Below are positions 1 through 64,000 of a stretch of DNA of 64,000 nt, piece after piece. The notes beneath the pieces were generated by a model. The model saw nothing but the letters and a program-made list of their open reading frames with translations, did not search any database and had not been told where the DNA came from. This DNA comes from Candidatus Latescibacterota bacterium (lineage in GTDB: Bacteria > Latescibacterota > UBA2968 > UBA8231): contig CBDCXV010000011.1 of assembly GCA_965223905.1 (NCBI GenBank), positions 1-64,000 of the forward strand. Direction: 5' to 3'. Made by a program: the position numbers and the translations under genes. Each line of letters opens with the position of its first letter. Positions within the stretch are counted from its first letter, which is position 1.

Positions 1-1010
1 CACCTGTCTTCGACCCTGGTCATGCAAGCGCTCCAGCGTGAGCGCTTCCCCCGTCTGACTCTCGACTTCGACGGCTCGGTGATCTCCACCTGTGGTCATG
101 CCGAAGGGACCGCCGTTGGCTATAATCCGAAAAAGAAGGGGGCGCGCGCAGCTACTACAACCTGTTCTGCACGGTGGCGCAAACCGGACAGTTTCTGGAT
201 GTCCTTCACCGGCCCGGCAACGTCCATGACAGCAAGGACGCCCATGCGTTCATGATGGACGCCTTCGATCGGGTGCGCGACGCGTTGGCGCCCACCGTGC
301 TCGAGTCGCGACTGGACAGCGCCTTCTTCAGCCAAAACACGCTCACTCTCATGGACCTGTATGGCGTCGGATGCACGATCAGTGTCCCTTTCGAACGCTT
401 TCCCGTACTCAAGGACCAGATCGAAGCGCGCCAGCGCTGGCGCTACCTCGATGAGCACTGCTCCTATTTCGAGAGTGACTGGAAACCGGAAAGCTGGCCG
501 GCCTGCTACCGGTTTCTGTTTGTGCGCCGTGCGGTGCCGCGTCAGACCAAGCAAGCGCTGCAACTGGATCTGTTCGAACCCCGGCACATCGATCACGAGT
601 ACCGCGTTGTGGTTACCAACAAGATGAACTCGCCACGCAGCGTGCTCCTCTTCCACTATGGCCGCGGCGCCCAGGAAGGGATCTTCGCCGAGGCCAAGCA
701 ACAGGCCGGGCTGGATCTGATCCCCACCCGACGGTTGCTCGGCAACCAGATGGTTACTTTGGGTGCGATGATGGCCCACAATCTGGGACGCGAAATGCAG
801 ATGCTGGCGCAGCCGCGATCGAACTATTCGCGCGCCAAACGGCCGGCGGCGTGGACCTTCCAAACCTTGGACACGCTGCGTCATCGCTTCATTCAACGCG
901 CCGGGCGCCTCACTCAGCCCAAGGGCGAGTTGACCCTGACCCTGAACTCCAATCCAAAAGTCGAGAAAGATCTGTTGCATTTCCTCGAAATCCTGAAGGA
1001 AGCCGCCTGA
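1..1010 (+). pseudogene. IS1380-family DDE transposase, 5'-partial, frameshift at ~143-150
   Basis: ORF 22..255 (frame 1) joins ORF 174..1010 (frame 3) across GGGGGCGCGCGCAGC to give ...[20 protein letters not shown]...; may be a sequencing indel. Confidence 0.75.
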
Positions 1011-1050
1011 TCACAACCACCGCTTCAAACAGATTTATGCAACGTTAGGG
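1..1050 (+). mobile_element. IS1380-family insertion sequence, 3' part (left end outside window)
   Basis: Transposase motifs [47 protein letters not shown]. Element appears to end at ...TTTATGCAACGTTAGGG (1050), directly abutting a 5'-truncated gene. Confidence 0.8.
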
Positions 1051-1636
1051 TTTAATGGTCGACGGAGATCATTCCGGAGGTGAATACGACTTCCCATCTC
1101 GTCACCAGGAGTTGGAAGGACCTTTGGAGACGAACATGCAAGCCCAGTGGTACGAGGCTATTTCCCGGGCCGCTGGCGACCCGTTGGTCGACTTGCCTGG
1201 GACTACCGGTGAAGTGGAAGAAAGGTGGATGGTAGAGCCTCCCTTCTCTCACGGTGGAGGGAGCGTGCTGGGGGAGAAACCCACTTTCTGGCATATCGAA
1301 TTTTACGTCACCTGCTTTGACCGCCTGAATCACCTGAGTCCCGAGGACAGCGATGTGTCTCAGCTGACCGAGGGAAGAATCATCGGCTTCGATATCTGGG
1401 TTCTTGACTTTGACGACGACTCGGGACTGAATGCCCTGTACCATATGGACAGACCCGATGGTGCTGAGCCTGAGTGGCCCGAGTGGTTCGATGCGAGCAA
1501 TTTTGTGGATGGGTTGCTGCTCGGCCCTGGCGGCGTTTCCGGCGACTCTGCGGTGCAATCCGTCTCCTGGGGGCCGCATCAAGGCATCCCTGGAAATAGA
1601 TCTTCGCAGCCAGGATTCCCTGCCGGCAAGGACTGA
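1051..1636 (+). pseudogene. 5'-truncated paralog of the CBM9/DOMON-like secreted protein at 1723..2676
   Basis: Starts at LMVDGDHSGG, matching internal LIVDGDHTGG of the neighbour. Shares FYVTCFDRLNHLSP.DSDVSQLTE. Extra G at 1569-1573 scrambles the SWGRIKASLEIDLR tail. Confidence 0.8.
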
Positions 1637-1722
1637 GCCGCCCCCGGGGCCAGTTTTCATGTTTCGTCGTTCCATTTTTTATTCATCCAGCCGGTTCAGA
1701 CTCGCATTGTCTTGATGAGATC

Positions 1723-2676
1723 ATGACCTGCGGCTCTTCCCTTTTTCCCTTTCTCCTGATGCTGGCAGTGATGTCGGCAGATTTGGCTCCCCTTGCCGCG
1801 CACGTCGGAGACCGCCTGTATCCGATCACCTATCTCTCGGAGGAGACCCTGGCTGTTCTGGACCAGGACGACGCCGTTGTTGAGGACTGGGTGGAGACGG
1901 TCGGCGAACCGGTGCTGACCCCCCTGGATTTCGACCTGGCGCCTGATGGCTCCTACGACCGGTTCGACCCCTCCAACCTCGATTTCCGCATCTGGCTGGG
2001 GTGGAGTCGGGAGGGAAGAATCCATGTCGCCGCCCAGTTTGCCGACGACGTGTACTTCAACGAATACGGCTTCGGCCCCAGTGACCTCCTTACCCTGATT
2101 GTCGACGGAGACCACACCGGGGGGCTGTACTTGCCGTTTTCCCTTTCACGCCCTCCTGAAGAGGCAGAAGATCCCCTGGAGAACAACATGCAGGCCCAGG
2201 CTTACCAGGCTGTCTCCCGGGCGGCTGGCGATCCCATGGTTGACATGGTTACAACTACGTTATTCGTGGACGAAAGGTGGATGGTGGAGCCCCCTTTCGC
2301 CCGGGGTGGAGGGGGAGTGTTCGGCGAGAACCCCGCCTACTGGTCGGTCGAATTTTTCGTCACCTGCTTTGACCGCCTGAACCACCTGAGCCCCGGGGAC
2401 AGCGACGTGTCTCAGCTGACCGAGGAAAGGATCATCGGCCTGGATATCTGGGTATTCGATGTCGACGACGACTCGGGACTAGGGGCCCAGTACAATCTGG
2501 GCAGGCCCGACGGCTCCGAGCCGCACGATGGGCATGATGCGAGCACTTTACTGGATGGGCTGCTGCTCGGCCCCGACGGCGTTTCCGGCGACGCAGCGGT
2601 GGAATCCGTCTCCTGGGGCCGTATCAAGGCATCTCTGGAAATAGATCTTCGCAGGGAAAGTCCCCACAAGGACTGA
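1723..2676 (+). CDS. Secreted CBM9/DOMON-like protein with C-terminal SWGRIKA motif
   Basis: Hydrophobic N-terminal signal (FPFLLMLAVMSA); acidic beta-rich body (FRIWLGWS, WSVEFFV, IIGLDIWVFDVD); ends AAVESVSWGRIKASLEIDLRRESPHKD. Confidence 0.7.
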   Translation: MTCGSSLFPFLLMLAVMSADLAPLAAHVGDRLYPITYLSEETLAVLDQDDAVVEDWVETVGEPVLTPLDFDLAPDGSYDRFDPSNLDFRIWLGWSREGRIHVAAQFADDVYFNEYGFGPSDLLTLIVDGDHTGGLYLPFSLSRPPEEAEDPLENNMQAQAYQAVSRAAGDPMVDMVTTTLFVDERWMVEPPFARGGGGVFGENPAYWSVEFFVTCFDRLNHLSPGDSDVSQLTEERIIGLDIWVFDVDDDSGLGAQYNLGRPDGSEPHDGHDASTLLDGLLLGPDGVSGDAAVESVSWGRIKASLEIDLRRESPHKD

Positions 2677-2971
2677 GCGGTCCCGCAGTGTCAGAGCTCT
2701 CAGCTCCTTCCGGAGAGTGCATAAAGTAAAGCTTGAAAGTATACCTGCAGTAAAGTTTTCAAGTATACTTCCCAGCCATCCTGGCCCAGGATCAACCAAA
2801 CCTCCGTCCCCCCGGAAGAACGCACCTGCATTCATCTTTCGGTACCGGCGACCGTCGAGCTCCGCACCATCAACCAGGGTCGGTCGACACCGATGAGAAA
2901 CTGCTGAACTTCCACTTACCCCTGCTCTGCATGCACCGCGCGGGATCTGATGCGACCGATTCTGCAGGCAC

Positions 2972-4435
2972 CTAGGCTTCGAGGCTGGAGTAGCGGCAGG
3001 GCCTGAGCTGCCAGGAGTCGAGCGACCGCAGGCTCGCCCTCCCTCCCCGGGCGAAGAAGCGGGTTCCGATGCTGTCCTCCCGCTGCGGGTAGATCCGCTT
3101 GGTCAGCAGCACGCGGTCCCCGGCGAAGACCTCGACCACCGAGCGGTCGAGGAAGATCCGCAGCAGCAGCGGCTGGTCGGGGTCGTGATCGAGGCCGGCG
3201 ATCTGCGGGTCGCGGCCGACGAACTCCGGATCGGCGCTGGAACGGGACACGTCCAGCCGTATCCGCGACGAGCCGCGGTCCCACGTCACCACCGTCTCCT
3301 CCTGGCCGTCGAGATCGCAGCGAAGCTTGAGGCCGACCTGCTCGGCGCTGCCGGGATCGATCTCCGCCCTCAGCTCGATGGTGTCCCCGGCGATCCCGGG
3401 GAGGATCTGCTCGCCGTCGTCGGCGAAGGCTCCCTCCAGGCTGCGGTACATCCCCCGCAACCCCTCCAGCTCCCGCACCGGCGCCACGCGCACCGTGCCG
3501 TCCGGCCCCGGCCGCACCTCCCATGGCAGCGACATGATGCCGGCCCAGCCGGCCCTCGCCATCGCCTCGGGAGTGCGGCCCTCGGCGATCCAGGTGATGA
3601 CGATGCGGCGCCCGTCCGGGGCCAGCCAGGAGCTGGGGGCGATCGAGTCGCCGCAGACGTGCATGGCCGGCCCCGGGTCCCAGCTGGTGTAGTTGAAGCG
3701 GCCGTGCACCCGGCGCTCGAAGCGGCCGTCGGCGTAGGGGCCGAGGTAGTACTGGGCGCCGCGGTTGTGGCTGGCGAACAGCAGCATGTGCTCGTCGCCG
3801 AACGGGAAGAAGCTCGGCACGGCGAGGTCGCTCTCCCCGCCCGGCTCGTAGAGCAGGCCGGCGTACTCCCAGTCGACGGCGTCGCGGGAGCGGAAGAGGA
3901 AGCCGGCGTCACGCGAGGTGCCGATGGCGCGCGGCTTGCCCATCTGGGAGCCGCTGGCCATGTAGAACCACTCCCCGTCCCGCCAGGCGCAGGGGTCGTG
4001 GAGCCGCCACTCCACCGGCTCTTCGGGCAGCTCGATCACGGGATTGCGCGGGTGCTTGCGCCAGGTGCGGTACCCGTCGTCGCTGGTGGCGATGCAGATG
4101 CCGCCCGGATTGCCCCAGTAGATCAGGGTGTGGGAGCCGTCGCGCTCGAAGGCGCCGCCGCTCCAGCAGCCGACGCGGTCGGGGCCCCCCTCCTCGCGCT
4201 CGAGCGCCACCGGGTAGTCGACCCAGTGAATGAAGTCCTCGGTCGCCGCATGGCACCAGGTGCCCCAGCCGCCCGGCCCCTCGGGGGAAGGGGCGTCACG
4301 GTACTGGTAGAAGAGGTGGAACAGCCCGCCGTCCTGGAAGGTGCCGGTCGGATCGTTGGTCCAGTTCTTCGGCGGGACGAAATGGTAGACCGGCCGGTGG
4401 CGGTCGTCGGCGAACTGCTCGCGGATGCTGGGCAC
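2972..4435 (-). CDS. Glycoside hydrolase family 32-like protein (beta-propeller plus beta-sandwich)
   Basis: RPVYHF, WTNDPTG, FHLFYQY, CWSGGA, RLHDP, LRIFLDRSVVEVFA, TKRIYP. Confidence 0.9.
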   Translation of the reverse strand: MPSIREQFADDRHRPVYHFVPPKNWTNDPTGTFQDGGLFHLFYQYRDAPSPEGPGGWGTWCHAATEDFIHWVDYPVALEREEGGPDRVGCWSGGAFERDGSHTLIYWGNPGGICIATSDDGYRTWRKHPRNPVIELPEEPVEWRLHDPCAWRDGEWFYMASGSQMGKPRAIGTSRDAGFLFRSRDAVDWEYAGLLYEPGGESDLAVPSFFPFGDEHMLLFASHNRGAQYYLGPYADGRFERRVHGRFNYTSWDPGPAMHVCGDSIAPSSWLAPDGRRIVITWIAEGRTPEAMARAGWAGIMSLPWEVRPGPDGTVRVAPVRELEGLRGMYRSLEGAFADDGEQILPGIAGDTIELRAEIDPGSAEQVGLKLRCDLDGQEETVVTWDRGSSRIRLDVSRSSADPEFVGRDPQIAGLDHDPDQPLLLRIFLDRSVVEVFAGDRVLLTKRIYPQREDSIGTRFFARGGRASLRSLDSWQLRPCRYSSLEA

Positions 4436-4704
4436 GGTTTCTTCCCCTTTCTACGGCTCTCGTCGAGGTGGCAAGGCGGCCAATAGTGGGCAGGGTGGCG
4501 GGCAGCGACAAGCAGCCGAGGTTGCCTGAATCGGACTCTGTGGCACAAGGGACTACCGGAACTGTCAGGCCTTCAGGTCCCTCCGGGCGGCTTCCGCAGT
4601 CGGATGGCTTCTCCTCAGTGACTTTCCGCGCCCGAGCCGTTTCCTTATTCGCCCCGGCACACAAGGAACGTCAGGAATTACCAGCGTCGAAAGGAGCTTG
4701 GGAG

Positions 4705-5521
4705 ATGCTCACCCAGGAACAGCACCGGCACTTCGAAGCCTTCGGTTTCATCGTTCTGCGGCAGTTCTTCTCGCCGCCGGAGATGGAGACGGCAAGCGGC
4801 GAGTTCGAGACCGCCCTCAACGCCCTGTACGCGGCCGACCCGTTCGACGGCAGCAAGCGGCACTCGGCCATGCTGACGGGGGAGGAGACCCCCTTCTTCG
4901 CCGGCCTTCCCGAGAACCCCAGGCTCTACGGGATCGCCGAGGAGCTCTACGGGGACTGCTTCCCGATCACCAGCGACGCCAACCGCTACGTCGGGGACTC
5001 GCGCTGGCACCCGGACCACTACATCGACGTCGAGAAGGACTGCTACGGCATCAAGTTCGCCTACTACCTCGATCCGGTCGGGCCCGAGTCGGGAGCCCTG
5101 CGGGTGATCCCCGGTTCCCACCGCAACCCGTTCTGGACCGCGGTCGACAAGGCGAACACCCGCGAAGGCGGAGATCCGCGACGTGCCCAGCCACGTCTGC
5201 GCGTCGCAGCCGGGGGACCTGGTCGGGTTCGACGTGCGCCTGTGGCACGCCAGCTGCGGCGGCGCCGCGGGCCGGCGCATGTGCACGGTCGTCTACTACA
5301 AGAGTCCGCAAACCCCGGAAGAGGAGAAGGGGATGCGCTGGCGCGCCGGGCACTGCGTCGAGGCCCTCGCCCCGAAGCCGTTCGTCAACCCCCACTGGGC
5401 GGCGAATCCCGGCAACAGCGGGAAGCGCGCCGGCTGGCTCGAGCAGCTCGAGCGCTGGGGTTTCATGGCCGCGCCGGGGGCCGGGCGGGAACGGGAGGAG
5501 ATCGCCTTCCGCGCCAACTGA
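4705..5521 (+). pseudogene. PhyH-family Fe(II)/2-oxoglutarate dioxygenase, frameshift at ~5150-5175
   Basis: MLTQEQHRHFEAFGFIVL, WHPDH, GALRVIPGSH in one frame; PGDLVGFDVRLWHAS...RRMC in the next frame (ORF 5183..5521). RBS AAGGAG upstream. Confidence 0.8.
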
Positions 5522-5535
5522 CCGCCGCGGCCGCT

Positions 5536-6351
5536 TCAGTCCGGAACCCGCCCTGAAGAGACCGACACGGTCCCCGCTTTGCGGCGGCGCTCGTCGCGGG
5601 CGGTCCTGCGGGTCCGCTGCCAGTAGAAGTCGCGGGGGGTCTCCCGCTTCCTGTACGGGGCCGTCCAGGTGTGGATGTATGCCCGCCGCGTCTCGCCGGT
5701 CCGGTTGGGGCCGGTGAAATGCAGGGTGCGGCAGTGGTGGATAGTCGCCCCGCCGGCCGGGACCGGGCAGGGCATCGCCGCCGAGGGGTCGACCTCGTCC
5801 ACCTCGAGGCCGTGGATCCTCGGGTCGCGGCCGATGGTGTGGTGGGGGAGCACCTCCTGCCCGTGGCTGCCGGGGATGAACTGCATGCAGCCGTTTTCCA
5901 CCGTCGTGTCCTGCAGGGCGAGCCAGACGCTGAGACTGTCGTACTCCAGCTCCTCCTTCCAGTACGCCTCGTCCTGGTGCCACGGGGCGGCGCCGCCGAT
6001 CCCGGGAGGCTTGACGATGGCGTGCTCTCCCTGGAACCGGGCATCCTCCCCGAGCAGGCCCCTGCCGACGGCCGCGGCATTGGCGCGGAACCGGGTGTCC
6101 CGGAGCCCGGCGTCGTAGTTGACGGGGTTGACGATCTGGGGCAGGCGGGCGGGCCGGTCCTCCTCGTCGGTGCCGGCCAGATCGTACTGGTTCCCTTCCT
6201 GTCTGCCGGCTTGGGCCGCGAACAGCCGATCGCAGATGGCGCGCAGCTCCGCCACCTCCTGCGGCGTGGTGATCGCCTCGATCACGAGGTAGCCGTGCTC
6301 GCGGAAGAACGCCACCTGGTCTTGGCTGACTGCGATCGTCGCCGCGATCAT
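5536..6351 (-). CDS. PhyH-family dioxygenase
   Basis: FFREHGYLV, PWHQDEAY, NGCMQFIPGSH, TLHFTGPNRT. Start overlaps upstream stop (ATGA). Confidence 0.9.
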   Translation of the reverse strand: MIAATIAVSQDQVAFFREHGYLVIEAITTPQEVAELRAICDRLFAAQAGRQEGNQYDLAGTDEEDRPARLPQIVNPVNYDAGLRDTRFRANAAAVGRGLLGEDARFQGEHAIVKPPGIGGAAPWHQDEAYWKEELEYDSLSVWLALQDTTVENGCMQFIPGSHGQEVLPHHTIGRDPRIHGLEVDEVDPSAAMPCPVPAGGATIHHCRTLHFTGPNRTGETRRAYIHTWTAPYRKRETPRDFYWQRTRRTARDERRRKAGTVSVSSGRVPD

Positions 6352-7631
6352 GGCTGTTTCCTTTTGGCCAGGGCGGTTTCGATGTCGGGCAGGGGCGCCG
6401 GCGGATGCTTCTCGCGGGCGCGGGTGCGGGCCTCGACGCCGCCCGCGGCCAGCGCGGCCAGCTCCTGCTGCGAGCCGGGGTACCAGGCCTTGAGCCGGCG
6501 ACGGGCGATGTGGACGTGCAGCACCTCGTCGGCCCAGTCGAAGTCCTGCAGCGTCGTCATCAGCGGATGGCGCGCCCGGTCGCGGCAGAACTCGTACTCG
6601 AAGCGCTTCCCGGGGGGATACTTCATGAGGCCGGACTCGACGTCGCAGAGCATGGCGTACAGGGGCAGCGGCTCGAGCTGGTAGAGGTACTCCGTCTCCC
6701 ACTCCCGCAGCGGCAGGGCGGCGCGGTCCCCGAGCAGGTCCTCGATGGCCGCCTCGCCGAACAGGGAATGGCGCATCTCGTCCCACATGTGGCGGGAGAC
6801 GTCGACGTAGAACTGCCAGGGCTGCTCCCCGGTCTCGCAGAGCACGAACGAGAGGGCCTCGGCTATGGTGAGCTCTCCGAGGCGGGTGCAGATCATCTGG
6901 GCGAGGCGCGGGGGAACCTCCTCCTCGCCGACGTGCTCGATGTCCCACACCTTCGGGAAGGTGTCGTCCCAGACCTTGCGCCGGGGTACCCGGTAGGGCG
7001 ACCGGCCGCGGCAGGTACGCAGCGCATCGGGCCGCTTCTTGCCGCTGCCGTCGATGCCTCCGGCCGCCTCGAGGAGTTGCCCGAGATGGGCGGACCACTC
7101 ATCGGCCTGGCTCCGCGCCCGGGCCGACGACTCGACGGCGTCGCCGTACGCCGCTCGCAGCAGGGCGAGCCCCTCCTCCTCCTCGGCGACGATCTCCCGC
7201 AGGGCCCTAAGGCTGCCGTAGTCGGCGAGCCCGTTGGTTTCCCGCTCGTAGCGGCGGTATGCCTCGACCATGGCCGGCTTGATGACCAGGGCCAGGGCGG
7301 CCAGCAGCTCCGCGGTCCCGCGCGAGTGCATCGCCTCGTCGAAGAGGATCTCCAGGTCGGGGTCCGGCTCCTCGAAGGCACGCCGCCGGGAAACCCGCAG
7401 CTCGGTGAGCCTGTGGCGGAGGCGGTCGGCGTGCTGGCCGTCCTCGTACTGCGAGCGGGACAGCAGGGCCTTCACGTCCCGTTGAGGGGTGCTGATGATG
7501 TGGGCGGCCTCGAGGAACATCAGGCGGGACTCGGCATACGCGAGGCAATGCAGGCGGGCGCTGCAGACCTCGACCGGCAGCCCGGGGGACCGGGGGTTTC
7601 TCAGTCCGGCGTACTGGTATTCGATACCCAT
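6348..7631 (-). CDS. Tandem ferritin-like (ExxH) diiron protein, DUF455-like
   Basis: Helical protein with EDGQH, WDEMRH and WADEVLH carboxylate/His motifs. Confidence 0.65.
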   Translation of the reverse strand: MGIEYQYAGLRNPRSPGLPVEVCSARLHCLAYAESRLMFLEAAHIISTPQRDVKALLSRSQYEDGQHADRLRHRLTELRVSRRRAFEEPDPDLEILFDEAMHSRGTAELLAALALVIKPAMVEAYRRYERETNGLADYGSLRALREIVAEEEEGLALLRAAYGDAVESSARARSQADEWSAHLGQLLEAAGGIDGSGKKRPDALRTCRGRSPYRVPRRKVWDDTFPKVWDIEHVGEEEVPPRLAQMICTRLGELTIAEALSFVLCETGEQPWQFYVDVSRHMWDEMRHSLFGEAAIEDLLGDRAALPLREWETEYLYQLEPLPLYAMLCDVESGLMKYPPGKRFEYEFCRDRARHPLMTTLQDFDWADEVLHVHIARRRLKAWYPGSQQELAALAAGGVEARTRAREKHPPAPLPDIETALAKRKQP

Positions 7632-7642
7632 CTCTTCTCCTG

Positions 7643-8566
7643 TCAGGCCCGGTTCGCCGCGATGAACTCCTCGAGCTCGGCGCGGGTCGGGAGGCCGTCG
7701 ACGACCCCGAGCCGGGTGGCGCAGAAGGCCCCGGCGCAGTTGGCCCGCGCCACCGCCTCGGGCAGCGGCAGCCCCTCTCCCAAGCCGGTGGCCAGGGCGG
7801 CGTTGAAGCTGTCGCCGGCCCCGGTGGCGTCGACGGCGTCGATCCGCGGCGCCGGGATTTCGACGATCCCCTCGGCCGTCGCGATCAGGGAGCCTCGCTC
7901 ACCCAGGGTGACGACGATGCGCTCGACCCCGAGATCGAGGAGCCGGCGCGCCAGCTCTTCGGTCGGCGTGGGATCGTCCGGGGCCAGCCCCTGCAGGATG
8001 CGGGTCTCGGTCTCGTTCGGGGTCAAGAGGTCGACGTCGGCGAGCTGCCGCGGCTCGACCGCCCGTGCCGGCGCCGGGTTGAGCAGGGTCAGGGCCCCGT
8101 GCCTGCGGCCCAGCTCCATGGCCCGCTCGACCGCCTCGGGGGGCACCTCGAACTGGGTCATGACGATGTCGCTGCCGGCGATCAGGTTAGCGGCCGCCTC
8201 GACGTGTCCGGGGCGCATTTCCATGTTGGCCCCGAGATGTCCGACGATGGCGTTCTCCCCGGAGGGCAGGACGGTCACCATGCCGACCGCGGTGTTGACC
8301 CCCGGGATGCGGTGGATGTGCTCGCGGGAGATCCCCTCCGCCTCGAACAGCTCGTCGGCGACCGGGGCGAACAGGTCGTCCCCGGTGCAGGCGATGAGGC
8401 TGACGCCGGCGCCGAGGCGGGCGGCCCCGACCGCCTGGTTGGTCCCCTTGCCGCCGGGCCCCAGGTCGAAGAGATCGCCGATCAGCCCTTCCCCGGGCAC
8501 CGGCATGCGCGGCACTCTCACGGTGATGCCGACGACGAAGCTGCCGAGAACGGTGATCGCTACCAC
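7643..8566 (-). CDS. rbsK: Ribokinase (PfkB family)
   Basis: GPGGKGTNQAVGAARLG, LNPAPA, TPNETE, DATGAGDSF. GTG start after AGGAGG, overlapping the upstream stop. Confidence 0.85.
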   Translation of the reverse strand: MVAITVLGSFVVGITVRVPRMPVPGEGLIGDLFDLGPGGKGTNQAVGAARLGAGVSLIACTGDDLFAPVADELFEAEGISREHIHRIPGVNTAVGMVTVLPSGENAIVGHLGANMEMRPGHVEAAANLIAGSDIVMTQFEVPPEAVERAMELGRRHGALTLLNPAPARAVEPRQLADVDLLTPNETETRILQGLAPDDPTPTEELARRLLDLGVERIVVTLGERGSLIATAEGIVEIPAPRIDAVDATGAGDSFNAALATGLGEGLPLPEAVARANCAGAFCATRLGVVDGLPTRAELEEFIAANRA

Positions 8567-9393
8567 GCGCTCCCCTCCTGCTGCCAGCAGCCCTCGGTGT
8601 ACGGCTCGCGCGCGAACAGGCGCCGCCGGTGCGGGTTCGCCCGGGCCATCCACTCTTCGGGGATCTCCTGTGTGAAGCGGTGGGGCGGCCCGGCCTGCTT
8701 GAAGATGTCGATCAGGAAAATGCGGTAAGGCTGCGGCGATGCGGGCGGCTTGGGATCGACCCCGTGGAACATGCGGGCGTTGATGTACACGAAGCTTCCC
8801 GGGGGCAGCTCGAGCTGCACGAGCTCCAGCCTGCGGCCGGCTTCCCGGTCGAGCTCACCGGAGAGCAGGCGCTCGGGGGTTACCTCCGGCGTGGGGTCGA
8901 TGCGGTGGCTCCCCGGGACGACGCAGAGGCTGCGGTCGCCGCGCGCGAAGCCGATGGGGTAGTAGAGCACCTGGATGTAGTAGCGGCCGCGTTCGGCGAG
9001 GTTGACCGGGTTGTCGTGCTTCCAGTGGTGGTGGTCCTGGTGGAGCTCCTGCCACGCCGCCCCGGGCAGGGCGAGGTTCATCGCCGAGTGGCAGAAGTGG
9101 TAGTCCGGGCCGACGGTTCTCTCGAGCAGGGCGGTGATCAGGGGGGCGTCGATCAGGGCGTCCGAGAATGGCCCGCGGTCGTTCCAGGGGCGCTCGAAAT
9201 AGCGGGTCGGGTCGGCGAGCCGGCCGCGACCGGCGCCGGAAAGGAATTCCCTCACCGGATTGCGGGCGAGGACCTCGTCGATGAGGGCGTCGCGAAACTC
9301 GTCCCTCATCGCGTCCTCGAAGGAGATGAATCCCTCTTCGTCGAAACGGGCCAGGTGATCGGCGGAAGGGGCGTCGATGCGGAACGGGTTCAT
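8560..9393 (-). CDS. PhyH-family dioxygenase
   Basis: FDEEGFI, LHQDHH, LCVVPGSH, PGSFVYINARMFHG. Confidence 0.85.
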   Translation of the reverse strand: MNPFRIDAPSADHLARFDEEGFISFEDAMRDEFRDALIDEVLARNPVREFLSGAGRGRLADPTRYFERPWNDRGPFSDALIDAPLITALLERTVGPDYHFCHSAMNLALPGAAWQELHQDHHHWKHDNPVNLAERGRYYIQVLYYPIGFARGDRSLCVVPGSHRIDPTPEVTPERLLSGELDREAGRRLELVQLELPPGSFVYINARMFHGVDPKPPASPQPYRIFLIDIFKQAGPPHRFTQEIPEEWMARANPHRRRLFAREPYTEGCWQQEGSAW

Positions 9394-9529
9394 CGCCGGG
9401 ATGGGCCTGCGGCGGCAGGCCGCGATATGGACCGCATCGCTCGCACAGGTCTGCATATGCGCTTTTATTGTAACGGATTTACGACCATCGAGCCGCGATG
9501 ATTTCGCGCACTTGACAAAGGAGGATTTC

Positions 9530-10048
9530 ATGAGACTACGGCTTGCGAACCGTCGCCGCCATACCTGGATGCTGATCGGCATTATGCCCCTGTTCCTGGC
9601 GTGCGGCGACGACGAGGAAACCGGTCCGACGGAGCCGGAGAACGGTACCGTTGACCCCGAGGCTGCTCAGGCGCAGGCAACGGACCTGTACGTCAAGCTC
9701 CAGCCCGTAGTGCAGGAGGCGTTTCTGAAACTCGCCCTGGGGGGCGGCACCATCGAAGGGGAGGAGGGAGGAACCATTATTGTCGCGGACAACAAGATCA
9801 CGCTGAAGGAGTTTTCGCAGGACGGACAGCTTGTCCTCGACGGCGAGTTGACCTTCGACGGCGAGGCTGAGCCGCCAACCCTGAAGGGGGACATGGTGGG
9901 AAGCGGCGAAGCTTATGAAACTCCGGTGAACATCACCGTCGACATGACTGTCGACTTGACGGCGGACCCTCCATATGGAGGCACGGTGACGGTGGGCGGG
10001 GTGGAGTACGACGTCGAGGAGCTTGTGGCGGCCGCGGAGGAGTCCTGA
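9530..10048 (+). CDS. Acidic lipoprotein of unknown function
   Basis: RBS AAGGAGG; basic N-terminus, hydrophobic core and lipobox FLA-C, followed by GDDEETGPTEP. Confidence 0.75.
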   Translation: MRLRLANRRRHTWMLIGIMPLFLACGDDEETGPTEPENGTVDPEAAQAQATDLYVKLQPVVQEAFLKLALGGGTIEGEEGGTIIVADNKITLKEFSQDGQLVLDGELTFDGEAEPPTLKGDMVGSGEAYETPVNITVDMTVDLTADPPYGGTVTVGGVEYDVEELVAAAEES

Positions 10049-10320
10049 CGGTCCCGTAGAACCGGTTTCACGGGCGCGGGCGCCGGCACCGTTTCCGGGC
10101 GCCGCGTCCGCCCGCTGCAGCCCCACCTGTTCATCCCACCGCTGTACCCCGGAATCACTGAAGCTCAGCGCAGATTCCGGGCCCCTTCCCACCCTCTTTC
10201 CTCCATCCATTTCCGGGGACTGCCTGACAGCCCGTTGCCATAGTTGCCCCTGCAGTCGAGGGCGAGGCATGACGGTGGAGGACAAGGCACCCACCGGGGG
10301 CTGCCAGGTCTCCGGCGGCA

Positions 10321-10567
10321 TCATCCCAGTGGCCGGTCGCTCTCGACGATCCTCTTGACCTTGTTGCGGGGCTGAAACTCGACCAGCTCCCGGACCTCGG
10401 GCAGCAGCCGCGAGGTGACCTCCCCGGGGATGGGAAACGGCAGGTTCTCGTCCGTGGAGCCGAGGAACTGCGGCACGTAGCGCATCATCGGGAAGCTGCG
10501 GGGGCGGCCCGACGGCTCCAGGTCAGCATCCCGTGGTCAGCTCCGTCATCACCACCACGTCCCCTGG
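10321..10567 (-). pseudogene. C-terminal remnant of a PhyH-like dioxygenase
   Basis: With two 1-nt indels it reads PGDVVVMTELTHGMLTW.PSGRPRSFPMMRYVPQ...RPLG*, resembling the PhyH second-His motif region. Confidence 0.55.
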
Positions 10568-12286
10568 TCACGCCAGGCCCACCACCTGTCCCTCTTCGTC
10601 GAGGTCGAGGTTCATGAAGGCAGGCCGCGAAGGCAGCCCCGGCATGCGGCGGATCTGCCCGCACAGGGGGACGAGGAAGCCGGCGCCCGCGGAGAGCGCG
10701 ACGTCCCGCACCGGCAGCTCGAAGCCTGAGGGAACCCCCCTCAGCTCGGGGTCGTGGGAAAGCGACAGGTGGGTTTTTGCCATGTTGACGGGAAGGGCTC
10801 CGAAACCGAGCTGCTCGTAGCGCTCAATGCTCTTCTCCGCTTCCGGGGCCAGGGCGACTCCGGACGCTCCGTACACCTGGGTGGCCACGGTTTCCATCTT
10901 CTCGCGCAGCGGCGTCTCCTCCCCGTAGAGGGGCCGGAAGCCCGATCCGGATGCGCAGCATTCGACGACCGCCCGGGCGAGGTCGGCGCCTCCCGCGCCC
11001 CCGCGTTCCCAGACCTCGCAGACGCAGGCGGCCGCGGCCCCGTGGGCGAGCGCCGCCTCGATGACGCGGTCGACCTCGGCGTCGGTGTCGCCGCTGAAGC
11101 GGTTGACGGCGACGACCGCGGGGACCCCGAACCGGCGCACGATGCCGATGTTGGCGGCGAGGTTGGCGAGCCCTTTCTCCAGCCACTCCATCTCCCGGGA
11201 ATCCCCCCGGTCCCTGGCCTTGGCAGGGGCCCCGCCGTGCGACTTGACGGCGCGCACGGTCGCGACGATGACGGCGCAGTCCGGCTCGAGGCCGGAGTAG
11301 CGGCACTTGACGTGGCAGAACTTCTCGAAGCCGCAGTCGGCGCCGAAGCCGCTTTCGGTGACGAGGTACCCCGTTCCCAGCAGGCGCAGGGCGATCTCGT
11401 CGGCGACGATGGAGCTGTTGCCGTGGGCGATGTTGGCGAACGGCCCGGCGTGGACGAGCACCGGGCTGTTCTCCAGCGTCTGCAGCAGGTTGGGCATCAT
11501 CGCGTCCTTGAGCAGGACCGCCATGGCGCCGGCGGCGCCGAGGTCTTCGGCGGTCACCGGGCTTCCGGTTCGGTCGAAGCCGACGACGATGCGTCCCAGC
11601 CGCCGCCGCAGGTCCCCGAGCCCGGAAGCCAGCGCCAGGATCGCCATCACCTCGGAGGCGGCGCTGATGTCGTAGCCGCTGTTGCGGCGCACCCCCTCGC
11701 CGCCTCCGCTGACGACGATGTCGCGCAGGGCGCGGTCTCCCATGTCGACGACCCGCTTCCAGGTGACGGCTTCCGGATCGATGTCGAGCCGCTTCAAGCC
11801 GCGCCGCCGCAACCGCCTGTCGTCGAGGCGCTCCTCGTGGTAGAGGCGGGCGTCGACCGCGGCGGCGAGCAGGCTGTGCGCCGAGGTGACGGCGTGGATG
11901 TCGCCGGTCAGGTGCAGGTTGAGCTCCTCCATCGGGATCACCTGCGCGTGGCCGCCGCCCGCGGCTCCGCCCTTTATGCCGAAGGTCGGTCCCATCGAGG
12001 GCTGCCGGATGGTGGCGATCGAGCGTTCCCCGAGGGCGTTCAGCGCCTGGCTGAGACCGACGGTTGCCGTGGTCTTGCCCTCGCCGTGCGTCGTCGGGGT
12101 CATCGCCGTGACGACGACGTACTTCGCTCCCTCCCGGCGCTCCCGCCGCCCCAGGACGTCGAGGTGGATCTTGGCCTTGTAGCGGCCGTACAGGTCGAGG
12201 TCGTCAGGGGACAGGCCGAGGTCCGCGGCGATGCCGGTTATGTGCCTTGGGGTCGTCGCCCGGGCGATGTCGAGGTCGCTTCTCAC
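10568..12286 (-). CDS. fhs: Formate--tetrahydrofolate ligase
   Basis: YGRYKAKI, TPTTHGEGKTT, RQPSMGPTFGIKGGAAGGG, HAGPFANIAHGNSS, MPGLP. GTG start overlaps upstream TGA. Confidence 0.97.
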   Translation of the reverse strand: MRSDLDIARATTPRHITGIAADLGLSPDDLDLYGRYKAKIHLDVLGRRERREGAKYVVVTAMTPTTHGEGKTTATVGLSQALNALGERSIATIRQPSMGPTFGIKGGAAGGGHAQVIPMEELNLHLTGDIHAVTSAHSLLAAAVDARLYHEERLDDRRLRRRGLKRLDIDPEAVTWKRVVDMGDRALRDIVVSGGGEGVRRNSGYDISAASEVMAILALASGLGDLRRRLGRIVVGFDRTGSPVTAEDLGAAGAMAVLLKDAMMPNLLQTLENSPVLVHAGPFANIAHGNSSIVADEIALRLLGTGYLVTESGFGADCGFEKFCHVKCRYSGLEPDCAVIVATVRAVKSHGGAPAKARDRGDSREMEWLEKGLANLAANIGIVRRFGVPAVVAVNRFSGDTDAEVDRVIEAALAHGAAAACVCEVWERGGAGGADLARAVVECCASGSGFRPLYGEETPLREKMETVATQVYGASGVALAPEAEKSIERYEQLGFGALPVNMAKTHLSLSHDPELRGVPSGFELPVRDVALSAGAGFLVPLCGQIRRMPGLPSRPAFMNLDLDEEGQVVGLA

Positions 12287-13365
12287 CGGCGTTGGTCCGG
12301 GGCTTCGGTGAGGATCTCCGACACTGCCTGCGGTCTGCCCTCGGCATCCCCGCCCAGCCAGCGGTAGGTCCGCGGCTTCAGCTCCAGGGAGCGGTCCTCG
12401 AGCGGCAGCGATACCGGGACGTTCCCCAACAGGGCGGACTGCTTGCAGGCGATGGCGACCTCGAGGGCGTGGCGCAGGTTGTCGCCGGAGATGTAGAGCT
12501 CCCCCTCGCCGGCCACGGTCGCCAGGAAGGACCGCAGGGAGCTGGCCATGTAGTAGAACTGGGGCCAGTCGTGCTTCTCGTACTCGAACTCGAGCCGGCG
12601 GCGCTCGCCGCCGGCCTCGAACCCCTGGTATACCTCCGGCGGGTTCCAGTCCCAGCGCACCAGGCCCTCCCCGGTCCAGACGTCGACCCCCCTCGAGGGA
12701 GTGGTCTGGCCGAAGACCTGGCATTCGAGACCGGAGGAGAGGCGGAAGCGCCCGTTGACGACCAGCCCGTCGTCCTCACGGGCCAGCGCCTCGGTCGGCG
12801 ACCCCCAGGCGGTCACCTCCTCGACGACGGCGTCGGCGAACAGGGTGAGAACGCAGATGTGCTGGCACCCGCCCCCGGAGATCTCGCCTCCGAAGGAATG
12901 CACCGAGGCGCCGATCAGCTCCCCGAGCTCGCCGCTGCGGAGGAACCGGCGGCTCGCCTCCTGCACTTCGTGCATGGCCCGCTGCAGGTTGCCCCCTCCG
13001 TACACGACCCCGCGCGACTCGCAGGCGGCGATCATCTCGTCGGCGTCGGAGAGCCGGGCTGCCATCGGCTTGTCCGTGGTGACCCCCCTGACCCCGGCTT
13101 CGGCGCAGGCGATGACCGCGTCCTTCATGTACTTGGTAGGCGTCACCACCGAGGCGACGTCGGGGACGATCTCCTTCAGCAGGCTGTCGGCGTCGGGGAA
13201 GAGGGCGTCGACGCCGAACACCTCGCCGACGCGCCGCCGGCGCTCCGGGTTGTGCTCGGCGATGGCGACGATCTCGGTGTCGGGGAAGGTGTGGTAGCAC
13301 CAACCGTAATGCTGTCCCAGGCGGCCGCAACCGATGATGGCGGCCTTGTATCTGCTGTCGCTCAT
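12283..13365 (-). CDS. Gfo/Idh/MocA-family oxidoreductase
   Basis: AAIIGCGRLG Rossmann motif, DVASVVTP, DKPMA. Confidence 0.9.
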   Translation of the reverse strand: MSDSRYKAAIIGCGRLGQHYGWCYHTFPDTEIVAIAEHNPERRRRVGEVFGVDALFPDADSLLKEIVPDVASVVTPTKYMKDAVIACAEAGVRGVTTDKPMAARLSDADEMIAACESRGVVYGGGNLQRAMHEVQEASRRFLRSGELGELIGASVHSFGGEISGGGCQHICVLTLFADAVVEEVTAWGSPTEALAREDDGLVVNGRFRLSSGLECQVFGQTTPSRGVDVWTGEGLVRWDWNPPEVYQGFEAGGERRRLEFEYEKHDWPQFYYMASSLRSFLATVAGEGELYISGDNLRHALEVAIACKQSALLGNVPVSLPLEDRSLELKPRTYRWLGGDAEGRPQAVSEILTEAPDQRR

Positions 13366-13457
13366 TGGGTGACTCCCGGTTGCCGGAGCTGTGGGAATGG
13401 GCTACTACTTGAGAGGCAACGGTATACTGCCAAAGCGGATTGGAGAGACTAAACGGC

Positions 13458-14498
13458 GTGAAAGGACTCGTCAAATACGCGCGCGGACCGGGAAACATGG
13501 AGGTTCGCGAGGTGGCCGAACCGGTCCCGGGGCCGGGGGAAGTGCTGGTCGAGGTCGAGGCCGCGGGCATCTGCGGCTCCGACCTGCACGTGTACGAGGA
13601 CGCGATAGCGATCCCGATCCGCGTGCCCGTCGTCGTCGGCCACGAGTTCAGCGGGGTGGTGGCCGCGGTCGGCGAGGAGGTCGGGTCCATCGCCCCGGGG
13701 ATGCGCGTCACCGCCCTGCCGAGCGTGCGCATCTGCGGCGCCTGCCGCTACTGCCGCCGCGGCGCGATCAATCTCTGCCTGCGCCGCGAGTCGATGGGGT
13801 ACTGGCACGACGGCTCGTTCGCGCCCCTGTGCGTGGCGCCCGAGCGCTGCATTCGCGAGCTGCCGGCAAACGTCGGCTTCCGCGCCGCGGCCCTGAGCGA
13901 GCCCCTGGCCTGCGCCGTGCACGCGGTGGTTGAGCTGACCCGGGTGTCGGCAGGCGACCTCGTCGCCGTGGTCGGGCCGGGCAGCATCGGCCTGCTCTGC
14001 CTGCAGGTGGCCCTCGCCGAAGGAGGCAGGGCGGTGGTTCTCGGCCGCCGGTGGGACCGCAAGCGGCTCGAGCTGGCGCTGCGGCTGGGGGCGGAGCGCG
14101 CCGTCGTGGTGGAAGAAGAGGAGGCCGGGGAGGTCGTCGCCGGGCTCTCGGGCGGGTACGGCGCAGACGTCGTTCTCGAGTGCTCGGGGCATCCGTCCGG
14201 CGCCGCCCTGGCCCTGAAGTTGGTTCGCAAGCAGGGGAAGTACACCCAGGTCGGCCTGTTCGGCGCCCCGGTCGAGATCGACCTCGAGGCGGTGGCGGTC
14301 AAGGAGCTGTGCTTCACCGGATCGTTCGGCCAGCAGCCCACCTCCTGGAGCCGCGCCCTCGAGCTGATGCGCAGGGGAAGGGTGGACACGGAGGCGCTGA
14401 TCTCGCACCGGCTTCCCCTGGCCGAATGGCGCGAGGCGTTCTCCCTGTTCGAGCGGCAGGAAGGGGTCAAGCTGCTGCTCGACGTGCGCGGGCAATGA
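13458..14498 (+). CDS. Zinc-binding (sorbitol/iditol-type) alcohol dehydrogenase
   Basis: GICGSDLH, GHEFSG, CGACRYC..C, EPLAC, GPGSIG. Confidence 0.93.
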   Translation: MKGLVKYARGPGNMEVREVAEPVPGPGEVLVEVEAAGICGSDLHVYEDAIAIPIRVPVVVGHEFSGVVAAVGEEVGSIAPGMRVTALPSVRICGACRYCRRGAINLCLRRESMGYWHDGSFAPLCVAPERCIRELPANVGFRAAALSEPLACAVHAVVELTRVSAGDLVAVVGPGSIGLLCLQVALAEGGRAVVLGRRWDRKRLELALRLGAERAVVVEEEEAGEVVAGLSGGYGADVVLECSGHPSGAALALKLVRKQGKYTQVGLFGAPVEIDLEAVAVKELCFTGSFGQQPTSWSRALELMRRGRVDTEALISHRLPLAEWREAFSLFERQEGVKLLLDVRGQ

Positions 14499-14760
14499 CC
14501 GGGGTTATCCCGGCGGATGGAGCCGTACGGATTGGCCTGGTTTGAGTGAGTCGAGTGATCCCCCTCGAGATAGTCCACGAGGGTTCCCACCGGAACCCGG
14601 GTGCCGGCGAATACCAGATCGCCGCCAGTCTCTCTATTCTATTGCGAAAAGCGAAAGCAAGAGAAGGTTAAAGGTCTGGGCTTGGTTTCTCCCAAAAGTT
14701 TTGCGGAACCTGGATCTTCACACCCGACCATCCCAACCTCGAAAAGCCACGGGCCGACCG

Positions 14761-15939
14761 GTGAATGAACTGAGAGAAAAGATCGAGGCCGCGGTCAACC
14801 GCGACCGCCTGCTGGAGACGGCCACGGCCCTCATCGAGGTCCCCAGCCCTACCTTGAGCGCCGGGGCTGTCGCCGGCCGCTTCGACGAGCTGCTTCGGGC
14901 CGACGGCTTCGAGGTCGAGCGCCCGGTCTGCGACTGGCCGGAGTCCCCGGCGGTGGTGGCGCGCCTGGGTTTCGGAGAGGGCGGGCGCGTCCTGCAGGTG
15001 GACGGCCACCTCGACACCGTGCACCTGCCTTTCGTGCCCCCGCGCGTCGAGGACGGCGTGCTCTACGGCTCCGGCTGCTCCGACATGAAGGGGGGCATCG
15101 CCGCGGCCGTGGAGGCGATGCGAGTGCTGCGGGAATGCGGCGCCCCGCAGTCCGGGGGGATGCTGCTGACCGCCCACGACCAGCACGAGGGGCCGTGGGG
15201 GGACGGCAGGCAGATGAAGGCCCTGATCGCCGCCGGCTACCTCGGGGACGGGGTGTTGCTGCCTGAATACCTCGCCGACTTCCTCCCGGTGGCCGGCCGC
15301 GGCATGTTCATCTTCGAGATCTCGATCACCCGGGACGGGGTGCCGGTGCACGAGGTGCTGCGGCCGCAGGGGCTGCCGGACGTCGTCGCCGCCGGGGCCG
15401 GGCTGGTGTCCCGCTTCCACCGCGAGAACGAGCGCCTTCGCGAGATCACGCACAGGTACACCGGCTGCGACAGCTTCTTCGTCGGTTTCCTGCAGGGGGG
15501 CGAGATATACAACCAGTCGCCGCTCTCGTGCGAGGTGAAGGGGACGCGCCGCTGGGTGACCCCGGGTCACGCCGACAGGGCGCGGGGCGAGTTCCGCCGG
15601 CTCCTGGACGAGGTCGCCGAAAACAGCGGCGCCGCGGTCCGGTCGCAGGAGGTGTTTCCCGGAGACGCCTTCGAGATCGGCCTCGACAACCCGCTGGTGA
15701 CGGCGTTTCAACAGGCCCACCGCGACGTCACCGGCGCCGAGCTGCCGGTGGGGGCCAAGCCGTTCGTCGACGACGGCAACACCTTCGTTGCCAAGGGGGG
15801 CGTGCCCGCCCTCACCCATGGGCCCGCGGCCACCGGGGCGCACACCCTGAACGAGCAGGTGCCGGTCGCCGAGCTGGAGCGTTTGGCCCGGGTGTACGCG
15901 CTTACCGCGGTGAACTTCTGCGGCGAAAACGGGGAGTGA
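14761..15939 (+). CDS. M20 metallo-amidohydrolase (ArgE/DapE-like)
   Basis: GHLDTV, LYGSGCSDMKGG, GP..TGAHTLNE. GTG start at 14761. Confidence 0.88.
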   Translation: MNELREKIEAAVNRDRLLETATALIEVPSPTLSAGAVAGRFDELLRADGFEVERPVCDWPESPAVVARLGFGEGGRVLQVDGHLDTVHLPFVPPRVEDGVLYGSGCSDMKGGIAAAVEAMRVLRECGAPQSGGMLLTAHDQHEGPWGDGRQMKALIAAGYLGDGVLLPEYLADFLPVAGRGMFIFEISITRDGVPVHEVLRPQGLPDVVAAGAGLVSRFHRENERLREITHRYTGCDSFFVGFLQGGEIYNQSPLSCEVKGTRRWVTPGHADRARGEFRRLLDEVAENSGAAVRSQEVFPGDAFEIGLDNPLVTAFQQAHRDVTGAELPVGAKPFVDDGNTFVAKGGVPALTHGPAATGAHTLNEQVPVAELERLARVYALTAVNFCGENGE

Positions 15940-15943
15940 GGTA

Positions 15944-17287
15944 ATGGGAATGAAGACGGTCAGCGAGCGCCACCGGAAGCTCCTCGCCAACACCTTCCTC
16001 GACTACCAGGCGACTGCCGACTTCCTGAAGAACCCGCTGATCGTCGAGCGCGCCGAGGGCTGCTACTACTGGGACGTCGACGGCAGGCGCTATTTCGACG
16101 GCATCAGCGGCGTCTACTCGGTGCTGCTCGGGCACGGTCATCCCGCGGTGCACGAGGCGATCCGCAGGCAGATGGACCGCCTCTGCTTCGCCCCGCCGAT
16201 GCACGGCACCTCCGACGTGACCCTCGACTTCGTCGAGAAGGTCGGCAGCGTCACCCCCGGCGACCTCAACTTCGTCAAGTCCTTCAGCGGCGGCTCGGAG
16301 TCGATCGAGGCGGCGATCAAGTTCTCCCGGCAGTACTTCAAGCAGACCGGGCACCCCGGCAAGTACAAGTTCATCAGCCGCTACCAGGGCTACCACGGCG
16401 GCACCACCGGGGCGATGGCGGCCAGCGGCACCGGGGCGCGCAAGACCCCCTTCGAGCCCGAGCCGGCCGGTTTCCTCAAGGTCTTCCCGCCGACCCACTT
16501 CCGCGACCGCTTCTCCGACTGGGAGGAGTGCAACCGCTTCAGCGCGCGCCTGTTCGAGGACGTCATCCTCGCCGAGGACCCGGACACGGTGGCCGGCGTC
16601 ATCATGGAGCCGATCACCAACACCGGCGGCATCATCACCCCGACCGAAGAGTACTTCCGCATCGTGCGCGACATCTGCGACCGCCACGAGGTGCTGCTGA
16701 TCTTCGACGAGATCATCACCGGCTTCGGGCGCACCGGCTCGATGTTCGCCGCCCAGACCTTCGGGGTCACCCCCGACATCATCTGCGGCGGCAAGGGGCT
16801 GTCCGGGGGGACGGTCCCGCTCGGGGCGATGATGGCCCGCGAAGGGATGGGTGAGGCCTTCGACGCCGGGGAGGGGTCGAACTTCGCCCACGGCCACACC
16901 TACGCCGGGCACCCGCTGGGATGCGCCGCCGGGATCGCTGTCATCGACGAGATCGTCGCCCGGGGCTGGGACCGCAACGCCCGCGAGGTCGGCGACTACC
17001 TGGCGGCCAGGCTGGAGGGGTTGGGGAAGTACGGGGTCGTGCGGGAGGTGCGCGGCCGCGGCCTGTTTCGCGGGGTCGAGCTGGTCAGGGACACCGCCAG
17101 CATGGAGCCGTTTCCCGAGCTGGGACGGGCGCTGAAGAAAACCGCGCTCGACAGCGGCGTCATCCTGCGGGTCGACCCCACCTGGTTCGCCGTCGGTCCG
17201 GCGTTGACCTGCAGCCGCGACGAGATCGACGAGCTGGTCGATCTGACCGAACGCGCCCTGGTGAAGGCCCTGGAAGCGGTCTCCTGA
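15944..17287 (+). CDS. Class III PLP aminotransferase
   Basis: SGGSESIE, YHGGT, LLIFDEIITGFGRTG, PDIICGGKGLSGG, HGHTYAGHP. Confidence 0.95.
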   Translation: MGMKTVSERHRKLLANTFLDYQATADFLKNPLIVERAEGCYYWDVDGRRYFDGISGVYSVLLGHGHPAVHEAIRRQMDRLCFAPPMHGTSDVTLDFVEKVGSVTPGDLNFVKSFSGGSESIEAAIKFSRQYFKQTGHPGKYKFISRYQGYHGGTTGAMAASGTGARKTPFEPEPAGFLKVFPPTHFRDRFSDWEECNRFSARLFEDVILAEDPDTVAGVIMEPITNTGGIITPTEEYFRIVRDICDRHEVLLIFDEIITGFGRTGSMFAAQTFGVTPDIICGGKGLSGGTVPLGAMMAREGMGEAFDAGEGSNFAHGHTYAGHPLGCAAGIAVIDEIVARGWDRNAREVGDYLAARLEGLGKYGVVREVRGRGLFRGVELVRDTASMEPFPELGRALKKTALDSGVILRVDPTWFAVGPALTCSRDEIDELVDLTERALVKALEAVS

Positions 17288-17407
17288 CCTTCAGGCTGAA
17301 CTGCTATCCTCAAGGCCGGGTGGCGACCCGGACCCCTGGTCCGGAAATCCCTCTTGAGCCGCCGGATAAAGAGTTTTTCGGCGGAAACCATCCGGCAGGG
17401 TCATTTT

Positions 17408-17450
17408 TTGCATCGGAGTTACGGAATCAGTAACTTCAACTTCGCTGCAA
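17408..17450 (+). promoter_or_regulatory. Candidate abiE promoter with overlapping inverted-repeat operator
   Basis: TTGCAT-17 nt-TAACTT; inverted repeat AGTTAC-ggaatca-GTAACT nested in TTGCA...TGCAA just before the ATG. Confidence 0.45.
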
Positions 17451-17451
17451 G

Positions 17452-18111
17452 ATGAAAAAATTAACTGAGCAAGTCATTCGCTTATCTCCCCCGGGAGGGC
17501 TCTTCGACCGTACCGTCGTGCGCAACCTGTTCCCGGATGCGTCCGAAGGGGCCTTGAAGCAGTTGATTCACCGGGCCGCCGCCGCCGGCGAGGTTATGCG
17601 ACTCAAACGGGGGCTGTTCCTGCTGGACAAGGTGTTCCGCAAGTCGGAGCTCCACCCCTTTGCCATTGCCTCCGTGTTGCATGCTCCGTCGCATATCAGC
17701 CTGGAAACCGCCCTCTGGCACCACGGCCTGATTCCCGAAGCCCTCTACCAGATCAGCAGCGTTACGGCTGCCCGAAGCCGGACTTATTCCACGCCCGTCG
17801 GGGTCTTCTCATTCGACCGGGTCCCATCCTCCAATCCCCGGGCCGGAGTCGAGGCGACCCGGTTGGAAGGCGGGGAGTGGGCGTTCATCGCCTCCCCCTT
17901 GCGCGCCATTGCCGATTCCGTGTACCTGCACCGGGAAATCGACTGGGGGCGGGTTGGTCCGGGTTTCTGCACCGAGTCCCTGCGGATCGAGGAAGAGGAT
18001 CTCGCCCGGATCTCCTTCGTGCATCTCGAGGAAATCTGCGATGCCGTGAGCAATCGCCGGACGAGGGCGTATCTCGAGGGACTGGAGAGGACCGTAAGGC
18101 AGGTTCGATGA
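17452..18111 (+). CDS. abiEi: Type IV toxin-antitoxin AbiEi-family antitoxin
   Basis: N-terminal wHTH (RLKRGLF), PSHISLETALWHHGLIPE, ASPLRAIAD. Confidence 0.8.
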   Translation: MKKLTEQVIRLSPPGGLFDRTVVRNLFPDASEGALKQLIHRAAAAGEVMRLKRGLFLLDKVFRKSELHPFAIASVLHAPSHISLETALWHHGLIPEALYQISSVTAARSRTYSTPVGVFSFDRVPSSNPRAGVEATRLEGGEWAFIASPLRAIADSVYLHREIDWGRVGPGFCTESLRIEEEDLARISFVHLEEICDAVSNRRTRAYLEGLERTVRQVR

Positions 18112-18260
18112 CTCGGTCGCGGTAAGGCTGCGCGAATTTCCTCCAGGCAATGCGGTGGAAATCGACTGGGAAGTCGCCCGCAGCGATGTGCAGCGCTTTC
18201 TGCCGACAAGGGAGCAAGAGGGTTTGCCGCTGTGGAGCGAGGAGTTCTTCCGCCCGGGGG
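18101..18260 (+). pseudogene. AbiEii toxin remnant with large internal deletion
   Basis: One frame reads FDDSVAVRLREFPPGNAVE fused directly to IDWEVARSDVQRFLPTREQEGLPLWSEEFF, resembling AbiEii N- and C-termini without the nucleotidyltransferase core. Confidence 0.65.
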
Positions 18261-18296
18261 GCAGGGGCCTCCCCGCGAGCGGACGGGGCCATTCTC

Positions 18297-19604
18297 TCAG
18301 GCCGGCCCTTCTTCCTGCCGGGCGGCGCGGGCCCCTTCCCGCTCGTCGACGAAAAGCAGCAGGGCCCCGCCGACGACGAAGAAGAAGATGAGCGAAACGA
18401 TGCCGAGGCGGCTGCCGCCGGTCAACTGGCTGACCACCCCGAAAACCAGCGGGCCGAAGATGCCGGCGAAACGGGAGCTGGTGCTGTAGAAGCCGAAGAA
18501 CTCCGCCGACCTCGCACGGGGAATCATCGAGGCGTAGAGCGAGCGGCTCAGCGCCTGCGTGCCCCCCTGAACCATGCCGACCAGCCCCGCCAGGATGTAG
18601 AAGTGGAGGGCGGTCTGCATGAAATAGCCCGCCACCGAGATCAGCCCGTACACCCCCAGGCCGGCGAGGATCGAGCGCTTGGTCCCCAGGACCCGCGCCA
18701 GCCTGCCGAACAGGAAGGTGCAGGGGATGCCGATCAACTGCGTCAGGACCAGGGCGGAAATCAGCTCGTTGCGGCCGATGCCGACCTCGTCCCCGTAGGC
18801 GATCGCCATCTTGATGATGGTGCCGATGCCGTCGTTGTAGAGCCAGAAGGCGGCGAGAAACAGCAGCAGCTGGCGGTGGCGGCGCACCTGGCGGAAGGTG
18901 CTCGCCAGACGCGCTAACGCGGCCCCCACCACGTTCCCTTGCCTTGCCTCGGTCCGGGGCCGCCGCGGCTCCTCGACGCGGCGCATCAGGGGAACGGTGA
19001 AGACCGCCCACCAGACGGCGACGCTGAAGAAGGTCAGGCGCAGCGCGAACCCGGTGCCGGGAAGCAGGAACCAGCCGGGGTGCATGACCCAGAGCAGGTT
19101 GAAGATCAGCAGGATGCCGCCGCCGACGTACCCCATGGCGTAGCCGCGGGTCGAGACGCGGTCGAGGTCCCCGGGGCGCGCCACGTGCGGCAGCAGCGAC
19201 TCGTAGAAGATGTTGCCGGCGGCGAAACCGATGTTGCCGGCAATGAAGAGGAGGGACCCGGTCAGGTAGCTGTCGTCGCCGAGGAAGACGAAGAGGGCGG
19301 AGGCGCAGACCCCGAGGCCGGCGAAGAAGGCGAGGAAGCGCTTCTTGCTTTCGACCTGGTCGCAGAACGACCCGAGGGGAGGCCCGATGACGGCGACTAT
19401 GAGCAGGGCGAGCGAGGTGGTGTACGCCCAGGCCGCGGTGGCGTCCGCCTCGCCGAGGCCGGCGCTGGTCGCCATCGACCGGTAGAAGAGGGGGAAGACC
19501 CCGGCCATGATGGTGGTGGCGAAGGCGGAGTTGCCCCAGTCGTAGAGGCACCAGGCGTTGACCTGCCTGCGGTACTCGCGCTCGCTGGCTGCGGCTGCGG
19601 TCAT
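18297..19604 (-). CDS. MFS transporter, UMF1/ATG22 family
   Basis: AWCLYDWGNSAF, FYESLLP, GYAMGYVGG, QALSRSLYA, EFFGFY. Confidence 0.92.
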   Translation of the reverse strand: MTAAAASEREYRRQVNAWCLYDWGNSAFATTIMAGVFPLFYRSMATSAGLGEADATAAWAYTTSLALLIVAVIGPPLGSFCDQVESKKRFLAFFAGLGVCASALFVFLGDDSYLTGSLLFIAGNIGFAAGNIFYESLLPHVARPGDLDRVSTRGYAMGYVGGGILLIFNLLWVMHPGWFLLPGTGFALRLTFFSVAVWWAVFTVPLMRRVEEPRRPRTEARQGNVVGAALARLASTFRQVRRHRQLLLFLAAFWLYNDGIGTIIKMAIAYGDEVGIGRNELISALVLTQLIGIPCTFLFGRLARVLGTKRSILAGLGVYGLISVAGYFMQTALHFYILAGLVGMVQGGTQALSRSLYASMIPRARSAEFFGFYSTSSRFAGIFGPLVFGVVSQLTGGSRLGIVSLIFFFVVGGALLLFVDEREGARAARQEEGPA

Positions 19605-19605
19605 G

Positions 19606-20886
19606 TCAGAAGACCTGCGAGAAGGTGATGTAGGTGCCGGTGCCGCCTCCCGAGGAGCCGTAGTCGGCGCGGATGATCGTGCTCTGCCAGTGGAAGCGCA
19701 GCCCCAGGCCGGCCCCGCGGCGCCACTGGTCGCGGGCAGGCAGCTCGCCGCGGCCGAAGATCTGGCCGGCGTCGGCGAACAGCAGCGCCCCGAGGTAGAT
19801 GTTCTCCGCCGCGGACAGGCGCAGGCCGCGCCAGCGCAGCTCCCCGTTGAGGAGCACCCGCGCACTGCCGCGGTCGCGGGCCTGGGGAAGGCCGCGGACC
19901 GTGCTGCTGCCCCCCAGCTCGAGCTCCTCGAAGAACGGCAGGTCCCCGGCGGTCCAGTCGCAGGCGAGCCGGTGTGCGGCGACGATGCCGGAAACCGGGG
20001 AGGCGAAGTGGCGGTGCTCGAGGTGGGCCCTGAGGCCGTTGTAGTCCCCCTCGGCGCCGATGGTGTACTCGACGAGGAGCTCCTCGAGCAGGCCGGCGGA
20101 GCTGTCGTTGTAGTTGTCCCGGGTGTCGTAGCGCAGCGAGGCGTCGACCTGGGCGAGGGGGCCGCCGTCGGCGCCGAGCGGGTTCTGCTCATGCAGGATG
20201 TTGCCGGCGCCGGCGTTCGGGGTGATCCGGTACCAGGTCAGGCGGCTGCCGAGCCGCAGCCTCCACGGGGTGGACTCGCGCCGCGATCCCAGTTTCCGGA
20301 TCCACCTCAGCTTGAGCTCGGGGAAGGCCTGTGAGAAGGTCTTGTGGTCGCGGTGGAGGCTGTCGGTCTTCGCCTTCGAGAGGCCGCCGTAGTAGTTGGC
20401 GAACTCCTCCTTCTCGAACACGAACTCCAGCTCGAGGCGGTCGGCTCCGCCGCGGAACCGCGGCGTGTCCATCAGCAGCCGGTGCACCCACTTCCCCCGG
20501 GCGGTGAAGAACAGCTGCGCCGAGTACTTGCGGCGGTAGGGGACGGTGCGGCCGTCGTACTCGTAGAGATTGGCGCGCAGCCCGTACCCGGTCCCGTCGT
20601 CGGTGCTGTAGTTCCACAGCGGCACCGCGGTCGGCCGCCAGCCGGTGCTTTCGTGGACGGCCGAGGCCTCGCCCGGGGCCGGCCGCAGCAGCAGTGCAGC
20701 GAGCGCGCAGAAGAGCCCGGAGAGCAGGGTGCGGCCGGTCCGGGAACGGTGGGGGAACCTGGACGGATCCGGATGATTGGCCTTGTCCGGCCTGCCGCAA
20801 CGGGCTGGTTGCTGATTTGTAGCGCGCTCTCCCGGAATCCCTGGTTCGGTCCGGTAATCACTTCTATCTCTTTGTCGCATAACCAT
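19606..20886 (-). CDS. Omp85/TamA-like outer-membrane beta-barrel without obvious POTRA domains
   Basis: LRYDTRDN, LGGSSTVRG, FADAGQ, GAGLGLR, terminal Phe (ITFSQVF). Exact start uncertain. Confidence 0.85.
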   Translation of the reverse strand: MVMRQRDRSDYRTEPGIPGERATNQQPARCGRPDKANHPDPSRFPHRSRTGRTLLSGLFCALAALLLRPAPGEASAVHESTGWRPTAVPLWNYSTDDGTGYGLRANLYEYDGRTVPYRRKYSAQLFFTARGKWVHRLLMDTPRFRGGADRLELEFVFEKEEFANYYGGLSKAKTDSLHRDHKTFSQAFPELKLRWIRKLGSRRESTPWRLRLGSRLTWYRITPNAGAGNILHEQNPLGADGGPLAQVDASLRYDTRDNYNDSSAGLLEELLVEYTIGAEGDYNGLRAHLEHRHFASPVSGIVAAHRLACDWTAGDLPFFEELELGGSSTVRGLPQARDRGSARVLLNGELRWRGLRLSAAENIYLGALLFADAGQIFGRGELPARDQWRRGAGLGLRFHWQSTIIRADYGSSGGGTGTYITFSQVF

Positions 20887-20896
20887 ATCCGATCTC

Positions 20897-22093
20897 CTAT
20901 CTGCGCTGGCTCATGAGTGCGCGCCCGATGCCCCAGATCTCGAACAGACCCGGAATGACGTCGACAACCAGGGCGTGCAGCGACGACCGGTCGATCTTCA
21001 GGTCGACGTGGGAGAAGAGATCGAGGATCGATACGTCGGGAGGGGGCGCGTTCGGCAGGTCCGCGGCCAGCGCCAGGCTTTCCGGGTAGGGAATGACCTT
21101 GTCGGCGCTGCTGTGGGCGATCAGCAGCTTCGTCCTTACTCCCGGGGTGTGATGGTGCAGGGAGAAGGTGTCGATCCAGCTGCGGAAAGCCCGCGGCAAC
21201 CGCGGGAACAGCGAGTCGAAGCGGGCCGGGTCGGTGTTGGCGGTGAACTCGAGCATGAGGCGTTCATCCGCCGAGAAGGTCGCCCGCAGCTCCGGGTCGT
21301 CGTGCGAGGGGGAGCGCGCGCGGGCGGCCACGAAGGCGGCGAAGTCGGCGCGGCCCGGGGAGCCGGGCACGAGGTCGAGGTTGCCGCGCAGGAGCCGCCA
21401 GCGATTGCGCCGGCTGCCCGGGGCGGCGCCCACCGCGGGAAGCCCCGGGGCATCGTAGGAGCCGGTCAGGGCGAAGCGCAGGGTGCGCCGCATGTCGTAG
21501 TAGCTCCCGAAGATCAGGCCGAAGCGGACCTTGTCGCGCAGATTCGGCCGGCCCAGGGCCATCAGCACCGGACCGGCGCTGAAGCTCGGGGCGATCACGC
21601 CGACCCGTTCGCCGTCGACGAGGGCGGATTCGAGCAGGAATTCGAGGCAGGCGGCCACCGCATCGATGTCCTCGAACCCCAGCCGGTAGCTCTTCATCTG
21701 CATCAGGTCCGGGGCCATCACCGCGAACCCGGAGCGCGCCAGCCGCCGGGCCATGGCGATCACGCGGGCGTCGCGGTAGCCCTCGTGGACGAGCCCGTGG
21801 GTCAGCAGGAACGCCGGCAGGCGCTCCCCGTCGGCGACCAGCTCCGCGGCCGGACGCGGGCTGTAGAAGTCGAATGGGATGCGCAGGCCGCCTTCTGCCG
21901 CCAGCTCACTGCTGCTGACCTTCGCTTCGGGAGTGAGGCGGTCGAACAGGGTGGTGCGCTCTCCGGCGACGAAGTCCCTGAGAAAGAGCAGTCCCCAGCA
22001 GGCGTCGCGGGCGGCCGGTATCAGCAGAACCAGCAGGAGGATTCCGAGCGCGGCGATGGCGCCCCGGACAAGGAGATCGGCGGCGGTGTTCAT
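20897..22093 (-). CDS. Membrane-anchored alpha/beta-hydrolase-fold protein
   Basis: N-terminal TM segment; LLTHG, GFAVMAPDL, nucleophile-elbow-like IAPSFSAG, HSSADKVIP, FSHVD. Confidence 0.7.
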   Translation of the reverse strand: MNTAADLLVRGAIAALGILLLVLLIPAARDACWGLLFLRDFVAGERTTLFDRLTPEAKVSSSELAAEGGLRIPFDFYSPRPAAELVADGERLPAFLLTHGLVHEGYRDARVIAMARRLARSGFAVMAPDLMQMKSYRLGFEDIDAVAACLEFLLESALVDGERVGVIAPSFSAGPVLMALGRPNLRDKVRFGLIFGSYYDMRRTLRFALTGSYDAPGLPAVGAAPGSRRNRWRLLRGNLDLVPGSPGRADFAAFVAARARSPSHDDPELRATFSADERLMLEFTANTDPARFDSLFPRLPRAFRSWIDTFSLHHHTPGVRTKLLIAHSSADKVIPYPESLALAADLPNAPPPDVSILDLFSHVDLKIDRSSLHALVVDVIPGLFEIWGIGRALMSQRR

Positions 22094-22187
22094 GCGGTCG
22101 CTTCCCGGCAGGGAGGCGTTTGATTCGGCGTCCCCCCCTGCGGAAGTTCCCCACAAGACACGAACAACCGCATCGGAAGGCAACCGC

Positions 22188-22958
22188 ATGGGACTCGATG
22201 GAAAGACCGCCCTGGTCACCGGGGCGTCGGGAGGCATCGGCAGCTCGATCTGCCGCGTACTCGCCCGCGCCGGAGCCGGGATAGCCGTCCATTACAACAC
22301 CCGGGAGGAGCCGGCGAGACAGCTCGCCGGGAGCCTGACCGCGGCCGGCAGCGAAGCGCGGCTGTTTCAGGCCGACCTGGTCGATCCGGACGCCTGCACC
22401 CGTCTCGTGGAGGAGGCGGCCGCGGCCATGGGGGGAATGCAGATTCTCGTCAACAACGCCGGAGTCGCCGTCGGGGGCGAGAATGCGGTCGACATTTCAC
22501 TTGACCAGTGGCATCAGACTATGGATGCCAACCTCAACAGCGCCTTCTACATGTGCCGCGCGGGAATTCTGGAGATGCGGACCCGGGGCGGGGGCTGCAT
22601 CGTCAACATCTCCTCCAACGTCATCAACACCCTCCCCGGGGGAAGCGCCGCCTACGGCACCTCGAAGGCCGGGCTCGTCGCCCTGACGAAGGTCCTTTCC
22701 AAGGAGGAGGCCCTCAACGGCATCCGCATCAACTCGATCTCGCCGGGCATGATCGACGCCGGCATGGGGCGGGGCGCCCTGGCGAGGCGGGACCCCGAGG
22801 TGAGGGAGCAGTTCCTGCGCTCGATTCCGCTGGGCCGGGCAGGCAGCGCCGACGAGGTCGCGGAGGTGGTCCTGTTCCTCTGTTCCGACGGGGCGAGCTA
22901 CGTCACCGGCCAGAACTTCAACGTCAACGGCGGGGACCGCTCCGAGTCGTACCAGTAA
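22188..22958 (+). CDS. SDR oxidoreductase (FabG-like)
   Basis: TGASGGIG, LVNNAG, YGTSK, YVTGQNFNVNGG. Confidence 0.93.
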   Translation: MGLDGKTALVTGASGGIGSSICRVLARAGAGIAVHYNTREEPARQLAGSLTAAGSEARLFQADLVDPDACTRLVEEAAAAMGGMQILVNNAGVAVGGENAVDISLDQWHQTMDANLNSAFYMCRAGILEMRTRGGGCIVNISSNVINTLPGGSAAYGTSKAGLVALTKVLSKEEALNGIRINSISPGMIDAGMGRGALARRDPEVREQFLRSIPLGRAGSADEVAEVVLFLCSDGASYVTGQNFNVNGGDRSESYQ

Positions 22959-23162
22959 CGGGGTAAGGCGAAAAAAGGGAGGAAGGCCGCGAGGGCAGGC
23001 AGAATGCCCTCCGCGCGAGGGTCCGGGTGCGAAACCGGGGTCCGGGACAGGTTCGAGGGGAAACCGCAGGGAGGATCCGGCCGAATCGAACCGGGATTTC
23101 TGTCGAAATGCGAAGGCGGCCCGGTTCAGGCGCAACCGCCCCCGGATATCAGTGTCCCGATA

Positions 23163-23366
23163 TCAGCGTCCCCTGGAGCGCGTGAAGGCGTAGATCAGGG
23201 CCGCCACCGCGTACAGGTACAGGGCATTCCATTCGAACAGGTAGAAGGCGCCGACGGCGACGAAGCCCGCCATGATCCATCTCTCTTTGCCGCTCAAAGG
23301 TTTCCTCCTTCGCGCTGGTGTCCTGACCCGGAAAGAGGCCGGGATCGGGCCGCCGAGGGGAAGCAT
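23163..23366 (-). CDS. Small hypothetical membrane protein (or fragment)
   Basis: C-terminal hydrophobic hairpin WIMAGFVAVGAFYLFEWNALYLYAVAALIYAF; start uncertain. Confidence 0.35.
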   Translation of the reverse strand: MLPLGGPIPASFRVRTPARRRKPLSGKERWIMAGFVAVGAFYLFEWNALYLYAVAALIYAFTRSRGR

Positions 23367-23434
23367 CGGCGGAAGAATCGGAAGATGATGATGGGAAGGG
23401 GCACTTGGTGACCGATCGTTGTTTCCCGGGGCCT

Positions 23435-24414
23435 CTACTGCCAGGGCACGGTCAGGCCGGACTCCCCGGCAAGGGCTTCCAGGGCGTCGGCGGCCTGCCG
23501 GCAGATCGGGACCCCTTCCACCGAATAGGCCCGTTCTCTCCTCCATTCCGGGTCTCCCGGGAGATCGGCGCGGTCGTACCCGGGAAACGGCGTCATCTGC
23601 GAAACCGCCCCCATCAGCTGCCCCACGTCCTGCTCGAACGCCTCCACCGGCACGAAGCGCTCGACGTCGAGAGCGGTGAAGAACCCCGACTGGTCGGCTC
23701 CCGTGAACTCGAGATTGCGGCGGTCGAAGCGGGACAGCATCTGCCCCCCCAGGGTGCCGCTGAGGATGTTGGCCACGTGGGACAGCCCCACGCCGCGAAA
23801 GTAGAGCTCCGGGTACCTGGCGAACACCTCCTCGTCCCAGGGGATGCCGCTGGAGAAGTCGAGGAGGAAATCGGGGTGGCCGGCATCGGAAGGCGTCCCG
23901 AAGGCGAGCGGGGGCTGCCCTGTATCGACCCCTGCGGAGTCGCCTCCGCCGGGTAGGAGGGAGCGCAGCTGCGCCCGGAGAAGGCGATGCCGACGAGGTG
24001 CTCGCGCAGGGCCATGCGCACGTATTTGCCGGCGCTGCCTATGTGGTCGTGGCAGGTCGTGGTGACCACCCCGACTCCGCAGGCGCGGGCCTTTTCGATC
24101 GCCATGCCCATCGCCTCGGAGGCGACGACGATGCCGAGACCGCCGTCCTCGGAAAGGGCCGCGGTGGCCGGCCCGTCGCGCAACACCTCGATCTCCGGGA
24201 CGGGGTTGATGGTGCGTTTCTGAAAACCGCGCGCGTAGCGCTCGACCTGGAGGACGCCGTGGCTGACCACGCCGCGCAAGTCGGTGTCGACGAGAAGGCG
24301 TGCGATCAGCTCGGCGTGCTCTTCCGGAACCGGCACGGCGCCGAAGATGTCGCCGACCAGCTTCTGCAGCCCCTGCGGATCGACAGTGACCCCGTCGGTG
24401 GGGGGAAGGTTCAT
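23435..24414 (-). pseudogene. Ldh_2 (malate/L-lactate dehydrogenase-like) oxidoreductase, frameshift in G5 run at 23910-23914
   Basis: DLRGVVSHG, HDHIGSAG in the first frame; PLAFG, LLDFSS, LPGDPE in the second. One extra C on the minus strand restores the frame. Confidence 0.8.
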
Positions 24415-24582
24415 TTCCGGTCTCCAGTCTTCGCAAGAGTCATGGAGTTTCGCGCGCCGAGTTTCGCGCGCCCGCCTGCCCGAAGCCGGGTAGGCCGCCT
24501 GCCGGCAACCGCATATCTTCAAAACGGCCTCCAAGAGGGGCCTCAAGGTACGGTGGACGAACCAGCATCGAAAGAGGGGCGA

Positions 24583-25116
24583 ATGCAGCCGAACTCACGC
24601 CCTGCGTGGGAGCAGTACTACATGGGGATCGCCATGTCGGTGCGCTCCCGCGCCGACTGCCTCGGCAACCGCGTCGGGGCGATTCTCGTGCTCGACGACC
24701 GCATCATTTCGACGGGGTACAACGGCACCCCGGCGAACATGACGAACTGCACCGACGGGGGCTGCGAGCGCTGCGCCGACCGCGAGCGCTACAAGTCGGG
24801 CAGCCGTTACGACCTGTGCATCTGCGTCCACGCCGAGCAGAATGCCCTCCTCGCCGCGGCGAGATTCGGCATCGCCACGGAAGGGGCCGTCCTCCACTCG
24901 ACGATGCGCCCCTGCTTCGGGTGCACGAAGGAGCTGCTGCAGGCCGGCGTCCAGGGGGTGCACTACCTGCACGGGTGGGAGTACCCGGACGCGGCGATGC
25001 AGACGCAGTACGCCTGTCTGCAGTCGCAGTTCTCCAGGGGAGTTCACGCGGTCGCCATCGAGGACCCCGAGGCGGAATGGGCGGTATCGCGGATGCGGGA
25101 AGGCCGCGCCGGCTAG
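24583..25116 (+). CDS. dCMP deaminase / ComEB family
   Basis: RPAWEQYYM, STGYNGTP, CVHAEQNA, PCFGC. Confidence 0.93.
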   Translation: MQPNSRPAWEQYYMGIAMSVRSRADCLGNRVGAILVLDDRIISTGYNGTPANMTNCTDGGCERCADRERYKSGSRYDLCICVHAEQNALLAAARFGIATEGAVLHSTMRPCFGCTKELLQAGVQGVHYLHGWEYPDAAMQTQYACLQSQFSRGVHAVAIEDPEAEWAVSRMREGRAG

Positions 25117-26684
25117 TGCGCGGGGCCCTCCCGCTCTTTCTCTTCCTCCTTCCGGCGCTGGTCCGGGGCGCCGGGGAGCCGGCCCTCGCCGCTGACGAGG
25201 ACGCGGCACGGGTCGTCGCCACCGTCGACTGGAGCATCGCCGTCGACGGCGATCTCAACGAATGGGGCCCCGCCGACTGCATATCGATGGATCCCGCCGG
25301 CGAGCGCGTCGGACAACGCGGGGTATTCACCGGCTGGCCGGAGCACGAGGCGGATGTCTGCACCTGCTGGGACGCCGCCAACTTGTACGTCGCCGTCGCC
25401 GTCACCGACGATGCCCTCGACGCTGCCCGCGTTCCCCCCGAAAGGCGCAAGGTGCGCGCGAGGGGCAGCGAGAAGAACGCCATGTTCTACTACGATCACC
25501 TCAAGGTCTTCGTGCGCGGCCCCGGGGAGGACACCGGGTTGAACATCTGGGTCTCGCCGCTGCCGGGGAACGGGGAGGCCTTCTCCTGGGGGGGAAGGCA
25601 GCGCACCGAGCCGGCAGCCGGGATCCCGGTGCAAGCCGCTTCCCAGGGCCGGCCGGGCCTCTACACCTACGAGCTGGCGCTTCCCTGGTCCTGGCTCGAG
25701 CTCCACCCGTTCCCGGAGATGGTGCTGGACGCCATGTTCCTGGTGACCGACAGCGACCGACCCAGGGAGTCCCTGCACGGGAAGATCGCCCTCGATGCCT
25801 CGGGCAAGGAGGCCTCGAAGTGGATCTGGTGGCGCCACCGGATCGCCCTCAGCGGCGAGCCCCCCGGACTGGAGCCTCCCCCGCCGCCGCCGAAGGAGCC
25901 GGAGTCCCCGCTCGAACGCCCGGTGACCGAACCTGCACCCGACCTGGTGTCGGTCCGGGTCGGCGACGGCATCGCCCGTCTGCAGGCGCGCCGCGACAGC
26001 CTGGCCGCGGCCGAAAAGGCTGCCGCCGAAGCGGCCCGGGAGGCCGAAGCCGCGGCAAGGGAGGCACGCGCCAGGGGCTTGGGGGCTTCCGGGACTGCCT
26101 CTCGGCAGGACGCGGCGGTGCCTTCGGAGGCGGGAGCGCAGCCCCCGGGTTCTTCGGTAACCGTGGAGTCCCTGCGCCGCCTCGGGGCCAAAAACCGCGG
26201 CATGCTGGCGCGCCCCGCCGGGATAGAGATTCCGCCATGGGTGCGGGAGGTCGAGCGCGCCGAAGGGATGTCCGCCGCGGCCGCCGACACCGTGGTGACC
26301 CAGGTACTGCGCGCCCTGTCGAGGCTGGTTCAGCAGGATATCGCCGGCCGCACCGACGTGTTCGTCATCGACCCGGCGCGGGCGATCGGCATCGAGCGCG
26401 CCAAGGTGCGGATGTTTCTGGGACAGCTGGCCGAACGGGCGCGGGGGGAGATCGAGGAGCCGGACGGGAAACTGCGCGCCGCGGTGGACGCCGCCGCGGC
26501 CGCTTCCGGGATAGAGCCGGCTGCGGCGGCGCGGCTGCTCGGAGAGATCCTCGCGGCGTCCGGCAAGCTGTATGGCGCGGGAAAGATCAGCACCACCAGG
26601 GAGCTGGTGAAGAAGGCGCGCAAGAAGGCCCGCCTCGACGAGCAGCAGGCGGACCGGTTTCTCAAGACGCTGTTAATCTGGTAG
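25116..26684 (+). CDS. Secreted protein: CBM9-like N-terminal domain, Pro/Ala linker, helical C-terminal domain
   Basis: Signal-like LPLFLFLLPALVRG; IAVDGDLNEW, WDAANLYVAVAVTDD, YTYELALPW; PPPPPP linker. Confidence 0.65.
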   Translation: MRGALPLFLFLLPALVRGAGEPALAADEDAARVVATVDWSIAVDGDLNEWGPADCISMDPAGERVGQRGVFTGWPEHEADVCTCWDAANLYVAVAVTDDALDAARVPPERRKVRARGSEKNAMFYYDHLKVFVRGPGEDTGLNIWVSPLPGNGEAFSWGGRQRTEPAAGIPVQAASQGRPGLYTYELALPWSWLELHPFPEMVLDAMFLVTDSDRPRESLHGKIALDASGKEASKWIWWRHRIALSGEPPGLEPPPPPPKEPESPLERPVTEPAPDLVSVRVGDGIARLQARRDSLAAAEKAAAEAAREAEAAAREARARGLGASGTASRQDAAVPSEAGAQPPGSSVTVESLRRLGAKNRGMLARPAGIEIPPWVREVERAEGMSAAAADTVVTQVLRALSRLVQQDIAGRTDVFVIDPARAIGIERAKVRMFLGQLAERARGEIEEPDGKLRAAVDAAAAASGIEPAAAARLLGEILAASGKLYGAGKISTTRELVKKARKKARLDEQQADRFLKTLLIW

Positions 26685-26914
26685 GGCCAGATCCCGTGGC
26701 AGGATCGGCGCCCAGGGCTGCGGTAGACTGAGCTTTCGCCCGGATCTCCGGCCCGCAGCCAGGCCCGGCCTGTCCGAGCCCGCCCCCGGGTTCGTCCCGT
26801 CGCCGAGGTTGACCCGGATGCCCCCCTGTTTCACCTTCCTTAAGTAATCTTTTTACAGACAGTTACAGCCCCTCGGAACCCGGGAAACCTTACCCGCCAC
26901 GACCTGCCCGCCGA

Positions 26915-27970
26915 ATGCCCCTTCTGCACCCCGAGCACCTATCCGAGACCTGCCGGAGCCTGTTCCGCGCCGCCCAGGTCCCTGCCCCGGAAGCCGCCGC
27001 CGTCGCCTCCCGCCTGGTCGAGGCGAACCGGCTCGGCCACGATTCCCACGGCGTCATCAGGGTGCCGCAGTACCTGAAGGCGATCGAGGACGGGGAGGTG
27101 GTGCCCGCGGCCGCCGTCGAGACCGTGGCGGAAACCCCGGCCTCGGCAACCCTCGACGGCAACTGGGGGTTCGGCCAGGTAGTCGCCGGCCGCGCTGTCG
27201 AGCTGGCGGTGGCGAAAGCGCGCCAATACGGGCTGGCCGCGGTGACCGTCCGCCGCAGCTACCACATCGGCCGCCTCGGGGCCTACGTCGAGGAGATGGC
27301 GCGGCAGCAGCAGATCGGGCTGCTGGCGGCCAACGCCCACGGCCGGGGAGCGATAATCGCCCCGTGGGGGGGCGCCGAGGGCCGCCTGGCGACGAACCCG
27401 CTGGCGGTCGGCATCCCTACCGGGGATCCGCAGGCCCCGATCGTCCTCGACATGACCACCAGCGCGGTAGCCGAGGGCAAGGTCAGGGTCAAGCTCAACG
27501 CAGGCGAGCCGGTACCCGACGGGTGGATGCTCGACGGCAACGGAAAGCCGACCAACGACCCGGCGGACCTCTACTCCGAGCCGCGCGGAACCATCCTTCC
27601 CTTCGGGGGGGCCGCGGGCCACAAGGGGTACGGGCTCGGGGTGATCGTCGACCTGCTCGGAGGGGCCCTCAGCGGCGCCGGAACCACCGGGCATGCGCGG
27701 GCGCGCCTCGGCAACGGCTGCTTCCTGCTGGCGCTCGACGTGCGCCAGTTCCTCCCTTTCGGGGATTTCGCCGCCGAAGTCGACGATTTCGTCCGCTACC
27801 TGAAATCGACGCCGCCGATGGCCGGCTTCGAGGAGGTCCTGATCCCGGGGGAGGTCGAGCGCCGGCAGAACGCCCGCCGCGGCGAGGAGATCGCGGTGGA
27901 TGAGGAGACCTGGCGGCAGATCGCCGCCTGCGCGGAAAAGCTCGAGGTCGACCTCGATCCCCGCACCTGA
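26915..27970 (+). CDS. Ldh_2-family oxidoreductase
   Basis: GHDSHG, HIGRLG, TNPLAVG, LDMTTS, GHKGYGL, IPGEVE. Confidence 0.93.
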   Translation: MPLLHPEHLSETCRSLFRAAQVPAPEAAAVASRLVEANRLGHDSHGVIRVPQYLKAIEDGEVVPAAAVETVAETPASATLDGNWGFGQVVAGRAVELAVAKARQYGLAAVTVRRSYHIGRLGAYVEEMARQQQIGLLAANAHGRGAIIAPWGGAEGRLATNPLAVGIPTGDPQAPIVLDMTTSAVAEGKVRVKLNAGEPVPDGWMLDGNGKPTNDPADLYSEPRGTILPFGGAAGHKGYGLGVIVDLLGGALSGAGTTGHARARLGNGCFLLALDVRQFLPFGDFAAEVDDFVRYLKSTPPMAGFEEVLIPGEVERRQNARRGEEIAVDEETWRQIAACAEKLEVDLDPRT

Positions 27971-27987
27971 AGGAGAAGGCAACAGCG

Positions 27988-29625
27988 ATGAAAGCTTCCG
28001 ACCTGTTCGTAAAGGCCCTCGAGGCCGAGGGTGTCCAGTTCGTGTTCGGCATCCCGGGGGAGGAGAACCTCGATCTGCTCGATTCCCTGCGGAAATCCAG
28101 CAGCATCCGGCTCATCCTGACGCGCCACGAGCAGGGGGCCGGCTTCATGGCGGCGACCCGCGGCAGGCTGACCGGCAAGACCGGGGTCTGCCTGTCGACC
28201 CTGGGGCCGGGAGCGACCAACTTCGTCACTGCCGCGGCCTACGCCCAACTCGGGGCGATGCCGATGATGATGATCACCGGCCAGAAGCCGATAAAGTCGA
28301 GCAAGCAGGGCCAGTTCCAGATCGTCGACGTCGTCGAGATGATGCGGCCGCTGACCAAGTTCACCCGGCAGATCGTCAGCGGCGCCCTGATACCCTCCAC
28401 GGTGCGCAAGGCCTTCCGGGTCGCCGAGGAAGAACGCCCCGGCGCCGTTCATCTCGAGTTGCCCGAAGACATCGCCGCCGAGGAGGTCGACGTGCCGCTG
28501 TTTCCCAAAGACCGGCCGCGGCGGCCGATCGCCGAGGAAAAGGCGGTCGCCCGGGCGGCCGAGATGATCGCCGCGGCCAAGCGCCCGCTGCTGGTCACCG
28601 GCGCCGGCTCCAACCGCAAGCGCACCTCCCGCATGCTGTCGCAGTTCATCGACAAGACCGGCATGCCGTTCTTCAGCACCCAGATGGGAAAGGGGGTGGT
28701 CGACGAGCGCCACCCCCTCTATCTCGGCAACGCCGCGCTGTCGGCCAACGACTACCTGCACTGCGCCATCGAGCACGCCGACCTGATCATCAACGCCGGC
28801 CACGACGTCGTCGAGAAGCCCCCGTTCTTCATGCAGCACGGAGGCTTCGAGGTCATCCACATCAACTTTTCCTCCGCCTCCTTCGATCCGGTCTATTTCC
28901 CCGGCCACGAGGTGATCGGGGACATCGGCAACAGCCTGTGGCAGATCATGCAGCGGCTGGAGCGGCAGGATACCTGGGATTTCGATTACTTCGCCAAGGT
29001 CAGGAAGTACGCCGAGGTGCGGCTGCGGGAGGGCGAGGACGACGATTCCTTCCCGGTGCTGCCGCCGCGGCTGGTCTCGGCGGTGCGCGCGGTGATGCCG
29101 GACACCGGCATCCTCGCCCTCGACAACGGCGTGTACAAGATCTGGTTCGCCCTCAACTATCAGGCGCACGCCCCCAACACCGTGCTCCTCGACAACTCGC
29201 TAGCGGCCATGGGGGCCGGCCTGCCCTCGGCGATGGCGGCCAAGATCTGCAACCCTGACGAGAAGGTGATGGCGGTCTGCGGGGACGGCGGCTTCATGAT
29301 GAACTCCCAGGAGCTGGAGACCGCGGTCCGCCTCGGCCTGAACCTCGTCGTCGTCATCCTCAAGGACGACGGCTATGGAATGATAAAATGGAAGCAGCAG
29401 GACATGGGGCTGCCGGATTTCGGCCTCGACTACGGCAACCCGGATTTCGTCCGCTACGCCGAAAGCTACGGGGCCCACGGGCACCGCATACAGAAGACGG
29501 AGGAGCTGGAGCCGGTGCTGCGCCACTGTCTCTACCACCCGGGCGTCCACGTCGTCGAGATCCCCGTCGACTACAGCATCAACCCCCGGCTCCTGAGCAG
29601 GGAGCTGGAGTGTCCGGAGGAATGA
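27988..29625 (+). CDS. Acetolactate synthase large subunit-like TPP enzyme
   Basis: FGIPGEENL, RHEQGAGFMA, TLGPGATN, GDGGFMMNSQE. Confidence 0.93.
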   Translation: MKASDLFVKALEAEGVQFVFGIPGEENLDLLDSLRKSSSIRLILTRHEQGAGFMAATRGRLTGKTGVCLSTLGPGATNFVTAAAYAQLGAMPMMMITGQKPIKSSKQGQFQIVDVVEMMRPLTKFTRQIVSGALIPSTVRKAFRVAEEERPGAVHLELPEDIAAEEVDVPLFPKDRPRRPIAEEKAVARAAEMIAAAKRPLLVTGAGSNRKRTSRMLSQFIDKTGMPFFSTQMGKGVVDERHPLYLGNAALSANDYLHCAIEHADLIINAGHDVVEKPPFFMQHGGFEVIHINFSSASFDPVYFPGHEVIGDIGNSLWQIMQRLERQDTWDFDYFAKVRKYAEVRLREGEDDDSFPVLPPRLVSAVRAVMPDTGILALDNGVYKIWFALNYQAHAPNTVLLDNSLAAMGAGLPSAMAAKICNPDEKVMAVCGDGGFMMNSQELETAVRLGLNLVVVILKDDGYGMIKWKQQDMGLPDFGLDYGNPDFVRYAESYGAHGHRIQKTEELEPVLRHCLYHPGVHVVEIPVDYSINPRLLSRELECPEE

Positions 29626-30161
29626 GGACGCTATCAATGGCCGATGGGCGTACCGAAGAGGTCGTCGGGGAAGTGCTGGCGATCTTCGTATTTCCGGAAC
29701 AGCGGGCGCCCGCCACCCCGCTGTCCGAAGTCGAGGCCGTGGCCGGTCAGGGGCTGGCTGGCGACCATCCCCGCAATCCCCACCGGGCGGTAACGATGCT
29801 GTCGCAGCAGTCCTGGGAGGAGGCGTCGGCCCCGTTCGCCGGGACCCTGCCGCCCGAGACGCGGCGCGCCAACCTGCTGATCGGCGGGGACCTCGCCGGC
29901 ACCATCGGACGGCGCCTGCGTGTCGGCGAGGCCGAGCTGCTGATCCGGGGGGAGACCACCCCGTGCGAGCGCATGAACGAGGCCCGCGCCGGACTGCGGA
30001 AGATGCTCTCGGTGCGCATGCGGGGCGGCGTCTTCGGCCCGGTGGTCAAAGGCGGGCTGATCCGCGTCGGGGACCGGGTGACCGCCAGCGACTCTGCGGC
30101 GGAGTCCCTCCTGCAGGGGCAGCTGAAATTCCCCGCTGTCCGGGACGAGGTCGGTGGCTGA
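29622..30161 (+). CDS. MOSC-domain protein
   Basis: GLAGDH, RAVT, RRANLL, PCERM, RGGVF, IRVGD. Confidence 0.85.
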   Translation: MRTLSMADGRTEEVVGEVLAIFVFPEQRAPATPLSEVEAVAGQGLAGDHPRNPHRAVTMLSQQSWEEASAPFAGTLPPETRRANLLIGGDLAGTIGRRLRVGEAELLIRGETTPCERMNEARAGLRKMLSVRMRGGVFGPVVKGGLIRVGDRVTASDSAAESLLQGQLKFPAVRDEVGG

Positions 30162-31191
30162 GCAGTCGCGGCCCGGGTCGGAAGAGCGGCCGCGGACCCG
30201 GGTTCACGTCGCCGGCAACAGCGCCCTAGACGTGCTGGTGCGCACCCCGGCGGGGCTTCCCGCGGAAGCGGCCGACACCTGGGGGGCGAACACCCTGCTG
30301 CTCGACGATCCGATCGAGGTCACCCTCGGCGGCTGCGGCGCCGCCCCTGCCTGGGTGCTCGGGCGCCTCGGAAACAGCGTCAGCCTCAACACCAACATCG
30401 GCGGCGACGGTCCCGGCTCCCTGGCCGCGTCCTGGCTCACCGGGGCGGGGGTCAGCCTGGTTTCCGCGGATCCGCCCCCGCAGGCGACGGCGGTCCACGT
30501 CGTGCAGCTCGACGCCGCGGGCCGCAGGCGCTCCGCCTATTACCCGGGGGAGAAGGTCGAGTGGCTGCGTTCCGCGGGCGAAGCGCCGGACTGGCTGCTG
30601 GCGTCGGGATACGGAGGGGTCGAGGGCCGGGACGTCGACCCCCTGCAGGAGCTGTTCGCAGGCGCGAGAGCGCTCGGCGCCAAGGTGGTGTTCGATCCGA
30701 GTCCCTGGTTCGCGGGGAGGGTATCCCCAGAGCAGATGCTCGGCCTGTGGGAGCTGATCGACGGGCTGATCGCAACCGAAGAGGAGCTGGGCCACTGGCT
30801 GCAGGCCGGTTCCCCGGAGGCGCTGGCCGACGCGGCCTTGGAGGCCGGGCCGGAGTGGGTGGTCGTCAAGAGAGGGAGCCTCGGGGCCCTGTTCGCCGAC
30901 CGCGACGGTGAATCCGGCACGGTGCCGGCAGTTCCGGTAGCAGGGAGGAACTCGGTCGGGGCGGGGGACACCCTGAACGGCCGACTCGTTCACGGACTGA
31001 GCCGCGGCGAGAGCCTCGTCGAGGCGGTAGCGGCAGCGGTCGAGCTGGCGACGAACACGGTGCGCAACGGCCGCGGGGTCCTGGGGGCCTTCGACGGTCT
31101 GCAGGGTCGGGAGGAGGAGAGTTCCCGTTCGCAGCGAATACCGGTCAATCCACCGGGTCAGCGGGAGGAAGGAATTCAGAACACAGAATGA
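30154..31191 (+). CDS. PfkB-family carbohydrate kinase
   Basis: LGGCGA, VVFDPSP, VVKRGSLG, NSVGAGDTL. Confidence 0.85.
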   Translation: MAEQSRPGSEERPRTRVHVAGNSALDVLVRTPAGLPAEAADTWGANTLLLDDPIEVTLGGCGAAPAWVLGRLGNSVSLNTNIGGDGPGSLAASWLTGAGVSLVSADPPPQATAVHVVQLDAAGRRRSAYYPGEKVEWLRSAGEAPDWLLASGYGGVEGRDVDPLQELFAGARALGAKVVFDPSPWFAGRVSPEQMLGLWELIDGLIATEEELGHWLQAGSPEALADAALEAGPEWVVVKRGSLGALFADRDGESGTVPAVPVAGRNSVGAGDTLNGRLVHGLSRGESLVEAVAAAVELATNTVRNGRGVLGAFDGLQGREEESSRSQRIPVNPPGQREEGIQNTE

Positions 31192-31385
31192 CGCGCAGGG
31201 GACTTTCCTCCCAGGAGGCGGCGGGAGACTGCATCCAACAGGGATCAGCAGCAGCAATTGTCGCCAACCTCGACGAGGTGTACGGAGGTGAAGAGACGCC
31301 TGAGGAAATCGCTTTTCGCCGGGCTGCCCTGACCCACTTCCGGGATCTGGCGCAAGATGAGGAATGGTAGTCTCGCAGGAGGAGA
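31188..31385 (+). pseudogene. Degenerate mazE/ChpI-like antitoxin plus first codons of a MazF/PemK-like toxin
   Basis: IVANLDEVYGGE...DEEW* overlapped by ATG-GTA-GTC-TCG-CAG (MVVSQ), after which similarity stops. Confidence 0.45.
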
Positions 31386-31610
31386 ATCTCCGGGACGGGT
31401 CGGTCCGGGAGACTGCTCTCCAACTCAGGGCCCCCACGCCGAGGAACCTGGCTGCTGATGGATCAAGCGGAGATGATCCGGTTACTTGCCAGGCACGCCA
31501 CGCCGGGACTCGTACGGAAGACGCAGTACACCCGGTTGCGCGGTACCGACGGAGTCGGGGCGCTGTAATCAACCGGTCAATCGAACGAAAAAAGAACACA
31601 GGAGACGCAA

Positions 31611-33407
31611 ATGGCAGCTTTCACCACACGTCCGGTAGTGATGGGGAAGAGGGGTGTGGTCACCTCCGGTCATTACCTGGCCACGGCAGCGGGTTTCCGC
31701 ATCATGGAGCAGGGGGGGAACGCCATCGACGCGGCCGCGGCGATGTGCTTCTGCCTCAATCTGCTGGAGCCGCAGAGCAACGGCATCGGGGGCGAGGTGC
31801 CGACGCTGATCTACTCGGCGGAGGAGAAGCGGGTGTTCGAGCTCAGCGGCATGGGCTGGTCGCCGCAGGCGTTCACCATCGACTGGTGCCGGGAGCACGG
31901 CATCGACCTGGTGCCCGGGGACGGGTACCTGCCGGCCTGCGTGCCCGCGGTGGTCGGCTCCTGGGCGCTCGCCGTGGCCCGCTTCGGCAGGCTCGGGTTC
32001 GCGCAGATCCTCGAGCCGGCCATCGACCTGGCGGAGAACGGCTTCCCCGTGTACCCGGAGCTGGCCGCGTCGCTGCGCAACAACGCCGCCAAGTACCGCG
32101 ACCAGTACCCGACCACGGGCCGGGTCTACCTGCCCGGTGGGTCCCCGCCGGCAGCCGGTGAGCTGCTGCGCAACCCGGACTGGGCGGAGGTTCTCAAGAA
32201 GATGAGCCGCGCCGACCAAGAGGGGAGCGCCAAGAGCCGGGTGGCCGGCATCGAGGCCGCGGCAGACCTGTTCTACCGCGGCGAGATCGCCGAGACCGTC
32301 GTCTCCTTCATCGAGAATCCCATCGCCGACGCCAGCGGCAGCGAGCACGCCGGGCTCCTGACCCTCGACGACATGGCGGCCTGGGAGCCGCGCCTCGACG
32401 AGCCGGTCGGCGTCGACTACCGCGGCCTCGAGGTCCACAAGTGCTCCTCCTGGACGCAGGGGCCGGTCTTCCTGCAGCAGCTCACCCTGCTCGAGGGGTT
32501 CGACCTGGCCGGTATGGAGCACAACTCCGCCGACTACCTGCATCTGGTGATCGAGTGCTCGAAGCTCGCCTTCGCCGACCGCGAGGCCTGGTACGGCGAC
32601 CCGCTGCACGACGAGGTGCCGTTCGACACCCTGCTGTCGAAGGAGTACGCGGCGCAACGCCGGGAGCTGATCGGCGACGCCGCGTCCCTGGAGATGCGGC
32701 CGGGAGCGGCGGGCGGTGGGGTTCCGGAGTACGCACTCGGCGACGTGGCCGAGGACAACCGCCGCGCCCTCGAGGTGGCGGCGCGCGAAGTCAAGGACCT
32801 CGGGCTGGGCCACGCCCACCTCGGGGACACCACCCACCTCGACGCCGTCGACGCCGAGGGGAACATGGTGGCGGCGACCCCGAGCGGCGGCTGGCTGGGG
32901 ACCTCGCCGGTGATCGAGGGACTGGGATTTCCGCTGGGAACGCGCGGCCAGATGTTCTACCTCAACCCGGAGCGACCCAACGCTTTGGCGCCCCGCAAGC
33001 GGCCGCGCGCGACCCTGACCCCGACCCTGGTGATGCGGGACGGCGACCCCCTGATGGTCTTCGGAACCCCGGGCGGCGACTCGCAGGACCAGTGGACCCT
33101 GCAGTTCTTCCTCAACCACGTCGACTTCGGGATGAACCTGCAGGAGGCCCTCGACGCCCCGAGCGTGCACTCCCTGCATTTCCCCTCCTCCTTCTACCCG
33201 CGCGCCGGGTTTCCCGGGGAGGTGGCCGCGGAGGAGAGGATTCCGGCTGAGGTGCTGGAGGAGCTGGAGCGGCGCGGGCACCGCGTGTCGCCGCGTCCGG
33301 GCTGGTCGAACGGCAAGGTGCTGGCGATCCGCCGCGACGGGGAATCCGGGGTGATTTCAGGGGCGGCTTCGGCCAAGGGTAGCATCGGTTACGCCATCGG
33401 GTGGTAG
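31611..33407 (+). CDS. ggt: Gamma-glutamyltransferase family protein
   Basis: GGNAIDAA, EPQSNGIGG, LAFADRE, GDTTHL (catalytic Thr), GTPGGDSQDQ. Confidence 0.93.
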   Translation: MAAFTTRPVVMGKRGVVTSGHYLATAAGFRIMEQGGNAIDAAAAMCFCLNLLEPQSNGIGGEVPTLIYSAEEKRVFELSGMGWSPQAFTIDWCREHGIDLVPGDGYLPACVPAVVGSWALAVARFGRLGFAQILEPAIDLAENGFPVYPELAASLRNNAAKYRDQYPTTGRVYLPGGSPPAAGELLRNPDWAEVLKKMSRADQEGSAKSRVAGIEAAADLFYRGEIAETVVSFIENPIADASGSEHAGLLTLDDMAAWEPRLDEPVGVDYRGLEVHKCSSWTQGPVFLQQLTLLEGFDLAGMEHNSADYLHLVIECSKLAFADREAWYGDPLHDEVPFDTLLSKEYAAQRRELIGDAASLEMRPGAAGGGVPEYALGDVAEDNRRALEVAAREVKDLGLGHAHLGDTTHLDAVDAEGNMVAATPSGGWLGTSPVIEGLGFPLGTRGQMFYLNPERPNALAPRKRPRATLTPTLVMRDGDPLMVFGTPGGDSQDQWTLQFFLNHVDFGMNLQEALDAPSVHSLHFPSSFYPRAGFPGEVAAEERIPAEVLEELERRGHRVSPRPGWSNGKVLAIRRDGESGVISGAASAKGSIGYAIGW

Positions 33408-33593
33408 GTTGGGCATCGATGGTTCGGGCAGCCCCAGGTTTGCATTGACAATGAAATGGTCGAATTGCGGTTTTATTTCGGAACCTTTTCGGGTTCTTTG
33501 TGGAATTAGGTTACAGTTTATCCAGAAGCGAATTGATTTGTACTTAGTTGCAGTATTCTCCAATTCCAAATTGGTGAATAGGAGGTGACTCCA

Positions 33594-33653
33594 ATGGACG
33601 TTGGCGGCACTTATTTTTTCTTGGATCGTTGTCCAAATAAATACGAGGATTGA
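33594..33653 (+). CDS. Putative 19-aa leader ORF (MDVGGTYFFLDRCPNKYED)
   Basis: Strong SD AGGAGGTGA at 33580-33588; stop ends 2 nt before the CapRel-like ATG. Confidence 0.35.
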   Translation: MDVGGTYFFLDRCPNKYED

Positions 33654-33655
33654 CT

Positions 33656-34708
33656 ATGGCCTGGCCTATACCATCCGACTCGAAGACCCAGATTAATAGG
33701 GCTGGAAGGATCCTCATTGAGGACTCTATCGATTTGGATCAATCCCATTGGGCGTTTGAGGTAGTGAACCACTGGCGATCCTGCCACGGTTATCCCATAA
33801 ATACCTTCCAGGCTACATTACGCAATAAGCTGAGATCTATCGACCGTAACGCCTTGGTGGCCCAGCGGCTCAAGCGAATGCCTTCTATCACCGAGAAACT
33901 TCGTCGCTTGGAGGGCATGCAGCTGGCGCGAATGCAGGACGTAGGGGGAATAAGAGCGGTGGTTTCTACCTTAAAAAGAGTACGTTTGTTAGAGGAAAAT
34001 TATAGAAGTAGTCGATTTCAACATGAGCTTGTGACCTCCCGTGACTATATTTCTGATCCCAAGGTTTCTGGATACAGAAGTGTCCACCTTATATATCGGT
34101 ATAAAAACCAACGCGCTCCAGAATACGACGGCCTTCTCCTTGAGCTTCAGATTCGGACAAAGTTGCAGCATGCCTGGGCGACAGCCGTTGAAACTATGGG
34201 AACTTTTCTTAAACACGCCTTGAAATCGAGTGAAGGTCCAAAGCCATGGCTCGATTTTTTTTCTTTAGTCGGATCGGCATTTGCTCACTTGGAGAAAACC
34301 CCTGCCATCCCGAAATACCAAGGATTGTCTAGGGAAGAGACATTTGCCTTGGTAGTAGAAACCGCCCGCCAGCTGGGTGTACGAGACAGTTTACTCGCTT
34401 ATACCGTCGCAGCAAAGCGTGTTCAAACCAATATGAAAACAGGGGGGTATCACCTTATTGTTCTTGATCCGACAGAAAAAAAGGTTTCGATATATAGCTA
34501 TAAAAAAGAAGACCTTGGGACTGCAAGCAGACATTATGGGCAAATTGAACACAGAATTGCGGACGGTGAATTGATACAGGCCGTGTTGGTTTCCGCTGGT
34601 CCGATTGAACAATTACGTAGGGCGTATCCCAATTACTTCTTAGATACTCGGGAATTCCTCAAGCAACTATACCGGATCGGGAAACATGTAAGAACCGGAG
34701 TGGGCTAA
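33656..34708 (+). CDS. capRel: CapRel-like fused toxSAS (RelA/SpoT synthetase domain plus C-terminal antitoxin domain)
   Basis: AQRLKRMPSI, MQDVGGIRAV, DYISDPKVSGYRSVHL, ELQIRTKLQHAWATAVE and C-terminal AYPNYF (YxxY). Markedly AT-richer than flanks. Confidence 0.85.
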   Translation: MAWPIPSDSKTQINRAGRILIEDSIDLDQSHWAFEVVNHWRSCHGYPINTFQATLRNKLRSIDRNALVAQRLKRMPSITEKLRRLEGMQLARMQDVGGIRAVVSTLKRVRLLEENYRSSRFQHELVTSRDYISDPKVSGYRSVHLIYRYKNQRAPEYDGLLLELQIRTKLQHAWATAVETMGTFLKHALKSSEGPKPWLDFFSLVGSAFAHLEKTPAIPKYQGLSREETFALVVETARQLGVRDSLLAYTVAAKRVQTNMKTGGYHLIVLDPTEKKVSIYSYKKEDLGTASRHYGQIEHRIADGELIQAVLVSAGPIEQLRRAYPNYFLDTREFLKQLYRIGKHVRTGVG

Positions 34709-34727
34709 GCAATATAGGAAAAATAAA

Positions 34728-36659
34728 ATGAAAATCACCGACAGACACGGAAACCTGCTGGAGCACGAGGGAGGGGGCTCCCTGAAGGAGGTCCTCCTCT
34801 CTCTCGACAAGAAGATTCTGCGCGAATACATCGGGGCCCGCGCCGGCGGCGAGCGGATCGACTTCCACACCGAGCTCCCCGATGACGCCGAGGTCGAGCT
34901 GATTCCCTGGGATTCCGAGGAAGCGGCCTGGATCTACCGCCACAGCGTCGCCCACGTGATGGCGCAGGCGGTCCTCCGGCTCTTTCCCGGAGTGCGGCTG
35001 GCCATCGGCCCGGCGATCGCCGACGGCTTCTACTACGACTTCGACTGCGAGGCCTCCTTCACCCCTGACGACCTCGGGCGCATCGAGAAGGAGATGAAGC
35101 GGATCGTCAAGCAGAACCACCGGTTCGAGCGCTTCACCCTGCCGCCGGAGGAGGCGGTCGCCTTCGTCGAGGAGGATCCCTACAAGCTCGAGATCATCGC
35201 CGACCTCGAGCCGGGGGAGACCCTGTCGTTCTACCGCGACGGCGACTTCACCGATCTCTGCCGCGGGCCGCACATGCTCAGCACCGGGCAGGTCAGGCAC
35301 TTCAAGCTGCTGTCGCTGGCCGGCGCCTACTGGCGCGGCGACGAGAACAACAAGATGCTGCAGCGGATCTACGGCACCGCGTTCGCCACCCGCGAGGCCC
35401 TCGACGGGCACCTGACCATGCTGGAGGAGGCGAAGAAGCGGGACCACCGCCGCCTCGGGCAGGACCTCGAGCTGTTCTTCTTCGACGACGAGGTCGGCCC
35501 CGGCCTGCCGCTGTGGCAGCCGAAGGGGACGGTCCTGATCGAGGAGCTGGAACGGCTGGCCAAGGAGACGGAGCGCGAGGCCGGGTACCTGCAGGTGCGC
35601 ACCCCCCACATCTGCAAGGATTCGATGTTCGTGCGCAGCGGCCACCTGCCCTACTACGCCGAGTCGATGTTCCCGCCGATGGAGCTGGAGGGGGTGAACT
35701 ACTACCTCAAGCCGATGAACTGCCCCCACCACCACAAGGTGTACGGGTCGGTCCCGCGCAGCTACCGTGACCTGCCGCTGCGGCTCGCCGAGTACGGGAC
35801 CTGCTACCGCTACGAGCAGTCCGGGGAGCTGTTCGGGCTGATGCGGGTGCGCTCGATGCAGATGAACGACGCCCACATCTACTGCACCCTCGGCCAGTTC
35901 GAGGAGGAGTTCCTCGCCGTCTGCCGCATGTACCTCGGCTACTTCGAGCTGTTCGGCATCGACAAGTACGTGATGCGCTTCAGCACCCACGAACCGCAGG
36001 ACCTCGGAAAGAAGTACGTCGACGAGCCGGAGCTCTGGCTCGAGACCGAGGAGCGGGTGCGCCGCGCCCTCGCCAACGGCGGCATCAACCACGTCGAGGT
36101 CGCCGGGGATGCGGCCTTCTACGGCCCCAAGATCGACGTCGAGGTCTGGAGCGCCATCGGCCGCGAGTTCTCGATCGCCACCAACCAGGTCGATTTCGCG
36201 GTGCCGGCCCGCTACGGGCTCGTCTACACCAGTGCCGAGGGGGGCCAGGAGACGCCGATCTGCATTCACCGCGCCCCGCTGGGGACCCACGAGCGCACCA
36301 TCGGCTTCCTCATCGAGCATTACGCCGGGGCCTTCCCGCCCTGGCTCGCCCCGGTGCAGGCGGTGGTGCTGCCGATCGGGGAAGGCCACGCCGCGTACGC
36401 CGCGGGAGTGGGGGCCGCCCTGGCCGCGGCCGGAGTGCGCGCCGAAGTCGAGGGGGACAACACCCTCGGTTACCGCATCCGCGCGGCGCAGACGCAGAAG
36501 GTCCCCTACATGCTGATCGCCGGGGACCGCGAGGTCGAGAACGGGGAAGTGTCGATCCGCCTGCGCTCCGGCGAGCAGCTCGACTCGATGGCGGTTGCCG
36601 AGGCGGTAGCGCTGATCGGCGGGCGCATCGCCTCGAGAGCCGAGGAACTGGCCGGGTAA
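34728..36659 (+). CDS. thrS: Threonine--tRNA ligase
   Basis: RHSVAHVMAQAV, DLCRGPH, LQRIYGT, KPMNCPHH, YRYEQSGEL, AAFYGPKID. Confidence 0.98.
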   Translation: MKITDRHGNLLEHEGGGSLKEVLLSLDKKILREYIGARAGGERIDFHTELPDDAEVELIPWDSEEAAWIYRHSVAHVMAQAVLRLFPGVRLAIGPAIADGFYYDFDCEASFTPDDLGRIEKEMKRIVKQNHRFERFTLPPEEAVAFVEEDPYKLEIIADLEPGETLSFYRDGDFTDLCRGPHMLSTGQVRHFKLLSLAGAYWRGDENNKMLQRIYGTAFATREALDGHLTMLEEAKKRDHRRLGQDLELFFFDDEVGPGLPLWQPKGTVLIEELERLAKETEREAGYLQVRTPHICKDSMFVRSGHLPYYAESMFPPMELEGVNYYLKPMNCPHHHKVYGSVPRSYRDLPLRLAEYGTCYRYEQSGELFGLMRVRSMQMNDAHIYCTLGQFEEEFLAVCRMYLGYFELFGIDKYVMRFSTHEPQDLGKKYVDEPELWLETEERVRRALANGGINHVEVAGDAAFYGPKIDVEVWSAIGREFSIATNQVDFAVPARYGLVYTSAEGGQETPICIHRAPLGTHERTIGFLIEHYAGAFPPWLAPVQAVVLPIGEGHAAYAAGVGAALAAAGVRAEVEGDNTLGYRIRAAQTQKVPYMLIAGDREVENGEVSIRLRSGEQLDSMAVAEAVALIGGRIASRAEELAG

Positions 36660-36751
36660 GGGACCGGTACGGGTCTTGTCGGCATGACTCTCGCGAAATT
36701 CCAGGGAAGGCCGGGTAAAGACTGGGCAGCCGCCGGGGAGGCCTTCAGGCC

Positions 36752-37447
36752 GTGCCGGTGAAGAAGAGGATCTCGCGCGCCGCCGGGGTCTTCTGGCGCT
36801 TCCGCTACCACCTGGTTTCGACCCTGGTGGTGCTCGTCTTCTGGGACACCCTCCTGATCAAGCCCTTCCGCGTCTTCGTGGTGATGGTGCACGAGGTCTG
36901 CCACGCCGGCGCCGCCCTGCTGACCGACGGCGAGGTCGTCGAGATCCGCACCGCCTGGGAGGAGTCGGGCCACACCCTTACCCGGGGCGGCATCTTCCCC
37001 GTCATCAGCTCGGCCGGGTACGTCGGCTCCGCCCTGCTCGGAGCGCTGCTGATCTACGCCGGCTGCTTCCCGCAGGTGCAGAGGCTGGGCCTGCTCTTCA
37101 TCGGCGCCGCCACCATGGGGATGACGATCTGGTACACCCCGGCCGGAGCCGGCGACTTCTACTTCGGGATCTTCGGCGGCCTGGTGTTCGTCCTCCTGGC
37201 GATCAAGAGCCAGCGCGCCGGGACCGCGGGCGCCGTCTGGCTCGGGGTGATGCTCTGCATCTACAGCCTCCACGACTTCCGCACCGACCTGTGGATGTAC
37301 CCCGAGCAGACCGACGCCGGCATACTCGCCGCCTACTGGGGGGCGCCGCCGCTGGCCTACCCCATCGCCTTTACCTGGGTCGCCGTATCCGTGTACGCGA
37401 TGTACAAGTCGCTGCTGGCCCTGGTCCGCAAGGAAAGGAAGAACTGA
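36752..37447 (+). CDS. Peptidase M50B-like membrane metalloprotease
   Basis: VMVHEVCH, ISSAGY, multiple TM segments, TDAGILA. Confidence 0.8.
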   Translation: MPVKKRISRAAGVFWRFRYHLVSTLVVLVFWDTLLIKPFRVFVVMVHEVCHAGAALLTDGEVVEIRTAWEESGHTLTRGGIFPVISSAGYVGSALLGALLIYAGCFPQVQRLGLLFIGAATMGMTIWYTPAGAGDFYFGIFGGLVFVLLAIKSQRAGTAGAVWLGVMLCIYSLHDFRTDLWMYPEQTDAGILAAYWGAPPLAYPIAFTWVAVSVYAMYKSLLALVRKERKN

Positions 37448-37449
37448 CG

Positions 37450-39225
37450 ATGAGAAAGAGCACCCTGTTCAGCCAGACGCTGCGCGAGGCCCCGGCAGAC
37501 GCCGAGGTCGCCAGCCACGTGCTGCTGCTGCGGGCCGGCTACATCCGCCAGCTGGCGAGCGGGATCTTCAGCTACCTGCCGCTGGCGCGCCGCGCCTTCG
37601 ACAAGATCGAGGCGATCATCCGCGAGGAGATCGACGCCATCGGCGGCCAGGAGATCACCATGCCGGTCGTGCACCCGGCCGACATCTGGAAGGAGACCGG
37701 CCGCTGGTACGACATCGACGCGGAGATGGGCCGCTTCAGCGACCGCTCGGACCGGGACATGGTCCTCGCCATGACCCACGAGGAGGTGGTCGCCGACCTC
37801 GTGCGCCGGGAGATCAAGTCGTACCGGCAGCTGCCGCAGCTCCTCTACCACCTGCAGACGAAGTGGCGCGACGACCCGCGGCCGCGCTCCGGGCTGCTGC
37901 GGGTGCGCGAGTTCACCATGAAGGACAGCTACTCCCTCGACGCCGACGAGGCCGGGCTGGAGAAGCAGTACCGCGACCATTTCCAGGCCTACTTCAACAT
38001 CTTCAACCGCTGCGGCATCCCGACCATCGCCGTCAAGGCCGACGTCGGCATGATGGGGGGCAAGCTCTCCCACGAGTACATCTACCTCACCGGGGTCGGC
38101 GAGGACAGCATCGTCCACTGCCCCGGGTGCGGGTACTCCGCCAACGGCCAGGTCGCCCAGTTCGCCAAGGCCGCGCCGGAGCCGGAGGAGGCGCAGCCGG
38201 TCGAGCGGGTGGCGACGCCGGACACCCCGACCATCGAGGCCCTCGCCCGGCTCCTCGAGATCCCCGAAAACCGGACGGCCAAGGCCCTGTTCGTGATGGG
38301 CAGGTTCCGGGGCGAATCGGAGGAGGAGCAGGAGGAGCGGCTGATCCTGGCGGTGATCCGCGGCGACATGGAGGTCAACGAGACCAAGCTCGCCAATGCC
38401 GCCGGGGCCCTGTCCCTGCGCCCGGCCCACGACGAGGAGATCCTGGCGAGCGGCGCCGTGCCGGGGTACGCGTCGCCGATGGGGGTCGCAAACGCCCTGG
38501 TGGTCGCCGACGACTCGATCCCCGGAGCGGCCAATCTCGTGTCCGGGGCCAACGAGGAGGGGTACCACCTGCGCAACGTCAACTACGGCCGCGACTGGGA
38601 GGCCGCAGTGGTCGCCGACATCGCCGCGGTGGGGGAGGGGGCGGCCTGCCGGGAGTGCGGCGGCCTCCTGCAGGTGAGCCGGGGCGTCGAGGTCGGCAAC
38701 ATCTTTCAGCTCGGCACCCGCTATTCCGAGGCGATGAACTGCTTCTTCCTCGACGCCGAAGGCAACCAGCGGCCGGTGATCATGGGCTCCTACGGCATTG
38801 GCGTCGGGCGCCTGCTGGCCTGCGTCGCCCAGGAGCATCACGACGACAACGGGCTGGCCCTGCCGGTATCGATCGCCCCCTACCAGGTCCACCTCGTCTC
38901 ACTGGCCAAGACCCCGGGGGCAGTGCGGGAAGCGTCCGAGGCGCTCTACGACGGCCTCCGGGAGGCGGGCGTCGAGGTGCTCTACGACGACCGCGGGGAA
39001 AACCCGGGGGTGAAGTTCAACGACGCCGACCTGATCGGACTGCCGATCCGCATAACCATAGGGGACCGGTCGCTGAAGAAGGGACAGGTCGAGATCAAGC
39101 TGCGGCGCCAGGAGAAGGCCGCGGAGGTCCCGGTAGAGAGCGCCGTCGAGCACGTGGTCGAGCGGGTCCGCGAGCTGCGGGCGGAGCTGGAAGCCCGCGT
39201 CGTCGAGGTCCCCTACACCGACTGA
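37450..39225 (+). CDS. proS: Proline--tRNA ligase (bacterial type with editing insertion)
   Basis: SHVLLLRAGYI, THEE, RDDPRPRSGLLRVREFTMKDSYS, EVGNIFQLG, MGSYGIG. Confidence 0.98.
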   Translation: MRKSTLFSQTLREAPADAEVASHVLLLRAGYIRQLASGIFSYLPLARRAFDKIEAIIREEIDAIGGQEITMPVVHPADIWKETGRWYDIDAEMGRFSDRSDRDMVLAMTHEEVVADLVRREIKSYRQLPQLLYHLQTKWRDDPRPRSGLLRVREFTMKDSYSLDADEAGLEKQYRDHFQAYFNIFNRCGIPTIAVKADVGMMGGKLSHEYIYLTGVGEDSIVHCPGCGYSANGQVAQFAKAAPEPEEAQPVERVATPDTPTIEALARLLEIPENRTAKALFVMGRFRGESEEEQEERLILAVIRGDMEVNETKLANAAGALSLRPAHDEEILASGAVPGYASPMGVANALVVADDSIPGAANLVSGANEEGYHLRNVNYGRDWEAAVVADIAAVGEGAACRECGGLLQVSRGVEVGNIFQLGTRYSEAMNCFFLDAEGNQRPVIMGSYGIGVGRLLACVAQEHHDDNGLALPVSIAPYQVHLVSLAKTPGAVREASEALYDGLREAGVEVLYDDRGENPGVKFNDADLIGLPIRITIGDRSLKKGQVEIKLRRQEKAAEVPVESAVEHVVERVRELRAELEARVVEVPYTD

Positions 39226-39251
39226 AACGCAAGGGAAAGGAAGGAAAAGCC

Positions 39252-39902
39252 ATGCCGGTTTTTCGCGCAGGCAGCGGCCAGGCCCCGGCCTGGTGCGAGC
39301 TGCATCGATTCGACATCGTCGACCTGCCCGCCGGCGCCGGCAGGTACGACTTCGACCGCGCCGGCCCCAGGGAGAAGCTGATCGTCGGGGAGGGCGCCTG
39401 CACGGTCGCGGTTGGGGGCAGGGAGCAGGCCGCCGAAAAGGGAGCCAACATCGACCTGCCCGAAGGGGAAGGGGAACCGGGCTTCAGCATCCTCGAGGTC
39501 GCCGTGGATTCCACCCTGATCCGCATGGCCGGCGACTGGGGGGACGAGGTCGGCGGCTCCGGGCTGTTCTCGGTAGCCGAGGCGGCCGAGAGCGACCGCG
39601 CCGACCGGGGCGATCCTGTGGCATACGAGAAGCGGACCGGCTTCGACTGCCACTTCCACGACTGCGACGAGTACTGGATCCTGTTCGCCGGCAGCGGTGT
39701 GGTGGTGTCGGAAGGGAAGAGGTACGAGGTTTCGGCAGGGGACTGCGTGGCAACCGGGATGGGGCAGCACCACGACTTCCCGCTCGTTCACGAGCCGGTG
39801 CGGGCGGTCTATTTCGAGACCACCATGGAAGGGGAGAAGCGCCGCGGCCACCTCTGGGACCACATCCACGGGAAGGCGCAGCCGCGGGCGGAGCGGGTCT
39901 GA
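39252..39902 (+). CDS. Cupin-domain protein
   Basis: CHFHDCDEYW and HHDF metal-binding cupin motifs. Confidence 0.85.
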   Translation: MPVFRAGSGQAPAWCELHRFDIVDLPAGAGRYDFDRAGPREKLIVGEGACTVAVGGREQAAEKGANIDLPEGEGEPGFSILEVAVDSTLIRMAGDWGDEVGGSGLFSVAEAAESDRADRGDPVAYEKRTGFDCHFHDCDEYWILFAGSGVVVSEGKRYEVSAGDCVATGMGQHHDFPLVHEPVRAVYFETTMEGEKRRGHLWDHIHGKAQPRAERV

Positions 39903-40567
39903 AGCGGGGGTTCAGTCAGAAAGATCAAGAAAACGGGAAGGAAACAGTCCCCTTGAATTGGGAAAGATCGGGTCGACTCCATCCTTCGAATCAGATCTTC
40001 CTGGTGCTTCCCGCATTTTTCAGGATGGCATTCGCCGTATGGCGACTTTTCAGATTATGTGGCACCAGCAGAATTTTGCCGGTACTCAAGCATTTCCACT
40101 TTTCGTGGGAACCTTTTGCGTTTTCCAATACTTAAAGCCGAGTTTGGAAATTTCTATTGTGACCGTGTTGTATAACGTACCTGGCAAATATGCCGTGACC
40201 TTGATCGAATGATATACGTCACGACTCGTCCAACGGTACCGGGACCGGAAACCCCCGCGCAACGCCATTGCCTGGGGCGGAAGCAGTCGTCCCGGCATCT
40301 CGCTGATCCGGTTGTTCCGAGGGTCCGCGACAAGCTTCCGAGCCTGTGGTCGACGCCCTGCAGGACTTGGTCCGGCCATGCTCACCGACCGTGCATGTCC
40401 AGCCATTACTGCCGGCGGATCGCCATGTCGATTTGCCAGCGCCACTTCTCCCCGGATTCCTGAGCCCGCTACATGGCCTGGACATAGCCGTTGTTTGCAA
40501 AGGGACTTATATCGATAACTACGCAAGCGCAATTTTAGAAAACTCATCCGCGAATTTAATAAAAATC

Positions 40568-40576
40568 TGGTATAAC
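40568..40576 (+). promoter_or_regulatory. Candidate extended -10 promoter (antisense to the micro-ORFs)
   Basis: TGGTATAAC matches TGnTATAAT at all but the last position, in an AT-rich context; no clear -35. Confidence 0.35.
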
Positions 40577-40606
40577 ATAGTGTAAAAAAACCCCGAGACC
40601 CTGCAA

Positions 40607-40656
40607 GCTAAAATAGATGCAGCAGACCAGATCCGATCCGTTGCATCTACTACAGC
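40607..40656 (-). other. 22-bp RNA stem-loop immediately after the 25-aa micro-ORF stop
   Basis: Minus-strand GCTGTAGTAGATGCAACGGATC pairs with GGTCTGCTGCATCTATTTTAGC using several G-U wobbles; a U7 tract follows at 40584-40590. Confidence 0.6.
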
Positions 40657-40733
40657 TAAGCGTAGTGATTGAGAATGACCTGGATAATTTCCAGGACTAT
40701 CTCAAGCGAAACAACGACCCACTTGGGCAGCAT
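40656..40733 (-). CDS. 25-aa amphipathic micro-protein MLPKWVVVSLEIVLEIIQVILNHYA
   Basis: Strong SD GAAAGGAGAAAGG directly upstream; below the ORF-track length cutoff. Confidence 0.55.
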   Translation of the reverse strand: MLPKWVVVSLEIVLEIIQVILNHYA

Positions 40734-40751
40734 ACCTTTCTCCTTTCCAAT

Positions 40752-40862
40752 TTAAGGGTTTCGGTTTCTTGCCCTTCTCAGTATAGCAAGAAGAGTCCTG
40801 ACAGTTACGAGTATAGCCAAGGTGACTATATTGGGACTTTTCATGGGATCTTTCATCATCAT
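40752..40862 (-). CDS. 36-aa micro-protein MMMKDPMKSPNIVTLAILVTVRTLLAILRRARNRNP
   Basis: SD GAAAGG 8 nt upstream; hydrophobic helix with cationic tail. Confidence 0.45.
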   Translation of the reverse strand: MMMKDPMKSPNIVTLAILVTVRTLLAILRRARNRNP

Positions 40863-40956
40863 CGTAAAATCCTTTCACATATGAATGGGAGTTGAAAAAT
40901 GATTAACCGACTTCGCGAGGGGAGGCGTGACGAGCCAGCCGGATATACGACAAACA

Positions 40957-40993
40957 CAAAAAATCCCCGTTCCAATTAGGAGCCGAGGATTTC
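40957..40993 (-). terminator. Rho-independent terminator candidate
   Basis: Minus strand AAATCCTCGGCTCC-TAATT-GGAACGGGGATTT followed by TTTGTGTTTG. Confidence 0.55.
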
Positions 40994-41275
40994 CAAAAAT
41001 GACTCTTCTGTAAGGTGACTTATTTTTATTAGACGTATCCCGCAAACTCTTCTTTATAGCCTCTGGACGCAGGATTCAGGAAGTTCCTGATCCCTTTCAG
41101 AGCGGCTTCAGGGGACGTCCCATTGCCATAGGTGTCCTCCTTGCGGTATCGCTAGACAGGAACCTAATGAGGAAACCATATTTATTCAAAATATTCCTGG
41201 GACAGGACGACAGGCTCCATCCAACCGCTGGCGAGTCAGAGGTATCTTGCATCAGCTTCGCTCTGCTGCCCCGCT

Positions 41276-44200
41276 TCAACGAAGCAGGGTGAGCTTGCGG
41301 GTCCACGCTCCTTCGGCCGTCACCAGCCGGTACACGTATACTCCGCTGGCCAGGGGGCGGCCCTGGTCACTCCGCCCGTCCCAAGTGAGGCGGTGGAGGC
41401 CGATCTTCTTTGCACCCTCGTGCAGCACCGCCACCCGCTGGCCGGTTAGGGCGAACACCTCCAGCTGCACCTCCCCGGGGTGCAGCTGGAACCAGGAGAT
41501 CACGGTGCGGCTGTTGAAGGGGTTGGGCGCGTTCTGCCGAAGCTGCGGTCCCTCGGGCAGGCCGATCCGCTCGCTGGCCATGGCCAGCAGCTTGGCGCGC
41601 GCCGCCTGCCCGAAGTGCTCGGCGAAGAGGAAGAAGTCGGGGAAGTCCACCGTGCCGCTGCCGTCCAGGTCGAAGCGGGGGTCGCTGCCGCCGAAAGCCT
41701 CGGCAAAGAGGAAGAAGTCGTCGAAACCCGTCACTCCGTCACCGTTGAAGTCGCTGATGGCCAGAGCCGTGACGGTGAAGATCTGCGGCTGCAGGCCAAT
41801 CACCCTCACCTCCACGGTGATGGTCCCACTCCCCGGCCCGATGGTCAGGGCGGTGGAGGCGCGGCCCCTGGCGTCGGTGGTGCCGGTAGAGACAGAAAGG
41901 GTCCCCTCCCCCTCGGTGACCGAAAAGGCCACCACGGCTCCGGGCAGGACCACCCCGTTCTGATCCAGAACTTGGACCACAAAGGGGTCCTGAACTTGAG
42001 TGCCCGACGGCGCCTCCTGGTTATCGCCCGAGAGCTTGGTCAGGACCTCAGCCATACGCGAGAACAAGACCGCAACACCCCTGGCTTCCAAGGCTGGTAG
42101 ATGGGTATTGACGGCTAGCGGATTCAGCGGATTGCCCTCGAGATTCAATTGCGTCAATTGCGTTGCAGACTCAAGACCGGTCAAATCCCGGATCTCCCGG
42201 TTGCTCACATTGAGTGTGGTCAAACGGGCTATGTCTGTTCTGGTGATAGGTCCGTATCCCGATTTGCCCAGTGTTTCTCGAATTGCCGCTTTGAGGTTGA
42301 AGTCGGCGATATGTACTACGGGTGTGACATAAGGCGACATATCCCACAAGACGATGGTGTAATCCCCCTTTCCATAATTGCCTAATGCCGTGGCGAAAGT
42401 TGTGCCATCAGGGGAAAATGACCCAGAAGAGGAAAACAGTTTCTCTCCGCTGGCCCCTTGAAATGCCGCGATTCTTTCGTATGTATTTGTATCCCAGTCT
42501 ATCCCCCAAAGTTTAATATCCCCCCCCTGTATCGCGGAGACAACTTTTTCGCCATCGGGGGTAAATGACACATAGCGCAGAATACTTTGTTTGCTTACTT
42601 CAAACGCATCCTTAAAGGTTTTTTTATCCACGTCCCAAAAAGCGAGTTTGTTATTAAAAGCACCCGAAATGAGGGTTTTTCCATCCGGTGAGAACGATAC
42701 AGAAGTAACCGTGTTCTCATAGGGAAGGTAGGCAATCTGGGTTTTTGTCGCCACATCCCATAGCCTGATTGTGCTATCAAAAGCACCTGAAGCAAGGGTT
42801 TTTCCATCCGGTGAAAACGACACGCTCTGGACACCATTACTATGGCCGCTAAGGGTGGCGATCTCGGTTTTTGTTGCCATGTCCCACAGCTTGATCGTGT
42901 GTGCTGGACTTGTCCAATCATCGGTCAACGCTGAGGCGAGGATCTTTCCATCGGGCGAAAAGGCCAAAGACATGATCCGCCCCTCATCACCGCCATGCTC
43001 GAAGGTGATGATCTCTGTTCTTGTTTCCACATCCCATAGCTTGATCGTGCCTTCCCATGTTCCCGTGGCGAGGATTGTGCCATCGGGAGAAAAGGCCACA
43101 GAGTAGACCCGGCGAAAATACCCCCGACCCTCATATCCTGAGAGTGTAGCGATATGTTCGCCTGTCTCTGCGTTCCACAGTTCAACGGTTTGATTCTCTG
43201 ACCCTGAGGCGAGGACTTTCCCATCGGGAGAAAAGGCCACCCCATAGGCACCATTTCTCTTTCCCCTGTCCAGGGAGATGACGAGTTTGTGGGTCGAATT
43301 GTGCAGCAGCGATAGGCCTATTTTGCCGATATTGCCGAGCATATCCACAACCTCGAACTCCATCCTGTGCGTAAGAAGGGTGGAGAGATTCGTATGGTCC
43401 CTGTCCGATGGAATAATGCCGTCATACTCGAAGTCAACAATCGCACTCGTCACACCCTCTAATAGACGACCTGTCTTCAATTCGGGAGAGCCTGCGGAAA
43501 AGTGGGTTTCTGGTGTTGTAACAAATAGAGATACTTGCTGAAGACCGTCAGGGTGGCTGAGTTCAAGTTGAATAGGGACGCTTGTCGCTCCTGTCCGATA
43601 TGAACGCGACGAAAGAACCTGACCCGTTGGCAACTCGCTCTCAGAAAGCGTCTCCGTTGGACTATCAGGATTGAAATGGGGGTGTACGGCCAGATGCCCG
43701 GCGCTGAGCTCGGATAGCCTGCTTCGCCCGGGGCCATAGGACATGATGTACTCCCCATCGTTGAAATTGTGCCACAATCCGAAAGCGTGTCCCAGTTCAT
43801 GGGCGGCCCTGGCCACGAAATTGGGGTCGATATATTGTCTCAACATCGCCCATCCACCGGTTCTGGTGGATTGCAGTCCCAGCCCCAAGACATTCCGCAA
43901 TTGAATGTCTTCCTCGTTGCCAAGGACGATGAAGTAAACGTTCGTGTCGAAATCGAATTCCTGTTGAATACGTTCAAGGGCACCCCAATGGTCGTAAGTG
44001 CCTCCGGCACCATATGCGATATGAACCATGGGTTCATTTTGTGCATCCCTCTCAAAACGGAAGGTTCTCTCTCCGAATCCGTGCGCCCTGATCTGGTCGG
44101 CAAAAATACGCTGCACCTCCCGAATCGTAGATTTCATCTTATCAACTACTTCTTGCCTGAACGCCTGCGGATCGGATACGAAGTAGATCATTCGCACGGT

Positions 44201-44310
44201 GCGCGGCTCTCCCGCATTCAACAGGGCCGGCTTGGCCGCGGGGCGTTGCAGATGGCGGTCAAGCCTCTCCGAATCGACAGGCAGGCAGAAACCCGTGTCC
44301 TCGGCCGAGG
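41276..44310 (-). pseudogene. Secreted zinc-metalloprotease-like/WD40/LRR/Ig/dockerin-like/FlgD-T9SS-CTD protein, 3' part, IS-interrupted
   Basis: AHELGHAFGLWH zincin motif; ~7 WD40 repeats (VAFSPDG...LWD); LRR cap (DFNLKAAIRETLG); Big-like Ig; DFNGDG/DLDGSG dockerin-like pair; QNAPNPFN...GVYVYRL tail. Confidence 0.85.
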
Positions 44311-45885
44311 GGGCGTCTTAAGTAATTGTTATAGCGCAATTCAGGTGCGTATGTGTATATTTTACAGTAAGTTGCTTTCTTTTTCCGCATCCCCTGCGGC
44401 GCGCTCCCCTGATTTCAGAAAGAAGGGGAGCGATGAGTGCGATTCTCTCTCTGGAAGTTTTTCAGGAGCGGCAGAGTCAGGACCGCTTTCGAAGCCGGGC
44501 GCATGAAGCCTTGGACCAATGGCTGGATCGGGTGGAGACGCAAATGAGCGAGCGCGGATCTTGTGCGCCGACGTTGATGGAGATCACCGCGGCGATGTCT
44601 CAAGAGCGCTCCGGGCTCACCGCGGCCTTGGTGGAAGCCTTCGTCGAACGCCGCCACGGCCATTTCCTGGCCCAGGAAGAGGCGGCCTGCCCCAAGTGCA
44701 AAGGCCTGCTGCGAGCGCGCCCGTCTCGCTCGCGCACGGTGGAGACGCTGCTCGGGCCGGTGACCTTGGAGCGTCCCTATTTCTACTGCGTTGGCTGTCA
44801 CCACGGGTTCTATCCGCTGGACGAGGCCCTGGGCCTGTCGGCGCAGCGCAAGCAGTGGGACGTGCAGCAGGCCGGGGTCAAGCTGGGGCTGGAGATGCCC
44901 CACCGGCGCGCCGCCGAACTGTTGGACGAGCTCACCGACGCGTCGATGAGCGATTGTGTGATTCACGAGGTGCTGCAACAGACCGGGTCGTTGGACGTGC
45001 TGCAGGTGTGTCCGGACGCGGCCGATATCCAGGATCGCATTGCGCAAGCCGCCGCCGGTCGCAAGTGGCGGCCGATCGTGGTGTTGGCCATCGACGCGGC
45101 CGACGTGCCCAGTCGTCCCCAGACCGCCAAAGGCACCCGTCCCGGACGCAAGAAGAGCCGGGCTCGGCGAAGGCGTTGGCAGGGGGAATACCACGAAGCC
45201 AAGGGCTTTCGCTTCTACCTGATAGACGATGAGCGCATCGAGCAGCTGATCTCCTGGCACCAGATGGGCAACGAACAGGCCTTCGGCGCGGCCTTGCGCC
45301 AGGTCAAGGAGGCGGGGCTGATCCCGGAGGATCAGGTGCGCTTGTGTGCCATCGGAGATGGCGCTCCGTGGATCTGGAAGTGGGTGGAAGAGCTGTTCCC
45401 GAGCGCCCGTCAGATCCTCGACTACTACCATTGCAGCAGCTACCTGCACGCGGTGGCCGAGGCCCAATACGGCGCCGATGCGGCGCGTGCTGCCCATTGG
45501 CTGGAAGCGACCCTGGCGCGCCTGTTCTGCGGCGAGGGCAGCGGCGTGGTCTGGGGTCTGCAGCGCATGCAGCCGCTCTCGGAAGAGGCCGGAGAGGCCA
45601 TCGGCACGGCCTTGACCTACCTGCAAAAGCGACTGCACCAGGTCGATTTCGGCAGCCATCGCAAGGGCGGATACCCGATCGGGTCGGGGGCGATCGAATC
45701 GGCGCATCGCTTCATCGGCCACGTTCGTCTGAAACGGTCGGGCGCTTGGTGGTATAAGGAAAACAGCAACGCCATTCTGGCCCTGCGCTGCGCCTTGTAC
45801 AATGGAACGCTTGACCGGGTCTTTCAGCAGTACCGAGAAAACCTAAAAACAACCACCGAAACCGTAACAATCAGCTAAGACACCC
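44311..45885 (+). mobile_element. Complete ISKra4-type (UPF0236 DDE) insertion sequence, 1575 bp
   Basis: TIRs GGGCGTCTTAAGTAATTGTTA / reverse complement GGGTGTCTTAGCTGATTGTTA; 8-bp TSD GGCCGAGG at 44303-44310 and 45886-45893. Confidence 0.92.
44433..45878 (+). CDS. ISKra4/ISLre2-like transposase
   Basis: CPKC...CVGC zinc ribbon, IGDGAPWIW, ILDYYH, PIGSGAIESAHR, LKRSGAWW. Confidence 0.92.
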   Translation: MSAILSLEVFQERQSQDRFRSRAHEALDQWLDRVETQMSERGSCAPTLMEITAAMSQERSGLTAALVEAFVERRHGHFLAQEEAACPKCKGLLRARPSRSRTVETLLGPVTLERPYFYCVGCHHGFYPLDEALGLSAQRKQWDVQQAGVKLGLEMPHRRAAELLDELTDASMSDCVIHEVLQQTGSLDVLQVCPDAADIQDRIAQAAAGRKWRPIVVLAIDAADVPSRPQTAKGTRPGRKKSRARRRRWQGEYHEAKGFRFYLIDDERIEQLISWHQMGNEQAFGAALRQVKEAGLIPEDQVRLCAIGDGAPWIWKWVEELFPSARQILDYYHCSSYLHAVAEAQYGADAARAAHWLEATLARLFCGEGSGVVWGLQRMQPLSEEAGEAIGTALTYLQKRLHQVDFGSHRKGGYPIGSGAIESAHRFIGHVRLKRSGAWWYKENSNAILALRCALYNGTLDRVFQQYRENLKTTTETVTIS

Positions 45886-45960
45886 GGCCGAGGAGGACGC
45901 GGGATGGCCCATGGACGAGAGAACAACGGATAGAAATAGAATGGGAGTGAAGTTCCTCAT
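45886..45960 (-). pseudogene. Signal-peptide segment of the IS-interrupted WD40 protein
   Basis: SD AAGGAG; MRNFTPILFLSVVLSSMGHPASSSA continues in frame into EDTGFCLPVD once the IS and one TSD are removed. Confidence 0.85.
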
Positions 45961-46355
45961 CCTCAGTCTCCTTCGTCTATGAGAGACCCGACACTTCGAG
46001 GGTCTCCACGCAGTAGAGTGACAGGGGAGAAAATAGGCTATATCCGGGTTTTCCAAAGGACAATTTATAGCATGTACAGAGAGAGATATCGAGTGATTCA
46101 CACTGTACGGAATCGAAATACCGCGGAGGACGTTCGCCGAAGACCTTCGGGTCCGGCTGCCTCTCTGTCTTGTCCGCCCGCCCGGAGCTCGGGCCCATAC
46201 CGGCTCTGGACAGGGCGTTTCGAACAACAGGCGCTTCGAGTTGCTTTGGGAAACGGACCATCCCGTCGAAGAAGCGCGCGCACGCCGGCTTCTCGGCGAA
46301 ATAACGGATCGGGACAACCCCTTCGAACCTTTCGATCGGGCCGCCAGGGGCTTGC

Positions 46356-47954
46356 TTGAAGCCTTCGCGGGATGGGCGGGTCCAAGCACTGACGGCGGTT
46401 TCAGGGCTGACCACGGTGGTCAGTCTGTCCTCGCTGCCGGAGCGTCCGGAATACCCGGTCGACCTCTCTTCCGGGACCGGCGAAGCCGGCAGAACGACCA
46501 GCCAGAACCCTCTGCTCGGCTTCACATTGGCACAGCGGCTGTGGAAGGTGCTGGCTGCTCCTTTGGAGTATGGCCGGGACATTCGGCTGAGCTGGCCCGG
46601 AGAATTGATGCCTTTCCAGCGAGAGGGGGTTCGGGCGCTGCTGGCCAACAACCGGTTGCTGCTGGCCGACGACATGGGTCTGGGAAAAACCCTGCAAGTC
46701 ATCGCCGCATTGCGGATTCTCCGGGCGCGCCGGGAGGTCAGGTCGTGCCTGGTGGCGGCCCCGGCCAGTCTATTGAACCAGTGGCGGCGAGAGATCGAAA
46801 AGTGGGCTCCGGAGCTTTCCGCCATCATCATCCGCGGTCCGACATCCGACCGTTCATGGCAGTGGGAGGCGGACAGAGACGTGACCCTGGTCAGTTACGA
46901 CACCCTGCGCTCTGATTTCGGAGACAACCCGCGATCCCCAGTGCGTCGAAAAACCTGGGACGTCGTAGTGGCGGACGAAGCCCAGCGTATCAAGAACCGC
47001 AACGATACAAGCGACGCGTTGAAGGGGTTGCGAAGAATTCGCTCCTGGGCCCTGACCGGCACCCCCATCGAAAACCACGAAGAAGAACTGGCCTCGATAC
47101 TGGAGTTCGTCGATTACGACGGTTGCGAAGCTCCGAAGCGCTACCGGCCGGGTGAGAAGCTACTGGCTCGGCACCGCGAGCTGCAGCTCAGACGCAAGAA
47201 GGGCGAAGTCCTGGACGACCTCCCGCCCAAGCAGGTAAGCAGGGTGGCCATCGACCTGAGCTCGGGGCAGCGCACCAGCTACGACAAGGCCGAGCAGGAT
47301 GGAATCGTCTACCTGAAGTCTCTTGGCGCCGAAGTCAGTGTCAGGCACGTACTCGAGCTGATCACTCGCTTGAAGCAGATCTGCAACGTCGATCCCAGAT
47401 CCGGCGAATCCAGCAAACTGGCCGACATCAAGGACCGGCTGGAGCAGCTGGCGGCCCAGGGACACAAGGCGCTGGTCTTCTCCCAGTACACCAGCGAAAC
47501 GTCCGGTGTGGCCGCCGCGGCCGGATACCTGGGGGATTTCACTCCGCTCACCATCACCGGCGACGTATCCCAGCAGGAGCGGGCCGACGTCATCGAACGA
47601 TTCAAGACCCGCGACGAACACAAGGTGCTGATCCTGTCGCTGCGCGCCGGCGGCCTGGGCTTGAATCTGCAAGAGGCTTCCTACGTGTTCCACCTGGACC
47701 GCTGGTGGAACCCCGCCGTAGAGCGCCAGGCTGAAGACCGTAGCCACCGCATCGGCCAGACGGTCAAAGTCAACGTCATCAAGTATTCCTGCGCCGGAAC
47801 CATCGAGGAACGGATCGACGGGATTCTGGAGAGCAAACAGGAACTGTTCGACCAGCTCATCGACGATGTGTCGTTGGACCTGACTGCCCGGATGAACAGG
47901 GAAGAACTGTTCGGCCTGTTCGGCATGGAGCCGGCACCCGAACGAAAGCCCTAG
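46356..47954 (+). CDS. SNF2-family (DEAD/DEAH-like) helicase; N-terminus probably continues upstream across a frameshift at ~46370
   Basis: LADDMGLGKT, DEAQRIKN, LTGTPIEN, LVFSQY, GGLGLNL, WWNPAVERQAEDRSHRIGQ. Confidence 0.9.
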   Translation: MKPSRDGRVQALTAVSGLTTVVSLSSLPERPEYPVDLSSGTGEAGRTTSQNPLLGFTLAQRLWKVLAAPLEYGRDIRLSWPGELMPFQREGVRALLANNRLLLADDMGLGKTLQVIAALRILRARREVRSCLVAAPASLLNQWRREIEKWAPELSAIIIRGPTSDRSWQWEADRDVTLVSYDTLRSDFGDNPRSPVRRKTWDVVVADEAQRIKNRNDTSDALKGLRRIRSWALTGTPIENHEEELASILEFVDYDGCEAPKRYRPGEKLLARHRELQLRRKKGEVLDDLPPKQVSRVAIDLSSGQRTSYDKAEQDGIVYLKSLGAEVSVRHVLELITRLKQICNVDPRSGESSKLADIKDRLEQLAAQGHKALVFSQYTSETSGVAAAAGYLGDFTPLTITGDVSQQERADVIERFKTRDEHKVLILSLRAGGLGLNLQEASYVFHLDRWWNPAVERQAEDRSHRIGQTVKVNVIKYSCAGTIEERIDGILESKQELFDQLIDDVSLDLTARMNREELFGLFGMEPAPERKP

Positions 47955-47981
47955 TGGATGCGGCGCCCCCGGAGGGATGAT

Positions 47982-48170
47982 ATGCTTGAACGACTGTTCG
48001 TCGACAATTACAAGTGCCTGGTCAACTTCGAGTTGCGTCTCGAAGAGATGTCGCTTCTCCTCGGCCCCGACGGACCGGAAAGTCCGCGGTTTTCAATCCC
48101 AAGCTCTCCCGCTTTCGTCGACTTTCTCGCCAACTTGACGGTTTGCGCAGGACAACCCCGAGTTGATATC
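47982..48170 (+). pseudogene. AAA_15/AAA_21-type ATPase remnant
   Basis: MLERLFVDNYKCLVNFEL...LLLGPDG then a 1-nt deletion before TGKSAVF (Walker A); sequence degenerates afterwards. Confidence 0.65.
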
Positions 48171-48300
48171 GCCGTTCACCGAGCGGTTGAAGGAAACTAT
48201 CCATGGTGGGCTCGGTTCAATACGCCTGGAGAAGGTCGGCAGGGAAACCCGGGATTTGCAGTGGAATGGAAGGGATCGCGCCGCGGCGAGGACCAGCCCA

Positions 48301-51180
48301 CTATTCCCTTTCCTGCAGGCGCCCAAGCGCCCTCCGTGCCAGCTCCAGCGTCGAATCCTCCTGCACCGCCTTCTGCAACGCGGCGACTGCCTCTTCCCGG
48401 CGGCCCTGCTCTGCATAGGCCATGCCCAGATTCAGGTGGGCCCGCGCCAGGTCCGGGCGCAGGCGCACCACCCTTTCGAAGGTGGCGATCGCCCGCGCCA
48501 AGCGCCCCGCCTGATGCTGGGCGAGCCCCATGTCGTTGAGGGCCGTGACGAGACCTGCGTCGGCGGCGTACGCCCGCCCGTACGCGGCGATGGCGCGGTC
48601 CAGCTTGCCCTGACCGTGCAAGGCCCCGGCCAGGGCGTAGTGGGCTTTGGCGAACTCCGGTTTCAGCGCCACCGCCCGCTCGAACGCCGCCGCGGCCTCG
48701 GCGCCGCGGCCCTGCAGCAGGTATTCCCGCCCGACGCGGAACTGCAGCTCGGCATCGTCCGGAGTGACCCTGAGCACCTTCCGGAAGCGGTTGATGCGGT
48801 CCTGTACCGGCCGCAGGCGCGCGAACAGCTGCTGTTCCCGGCGCGCGGCCTGCGGCTGGTCCAGGGCTTCGTACAGGCGGGCGAGATGCTCGTGCGGCGT
48901 CGGGGCCCAGGGAGCCAGGCCCGCGGCGGCCTGAAAGGCATTGATCGCGGAGCGACGACTTCCCGTGCGCAGGTAGGCGAGGCCCAGCCGGTTGCGAATC
49001 TCCCATGCCCTCGGCGCCAGCGCGGCTGCTTTTTCGAGAGCGGCGACAGCGCGTTCCGGTTGATCGAAGCTCAGCCGAACCGCTCCAAGCAGGTGAAAGA
49101 TGGGTGCACGGGTCGAGTCCTTCGACACCGCCTCTTCCAGGACGCGGGCCGCCTTCCGGATCCGTCCCAAGCGCTTGAACAGGGTGACGGCGAGAGAGTA
49201 ATAGGCCTCCATGTGGTGCGGCTCCCGTTTGATCACCTCCCGGAATAGCCGCTCGGCCTCCTCGTGGCGGACCTCTTCGTGCCGTTCGACCCCCATCAGG
49301 TAGATCTCCCGGGCCGTGGCCTGCGCTGGAAGCGCGGCCAGACCGGACGTCTCGTCACCGGCCGGATCTGCCATCTTTTCCCCTGCGGGAGATTTCGTCT
49401 GACCAGGTACCGCCGCCGGTAACGCGGTCGCGACCGCGTATGAGGCGACCGGCTCGTCCTCTCCTTCCCTGAGCTTCAGGTACCGTCCGCTTTCCGGCTT
49501 CTCGAGAACCTGTACCCGGCCGGAAGGCCAGAGGATCTCCACCCGGTCCACCTCTTCCCGGGACCCGAGTCCGAACAGCAGCCGGTGGTCGTGTGCCGAC
49601 TGATAGCCGTAGCTCCGCCGCACCTCCCGGGTCCGGGTTCGCCCGCCGGCGCTCAGGAGCACGCGGGCGCCGATACCGTCGCGGTTGCTGGATGTTCCCT
49701 CCAATTCCAGGCCCAGCCAGTTGTTCCTGTTGCCCCCGTCGTTGCGCAGGAGGGTGGGCGCGTCGTTGAGATTCACCACGGCGATGTCCCGGTCGCCGTC
49801 GTTGTCGTAGTCGCCGAAAGCGGCGCCGCGGCTGACCTTTTCCACGTCCAGGCCGCTGCCGGCGTCAGCCGCCGGCGCGAACCTGCCCCGGTGATTCCAG
49901 TAGAGGAGGTTGCGCTGCCTGTAGCGCAGCGTGGTCGACTGGATCTCCAGCTGCGGGTAGAGGTGGCCATTGGCGACGAACAGGTCCTGCCAGCCGTCGT
50001 TGTCCGCGTCCAGGAAGGCCGTGCTCCAACCCACGAAAGGCCGCACCGGACCGTCCAGGCCGGCCGCGGCCGTCGCGTCGGCGAACATTCCCTTCCCGTC
50101 GTTCCGGTACAGGGTGTTAACGTCCGCGGAGAAATTGGTCACGTAGAAGTCCTGGTCGCCGTCGCCGTCGTAGTCCCCGAAGTCCACGCCCATGCCCGCC
50201 TGGGCCTTGCCGTCGGCGTTGTACGCCACCCCGGAAATCGCACCGACCTCGCGCAACTGCCAGTCGCTGTCGTTGCGCCAGAGCAGATTGGCCTGCTGGT
50301 CGTTGGCCACATAGATGTCCTGGTCTCCATCGTCGTCGTAGTCGCAGAACGCGACCCCCAGCCCGGCGAGTGCTTTGCCGGCTACCCCGGTGGCCGCGCT
50401 CACGTCTTCGAAGACGCCGCCGCCGCCGTTGCGGTAGAGCAGATCGGCCTGGGACCTCAACCCGATGGGCCCGCAGGCACCTTCTATTCCCCGGTAGGCC
50501 AGGCAGGGCTGGCCGTCGTTCGGGGGAGCTTCCAGGTCGAACTCCAGGTAGTTGGCGACGTAGAGGTCGAGCCGGCCGTCCGCGTCCAGATCGCCGAAGG
50601 CGGCGCTGGCGCCCCAGCCGTCGTCGCCGACCCCGGAGCGCGCCGTCACATCGGTGAAGCCTCCGTCGCCGTCGTTCCGGTAGAGGAGGTTCGGCCCCCA
50701 GTAGGTGACGTAGAGGTCCACGTCGCCGTCGTTGTCGTGGTCGGCCGCGGCGCATCCCATGCCCCAGCCCGACCCACCCACGCCGGCGCGCGCGGTGACG
50801 TCGGTGAAGAGTCGCCGGCCGGAGGACCCCGGGACGTTGCGGTAGAGGCGGCTGATGGCGGTTGGGGCCTCCTCCTCGACGCGCGTGCCGTTGACGAGGT
50901 AGAGGTCGAGGTAACCGTCGGCGTCGTAGTCGAAGAAAGCGGCTCCCCCGCTCATCGTCTCGAGAATGAACCGCTGCCCGGCATCGCCGGAGACGTGTGC
51001 GAAGTCCAGGCCCGAAGCCGCGGTCACGTCGGCGAAACGCACCTCCGCCCCCGGCTGGTGGCCGGGCTGCGGAGGGAGGCCGGATGGTGCGGTTTGCGGT
51101 GCCGGGGGAGCGGTATCCTGGTCCTCGGACGGAGCACAGGCAATCCCGCACGTCAGGACCAGTACCATCACCCGGTGCAT
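48301..51180 (-). CDS. CRTAC1/ASPIC-UnbV FG-GAP-repeat lipoprotein with C-terminal TPRs
   Basis: Lipobox-like GIA-C; repeated DxDxDGxxDLYV; RGAAFGDYDNDGD; SNRDGIGARV, FGLG, WPSG; TPR helices. Confidence 0.92.
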   Translation of the reverse strand: MHRVMVLVLTCGIACAPSEDQDTAPPAPQTAPSGLPPQPGHQPGAEVRFADVTAASGLDFAHVSGDAGQRFILETMSGGAAFFDYDADGYLDLYLVNGTRVEEEAPTAISRLYRNVPGSSGRRLFTDVTARAGVGGSGWGMGCAAADHDNDGDVDLYVTYWGPNLLYRNDGDGGFTDVTARSGVGDDGWGASAAFGDLDADGRLDLYVANYLEFDLEAPPNDGQPCLAYRGIEGACGPIGLRSQADLLYRNGGGGVFEDVSAATGVAGKALAGLGVAFCDYDDDGDQDIYVANDQQANLLWRNDSDWQLREVGAISGVAYNADGKAQAGMGVDFGDYDGDGDQDFYVTNFSADVNTLYRNDGKGMFADATAAAGLDGPVRPFVGWSTAFLDADNDGWQDLFVANGHLYPQLEIQSTTLRYRQRNLLYWNHRGRFAPAADAGSGLDVEKVSRGAAFGDYDNDGDRDIAVVNLNDAPTLLRNDGGNRNNWLGLELEGTSSNRDGIGARVLLSAGGRTRTREVRRSYGYQSAHDHRLLFGLGSREEVDRVEILWPSGRVQVLEKPESGRYLKLREGEDEPVASYAVATALPAAVPGQTKSPAGEKMADPAGDETSGLAALPAQATAREIYLMGVERHEEVRHEEAERLFREVIKREPHHMEAYYSLAVTLFKRLGRIRKAARVLEEAVSKDSTRAPIFHLLGAVRLSFDQPERAVAALEKAAALAPRAWEIRNRLGLAYLRTGSRRSAINAFQAAAGLAPWAPTPHEHLARLYEALDQPQAARREQQLFARLRPVQDRINRFRKVLRVTPDDAELQFRVGREYLLQGRGAEAAAAFERAVALKPEFAKAHYALAGALHGQGKLDRAIAAYGRAYAADAGLVTALNDMGLAQHQAGRLARAIATFERVVRLRPDLARAHLNLGMAYAEQGRREEAVAALQKAVQEDSTLELARRALGRLQERE

Positions 51181-51183
51181 GCG

Positions 51184-53112
51184 TTACCTGGGGGGCTGGA
51201 GATTGGGCATCACGCCGTCCAGGAGCCGCGCGAAACCCGCCTTCGCCACGCTCTCGAGCTGTTTGCCTCGACTCAGCCTGGCGTAGGTTTCGCGATGACG
51301 CCGGGCCTCTGCCTCCTTCCCGACCCGTTCCTTCAGCATGCCGAGAAACAGGTGCGGATAGGGATCTTCCGGCACCTCTTCCCGCACGTATTCGAGGTGG
51401 GCGATGGCCTCCGCATGCCGCTGCCGGCGGGTCAGCAGGAGCGCCAGCAGCTGACGGGCCCCGAGATGGTCGGGGCGCAGCCGGATCGCTTCGCGGAGAT
51501 GGATCTCGGACTCCTGGAGCTGTGCGGCGTCAACGGGCGAGGTGGAATCCACCTCGAACAGGCTGTCCTCCAGGGCCCGCTCCAGCAGCGCCCCTCCCAA
51601 CCTGGCGTGCCAGAGGTGATTTCCGGGATCCTCCGAAAGCAGCGCGCGGTACTGCTCGATCGCCCGGTCCGTTTGCCCGCCGCGATCGTACAGCTGGGCC
51701 AGCTGGTAGCGCAGGAGGGTGGAGTCAGGCCGGGCCGCCACCGCCTCGGCGTAAGCAGCGGCGGCGCGGTCGATCCGCCCCATCGCCCGGTAGGCCTCCC
51801 CCAGGCGCACCAGCAGTCCCGGCGAGGGAGCGCCGCGTGCGCGGACCTGCTTCCAGGAGAAGACGGCCTCGTCCATGCGTCCGGTGGCGGCGTAGCCATC
51901 CCCCTGCAGGAGCAGGATCTCCGGTGCTTCGGGATGAGACCGGAGGAACTCCGCGCAGACGGTGAGAGCCTCCTCCGGCCTGCCTTGGTCAAGGTACAGC
52001 TTCGCCAGCTCCCGCGTGGCCGGCTTGTGAGCCGGCATCTGCTCGACGGCCCGGCGGTAGGCGCCGGCGGCATGGGCCGTCATCCCCTGACGGGCACAGG
52101 CGACGCCCATCCAATAGTGATGATGCGCAGCGCCCGCCAGATGCGCGGGCGTCTTCACCCCGAGGTTGCAGGCGACGACAAGGAAGAGGATGCCGGCCGT
52201 CTTCCACGCTCTTCGATTGCTTCTCCACAGGTCTTCTACGGCCAGAGCGGCGAAGGGCAGCATCAGCAGCGCCAGGGGCAGCCGCTGGCGCGCATCGGGG
52301 GCGAGGAGGCCGAACACAACCGCGGACGCGAAGACGAAAAGCAGCAGCGCCCTGCCGGCCGTCGTGCGGGCCCCGGCAGAGCGCCCGAACAGGACGAGCC
52401 CGGGAATGGCCAGAGGCAGTATCACCCCGAACGGGAAGGCCAGCCACCGGTCCCACAGCAGGGCGCCGATCACCGCGGAATGGCCGCTGATCAGATAGGG
52501 ATCGAGGTCCGGGAGCAACTCCCGGCCCTGGACGAGATGGAAGAGATTGGGCGCCGACCCGGCCAGGCTGCCCAGGGCCGGCAGGTTGCGAAAGGGAAGG
52601 GATTCGACCAGCACCAGGGCCAGAAGCAGGGCGGAGATCGTCCACCTGCAGACCGGCTTCTGCACCGGCGGACGGGCGACACTCAACAGAAACAGAGGCC
52701 CAAGCAATGTCGACCACGTAGTCGGCGTCAGCTCGCCGACGAAGCAGATGGAGGGCCCGTAGAAGGCCGCGGCCAGGCCGGCCGCAAGACCGATGGCGCG
52801 GGAGAACAGGGTCGCGGACAGCAGGTAGATCAGCAGACAGGCGGCGGTGCCCGCCGCGGCCTGGCCGAAAAAAACCAGGGTCGGATCACCTTCCCCGATT
52901 CGGAGGGTGGCGCCGACAACGCGGGTGTAGAGGGGAGCGCGGGGTGAGGGTTGGTCCAGACCTGAATCCCGGTCCGGCGCGACGCCCGCGAAGAGAGAAG
53001 CCACCCCGCCGGGACCACTGAGAAAGGGACTGTCCTGGATTTCGTGGAGATAGGCGAATCGCACGGCGATCGCCGCAAGGCCGATCAGCAGCAGGCGCTG
53101 AAGGTCGGACAC
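51184..53112 (-). CDS. GT-C/PMT-like membrane protein with C-terminal TPR repeats
   Basis: N-terminal TM array (RAPLY, AAFYGP, ARQRLP) followed by TPRs. Confidence 0.7.
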   Translation of the reverse strand: MSDLQRLLLIGLAAIAVRFAYLHEIQDSPFLSGPGGVASLFAGVAPDRDSGLDQPSPRAPLYTRVVGATLRIGEGDPTLVFFGQAAAGTAACLLIYLLSATLFSRAIGLAAGLAAAFYGPSICFVGELTPTTWSTLLGPLFLLSVARPPVQKPVCRWTISALLLALVLVESLPFRNLPALGSLAGSAPNLFHLVQGRELLPDLDPYLISGHSAVIGALLWDRWLAFPFGVILPLAIPGLVLFGRSAGARTTAGRALLLFVFASAVVFGLLAPDARQRLPLALLMLPFAALAVEDLWRSNRRAWKTAGILFLVVACNLGVKTPAHLAGAAHHHYWMGVACARQGMTAHAAGAYRRAVEQMPAHKPATRELAKLYLDQGRPEEALTVCAEFLRSHPEAPEILLLQGDGYAATGRMDEAVFSWKQVRARGAPSPGLLVRLGEAYRAMGRIDRAAAAYAEAVAARPDSTLLRYQLAQLYDRGGQTDRAIEQYRALLSEDPGNHLWHARLGGALLERALEDSLFEVDSTSPVDAAQLQESEIHLREAIRLRPDHLGARQLLALLLTRRQRHAEAIAHLEYVREEVPEDPYPHLFLGMLKERVGKEAEARRHRETYARLSRGKQLESVAKAGFARLLDGVMPNLQPPR

Positions 53113-53116
53113 CTCG

Positions 53117-54165
53117 CTACTTCCGGAGCAGGCTGTCCGGCAGGGCTTCGGTCAGCTCCCTGGAATGCACCACCACCTGCGAGGCGTACTTCTCGCCCAG
53201 CTTCCGCAGCAAGCCCTCCAAGGCTTCCGCCTGCCGTCGTCCGAGCAGCAGGGTCCGCGCCCGGCGGCTCGCCCGTTCGTAGGGATACATGCTTTCCGGA
53301 ACCCGCTCCAGCACCCGAAAGATCGAGTATCCACCCGCCACGGCGACCGGTCCCGTCAGTTCTCCCTCCCTCGCCAGGGCTGTCGCCGCGGTCAGTTGAG
53401 GGTAGATCTGCCCCTCCTGCCGGTGGAAGTGATACCGGGCACCGAGCTTGCGGGCGTCGGGGCGCAGGCTGTGGCCCGCCAGATCGACAAATCGCTCGCC
53501 CGCTGCGATCCGGTCGCGGATTTCCCTCGCCGCGGCTTCGGATCCCAACAGCAGCTCCTCGACCGCGGTATACCCCTCGATGCGGAAGATACCCGGATTG
53601 TCGTCGTAGTAGCCCCGGACTTCCTCCTCTGAAACTTCGATGCCGGCCACCGCCGTGCTTCTTACCGCTTCGGCGACCGCCTGGTCCCGCTGCTGTCTGC
53701 GAAACCGGTGAATGTCCGGTGTGTCGTAGAGTCCGGCGGCCGCGGCTGCGAGCTCGAACAGACGCGGTGACAATACGTAGCTCCGGACCACTTGCTCGGC
53801 CTGGGCGCTGTCGGCAAAGCTCCGGCGCAGGCCGGCCGCAGCCAGAGCTTCATCCGCCTCGGCCACCGTGATGACCCCCTTGTCGTGGTGGTAGAGGGGG
53901 GTGGAGCTGGCAGCCAGGGGGTCGGAACGCCGCCGCCGGTAGGCTTCCATCAGCTCCCTCAAACCCGCCGGGTTCAGACGAACGCGGTAAGAGTGGGCGA
54001 GGGCTTCCCGGTGCTCGCTCAGTGCCTGAATTCTTCGCTTCCGTCTGAGTTGGCGTTCGATGAGAGGGGCGTATTTCGAAAACGCCACCGGAACGGTCTC
54101 CGTGAACCTGATTACCTGCCAGGAGCCCCCGGCGACCGCCAGCGGCCGGGAGACCTCGCCGTCGG
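53117..54165 (-). pseudogene. PpiC/parvulin-type peptidyl-prolyl isomerase, 5'-truncated
   Basis: VSEEEVRGYYDDN, GERFVDLA.HS, GELTGPVAVAGGYSIFRV. The frame begins mid-domain at DGEVSRPLAVAGGSWQVIRF with no start or signal. Confidence 0.7.
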
Positions 54166-56388
54166 GTCGCGGCAGCCTACGGTTACAATACCATAGGGGC
54201 GATGCTCGGCTGCCTGGCCGCGGGGTTCGTGCTGATTCGGGAGCTAGGTGTCCAGAACAGCCTTTATCTGGCCGCCGCCGTCAACGCCCTGGTAGTCGCC
54301 ATCGCCTTCGTCGCTTCCCGGTACAGGGGCAACAGTGCCGCGGCCGGCACCGAAGCCGGCAAACCGCGGATCGCAGCCGAGGCGTATGCTCGGCCGCGGG
54401 CTCTCGTCGCCATCTACTTCTGCACCGGAGCCCTCGCCCTGGGGTACGAGATCCTCTGGTTTCGCATTCTCGCCATCTACGCGACCAACAGCATCGTCAC
54501 CTTTACGCTCATCCTCTCCACCTACCTGCTCGGCTTTTCCGCCGGCAGCATTCTGCTGTATCCGCTGTTGGCCCGCAGGTTGCACGGACTCACCCTGCTC
54601 GCGGTCTCCAACCTCGGCGCGGCGTTCTCGGTATTCCTTACGTTGCCCCTGGTCTATTCCTTCCCCGCCATGCAGGAGGTGCTGCACGGACCGGCGAGCC
54701 GGGAGGCCCTGACTCCGCTCAGGCTTGCGGGCGTCGAGACCTGCTTCGCCCTCGTCATGATTCTGCTGCCGACGCTGTTCATGGGTCTGGCCTATCCCGC
54801 ACTCTGCCAGGTCCTGGTTCCGAGCAAGGAGTCCACCGCCGAGCGAACCGGCCTGTACTACTTTGTGGGAACCATCGGAGCCGTGGTGGGAGTGATCCTG
54901 GTCGGCTTCGTCGTCATTCCGGGATTCGGCCTGGTGGGCAGCGTCGGGACGCTCTGTTTCGCCAGTTGCGCGCTGGCTTTCCTGACCCTGCAGGTCGGCA
55001 GGGAGACCCCCGTTCGCGGAAGGTTTGTCCTGGTCACCTGTTGTTCGCTTCTGGCCGGAGCCGCCGTGCTCTATGGCTACAACGGCCATCCGTTCCTGAA
55101 GACCGCCAACGTCGATTTACAGGAGGGCAGATGGGTCGTCCGAAAGCCGCGTGGCGACGGCAGGATAAAGACGCTCCTGCGCTACGCGGCCGGCCATTCG
55201 GGGACTGTCATCGTCAAGGGGATAAGCGAACCCGGCAGCAATATCACCACCGAAGCCCATATCTATGTCGATGACCAGGCCGTGGCCGCCTCCACGCTGA
55301 ACAACCGGATCGACTCGAAGATGCTCGCTCACCTGCCGCTGCTCCTGCACCCGGACCCGGAGCGGGCCCTGACCGTCGGCTTCGGCAGCGGCGGCACCTC
55401 CTGGTCGATGACCCTGCACGGGGTCGAGACCGACTGCGTGGAGATCGAAGCCGAGGTGCCCCGCTCCGCCTTTTTGTTCCGGGATCAGAATCGCGACGTG
55501 CTGAACCATCCCGGTTTCCGCCTGATCCTCAACGACGCCCGCGACCATCTGCACATCACGGACAGGAAGTACGACGTGATTTCGACGGATGCCACCAACC
55601 TGCAGTACAAACAGAACGGCAATCTCTATTCGAGGGAATATTTCCGCCTCATCAGGTCTCGCCTTTCCGCAGGGGGGATCGCCTGCACCTGGACGCCGAT
55701 GGTCAAGATCAGCGAGCCGGAATTCAAGATCCTGCTGAAGACCTGGGCCGACGTCTTCGAGCATCCCAGTCTCTGGTTCATGAATCACTCCCTCTCCAGC
55801 TGGTCGATATTCGTCGCCACACCCGGGCCGTTGACGATCGACATGAACCGGGTGCGGGAAGGTTTTGCCGATTCCGGCATTCGGGCGGACTTGAGCGACA
55901 TCCTCGTCGAGCACCCATTCCAGTTCGCCAATTTCCTGCTTTTGGATGAAGACGGGATTCGAAGCTACGTCGGGGACGTTCCGGTCCACACCGACGACCG
56001 GCCGCTTCTCGAGTTCTTCTCCGCGTTCGAATTCTACCAGCGCAATCACCTGAGGGAGAACAACCTGCTGGATGCACTCCCCTTCCGGCCCGGGAACGTT
56101 CGCCGCTTAGCCCGCAATCTCGACGGGCAGGATGCCGAGCTGTTCGACAAGTACACCCGGGCGGGCCAGCTGTGGACCGAGGTCCTGGCGCGCTTCATGT
56201 CCTATGGATACATGCGCTACGACACGACCGAGCCAGCCGCAGACAAGCTGAAAAAAGTGGAAGGCGCACTGCAGACGGGGATGCAGGCCCTCGATCTGCT
56301 GCCGGCCAACAGGGCCCTGCGCGACATCATGCAGCGGCTGAGCAAGGTGCGGCAGGAGCTGCTGGCGAAAGCCCGGCATGGCCGGTAG
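54160..56388 (+). pseudogene. Fused MFS/spermidine-synthase-like protein, 5'-truncated
   Basis: Begins at internal motif RRVAAAYGYNTIGAMLG; TM array then ALTVGFGSGGT, CVEIE, NDARDHL, KYDVI, LYSREYF, HTDDRPLLEF. Confidence 0.8.
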
Positions 56389-56773
56389 CTCGCAGCGGAG
56401 TCGACCACGTAACCGATCGCCCATGGCCTGGATCGTGATCGCCCTGAGTGGAGCGTCGCCAGCCGTTCGAGCACGTGATCGGGGTGGATGGACATGCGCT
56501 GGAAGGGAAGGTTGTCGCGCCCGATTCGCCGGATCGAACGGCCGGTCACCCGGGTAGGCTTTTGTGGGTCATCCCCTCCGAGAAGATGACCACTTCCCCG
56601 AGTCCGGGTACTCCTGCTTCCGGCACCTCCCGCGGTTCCTCGCACCGCCCCTTCTTCTCGCCCTTCCGGGTCCGGGAGCCCGACCCGGAGCGGACCGGGG
56701 AAACGTCCGCGCAGGGGCCCCTGCACCACCTCCTTCGGGTGGTCCCGCAGGTGATGGCGGCGGCGTGGCGGTG

Positions 56774-59700
56774 TCAGGGGGCGCTGAAGACCCAGGGGCG
56801 GGCCTGCTTGATCGCCAGTATATCGGCGCTGGTGATCTTGAACTCGATCTCCATGGCGAACGGTTCACCGGCTGCGGGGTCGTACAGCTCCGCGAACTCC
56901 TCGTGGATCACCTCGAGATGCTCTCTCAACTGGCGCAGTTGGTCATCGCTCATCAGGAGTTGCCCCGGCGGCACCTGGTTGGAGGTCGCAAGGACGGTGT
57001 ATGCACTGTTTCTGCTCAGCAGAAGTTCCTCCGGCACCGAGTGCGCCTCGGGGTTGGTGACCAGGTCCTCGCCGACCTGCGTGTTGACGTAGTAGCGTCC
57101 GTCTCTGCCGTAGATGGGGTCGAAGCTGACGGCGACACCGTTGGCCAGTTCGTCACGATAACTGGGATGCACCAGCACCCCCATCGCCGCCGCCAGGTGA
57201 TCGATGCGATGAAAATCGCGTTCGACGAAGGCGCGGAAGTTCCACAGACCGGCGTACACCTCCTTGAGGGACTTGGCGAGATCCTTCTCGTCCTCGCTCG
57301 GCTTCTGGCTCTTGGAGTCGTACAGCCCCGCGCCGTTGAAGCCCGGCAGGTCCTCGTTGTTGGTGCTGGACCGGTAGCGGCGGTTGATCCCCTCGGAGAA
57401 AGACTCATTCATTGTCTCGATTGCCGAGATGATCCAATCCGGCGTCTCCGCGTCCTCGATGGCCTTGCGCAGCTTCTTGAGGGAGTCCGCCCGGGCTTCG
57501 AAGTCCGTCTGGAAGGCTTCGTCGGCCAGCATGGTTTCAACGCGGGTGTAGAAGTCGTTGTGCTTCATGAACTCGTCGTAGAAGTAGAACGGGATCGCGA
57601 AGCCGTCGGGCACCGTCCCCTCCGGAAACCCCAGCGTCCCCAGCACCGCCACGTTGGCCGCCTTGACGCCGAACGCGTCCCAGTCATCGAAGCCGATCTC
57701 ACTGAGCGGCGTGATTTGGGTGATCTCGAGGTCCCGTTGCGGGATCTGTTCATGGGCGGGCCGGGAAGACTCGTAGTGCGCCTCGACTTCTGCGGGCGTG
57801 GCCGCCCCAAGCTCCCAGCCGCTATCCGTCACCTCGTAGCGGACGTAGCCGCCGATGAGAGTGTTGATAGAGCTGTTGTCGAGCGCGTCGGCGATGAAGG
57901 CATTGGGGATGCCGTCCTGCACGGCGCGCAGGTTGACGTGCGACAGGGGCGTCTGGGGCACGGTGCTGACGATGCCGGCCACGCGGGAAAGTTCGTTGGG
58001 CAGGGCCTCGTAGAGCACCACGTCGCGCGGGTGGGGACGTTCGTCCGGGTCCATGACCCGCAGCAGGCCGTACCCTTCCCCCGGGTTCAACGCCAGGAAG
58101 CCGGATTCGGGAGAGATGTCTTCGTCGAACAAGAGGTTGATTCGGGAATCCCTGTAGAGCGGCAAGTCGGACTGGAAAGACAGAAGCTGATTGTTTCTTA
58201 TGTGAAAGGCCAAGTTGTCCTCGAGCAGCCGCATGCTGGCGGCGAGCATCGTATAGGAGCGCGCCACAAGGCTGAAGGAGAAGGGGAAAACAGATCTTAC
58301 CGTAAGCGATAAACGGTAGACTCCCGGACTGCCATCGGGGGCAACGAGGTCCGTGTAATAGGTGATTTCACCGGTGATCATCCTGTCCTGGCCCGGGTCG
58401 AGACCTACGGCATCCAAGAAGTATTGATGCTGCTGGTAGGTCTCGGTGTTCATGAAGTAGACACGCGGGCGGGCGGTGTCCATGCCGAGCAGAACGAACT
58501 TGAGGAACAAACCGCTGAAGGAGAGTGTCTCGAATGTTTCCCGATCGGGAACGGTCACGGCCCCGTCAGTGAGTGCGATGGCCGCCGCCGGGTTCAGCGG
58601 GTTCATGCCCACCGTGTCGAGTTCGGTGAGGTCGTCAATGCAGTCGCCGTCGACGTCGGCCGGGTCGGCGACGAGGTACTTCTCCACCCGGTAGCGCTCC
58701 CTGGGCAGCGCCGCCACGTTCTCGGCGAGCGTGGTCGTGCCCGCTTCGCCGCGCTTGACCAGGACCGGCACCTCTACCGTCGCGCCATCCACATCGTGCC
58801 GCACATAGAGCACGAAGTAGTCATCCGTCGTGGACTCGACCACGATGGGAACCGCCGTCACCTGCACAGCCACCGGCGTCGGGGCGTCGCCGCCTTCTGA
58901 ACAGCTCCCCCCGAAGCCCGAGACGGACCATTCGCTCTCCCCTTCGTCGTTGTGCGCCCGCACCTGCACCTCGTAACGGGTGTTGACCTCCAGGTCCGGG
59001 ATCGTGGTAGTGGTACCGGGGCCGTCGTGCGGCCAGGGGAGGAAGCTGCCGCTCTTGCGATACTGCACGTCGTAGTCGTGGACATCGGGGCCGGTGTTGG
59101 CCGGCTCGGTCCAGGTCACGGTCAGGCTGGTGGAGGAGGCCGGCTCAACCCACGGGGCAGACGGCCTCCCGGGCGGTTCGTCGACGTCGGCTACGTGGAT
59201 GGTCACGTCAATGGCGGCAATGCCGCCATGTCCGTCCTCGGCTTTCACCGACACAGAATAGCGGGGCTTTGTCTCGTAGTCGTAGGTGGCGCCCGAGCGG
59301 GTGCGCAACTGGCCGCTGGTGGAGGCGAGGGTGAAACTCCCCGCATCCGTCCCCTCCAGGTTGTAGGTCAGCCTGTCGTCATCGCTATCCGTCGCGGTCA
59401 CCGGGTTGCCGATGTCCTCACGCGCCCCGGTGTTCTCGGCCACGGTGCGGGTTGCGGCCGGTGCCTCGTCGAAGGTGGGGGCGTTGTTCTGACCCGGCGG
59501 AGGCGGAGGCGGCGGGTCCGGCGGTGGAGGCGTTGGAGGCGTTGGAGGCGGCGGTGGAGGTGGAGGCGTCGGGGGCGGGGGGGTTACCGGACCACCACCG
59601 TCATTACCATTACCATCACCATCGTCACTGCCCGAGCCGGGTGGGGTCCGGGGCGGCCTGGGGGGCGGCTTGGGCTCGACGGTGACCCTGAAGCTCAGTG

Positions 59701-62700
59701 ACGCCTCCAGTTCCTTCGGGTCGCGGGCGGTCACTGAGATCCCGGTCTGCCCGATGCTCTTGGGGGTGATGCGCAGGCCGGTTCCTTCGACCGCTGCGGT
59801 GGCCACCGCCTCGTTGCTCGACGCGGCCGTGTAGGTCAGCACGTCTGTTTCGTCCGGGTCGGTGAAGGCGTCCGACAGCTCGACCCGGTCCGGGCTGCCG
59901 ATGCGGATCTTGCGGTCGGCCAGGGTCCCCGCCACCGGCGGGCGGTTGGCTGGGTACACGGTCACCGGGACCGGCAGAGTGGCAGCCCGGCCCCCCTCGT
60001 CGCGGGCGGTCACCGCGACCGTCACCCGGCCGGGGGTCACCGGGGATATGGTCAGCACCGAGTCGGCCAGAGTCGCGGCGGCGACCGCTTCGTCGCTGGA
60101 GGCGGCGGTGAGGGTCAGGGCGCCCCCCTCCGGGTCGCGGAAGCGGCCGGCCAGGTTCAGGGTGGCCGAGGCCCCCTCTACTTTGAGGATCTGCGCCGGC
60201 AGGCCGGCGCCCAGGGTCAGGCCGTACGGCTCCTTCAGGCCGGAAGTGACCAGATCCTCGACCTGGCTGCCGTCGAGGTTGGCGCGCTGGATCTTGTCGG
60301 TGCCGTAGTCGGTCCAGTACATCCTGCCCTCGTCCAGATCGAGGGCGATCGCCTGGGAGGTCCGCAGGCCCTCGGTAACCAGGTCTTCCACCTCGGAGCC
60401 GTCGAGATTCGCGCGCTGGATCTTGTCCGTGCCCCAGTCGGGCCAGTACATGCGGCCGTCTTCCAGGTCGAGGGCGAGGCCCCGGGGCTGGTTGAGGCCG
60501 GTGACCAGGTCCTCGACTTCGGAGCCGTCGAGATTGGCCCGCTGAATCCGGTCGCTGCCCCAGTCGGTCCAGTAGATCTTGCCCTCCCCCAGGTCGAGGG
60601 CGAGGCCGTAGGGCTCGTTCAGACCGGTGGCGACGAGGTCTTCGATTTCGGAGCCGTCGAGATTGGATCGCTGGATACGGTCGGTCCCCCAGTCGCTCCA
60701 GTAGATCTTGCCGCCTCCCAGATCGAGGGCGAGACCGAACGGCTCCTTCAACCCTTCGGTCACCAGGTCTTCGACCTTTGAGCCGTCGAGGTGGGCGCGC
60801 TGGATCTTGTCGGCGCCGCTGTCGGTCCAGTACATGCGGCCGCCGTCCCGGTCGAGGGCGATGTCCCGGGGCTGCATGAGTCCGCCGACCAGGGTGCGAA
60901 TGTCGCTGCCGTCGAGCTCGGCCCGCTGGATGCGGTCGGTGCGCGCGTCGGTCCAGTAGAGCCAGGGCACGGCGAGCGGGGGCTCGTTGGAGGCCTGCAC
61001 GGTGACCGAAAACCTCTGGGTTGCCTGCAGGCCGCCCGGGTCGCGGGCGGTCACGGTGACGGCGGTCTCGCCGACGGCCAGCAGACGCAGGGTCACCAGG
61101 GAATCGGCTGTCTCCACCGTCGCCACCGTTTCGTCGCCGGACGAGGCCGTGTAGGTCAGGGCGTCTCCGTCCGGGTCGCTGCCGGCCAGCTCGAGAATCA
61201 CCGAGTCGCCGGTGGCCGCGGTGCGGTCCGCCAGCGGCTCCAGGGCAGGGGCCTGGTTGTCCGTGGACAAAGTCCGGGCAAGGGCCAGGCCCCGGGGACT
61301 CCGCAAGCCCTCGGTCACCAGGTCTTCCACCTCGGAGCCGTCGAGGTTGGACCGCTGGATGCGGTCGGTGCTGCTGTCGGCCCAGTAGAGCTTGCCCGCA
61401 GAAACGTCGAGGGCCAAGCCCCGGGGGGTGCCCAAACCGGTGGTCACGAGATCCTCGATTTCCGTGCCGTCGAGGTTGGCCCGTTGAATGCGGTCGGTTC
61501 CGTTGTCGCTCCAGTAGAGCTTGCCGCCGGCCGCGTCCAGGGTGAGTCCCCGGGGGATCTGCAGGCCGGTGGTGACGAGGTCTTCGAGTTCAGTGCCATC
61601 AAGGTTTGCGCGCTGGATTCGGTCGGCGCCGCTGTCGGTCCAGTAAAGCTTGCCCGCGGCCGCGTCGAGGGCCAGGCCCAACGGCGTCTGCAGGCCGGTC
61701 ACCAGGTCTTCCACTTGAGAGCCGTCGAGGTTGGACCGCTGAATCTTGTCGGTGCCGTTGTCCGTCCAGTAGAGCTTGCCGCCGGCCGCGTCGAGGGCCA
61801 GGGCCAGGGGGATCCGCAGGCCTTCGGTGACGAGGTCCTCGATTTCGGAGCCGTCGAGGTTGGACCGCTGGATGCGGTCGGTTCCGTAGTCGGTCCAGTA
61901 GAGCTTGCCGGCCGCCTGATCCACCGCCAGGCCGCGCGGGTTGACCAGGCCGCTGTCGACGACGTCCTCGACCCCGGAGCCGTCCAAGTGGGCGCGCCGG
62001 ATCCGGTCCGCCTCCGCGTCGGTCCAGTAGAGCCGGTTGACCGCCCCGAGGCTCCCGGCCCCGACGACGAGCACGGCGAAGCGCTGCACCGCCTCCAGGC
62101 CGTCCGGGTCGCGGACGGTCACCGCAATCGTCGCCCGGCCCATCGCCAGCGCGTAGACCGTCAGCAGGGAATCGGTCACCTCGACCCTGGCTACCGCCTC
62201 GTCGCTCGATGAAGCCGCGTAGGTCAGGGCGTCTCCGTCCGAGTCGCGGCCCGTCGCCACGACAGTCAGGGTGTCGCCGGCGGCCGCGGTCCGGTCCGCT
62301 ATAGGCGCCAGGACCGGGGCCCGGTTGCCGCCGGCAACGGTCCGCACCAGGACCAGGCCCCGGGGACTTTCCAGCCCCTCGGTCACCAGGTCTTCGATTT
62401 CAGAGCCGTCGAGGTTGGACCGCTGGATCTTGTCGGCGCCGCTGTCGGTCCAGTAGAGCTTGCCTGCGGCCGTATCCAGGGCCAGGCCCCGGGGACTTTC
62501 CAGCCCCTCGGTCACCAGGTCTTCGATTTCAGAGCCGTCGAGGTTGGCCCGCTGGATCTTGTCGCTGCCGTTGTCGCTCCAGTAGAGCTTGCCCCCGGCC
62601 GCGTCCAGGGCCAGCCCCCGGGGAAGCTCCAGGCCGGCGGTGATGAGGTCCTCGACTTCCGTGCCGTCCAGATTGGCCCGCTGGATCTTGTCCGCGCCGC

Positions 62701-64000
62701 TGTCGCTCCAGTAGAGCTTGCCGCCGGCTGCGTCCACGGCCAGGCTCAACGGCGTCTGCAGGCCGGTCACCAGGTCCTCGACTTGAGAGCCGTCGAGGTT
62801 GGACCGCTGGATGCGGTCGGTGCCGTTGTCCGTCCAGTAGAGCTTGCCGCCGGCCACGTCCACGGCCAGACCCAGCGGAATGCGCAGGCCGGTGGTCACC
62901 AGGTCTTCCACCTGCGAGCCGTCGAGGTTGGACCGCTGGATCTTGTCGCTGCCGTAGTCGGTCCAGTAGAGCTTGCCGGCCGCCTGATCCACGGCCAGGC
63001 CGCGCGGGTTGACCAGACCGCTGTCGATCACGTCCTCGACCCCGGAGCCGTCCAGGTTTGCGCGCTGAATGCGGTCGCCGTCCGCGTCCGTCCAGTAGAG
63101 CATCGGCGCATCCGCCGCCGCCACCGGGGCGCCGATCCCTTCCGGCAGCGACGGGTCGGACGGGTCGGCGTGGTAGGCCTCGATCAGCCGGGCGTCGGTC
63201 AGATCGACCAGCCCGTCCCCGTTGACGTCCCCCAGGGTGAGGTCGCCGTTGCCAAGGGACAGGGCCGGGTCCTCGCTGTACGAGGCGATCAGCAGGGCGT
63301 CGGACAGATCGACCCGGCCGTTGCCGTCGACGTCCCCCAGCAGGCCGCCTGCAACGGCCACCTTGCCCCGAGGCAGGGAGGACAGCGGCTGAACCTGGAT
63401 CTCGACAGGCCCGCCTCCCATTCGGAAGGCCGGGTCGACGTAAGGGACCAGCCCCGGACCCGAGACTGTCAGCCCGTAGACCGGTCCCTTACCGCGAGGC
63501 GGGGCTGCCGCCCTGGCGGAACCCCCTCCACCCCCCAAGCCCACCGCCCCGTCCAGCAGCACCATCGACCGCGTCAGCCGCTCCCCGCCTCCCAGCAGCC
63601 GATACAGGTACACCCCCGAGCCCACCCCCCGGCCCGAGGCGTCCGTCGCGTTCCAGGTCGCCGTGTGGAAGCCGGCCGGACGCTCTCCGTCCACCAGGGT
63701 CGCCACCCGCTGGCCCAGAATGTTGAACACCTCCAGCCGCACACGAGCCGGGACCGGAAGCTGATACGGGATGATCGTCGACGGATTGAACGGGTTGGGG
63801 TAGTTCTGACCCAGGTGCAGGCGCGCCGGCAGCGGCGCGGCACGGCGTAGCGCCTTCAGGGGAAAGGCGAAATAGCCGCTCTCATCGGTGGTGACCCGCA
63901 ACGAGCGCCCCAGGTCGCCCGGGGCGAACAGCCGCACCCGGGCCCCGGCCGCCGGAGCCCCCGAAGACAGAAGCACACGCCCCTCCAGCAGCGGCTCGGC
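56774..64000 (-). CDS. Giant modular surface protein with C-terminal dikinase module (5' end outside window)
   Basis: FlgD/T9SS-like Ig, dockerin-like pair, three YWTD propellers, Ig/cadherin repeats, Pro-rich linker, FN3, then LSHVNLRA phospho-His motif, FGVKAANV, RSSTNNEDLPGFNGAGLYDS, EIEFK..IKQARP. Confidence 0.88.
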   Translation of the reverse strand, partial: AEPLLEGRVLLSSGAPAAGARVRLFAPGDLGRSLRVTTDESGYFAFPLKALRRAAPLPARLHLGQNYPNPFNPSTIIPYQLPVPARVRLEVFNILGQRVATLVDGERPAGFHTATWNATDASGRGVGSGVYLYRLLGGGERLTRSMVLLDGAVGLGGGGGSARAAAPPRGKGPVYGLTVSGPGLVPYVDPAFRMGGGPVEIQVQPLSSLPRGKVAVAGGLLGDVDGNGRVDLSDALLIASYSEDPALSLGNGDLTLGDVNGDGLVDLTDARLIEAYHADPSDPSLPEGIGAPVAAADAPMLYWTDADGDRIQRANLDGSGVEDVIDSGLVNPRGLAVDQAAGKLYWTDYGSDKIQRSNLDGSQVEDLVTTGLRIPLGLAVDVAGGKLYWTDNGTDRIQRSNLDGSQVEDLVTGLQTPLSLAVDAAGGKLYWSDSGADKIQRANLDGTEVEDLITAGLELPRGLALDAAGGKLYWSDNGSDKIQRANLDGSEIEDLVTEGLESPRGLALDTAAGKLYWTDSGADKIQRSNLDGSEIEDLVTEGLESPRGLVLVRTVAGGNRAPVLAPIADRTAAAGDTLTVVATGRDSDGDALTYAASSSDEAVARVEVTDSLLTVYALAMGRATIAVTVRDPDGLEAVQRFAVLVVGAGSLGAVNRLYWTDAEADRIRRAHLDGSGVEDVVDSGLVNPRGLAVDQAAGKLYWTDYGTDRIQRSNLDGSEIEDLVTEGLRIPLALALDAAGGKLYWTDNGTDKIQRSNLDGSQVEDLVTGLQTPLGLALDAAAGKLYWTDSGADRIQRANLDGTELEDLVTTGLQIPRGLTLDAAGGKLYWSDNGTDRIQRANLDGTEIEDLVTTGLGTPRGLALDVSAGKLYWADSSTDRIQRSNLDGSEVEDLVTEGLRSPRGLALARTLSTDNQAPALEPLADRTAATGDSVILELAGSDPDGDALTYTASSGDETVATVETADSLVTLRLLAVGETAVTVTARDPGGLQATQRFSVTVQASNEPPLAVPWLYWTDARTDRIQRAELDGSDIRTLVGGLMQPRDIALDRDGGRMYWTDSGADKIQRAHLDGSKVEDLVTEGLKEPFGLALDLGGGKIYWSDWGTDRIQRSNLDGSEIEDLVATGLNEPYGLALDLGEGKIYWTDWGSDRIQRANLDGSEVEDLVTGLNQPRGLALDLEDGRMYWPDWGTDKIQRANLDGSEVEDLVTEGLRTSQAIALDLDEGRMYWTDYGTDKIQRANLDGSQVEDLVTSGLKEPYGLTLGAGLPAQILKVEGASATLNLAGRFRDPEGGALTLTAASSDEAVAAATLADSVLTISPVTPGRVTVAVTARDEGGRAATLPVPVTVYPANRPPVAGTLADRKIRIGSPDRVELSDAFTDPDETDVLTYTAASSNEAVATAAVEGTGLRITPKSIGQTGISVTARDPKELEASLSFRVTVEPKPPPRPPRTPPGSGSDDGDGNGNDGGGPVTPPPPTPPPPPPPPTPPTPPPPDPPPPPPPGQNNAPTFDEAPAATRTVAENTGAREDIGNPVTATDSDDDRLTYNLEGTDAGSFTLASTSGQLRTRSGATYDYETKPRYSVSVKAEDGHGGIAAIDVTIHVADVDEPPGRPSAPWVEPASSTSLTVTWTEPANTGPDVHDYDVQYRKSGSFLPWPHDGPGTTTTIPDLEVNTRYEVQVRAHNDEGESEWSVSGFGGSCSEGGDAPTPVAVQVTAVPIVVESTTDDYFVLYVRHDVDGATVEVPVLVKRGEAGTTTLAENVAALPRERYRVEKYLVADPADVDGDCIDDLTELDTVGMNPLNPAAAIALTDGAVTVPDRETFETLSFSGLFLKFVLLGMDTARPRVYFMNTETYQQHQYFLDAVGLDPGQDRMITGEITYYTDLVAPDGSPGVYRLSLTVRSVFPFSFSLVARSYTMLAASMRLLEDNLAFHIRNNQLLSFQSDLPLYRDSRINLLFDEDISPESGFLALNPGEGYGLLRVMDPDERPHPRDVVLYEALPNELSRVAGIVSTVPQTPLSHVNLRAVQDGIPNAFIADALDNSSINTLIGGYVRYEVTDSGWELGAATPAEVEAHYESSRPAHEQIPQRDLEITQITPLSEIGFDDWDAFGVKAANVAVLGTLGFPEGTVPDGFAIPFYFYDEFMKHNDFYTRVETMLADEAFQTDFEARADSLKKLRKAIEDAETPDWIISAIETMNESFSEGINRRYRSSTNNEDLPGFNGAGLYDSKSQKPSEDEKDLAKSLKEVYAGLWNFRAFVERDFHRIDHLAAAMGVLVHPSYRDELANGVAVSFDPIYGRDGRYYVNTQVGEDLVTNPEAHSVPEELLLSRNSAYTVLATSNQVPPGQLLMSDDQLRQLREHLEVIHEEFAELYDPAAGEPFAMEIEFKITSADILAIKQARPWVFSAP
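60200..63100 (-). repeat. Coding tandem YWTD (LDL-receptor class B) repeats in three blocks
   Basis: ~43-aa units KLYWTD.G.DKIQRANLDGS.VEDLVT.GL..P.GLALD; near-identical DNA units such as CCGTCGAGGTTGGACCGCTGGAT. Confidence 0.92.

Follow-up and report, generated by a model that had tools for sequence, protein, structure and literature searches.

In the hok/mok/sok system, the translation of a small membrane peptide is coupled to an overlapping upstream frame. Mobile elements of relevance here are those of the IS1595 type that carry passenger genes, which are also called transporter ISs. In PMC8309996 and PMC2887945, type I toxins are described as small (under 60 to 70 amino acids) and hydrophobic proteins with a predicted transmembrane helix, and Fozo et al. 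(PMC2887945) use charged and bulky residues clustered at the C terminus as a type I toxin criterion. PMC8309996 also presents TisB, a 29-amino-acid amphiphilic peptide of Escherichia coli, and PMC5848175 presents the system yonT/yoyJ/SR6, which comprises two small toxins and one antisense RNA.

We analyzed a stretch of DNA, referred to as the window, that corresponds to the first 64 kb of contig C11 in a genome (G000) of 7.9 Mb with a GC content of approximately 64%. An earlier note on this DNA had proposed a two-peptide type I toxin-antitoxin locus with a structured RNA and an antisense promoter. The two minus-strand open reading frames (ORFs) with Shine-Dalgarno (SD) sequences on which this proposal was based are both present, and the translations given for them were correct. 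Judging from the sequence comparisons reported below, we consider, with modest confidence, that the locus is an orphan membrane-peptide gene of a mobile element that lies beside transposon debris and in which only ORF2 is real. This reading fits the evidence better than a toxin-antitoxin system of type I does. The main outcome corrects the first reading, in that one peptide is real and the antisense promoter is transposon debris, and the toxin-antitoxin idea is left as a testable minority view.

ORF2 (40656..40733, minus strand) encodes a peptide of 25 amino acids, MLPKWVVVSLEIVLEIIQVILNHYA, which is a divergent "solo" member of a family of peptides with 24 to 30 amino acids. Its size and hydrophobicity (GRAVY of 1.29, core mean hydrophobicity of 0.57) correspond to those given for type I toxins in PMC8309996 and PMC2887945. 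Like TisB and other type I toxins, as portrayed in these sources, the peptide would form a very short single hydrophobic helix with a polar stripe on one face. However, the stripe of TisB is described there as one of alternating charges, whereas that of ORF2 is formed by Glu11-Glu15-Gln18-Asn22 within aromatic bounds that extend from W5 to Y24, 19 positions apart. Type I toxins, as covered by the same sources, and the ORF2 family are also alike in their multicopy occurrence or location on mobile DNA and in their structured 3' end. They differ in that the ORF2 family has no conserved antisense promoter and that the start of the peptide adjoins the end of an upstream frame in 12 of the 15 complete copies. 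This latter arrangement resembles hok/mok/sok, because the start of the family peptide adjoins or overlaps an upstream frame, which is missing in the window copy. However, hok/mok/sok has an overlapping leader, whereas a charged protein of 98 to 129 amino acids is located upstream in the canonical family copies. As to the IS1595 elements with passenger genes, the likeness consists in the peptide unit adjoining IS1595-type transposases; in contrast to these elements, no terminal inverted repeats were found to bound the peptide unit, and the window contains a single truncated IS end.

To our knowledge, genes of 25 to 30 codons are missed by gene finders. In the present case, one such gene represents a conserved family that is under selection and has ties to mobile DNA, from a phylum of which few genomes have been studied. 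Should the peptide turn out to act as a membrane toxin or as a partner to the upstream protein, the cargo of IS1595-type elements would gain a small-protein module.

The ORF2 peptide family

With a hidden Markov model built without the window sequence, ORF2 was detected with an E value of 5.6e-9 and ranked 4th among the 173,102 six-frame pieces of its own genome, in which tblastx comparisons identified three ORF2 paralogues. Profile searches retrieved 15 complete copies of the family, namely, 5 in G000, 7 in G001, and 3 in G004. Among 168 genomes of the phylum, only 3 had a match to the peptide family (E ≤ 0.001), as did 4 of 61 relatives (E ≤ 0.05).

The coding frames were compared using 12 distinct nucleotide sequences that originated from 14 family copies. 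In the peptide frame, 45% of the codon differences were synonymous (357 of 791, the remaining 434 being nonsynonymous), compared with 9 to 24% in the other five frames. Amino acid replacements in this frame had a mean BLOSUM score of +0.59, there were no stops, and the differences by codon position (322/207/559) were concentrated at the third. On the basis of these substitution patterns, the peptide frame was identified as the coding frame.

A purine-rich SD sequence was found within 20 nt before the ATG in all 15 complete copies; that of ORF2 is GGAAAGGAG (40740..40748, minus strand), 6 nt before the start codon. Similarly, the stop codon is followed in all 15 copies by a strong hairpin, with dG values from -16.6 to -36.6, and a T3-7AGC tail is present at +114 to +136 in 14 of them, including the window copy. 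In nine nonwindow copies, 97.8% of the cells in a 15-pair stem were paired, and 6 of the 15 pairs had changed on both sides, a result that none of 500 shuffles reached. The 22-bp stem that the earlier note had described was recovered in the minimum free energy (MFE) fold of the minus strand as a stem of approximately 22 bp. This terminator-type hairpin (40606..40657) has the core stem UAGAUGCA/UGCAUCUA and an enlarged loop, and it leads into UUUUAGC at 40607 to 40613. The window core stem TAGATGCAA / CTGCATCTA corresponds to the G001 stem TAGGTGCAA / TTGCGCCTA, with compensatory changes and an enlargement of the loop. Because of this correspondence and the covariation, we consider the "structured RNA" to be the terminator of the family. 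In common with Rho-independent terminators, it possesses a GC-containing stem with compensatory changes that precedes a run of U. It departs from them in the enlarged loop and the only four U of the window copy and, with respect to a plain terminator, in the AGC that follows the U run in 14 of the 15 copies and that termination does not need. A consensus terminator scan did not list the window hairpin, because only four U follow it; the loop is also enlarged.

The core of the hydrophobic helix has a mean hydrophobicity of 0.35 to 0.62 and a hydrophobic moment of 0.32 to 0.46. W-RSR or W-KSK forms the C terminus of most family members, whereas the final residues of the window copy, NHYA, are bulky and uncharged. 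Together with a second copy in the same genome, own_c2 (C2:418624-418698), the window copy forms the solo subtype. Both end in Y/G-A and have neither the upstream frame nor the basic C-terminal tail found in most members.

The family evidence bears out the earlier view of ORF2 as a gene for a small peptide with a hydrophobic helix, equipped with an SD of its own and with structure at its 3' end. A search for homologues had been suggested for both peptides: the ORF2 copies retain the SD, the hairpin, and the covariation, and no homologue of ORF1 was detected. As to known type I toxin families, such as Hok, Ldr, Fst, Ibs, and TisB, as curated in the libraries, no Pfam or NCBIfam model matched, with zero families retrieved for ORF1, ORF2, and a further two members of the peptide family. 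This family had no matches in Pfam, NCBIfam, PHROGs, or the ESM Atlas, no match to plasmids and phages at E ≤ 1, and none among 213 candidates in metagenome contigs and 23 in viral contigs. In wider genome contigs, 1 of 83 pattern matches passed; it was located in a Bacteroidota metagenome-assembled genome, covered only residues 10 to 25, and had no evident start, and we took it for a chance match. As judged by the family libraries, the peptide family would be undescribed; the literature search could not match peptides by sequence.

Taken together, these comparisons show the peptide gene to be conserved and under selection, to possess an SD and a terminator of its own, and to reside on mobile DNA. 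The conserved unit consists of the SD, the peptide ORF, the strong terminator hairpin, and a TTTAGC tail that is rich in T. We infer that the SD of ORF2 serves the translation of a single helix, which would insert into the membrane and self-associate, and that transcription ends at the hairpin. In the canonical copies, the peptide and the upstream protein would be produced jointly.

Mobile DNA around the family and in the window

In the 12 copies with an adjoining upstream frame, this frame is open over at least 69 codons, and its end is no more than 6 nt away from the ATG of the peptide; the nine copies of G000 and G001 overlap by the sequence ATGA. In these two genomes, the frame encodes the above-mentioned protein of 98 to 129 amino acids, in which the N-terminal segment is hydrophobic and the tail highly charged. 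Its family is tiny, comprising 10 proteins, with 18 representatives among 1.84 billion, and there was no match in Pfam, PHROGs, or NCBIfam and no lead in the Atlas. Neither the window copy nor own_c2 has an adjoining upstream frame, which elsewhere measures approximately 70 to 220 codons. Since no such frame adjoins its start codon, the window copy was classified as a solo variant.

Many of the peptide units are situated 0.7 to 6 kb from IS1595-type transposases. An IS1595 transposase lies at most 1.5 kb upstream in all seven G001 copies, and an IS1595-type transposase is found within 6 kb of three of the five copies in the window's own genome. Neither the window copy nor own_p1 had a transposase within 6 kb, and none was detected within 1.5 kb of the G004 copies. 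The link between the peptide family and IS1595 is one of proximity. In G001, the seven copies close a repeat unit that measures 6.3 kb or more and has a fuzzy left edge. This unit contains one gene of the XRE type, one that is RadC-like, an IS1595-type transposase, an 84-amino-acid ORF, the upstream protein, and the peptide. The sequences of these copies diverge directly 3' of the T-run+AGC, and no inverted-repeat partner was found for this end of the peptide unit. On this genomic comparison, the mobile unit that carries the peptide family is real. We also considered a composite element of 35 to 48 kb in G001 bounded by IS ends, which was rejected because two copies have only approximately 6.3 kb in common.

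The earlier description of the locus as AT-rich agrees with its GC content of 42 to 45%, compared with approximately 64% for the genome. The low-GC island (42 to 53% GC) spans positions 39900 to 41250. On the left, it is preceded by a prolyl-tRNA-synthetase-like ORF and a cupin-domain ORF, which end at 39902, and the right neighbor is a gene on the minus strand for a 981-amino-acid WD40 protein, with its end at 41276. The left flank, up to 39904/39917, is common to two genomes of the same genus (94% and 92% identity). The right flank, from 41022 onward, is also present in G002 with 95 to 97% identity, but elsewhere in that genome; at the junction at 41022, G002 has a different sequence. Positions 39906 to 41021 gave no matches in G001 and G002, with the exception of one short repeat, the IS-end repeat. 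Because the flanks match same-genus genomes and the intervening sequence does not, the ORF2 locus was assigned to a patch of approximately 1.1 kb (39906..41021) at a synteny break. The patch also contains a HicA-like toxin fragment (39991..40128, minus strand) that matched Pfam HicA_toxin with an E value of 0.0017 and 18.9 bits, under the cutoff of 27, over profile positions 18 to 57 of 58. This fragment, which we report as context only, has a tblastx paralogue at C11:1271109-1271204. Rfam and ARAGORN searches of the window region gave no matches.

The repeat in the patch is the truncated end, 97 nt in length, of an IS1595-type element (40502..40598, plus strand), of which 26 copies are found in G000, G001, and G002 and none in G004. 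Full copies of this element measure approximately 1.9 kb and encode a 299-amino-acid DDE_Tnp_IS1595 transposase (PF12762, E = 1.8e-26). The 97-nt fragment harbors both the inward-facing extended -10 motif TGGTATAAC at 40568 to 40576 and the U7 tract that had been noticed before, an A7/U7 run at 40584 to 40590. It is cut at 40598, approximately 10 nt from the T-run+AGC of the peptide unit. Given this cut, we consider the -10 motif and the U7 tract to be transposon debris that came to lie beside ORF2 by rearrangement.

Related sequences from other samples were compared as contigs from four runs, of which X3 and X4, from two studies, contributed one contig each. The X3 and X4 contigs keep positions 40611 to 40734 and 40838 to 40969 at approximately 85 to 90% identity, and the related contigs retain ORF2 and the hairpin. 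A contig of X10 bridges positions 40502 to 40784, from which it follows that the junction between the peptide and the IS end exists in another sample.

In our reading, only the peptide unit survives in the window, where debris of mobile elements surrounds it over approximately 1.1 kb at the site of a rearrangement. It abuts the end fragment of another IS1595-type element, which is the source of the -10 motif and the U7 tract. ORF1 and the long-range pairing would be incidental.

State of the window copy

With the upstream partner frame and the basic tail gone, the window copy may be decaying. In the extreme case, it would be a dead relic, that is, a decaying and unexpressed remnant of the mobile unit with a frame that is open only because it is short. 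We regard this as unlikely, although it is the most probable of the alternatives. In its favor, the two parts mentioned have been lost, the copy lies among fragments such as the HicA-like piece and the truncated IS end, and truncated family copies devoid of a start codon exist elsewhere in the same genome. Furthermore, of the five substitutions listed within ORF2 for X3/X4, four are nonsynonymous (H23Y, I16V, V13A, and I12M). However, two of these, V13A and I16V, go toward the family consensus, and the only indel seen within ORF2 in the other samples, a 12-nt deletion in X10, is in frame. The ATG, the SD, and a terminator of 18 to 22 bp are intact, and the other solo copy, own_c2, has the same short C terminus as well as its own SD and terminator, which also argues against a relic.

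The relic reading is also consistent with a scan of the minus strand, which found no sigma-70-like promoter. An extended -10-like sequence, TGCTATACT, is located inside ORF1 (40780..40788, minus strand) and is not conserved in the X3/X4 contigs; it could possibly serve ORF2 as its own promoter.

Proposed antisense promoter, ORF1, and plus-strand frame

A toxin-antitoxin system of type I, in which ORF2 (or ORF1) is a membrane toxin silenced by an antisense RNA from the plus-strand TGGTATAAC, appears to us somewhat less probable than a relic. Several features of the peptide are in its favor: in its small size, its hydrophobicity, and its polar stripe, ORF2 resembles TisB as described in PMC8309996, its family is multicopy and on mobile DNA, and the bulky and charged ends of most members (W-RSR and W-KSK) agree with the criterion of Fozo et al. 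(PMC2887945). As the earlier note stated, TGGTATAAC faces ORF2; its proposed role as the antisense promoter of the system was not upheld, the motif being debris of an IS1595-type element. It belongs to a strongly conserved promoter-like element, but one that comes from an unrelated IS-end fragment. The extended -10 reads TGGTATAAT in 20 of the 26 IS ends, TGGTATAAC in 4 (the window included), and otherwise in 2; the hexamer in the window is TATAAC, with C as its last base, whereas 20 of the 26 copies have TATAAT. In 24 copies, the -10 motif is followed by a conserved stretch of approximately 55 nt, and the window element is cut off at 40598. RNAalifold gave no consensus structure for 24 copies, and Rfam gave no matches for seven loci. 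By eye, the two ends of the IS element share approximately 8 nt (GGAATTA).

Because no plus-strand terminator follows, the -10 motif of the IS end could fire across ORF2, but its last base is changed. Moreover, when 13 distinct family copies were scanned, 10 of them proved to have no antisense promoter behind them, own_c2 likewise had none, and TGGTATAAC is, by this comparison of copies, not part of the conserved layout of the peptide family. A toxin-antitoxin reading is also at odds with the adjoining upstream frame of the 12 copies, unlike stand-alone type I toxins, and with the lack of matches to curated toxin families. In addition, the ORF2 SD is not clearly sequestered: its probability of being unpaired was 0.35 to 0.77 across folds, a value that depends on the RNA ends assumed.

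A further element of the original proposal was a long-range inverted pair, CCGAGACCCT / AGGGTTTCGG (40593..40602 and 40755-40764), which was described as bracketing ORF2 and its SD. The pair is present as described, but it is at chance level, since at least one 10-nt pair of this kind arose in 56.5% of the 200 dinucleotide shuffles made from these 326 nt, and a long-range fold-back is not supported. On the strand of the peptide mRNA, it contains an A.C mismatch; its 3' arm (40593..40602) extends across the point where the peptide unit and the IS-end fragment meet, and both arms lie outside the parts shared with the X3/X4 contigs. Folding of both strands, which had been recommended as a check, indicated structure on each, with z-scores of approximately -2.9. 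It therefore favors neither strand and did not help in choosing between them.

A more speculative variant, to which we assign a lower probability than to the preceding one, is that the peptides of 24 to 30 residues form a new family of membrane-depolarizing toxins on mobile elements of this phylum, which has been little studied. The canonical copies would be kept in check via coupling to the upstream protein and the solo copies by antisense transcription, in the present case from a captured IS1595-end promoter. If this were true, a type I-like module would have been assembled from a transposon end.

The orphan peptide gene that we favor involves ORF2 only. ORF1 (40752..40862, minus strand), with 36 amino acids, is an open frame with an SD (AAAGGA at 40870 to 40875, 7 nt before the ATG), and we found no evidence in the sequence comparisons for its status as a gene. 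A two-peptide operon, in which ORF1 and ORF2 are a co-made pair similar to the mok/hok coupling or to a two-peptide membrane agent, is very improbable. Both ORFs have an SD and follow each other on the same strand at a distance of 18 nt, the core of ORF1 is hydrophobic and its net charge is +6, and yonT/yoyJ/SR6 is a precedent for two small toxins with one antisense RNA (PMC5848175). Nevertheless, ORF1 was present in only 1 of 168 genomes, namely, its own, where it has no paralogue. The two-peptide unit put forward earlier is further contradicted by X3 and X4, in which, in one contig each, positions 40735 to 40837 are replaced by 113 other letters, so that most of ORF1 is exchanged and ORF2 is kept. 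The possibility that ORF1 is a truncated form of the family's upstream protein was also explored and discarded, as hhalign returned a probability of 0.2%, MAFFT alignments showed 14 to 32% identity, and tblastn found nothing; there was no significant similarity between the two proteins.

Finally, it is hardly credible that the real gene is the 92-amino-acid ORF on the plus strand (40617-40895), antisense to both micro-ORFs, since this longest open frame of the stretch, although also open in several paralogues, starts with an ATG devoid of an SD, has no Pfam match, and in the exact antisense frame shows 14% synonymous differences, a mean BLOSUM score of -0.57, and a stop in one copy, as opposed to the 45% and +0.59 of the peptide frame, and its frame would be shifted by the indels of X10 and X3/X4. 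These are +1 insertions in the hairpin loop, located after 40631 in X10 and after 40633 in X3/X4.

The IS1595-type element and its inward-facing motif

The IS1595-type element is approximately 1.9 kb long and is present as full copies at C2:484079-485968 and C11:1207091-1208810 of the genome under study (G000), and as an end fragment at positions 40502-40598 of the window. Its transposase-distal end carries a strongly conserved, inward-facing extended -10 motif (TGGTATAAT), oriented antisense to the transposase gene and followed by approximately 55 conserved nucleotides. Three genomes of the genus together contain 26 copies of this end, each with an extended -10 of this kind. RNAalifold returned no consensus structure behind the motif, and Rfam gave no match.

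Ends and duplications of the peptide units

Directly 3' of the terminator T-run, an invariant 'AGC' was observed in 14 of the 15 copies of the hydrophobic peptide family, as at 40607-40613 in the window, and the sequences of multi-copy peptide units part ways a few bases past it. This trinucleotide may represent the end of a mobile unit or, alternatively, a target site. On contig C2 of G000, an IS1595-type transposase gene is flanked by two inverted copies of a 51-nt segment from the peptide ORF (C2:418630-418680 and C2:420147-420197; 94% identity); the copy at C2:420147-420197 lacks the start codon.

Repeats and junctions flanking the low-GC patch

The 3' end of the cupin ORF, namely, its final 57 nt including the stop codon (39850-39906), is repeated at two other places in G000, C11:64631-64687 (98%) and C9:834851-834909 (93%). 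It is at the end of this repeat that synteny with the same-genus genomes G001 and G002 breaks. At the equivalent of position 41022 in G002 (locus L016, C1 ~7530-7730), the adjoining sequence is the end of another open reading frame, and the DNA inserted there therefore differs between G000 and G002. Just downstream of the WD40 gene lies a 109-nt repeat (41100-41208) that is single-copy in G000, multi-copy in G002 (84-93% identity), and present in nine copies in genome G030 (74-75% identity).

Neighboring genes

The minus-strand WD40 gene (41276-44221; 981 aa) has a GC content of 63-70% in its 3' part (41276-42000) and of 44-55% in the remainder. A UPF0236-type transposase-like ORF of 481 aa (44433-45878) lies within a stretch of ~1.57 kb (44314-45884) that is missing in G002, where position 44313 abuts 45885; this ORF was found again beside p2, one of the peptide copies of G000. 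A HicA-like toxin fragment is encoded on the minus strand at 39991-40128, with a Pfam match (E value 0.0017) that scores below the cut-off and lacks profile positions 1-17. Contigs from other samples cover this fragment at high depth, which suggests that it is a repeated element.

Follow-up and report, generated by a model that had tools for sequence, protein, structure and literature searches.

The minus-strand gene at the end of the 64,000-nucleotide stretch of Candidatus Latescibacterota DNA analyzed here (the window) encodes, with a probability estimated at about 0.6, an exported and probably surface-displayed multidomain protein whose last 708 amino acids constitute a self-contained histidine-swivel phosphotransferase (dikinase) module. 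The combination on which the original prediction was built, that is, surface modules, a phospho-His motif, and an ATP-grasp without a barrel in a single ORF, was confirmed.

The reading frame, which stops at 56774, ran off the edge of the window, and 2408 aa of it lay inside. On contig C11, which carries the window, an in-frame stop was found upstream at C11:64256-64258, and the first ATG, at 64150, yielded a total of 2459 aa. A signal peptide had been expected upstream, and the N-terminus recovered beyond the window was indeed signal-peptide-like, with a hydrophobic window score of 2.36 that fell within the range of the homologs' signal peptides. A paralog on contig C2 presented the identical signal/mature junction (...SGAGA followed by EPLLEGRV), the mature start being common to both proteins. 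The targeting information of the giant protein comprised a Sec-type signal only, and, as a C-terminal sorting domain is absent, the protein could stop in the periplasm in a diderm. Promoter and terminator scans at both gene ends revealed nothing above shuffles, and there was no RNA holder among the 22 runs listed.

Features of the gene and of its product, from N- to C-terminus. Positions are those of the window unless preceded by C11; Pfam residue positions follow the numbering of the 2408-aa window fragment (P0001).
Feature	Position	Strand	Basis or remark
Part of the gene inside the window	56774..64000	(-)	ORF calling and contig extension to ATG C11:64150
Signal-peptide-like N-terminus, MRPTLRL...FGWLLAVLGCLAAPGSGAGA followed by EP	C11:64001-64150, outside the window	(-)	Contig sequence
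CarboxypepD_reg-like beta-sandwich	63857..63988	(-)	Pfam E 2.5e-5, 25.0 bits, under its 32.3 cut-off
FlgD_ig / Por_Secre_tail-like domain	63569..63802	(-)	Pfam FlgD_ig 1.6e-6; TIGR04183 1.5e-6; genome search C11:63563-63802
Dockerin type I-like Ca-binding domain (Dockerin_1, residues 221-275)	63176..63340	(-)	Pfam E 6.3e-7
YWTD (LDL-receptor class B) six-bladed propeller 1	62336..63103	(-)	Pfam and regex
Ig-like domain (Big_2 / cadherin_4-like)	62081..62341	(-)	Pfam
YWTD propeller 2	61268..62035	(-)	Pfam and regex
Ig-like domain (Big_9 / PKD)	60998..61258	(-)	Pfam
YWTD propeller 3	60200..60964	(-)	Pfam and regex
Two Ig-like domains (tandem-95 / Big-type)	59651..60175	(-)	Pfam and NCBIfam
Pro/Gly/Asp-rich linker	59411..59647	(-)	Read off the sequence
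Cadherin-like domain (residues 1533-1592)	59225..59404	(-)	Pfam 4e-5, 24.4 bits, under its 28.8 cut-off
FN3 domain (fn3, residues 1617-1692)	58925..59152	(-)	Pfam 1.2e-14
Module domain A, beta-sandwich (module residues 1-78)	58667..58900	(-)	AF2 models
Asp/Glu-rich loop DPADVDGDCIDDLTELD	58616..58663	(-)	D82, D84, D86, D90, and E93 invariant
Module domain B, alpha/beta (about residues 100-265, 165 aa)	58106..58603	(-)	K134, H158, and R253 nearly invariant
Swivelling phospho-histidine domain (module residues 266-381)	57758..58105	(-)	Fold match
Putative phospho-acceptor His codon (H321 of the module; residue 2021 of the window fragment)	57938..57940	(-)	Motif TPLSHVNLRA
PPDK_N-type ATP-grasp (module 395-708; PPDK_N 2110-2402)	56777..57718	(-)	Pfam E 1.2e-23; motifs GVKAAN, RSSTNNEDLP, and MEIEFK...KQARP

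All the surface modules originally listed (dockerin-like, three YWTD propellers, cadherin/Ig, and FN3) were recovered by Pfam, the cadherin-like domain below its cut-off. Ldl_recept_b matched 18 stretches (E 7.5e-155), and the regular expression [LMI]YW[TSAP]D identified 18 blades arranged as three sets of six, corresponding to three six-bladed propellers. The FlgD_ig/Por_Secre_tail-like domain sits near the N-terminus, which is an unusual placement. A cohesin search for a partner of the dockerin returned two weak matches (33 and 23 bits), and the 2408 aa matched no carbohydrate-binding family of a Pfam set that may lack a CBM45 model.

The conserved C-terminal unit corresponded to about the last 708 aa (56777-58900), longer than the approximately 600 aa first proposed, and the protein ends 6 residues past the ATP-grasp. 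Its order is a beta-sandwich (domain A), an Asp/Glu motif resembling a Ca loop, an alpha/beta domain (domain B), the His domain, and the PPDK_N ATP-grasp. In the AF2 models, the pLDDT per block was 85-97 over module residues 11-80 and 57-67 over the first ten residues, and DSSP assigned 13 strands and 5 helices to residues 1-265. Domain A was absent from the Poribacteria versions of the module, and Poribacteria also carry a stand-alone form of about 720 aa. The Asp/Glu-rich loop may have a Ca-binding role. Domain B is presumed to be the acceptor-binding domain; comparison of its model with known structures gave no clear fold match and no recognized carbohydrate-binding fold.

The assignment of the ATP-grasp to the PPDK_N type was supported by Pfam (PF01326, 84.3 bits; cut-off, 27). 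Profile comparisons with the PDB matched this domain to PEP synthases (9dae, 3.5e-16; 2ols, 9e-13) and to rifampin phosphotransferase (RPH; 3e-7), while Foldseek matched it to 5hv1 (5e-14), 2ols (9e-14), and HpeI (9goj, 4e-12), and the best structural matches of both the ATP-grasp and the His domain were to RPH. The predicted structure of the His region presented the swivelling phospho-His fold, with the conserved His at a helix start. The PEP-utilizers mobile domain (PF00391) gave no match in the last 708 aa at E≤10, only two other genes of the genome matching this model, and hhalign of the His region against PEP_mobile sequences was weak (E 0.027, probability 1.8%), with H321 aligned to the catalytic His. 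Since a search of the last 708 aa at a threshold as loose as E≤10 returned no Pfam domain besides PPDK_N, no PEP-utilizers_C barrel was detected, in agreement with the predicted lack of a pyruvate-binding TIM barrel.

The His of TPLSHVNLRA was located precisely where it had been predicted, and RSSTNNEDLPGFNGAGLYDS was also present, at 57314-57373, a few nucleotides away from the ~57320-57375 initially given. H321 was conserved in 353 of 356 homologs, as were the ATP-grasp residues K413 (355/356), R510 (354/355), and E516 (354/355), together with E686 (343/345), Q699 (342/343), and R701 (341/343) in its C-terminal part. Altogether, the motif residues were retained in about 96-100% of 343-356 homologs sharing 43-94% identity.

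It had been cautioned that the junction between FN3 and the module (~58900) could be an assembly chimera, a possibility that has been largely refuted. The junction recurred in the C2 paralog, and close homologs also joined fn3 to the module, as observed in P0152 (94%) and in P0303 (81%), the latter with the whole architecture. Logan contigs over the 1.4 kb junction region were split into 35-565 pieces per run, many of them from relatives at 90-95% likeness; one near-identical contig (run X6, record 29) bridged position 58900 with a single difference.

By analogy with RPH, PEP synthase, and plant glucan,water dikinase (GWD), ATP would be bound by the C-terminal ATP-grasp, and its beta-phosphate would be transferred to His321 on the small swivel domain, with AMP and Pi leaving. 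The His domain would then swing to the N-terminal alpha/beta domain B, in which the phosphate would be handed to a hydroxyl of the bound acceptor, and the propellers, together with the Ig, cadherin, FN3, and dockerin domains, may anchor the enzyme to the cell surface or to a host/matrix ligand. Both the catalytic chemistry and the use of external ATP, which would have to be available outside the cell, are inferred, and, for the acceptor, the favored guess is a carbohydrate polymer from the environment. Some points speak against this explanation. ATP is scarce outside cells, and no ATP-supplying partner was found among the neighbors of 80 loci; in addition, PF00391 was unmatched, a C-terminal sorting signal is lacking, enzyme fusions are rare, and domain B showed no carbohydrate-binding fold.

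The module family, which the original prediction did not mention, is very large and horizontally shared, comprising 4215 representative clusters (1231 with E≤1e-30). Its members mostly sit behind signal peptides, and its holders include sponge-associated and other bacteria. Among homologs with an N-terminal module, 93 of 106 presented a hydrophobic signal-like stretch, usually ending in ...AQAQG right before the module. A T9SS Por_Secre_tail was found at the C-terminus of the three Bacteroidota members examined and, in one Atlas cluster, in 62% of the members, and SLH domains (PF00395) occurred in 2 of 120 listed homologs. In the tree, members from Chloroflexota, Actinomycetota, Acidobacteriota, Latescibacterota, and Thermodesulfobacteriota were intermixed, Bacteroidota and Poribacteria each forming one clade. 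The gene was patchy within genus and phylum (13 of 121 genomes), and the similarity of the module between phyla was about equal to that of the RpoB core or higher. For RpoB itself, direct comparison gave 68% to a Latescibacterota MAG, and a pattern scan returned mostly Alphaproteobacteria (about 50%), with KSB1 as the best named hit (60%). This patchy yet cross-phylum-similar distribution, with phyla intermixed in the tree, suggests strong selection in host-associated communities. The record titles of many holders carried names of sponge lineages (Poribacteria, Ca. Poriferisodalis, and Ca. Poriferisocius), and the family was also found in Bacteroidota with no sponge lineage in the title, including a groundwater MAG. 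A source name was found for none of the 240 listed family proteins and for none of 21 cluster members.

Fusion partners of the module were sulfatases (P0050 and P0382) and a PQQ sugar dehydrogenase (P0051 and P0372). These fusions, which hint at glycans, were rare, being limited to four proteins among 10 scanned and 120 listed. An all-against-all comparison of flanking ORFs from 80 loci revealed no conserved gene neighbors, and the neighbor clusters, the largest with 8 loci, reflected within-clade synteny or spurious high-GC frames.

Other explanations were weighed against an enzyme acting on a polymer of its surroundings. One of them, which we consider unlikely, likens the module to RPH, the Bacillus subtilis phenolic phosphate synthetase, and the Hpe kinase: at the cell surface, it would phosphorylate a hydroxyl group on a diffusible compound (for instance, an antibiotic, a phenolic, or a metabolite from the host or a competitor), which would be detoxified or captured in this way. 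The best matches of both catalytic domains to RPH and that of the ATP-grasp to HpeI point in this direction, and, PEPS and PPDK aside, the bacterial dikinases of the superfamily characterized in the cited literature use small molecules bearing hydroxyl groups as acceptors. However, the known examples are cytoplasmic and ordered as ATP-grasp, substrate domain, and His domain; domain B did not match the rifampin-binding domain of RPH, from which only residues 755-867 aligned to the N-terminal half of the module, and attachment to adhesin-like arrays is easier to reconcile with an acceptor that is polymeric or bound to a surface than with a small molecule. It is quite unlikely that the acceptor is water or irrelevant and that the enzyme converts extracellular ATP directly into AMP and Pi, for phosphate scavenging or for damping host purinergic signals. 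This proposal would suit an enzyme with an export signal and an ATP site that appears intact in sequence, and GWD1 likewise transfers phosphate to water. According to one report, sponges signal with extracellular ATP and ADP, AMP being inert (PMC11883242), and many holders bear sponge-lineage titles. Nevertheless, domain B is nearly always present and its K134, H158, and R253 are near-invariant, which argues for a specific acceptor, the family extends to Bacteroidota with no sponge lineage in the title, such as the groundwater MAG, and simpler apyrases or nucleotidases would suffice.

It seems very unlikely that the enzyme is directed to the polymers of its own envelope or matrix (exopolysaccharide or S-layer glycan), phosphorylating them during or after export. 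The Sec-type signal unaccompanied by a sorting domain, the existence of SLH-anchored relatives, and the lack of conserved neighbors pointing to a host target would agree with such a role, but none of the 80 loci showed linkage to genes for polysaccharide synthesis, and a patchy gene that moves between phyla whose envelopes differ greatly would be unexpected for a self-envelope function. A non-catalytic module, an ordinary PEP synthase, or an assembly chimera has been largely refuted and is highly improbable. The weak partial match to the NCBIfam PEP synthase model (64.5 against 598 bits) and the short, fragmented Logan contigs over the FN3-module junction are outweighed by the near-complete retention of catalytic residues, by a domain order unlike that of PEPS with no TIM barrel, and by the recurrence of the junction in the paralog and close homologs and its bridging by the X6 contig.

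In the cited literature, the characterized enzymes of this superfamily work inside cells or plastids, with plentiful ATP; here, the dikinase chemistry appears to have moved outside bacteria, onto adhesin-like scaffolds. The literature searches yielded no paper describing a bacterial dikinase that is secreted, none describing PPDK_N proteins of sponge symbionts, and none on any member of this family. A speculative and decidedly unlikely joint reading is that of a horizontally traded symbiosis tool, in which a surface dikinase running on host extracellular ATP tags host matrix glycans with the captured phosphate, and which is a possible source of the plant dikinase cassette. In that case, ATP would be turned straight into AMP and Pi, with no release of signaling-active ADP, and the quenching of a purinergic alarm or contraction signal would be coupled to the remodeling of the sponge matrix; being bacterial and having the GWD order, the family could in addition have supplied the plant His and ATP-grasp cassette, whose prokaryotic source has long been sought. 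Identification of the acceptor would add a new phosphorylation reaction that takes place outside cells, help to explain how the symbionts of sponges cope with the matrix or the signals of their host, and make the family a bacterial comparator, and possible ancestor, for plant glucan,water dikinases.

Among the known systems, PEP synthase (PpsA) and PPDK share with the module a homologous ATP-grasp, with the motifs G-x-K, RSS..ED, and E.E...QARP, and also the His-swivel fold. In contrast, their order of His domain and ATP-grasp is reversed, and the module lacks their PEP/pyruvate TIM barrel. Identity with PEP synthase or PPDK proper was rejected because of this order, the missing C-terminal barrel, and equivalog scores of about one tenth of the cut-offs (64.5 bits against 598, and 61.9 against 739.75). 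RPH catalyzes the conversion of rifampin and ATP into phospho-rifampin, AMP, and Pi (PMC4844700), and both this enzyme (RPH-Lm; 5hv1 and 5fbs) and its homolog, the B. subtilis phenolic phosphate synthetase, follow a three-part logic with no TIM barrel. The order in RPH is ATP-grasp, rifampin-binding domain, and His domain, relative to which the module is cyclically shifted (acceptor domain, His domain, and ATP-grasp). RPH is located in the cytoplasm, and its solved chains, of 840-883 residues, have no export signal or adhesin domains, unlike the module proteins. RPH identity was likewise rejected, as the order differs and the NCBIfam model NF041857 scored 47.6 bits against a cut-off of 999. 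The two-component hydroxyphenylethanone kinase HpeHI, whose HpeI subunit gave the ATP-grasp fold match 9goj, belongs to the same superfamily and uses hydroxyl acceptors; it is split into separate subunits dedicated to aromatic catabolism, with no export signal or adhesin context described in the sections available.

The closest likeness, one of published domain order, was to the plant and algal dikinases GWD (potato StGWD1) and phosphoglucan,water dikinase (PWD). These lack a PEP/pyruvate barrel and place an acceptor-side domain first, a His domain next, and an ATP-binding domain of the PPDK type at the C-terminus. Potato GWD1 is ordered as central domain, His domain, and ATP-binding domain, the His domain pivoting (PMC13553574), and the His domain of the module (266-381) similarly lies directly upstream of the C-terminal ATP-binding domain (395-708). 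The module also shares with GWD1, as described in that study, a very short linker joining the acceptor side to the His domain, and a conserved Leu two residues ahead of the catalytic His (V989, L990, and H992 in GWD1; P318, L319, and H321 in the module), and the legend of its Fig. 9 describes phosphate transfer to water. The GWD type originally proposed thus held for the domain order and failed for the acceptor part, which in GWD1 comprises two CBM45 modules and a central domain of 20 helices (PDB 9HA9/9QVI) and in the models of module residues 1-265 is a predicted beta-sandwich plus a small alpha/beta domain, with no all-helical central domain, a difference that rests on secondary structure and not on the absence of 9HA9 from the match list. 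According to a review from 2026 and a JBC paper of the same year, which solved only the central domain, the full GWD structure was still unsolved, the PDB containing the GWD1 central domain only. GWD is plastidial and eukaryotic, whereas the module family is bacterial and exported.

The conserved unit of the giant adhesin-like protein comprises its last 708 aa, hereafter the module. A scan of 1.84 billion representatives revealed 4215 related proteins at E<=0.001, including 1231 with E<=1e-30; nearly the entire 708 aa are matched by the best 150, at 46-80% identity. The module was complete in 228 of 266 homologs; it began in the first 100 residues, ahead of other domains, in 133 of these, was internal in 79 and, as in the giant protein, was C-terminal in 10. 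Some homologs carry two dikinase modules per polypeptide; P0002 and P0003 present two PPDK_N stretches each, and 22 of the 120 listed long homologs (P0002, P0003, P0283-P0302) reached 1500-2045 bits. No Pfam domain besides PPDK_N was recognised within the module, even at E<=10. AlphaFold2 models built on a 33-sequence alignment were confident, with a mean pLDDT of 85.7 for the entire module and 87.7 for residues 1-400.

Coordinates of the module, the surface domains, the neighbouring genes and the paralog
Feature	Position	Strand	Basis or remark
Conserved module	window 56777-58900		
Beta-sandwich	module 1-78		AlphaFold2 model
Asp/Glu loop DPADVDGDCIDDLTELD	between beta-sandwich and alpha/beta domain		D82, D84, D86, D90, E93 invariant
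Alpha/beta domain	module about 100-265		AlphaFold2 model
Small domain	module 266-381		AlphaFold2 model
ATP-grasp	module 395-708		AlphaFold2 model
FlgD_ig/Por_Secre_tail-like domain	window 63569-63802	-	Pfam
CarboxypepD_reg-like domain	surface part of giant protein		Pfam
Type I dockerin	surface part of giant protein		Pfam
Ldl_recept_b repeats, 18 stretches	surface part of giant protein		Pfam, E 7.5e-155
Ig-like domains Big_2, Big_9, PKD	surface part of giant protein		Pfam
Cadherin domain and FN3 domain	surface part of giant protein		Pfam
Two large TPR proteins, one with FG-GAP repeats and ASPIC/UnbV domain	window 48301-53112	-	
PPIC-type PPIase	window 53117-54088		
728-aa ORF, spermine/spermidine synthase domain	window 54202-56388	+	E 1e-14; convergent to the giant gene at its 3' end
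Paralog, 1775-aa frame	G000:C2:173017-178344	+	
Por_Secre_tail/FlgD_ig-like domain of paralog	G000:C2:173383-173616		
Por_Secre_tail match downstream of paralog	C2:180206-180445		inside a 4098-aa frame

Against the PDB, the family profile matched only PEP synthases (9dae, 3.5e-16; 2ols, 9e-13) and rifampin phosphotransferase (RPH; about 3e-7), always on their N-terminal nucleotide-binding domain, and Foldseek related the ATP-grasp to 5hv1 (5e-14) and 2ols (9e-14), followed by HpeI and pyruvate,phosphate dikinase (PPDK). The aligned motifs of module and PEP synthase were GVKAAN/GGKNA, RSSTNNEDLP/RSSATAEDLP and MEIEFK...KQARP/DIEW...QARP, and the motif residues were conserved in 96-100% of 343-356 homologs (43-94% identity). 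In an unbiased structural scan of the N-terminal half of the model against 48,161 PDB representatives, the top matches all covered residues 266-381, and corresponded to the RPH His domain (value 10.5; rmsd 2.4, 95 residues, chain 755-867), the PEP-utilizer-like C-terminal domain of a Bacillus pyruvate kinase (10.2), Enzyme I (9.5 and 9.1), the PPDK phosphoryl-carrier domain (8.7 and 8.6), EI-Ntr (8.6) and Aconitase X (8.5), the next row being an unrelated protein at 6.3. His321, the putative phospho-acceptor, found in GIVSTVPQTPLSHVNLRAVQDGIPNAFI, is placed in the model at the start of helix 321-329, with strand 309-312 before and strand 333-336 after it. This residue was kept in 353 of 356 homologs, and L319 and R325 in 355 each. 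A profile-profile comparison with PEP-utilizers domains from related genomes gave a weak match (E 0.027), in which His321 was aligned to the catalytic His of GGxTSH. The fold matches and the conservation of His321 therefore support the phospho-His swivel motif proposed in the original prediction, which the Pfam model misses, the domain being too divergent for it.

The gene is a minus-strand ORF with its stop at 56774, whose frame, still open where the window ends, extends on the contig (C11, of which the window forms the first 64 kb) to a stop at 64256-64258. From the first ATG, at 64150, the full protein has 2459 aa, in a source genome of 7.9 Mb and 64% G+C. Its N-terminus, MRPTLRLENPIDTPRTLSARRSSASFPGAGGFGWLLAVLGCLAAPGSGAGA followed by EPLLEGRV, has a basic stretch and a hydrophobic core of 13 residues, and ends in an Ala-x-Ala-type sequence. 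Since this signal-like leader was found, by inspection and a hydrophobicity score, the objection that no signal peptide lies upstream does not apply. Pfam also confirmed the surface architecture originally described, the 18 YWTD-type blades forming three groups of six. A paralog on contig C2 of the same genome, with one YWTD propeller versus three, is otherwise collinear and of equal architecture; its module is 82% identical, and its leader differs, yet the junction of ...SGAGA with EPLLEGRV is identical. Close homologs elsewhere also hold the entire architecture, such as P0303 (2470 aa, 81%). In both paralogs, a Por_Secre_tail/FlgD_ig-like domain, of a type that is normally a C-terminal T9SS sorting signal, directly follows the signal peptide; TIGR04183 matches numbered 123 across the source genome. 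Over window 58200-59600, 449-565 short contigs per sequencing run (X1, X2, X6) aligned on this 1.4 kb at >=90% likeness, more than half of them in the 90-95% band, which means that diverged relatives of the FN3-module region are numerous in these samples.

Export signals were also found across the family. Where the module was N-terminal, 93 of the 106 homologs showed a signal-like hydrophobic stretch, and in all three Bacteroidota members examined the module was followed by CARDB and SprB domains and a C-terminal T9SS sorting domain, one of them additionally having a lamin-tail domain. Atlas neighbours, all labelled hypothetical or "PEP synthase family", included Planctomycetota clusters with EF-hands and one Bacteroidota cluster in which 62% of the members have Por_Secre_tail; two of the listed homologs carried SLH domains. 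In GTDB, at one genome per species, at least 558 module loci were found, the best 80 of which belonged to Dehalococcoidia, Acidimicrobiia (including Ca. Poriferisodalis and Ca. Poriferisocius), Latescibacterota, Acidobacteriota, Thermodesulfobacteriota, Poribacteria, Planctomycetota and Bacteroidota. The Poribacteria versions (L056, L061, L063, L065, L068, L073-L075, L079, L080) occur as proteins on their own, about 720 aa long, which end at the ATP-grasp and lack the beta-sandwich and the Asp/Glu loop of module residues 1-100. Within the phylum of the window, the module was present in 13 of 121 genomes (10 of the 52 high-quality ones), and in one of the two other genomes of the genus.

In a FastTree phylogeny of 80 modules, Bacteroidota and Poribacteria were each monophyletic, and one clade of 56 mixed Chloroflexota, Actinomycetota, Acidobacteriota, Latescibacterota and Thermodesulfobacteriota; the starred branches forced a minimum of 12 label changes in Chloroflexota and of 8 in Actinomycetota. 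Several mixed sister pairs (e.g., L005/L006 and L034/L038) came from complete chromosomes, and mis-binning therefore cannot account for every mixed pair. As a control, the conserved RpoB core and the module were compared against one and the same set of genomes, resulting in identities of 68% and 76%, respectively, for a Latescibacterota MAG, 58% and 69% for Terriglobia, and 53% and 67% for Thermodesulfobacteriota. The simplest reading is repeated horizontal transfer of the module, with paralogy and MAG labelling as caveats.

The best-supported reading of the module is an exported His-swivel dikinase, which would catalyse ATP + acceptor-OH + H2O -> AMP + Pi + acceptor-O-phosphate through phospho-His321. 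Folds, domain order, conserved residues and export signals were demonstrated; the reaction, its acceptor and the source of ATP are inferred. The observation underlying the original prediction was confirmed and, within its interpretation, architecture and export are supported. The flanking ORFs of the 80 loci revealed no conserved neighbour genes, and the local neighbours (spermidine-synthase-like protein, PPIase, TPR and FG-GAP/ASPIC proteins) gave no clue to function. The sole functional hints to the acceptor are rare fusions in giant homologs, in which the module is joined to two sulfatase domains, Sulfatase and SGSH_C (P0050, P0382), or to a PQQ glucose/sorbosone dehydrogenase (P0051, P0372). 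Because these partners act on sugars or sulfated glycans outside the cytoplasm, a carbohydrate acceptor is weakly favoured. The obvious difficulty for an exported dikinase is ATP outside the cell. In sponges, extracellular ATP and ADP are described as signals and AMP as inert (PMC11883242), which renders the conversion of ATP to AMP by an enzyme at the surface of a symbiont an intriguing if speculative possibility.

Relatives treated in the literature include RPH, Hpe kinase, MarK, VadK, HapC and structural work on glucan,water dikinase (GWD) 1; full-text searches turned up no account of a dikinase secreted by bacteria, nor of PPDK_N proteins from sponge symbionts. According to PDB chain ranges, the ATP-grasp comes first in PEP synthase, PPDK and RPH, whereas in the module acceptor-side domains precede the His, and nothing follows the ATP-grasp; relative to RPH, the three roles are alike and their arrangement is cyclically shifted. 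In GWD1, reported to run from central domain through His domain to ATP-binding domain, four residues are reported to join the central and His domains, and conserved V989 and L990 lie ahead of H992 (PMC13553574), a motif, L990-x-H992, that L319-S-H321 of the module parallels; according to a 2026 review, GWD and phosphoglucan,water dikinase both lack a full structure (PMC12892837). The GWD-type assignment thus held for the His preceding a C-terminal ATP-grasp and failed for the acceptor side, which is beta-rich, small and devoid of a CBM, so that, where specificity is decided, the module is no GWD. It represents a new branch of the His-swivel dikinase superfamily, secreted and very large, which combines GWD-like domain order with an acceptor domain of its own and in this case is mounted on a giant adhesin-like protein.
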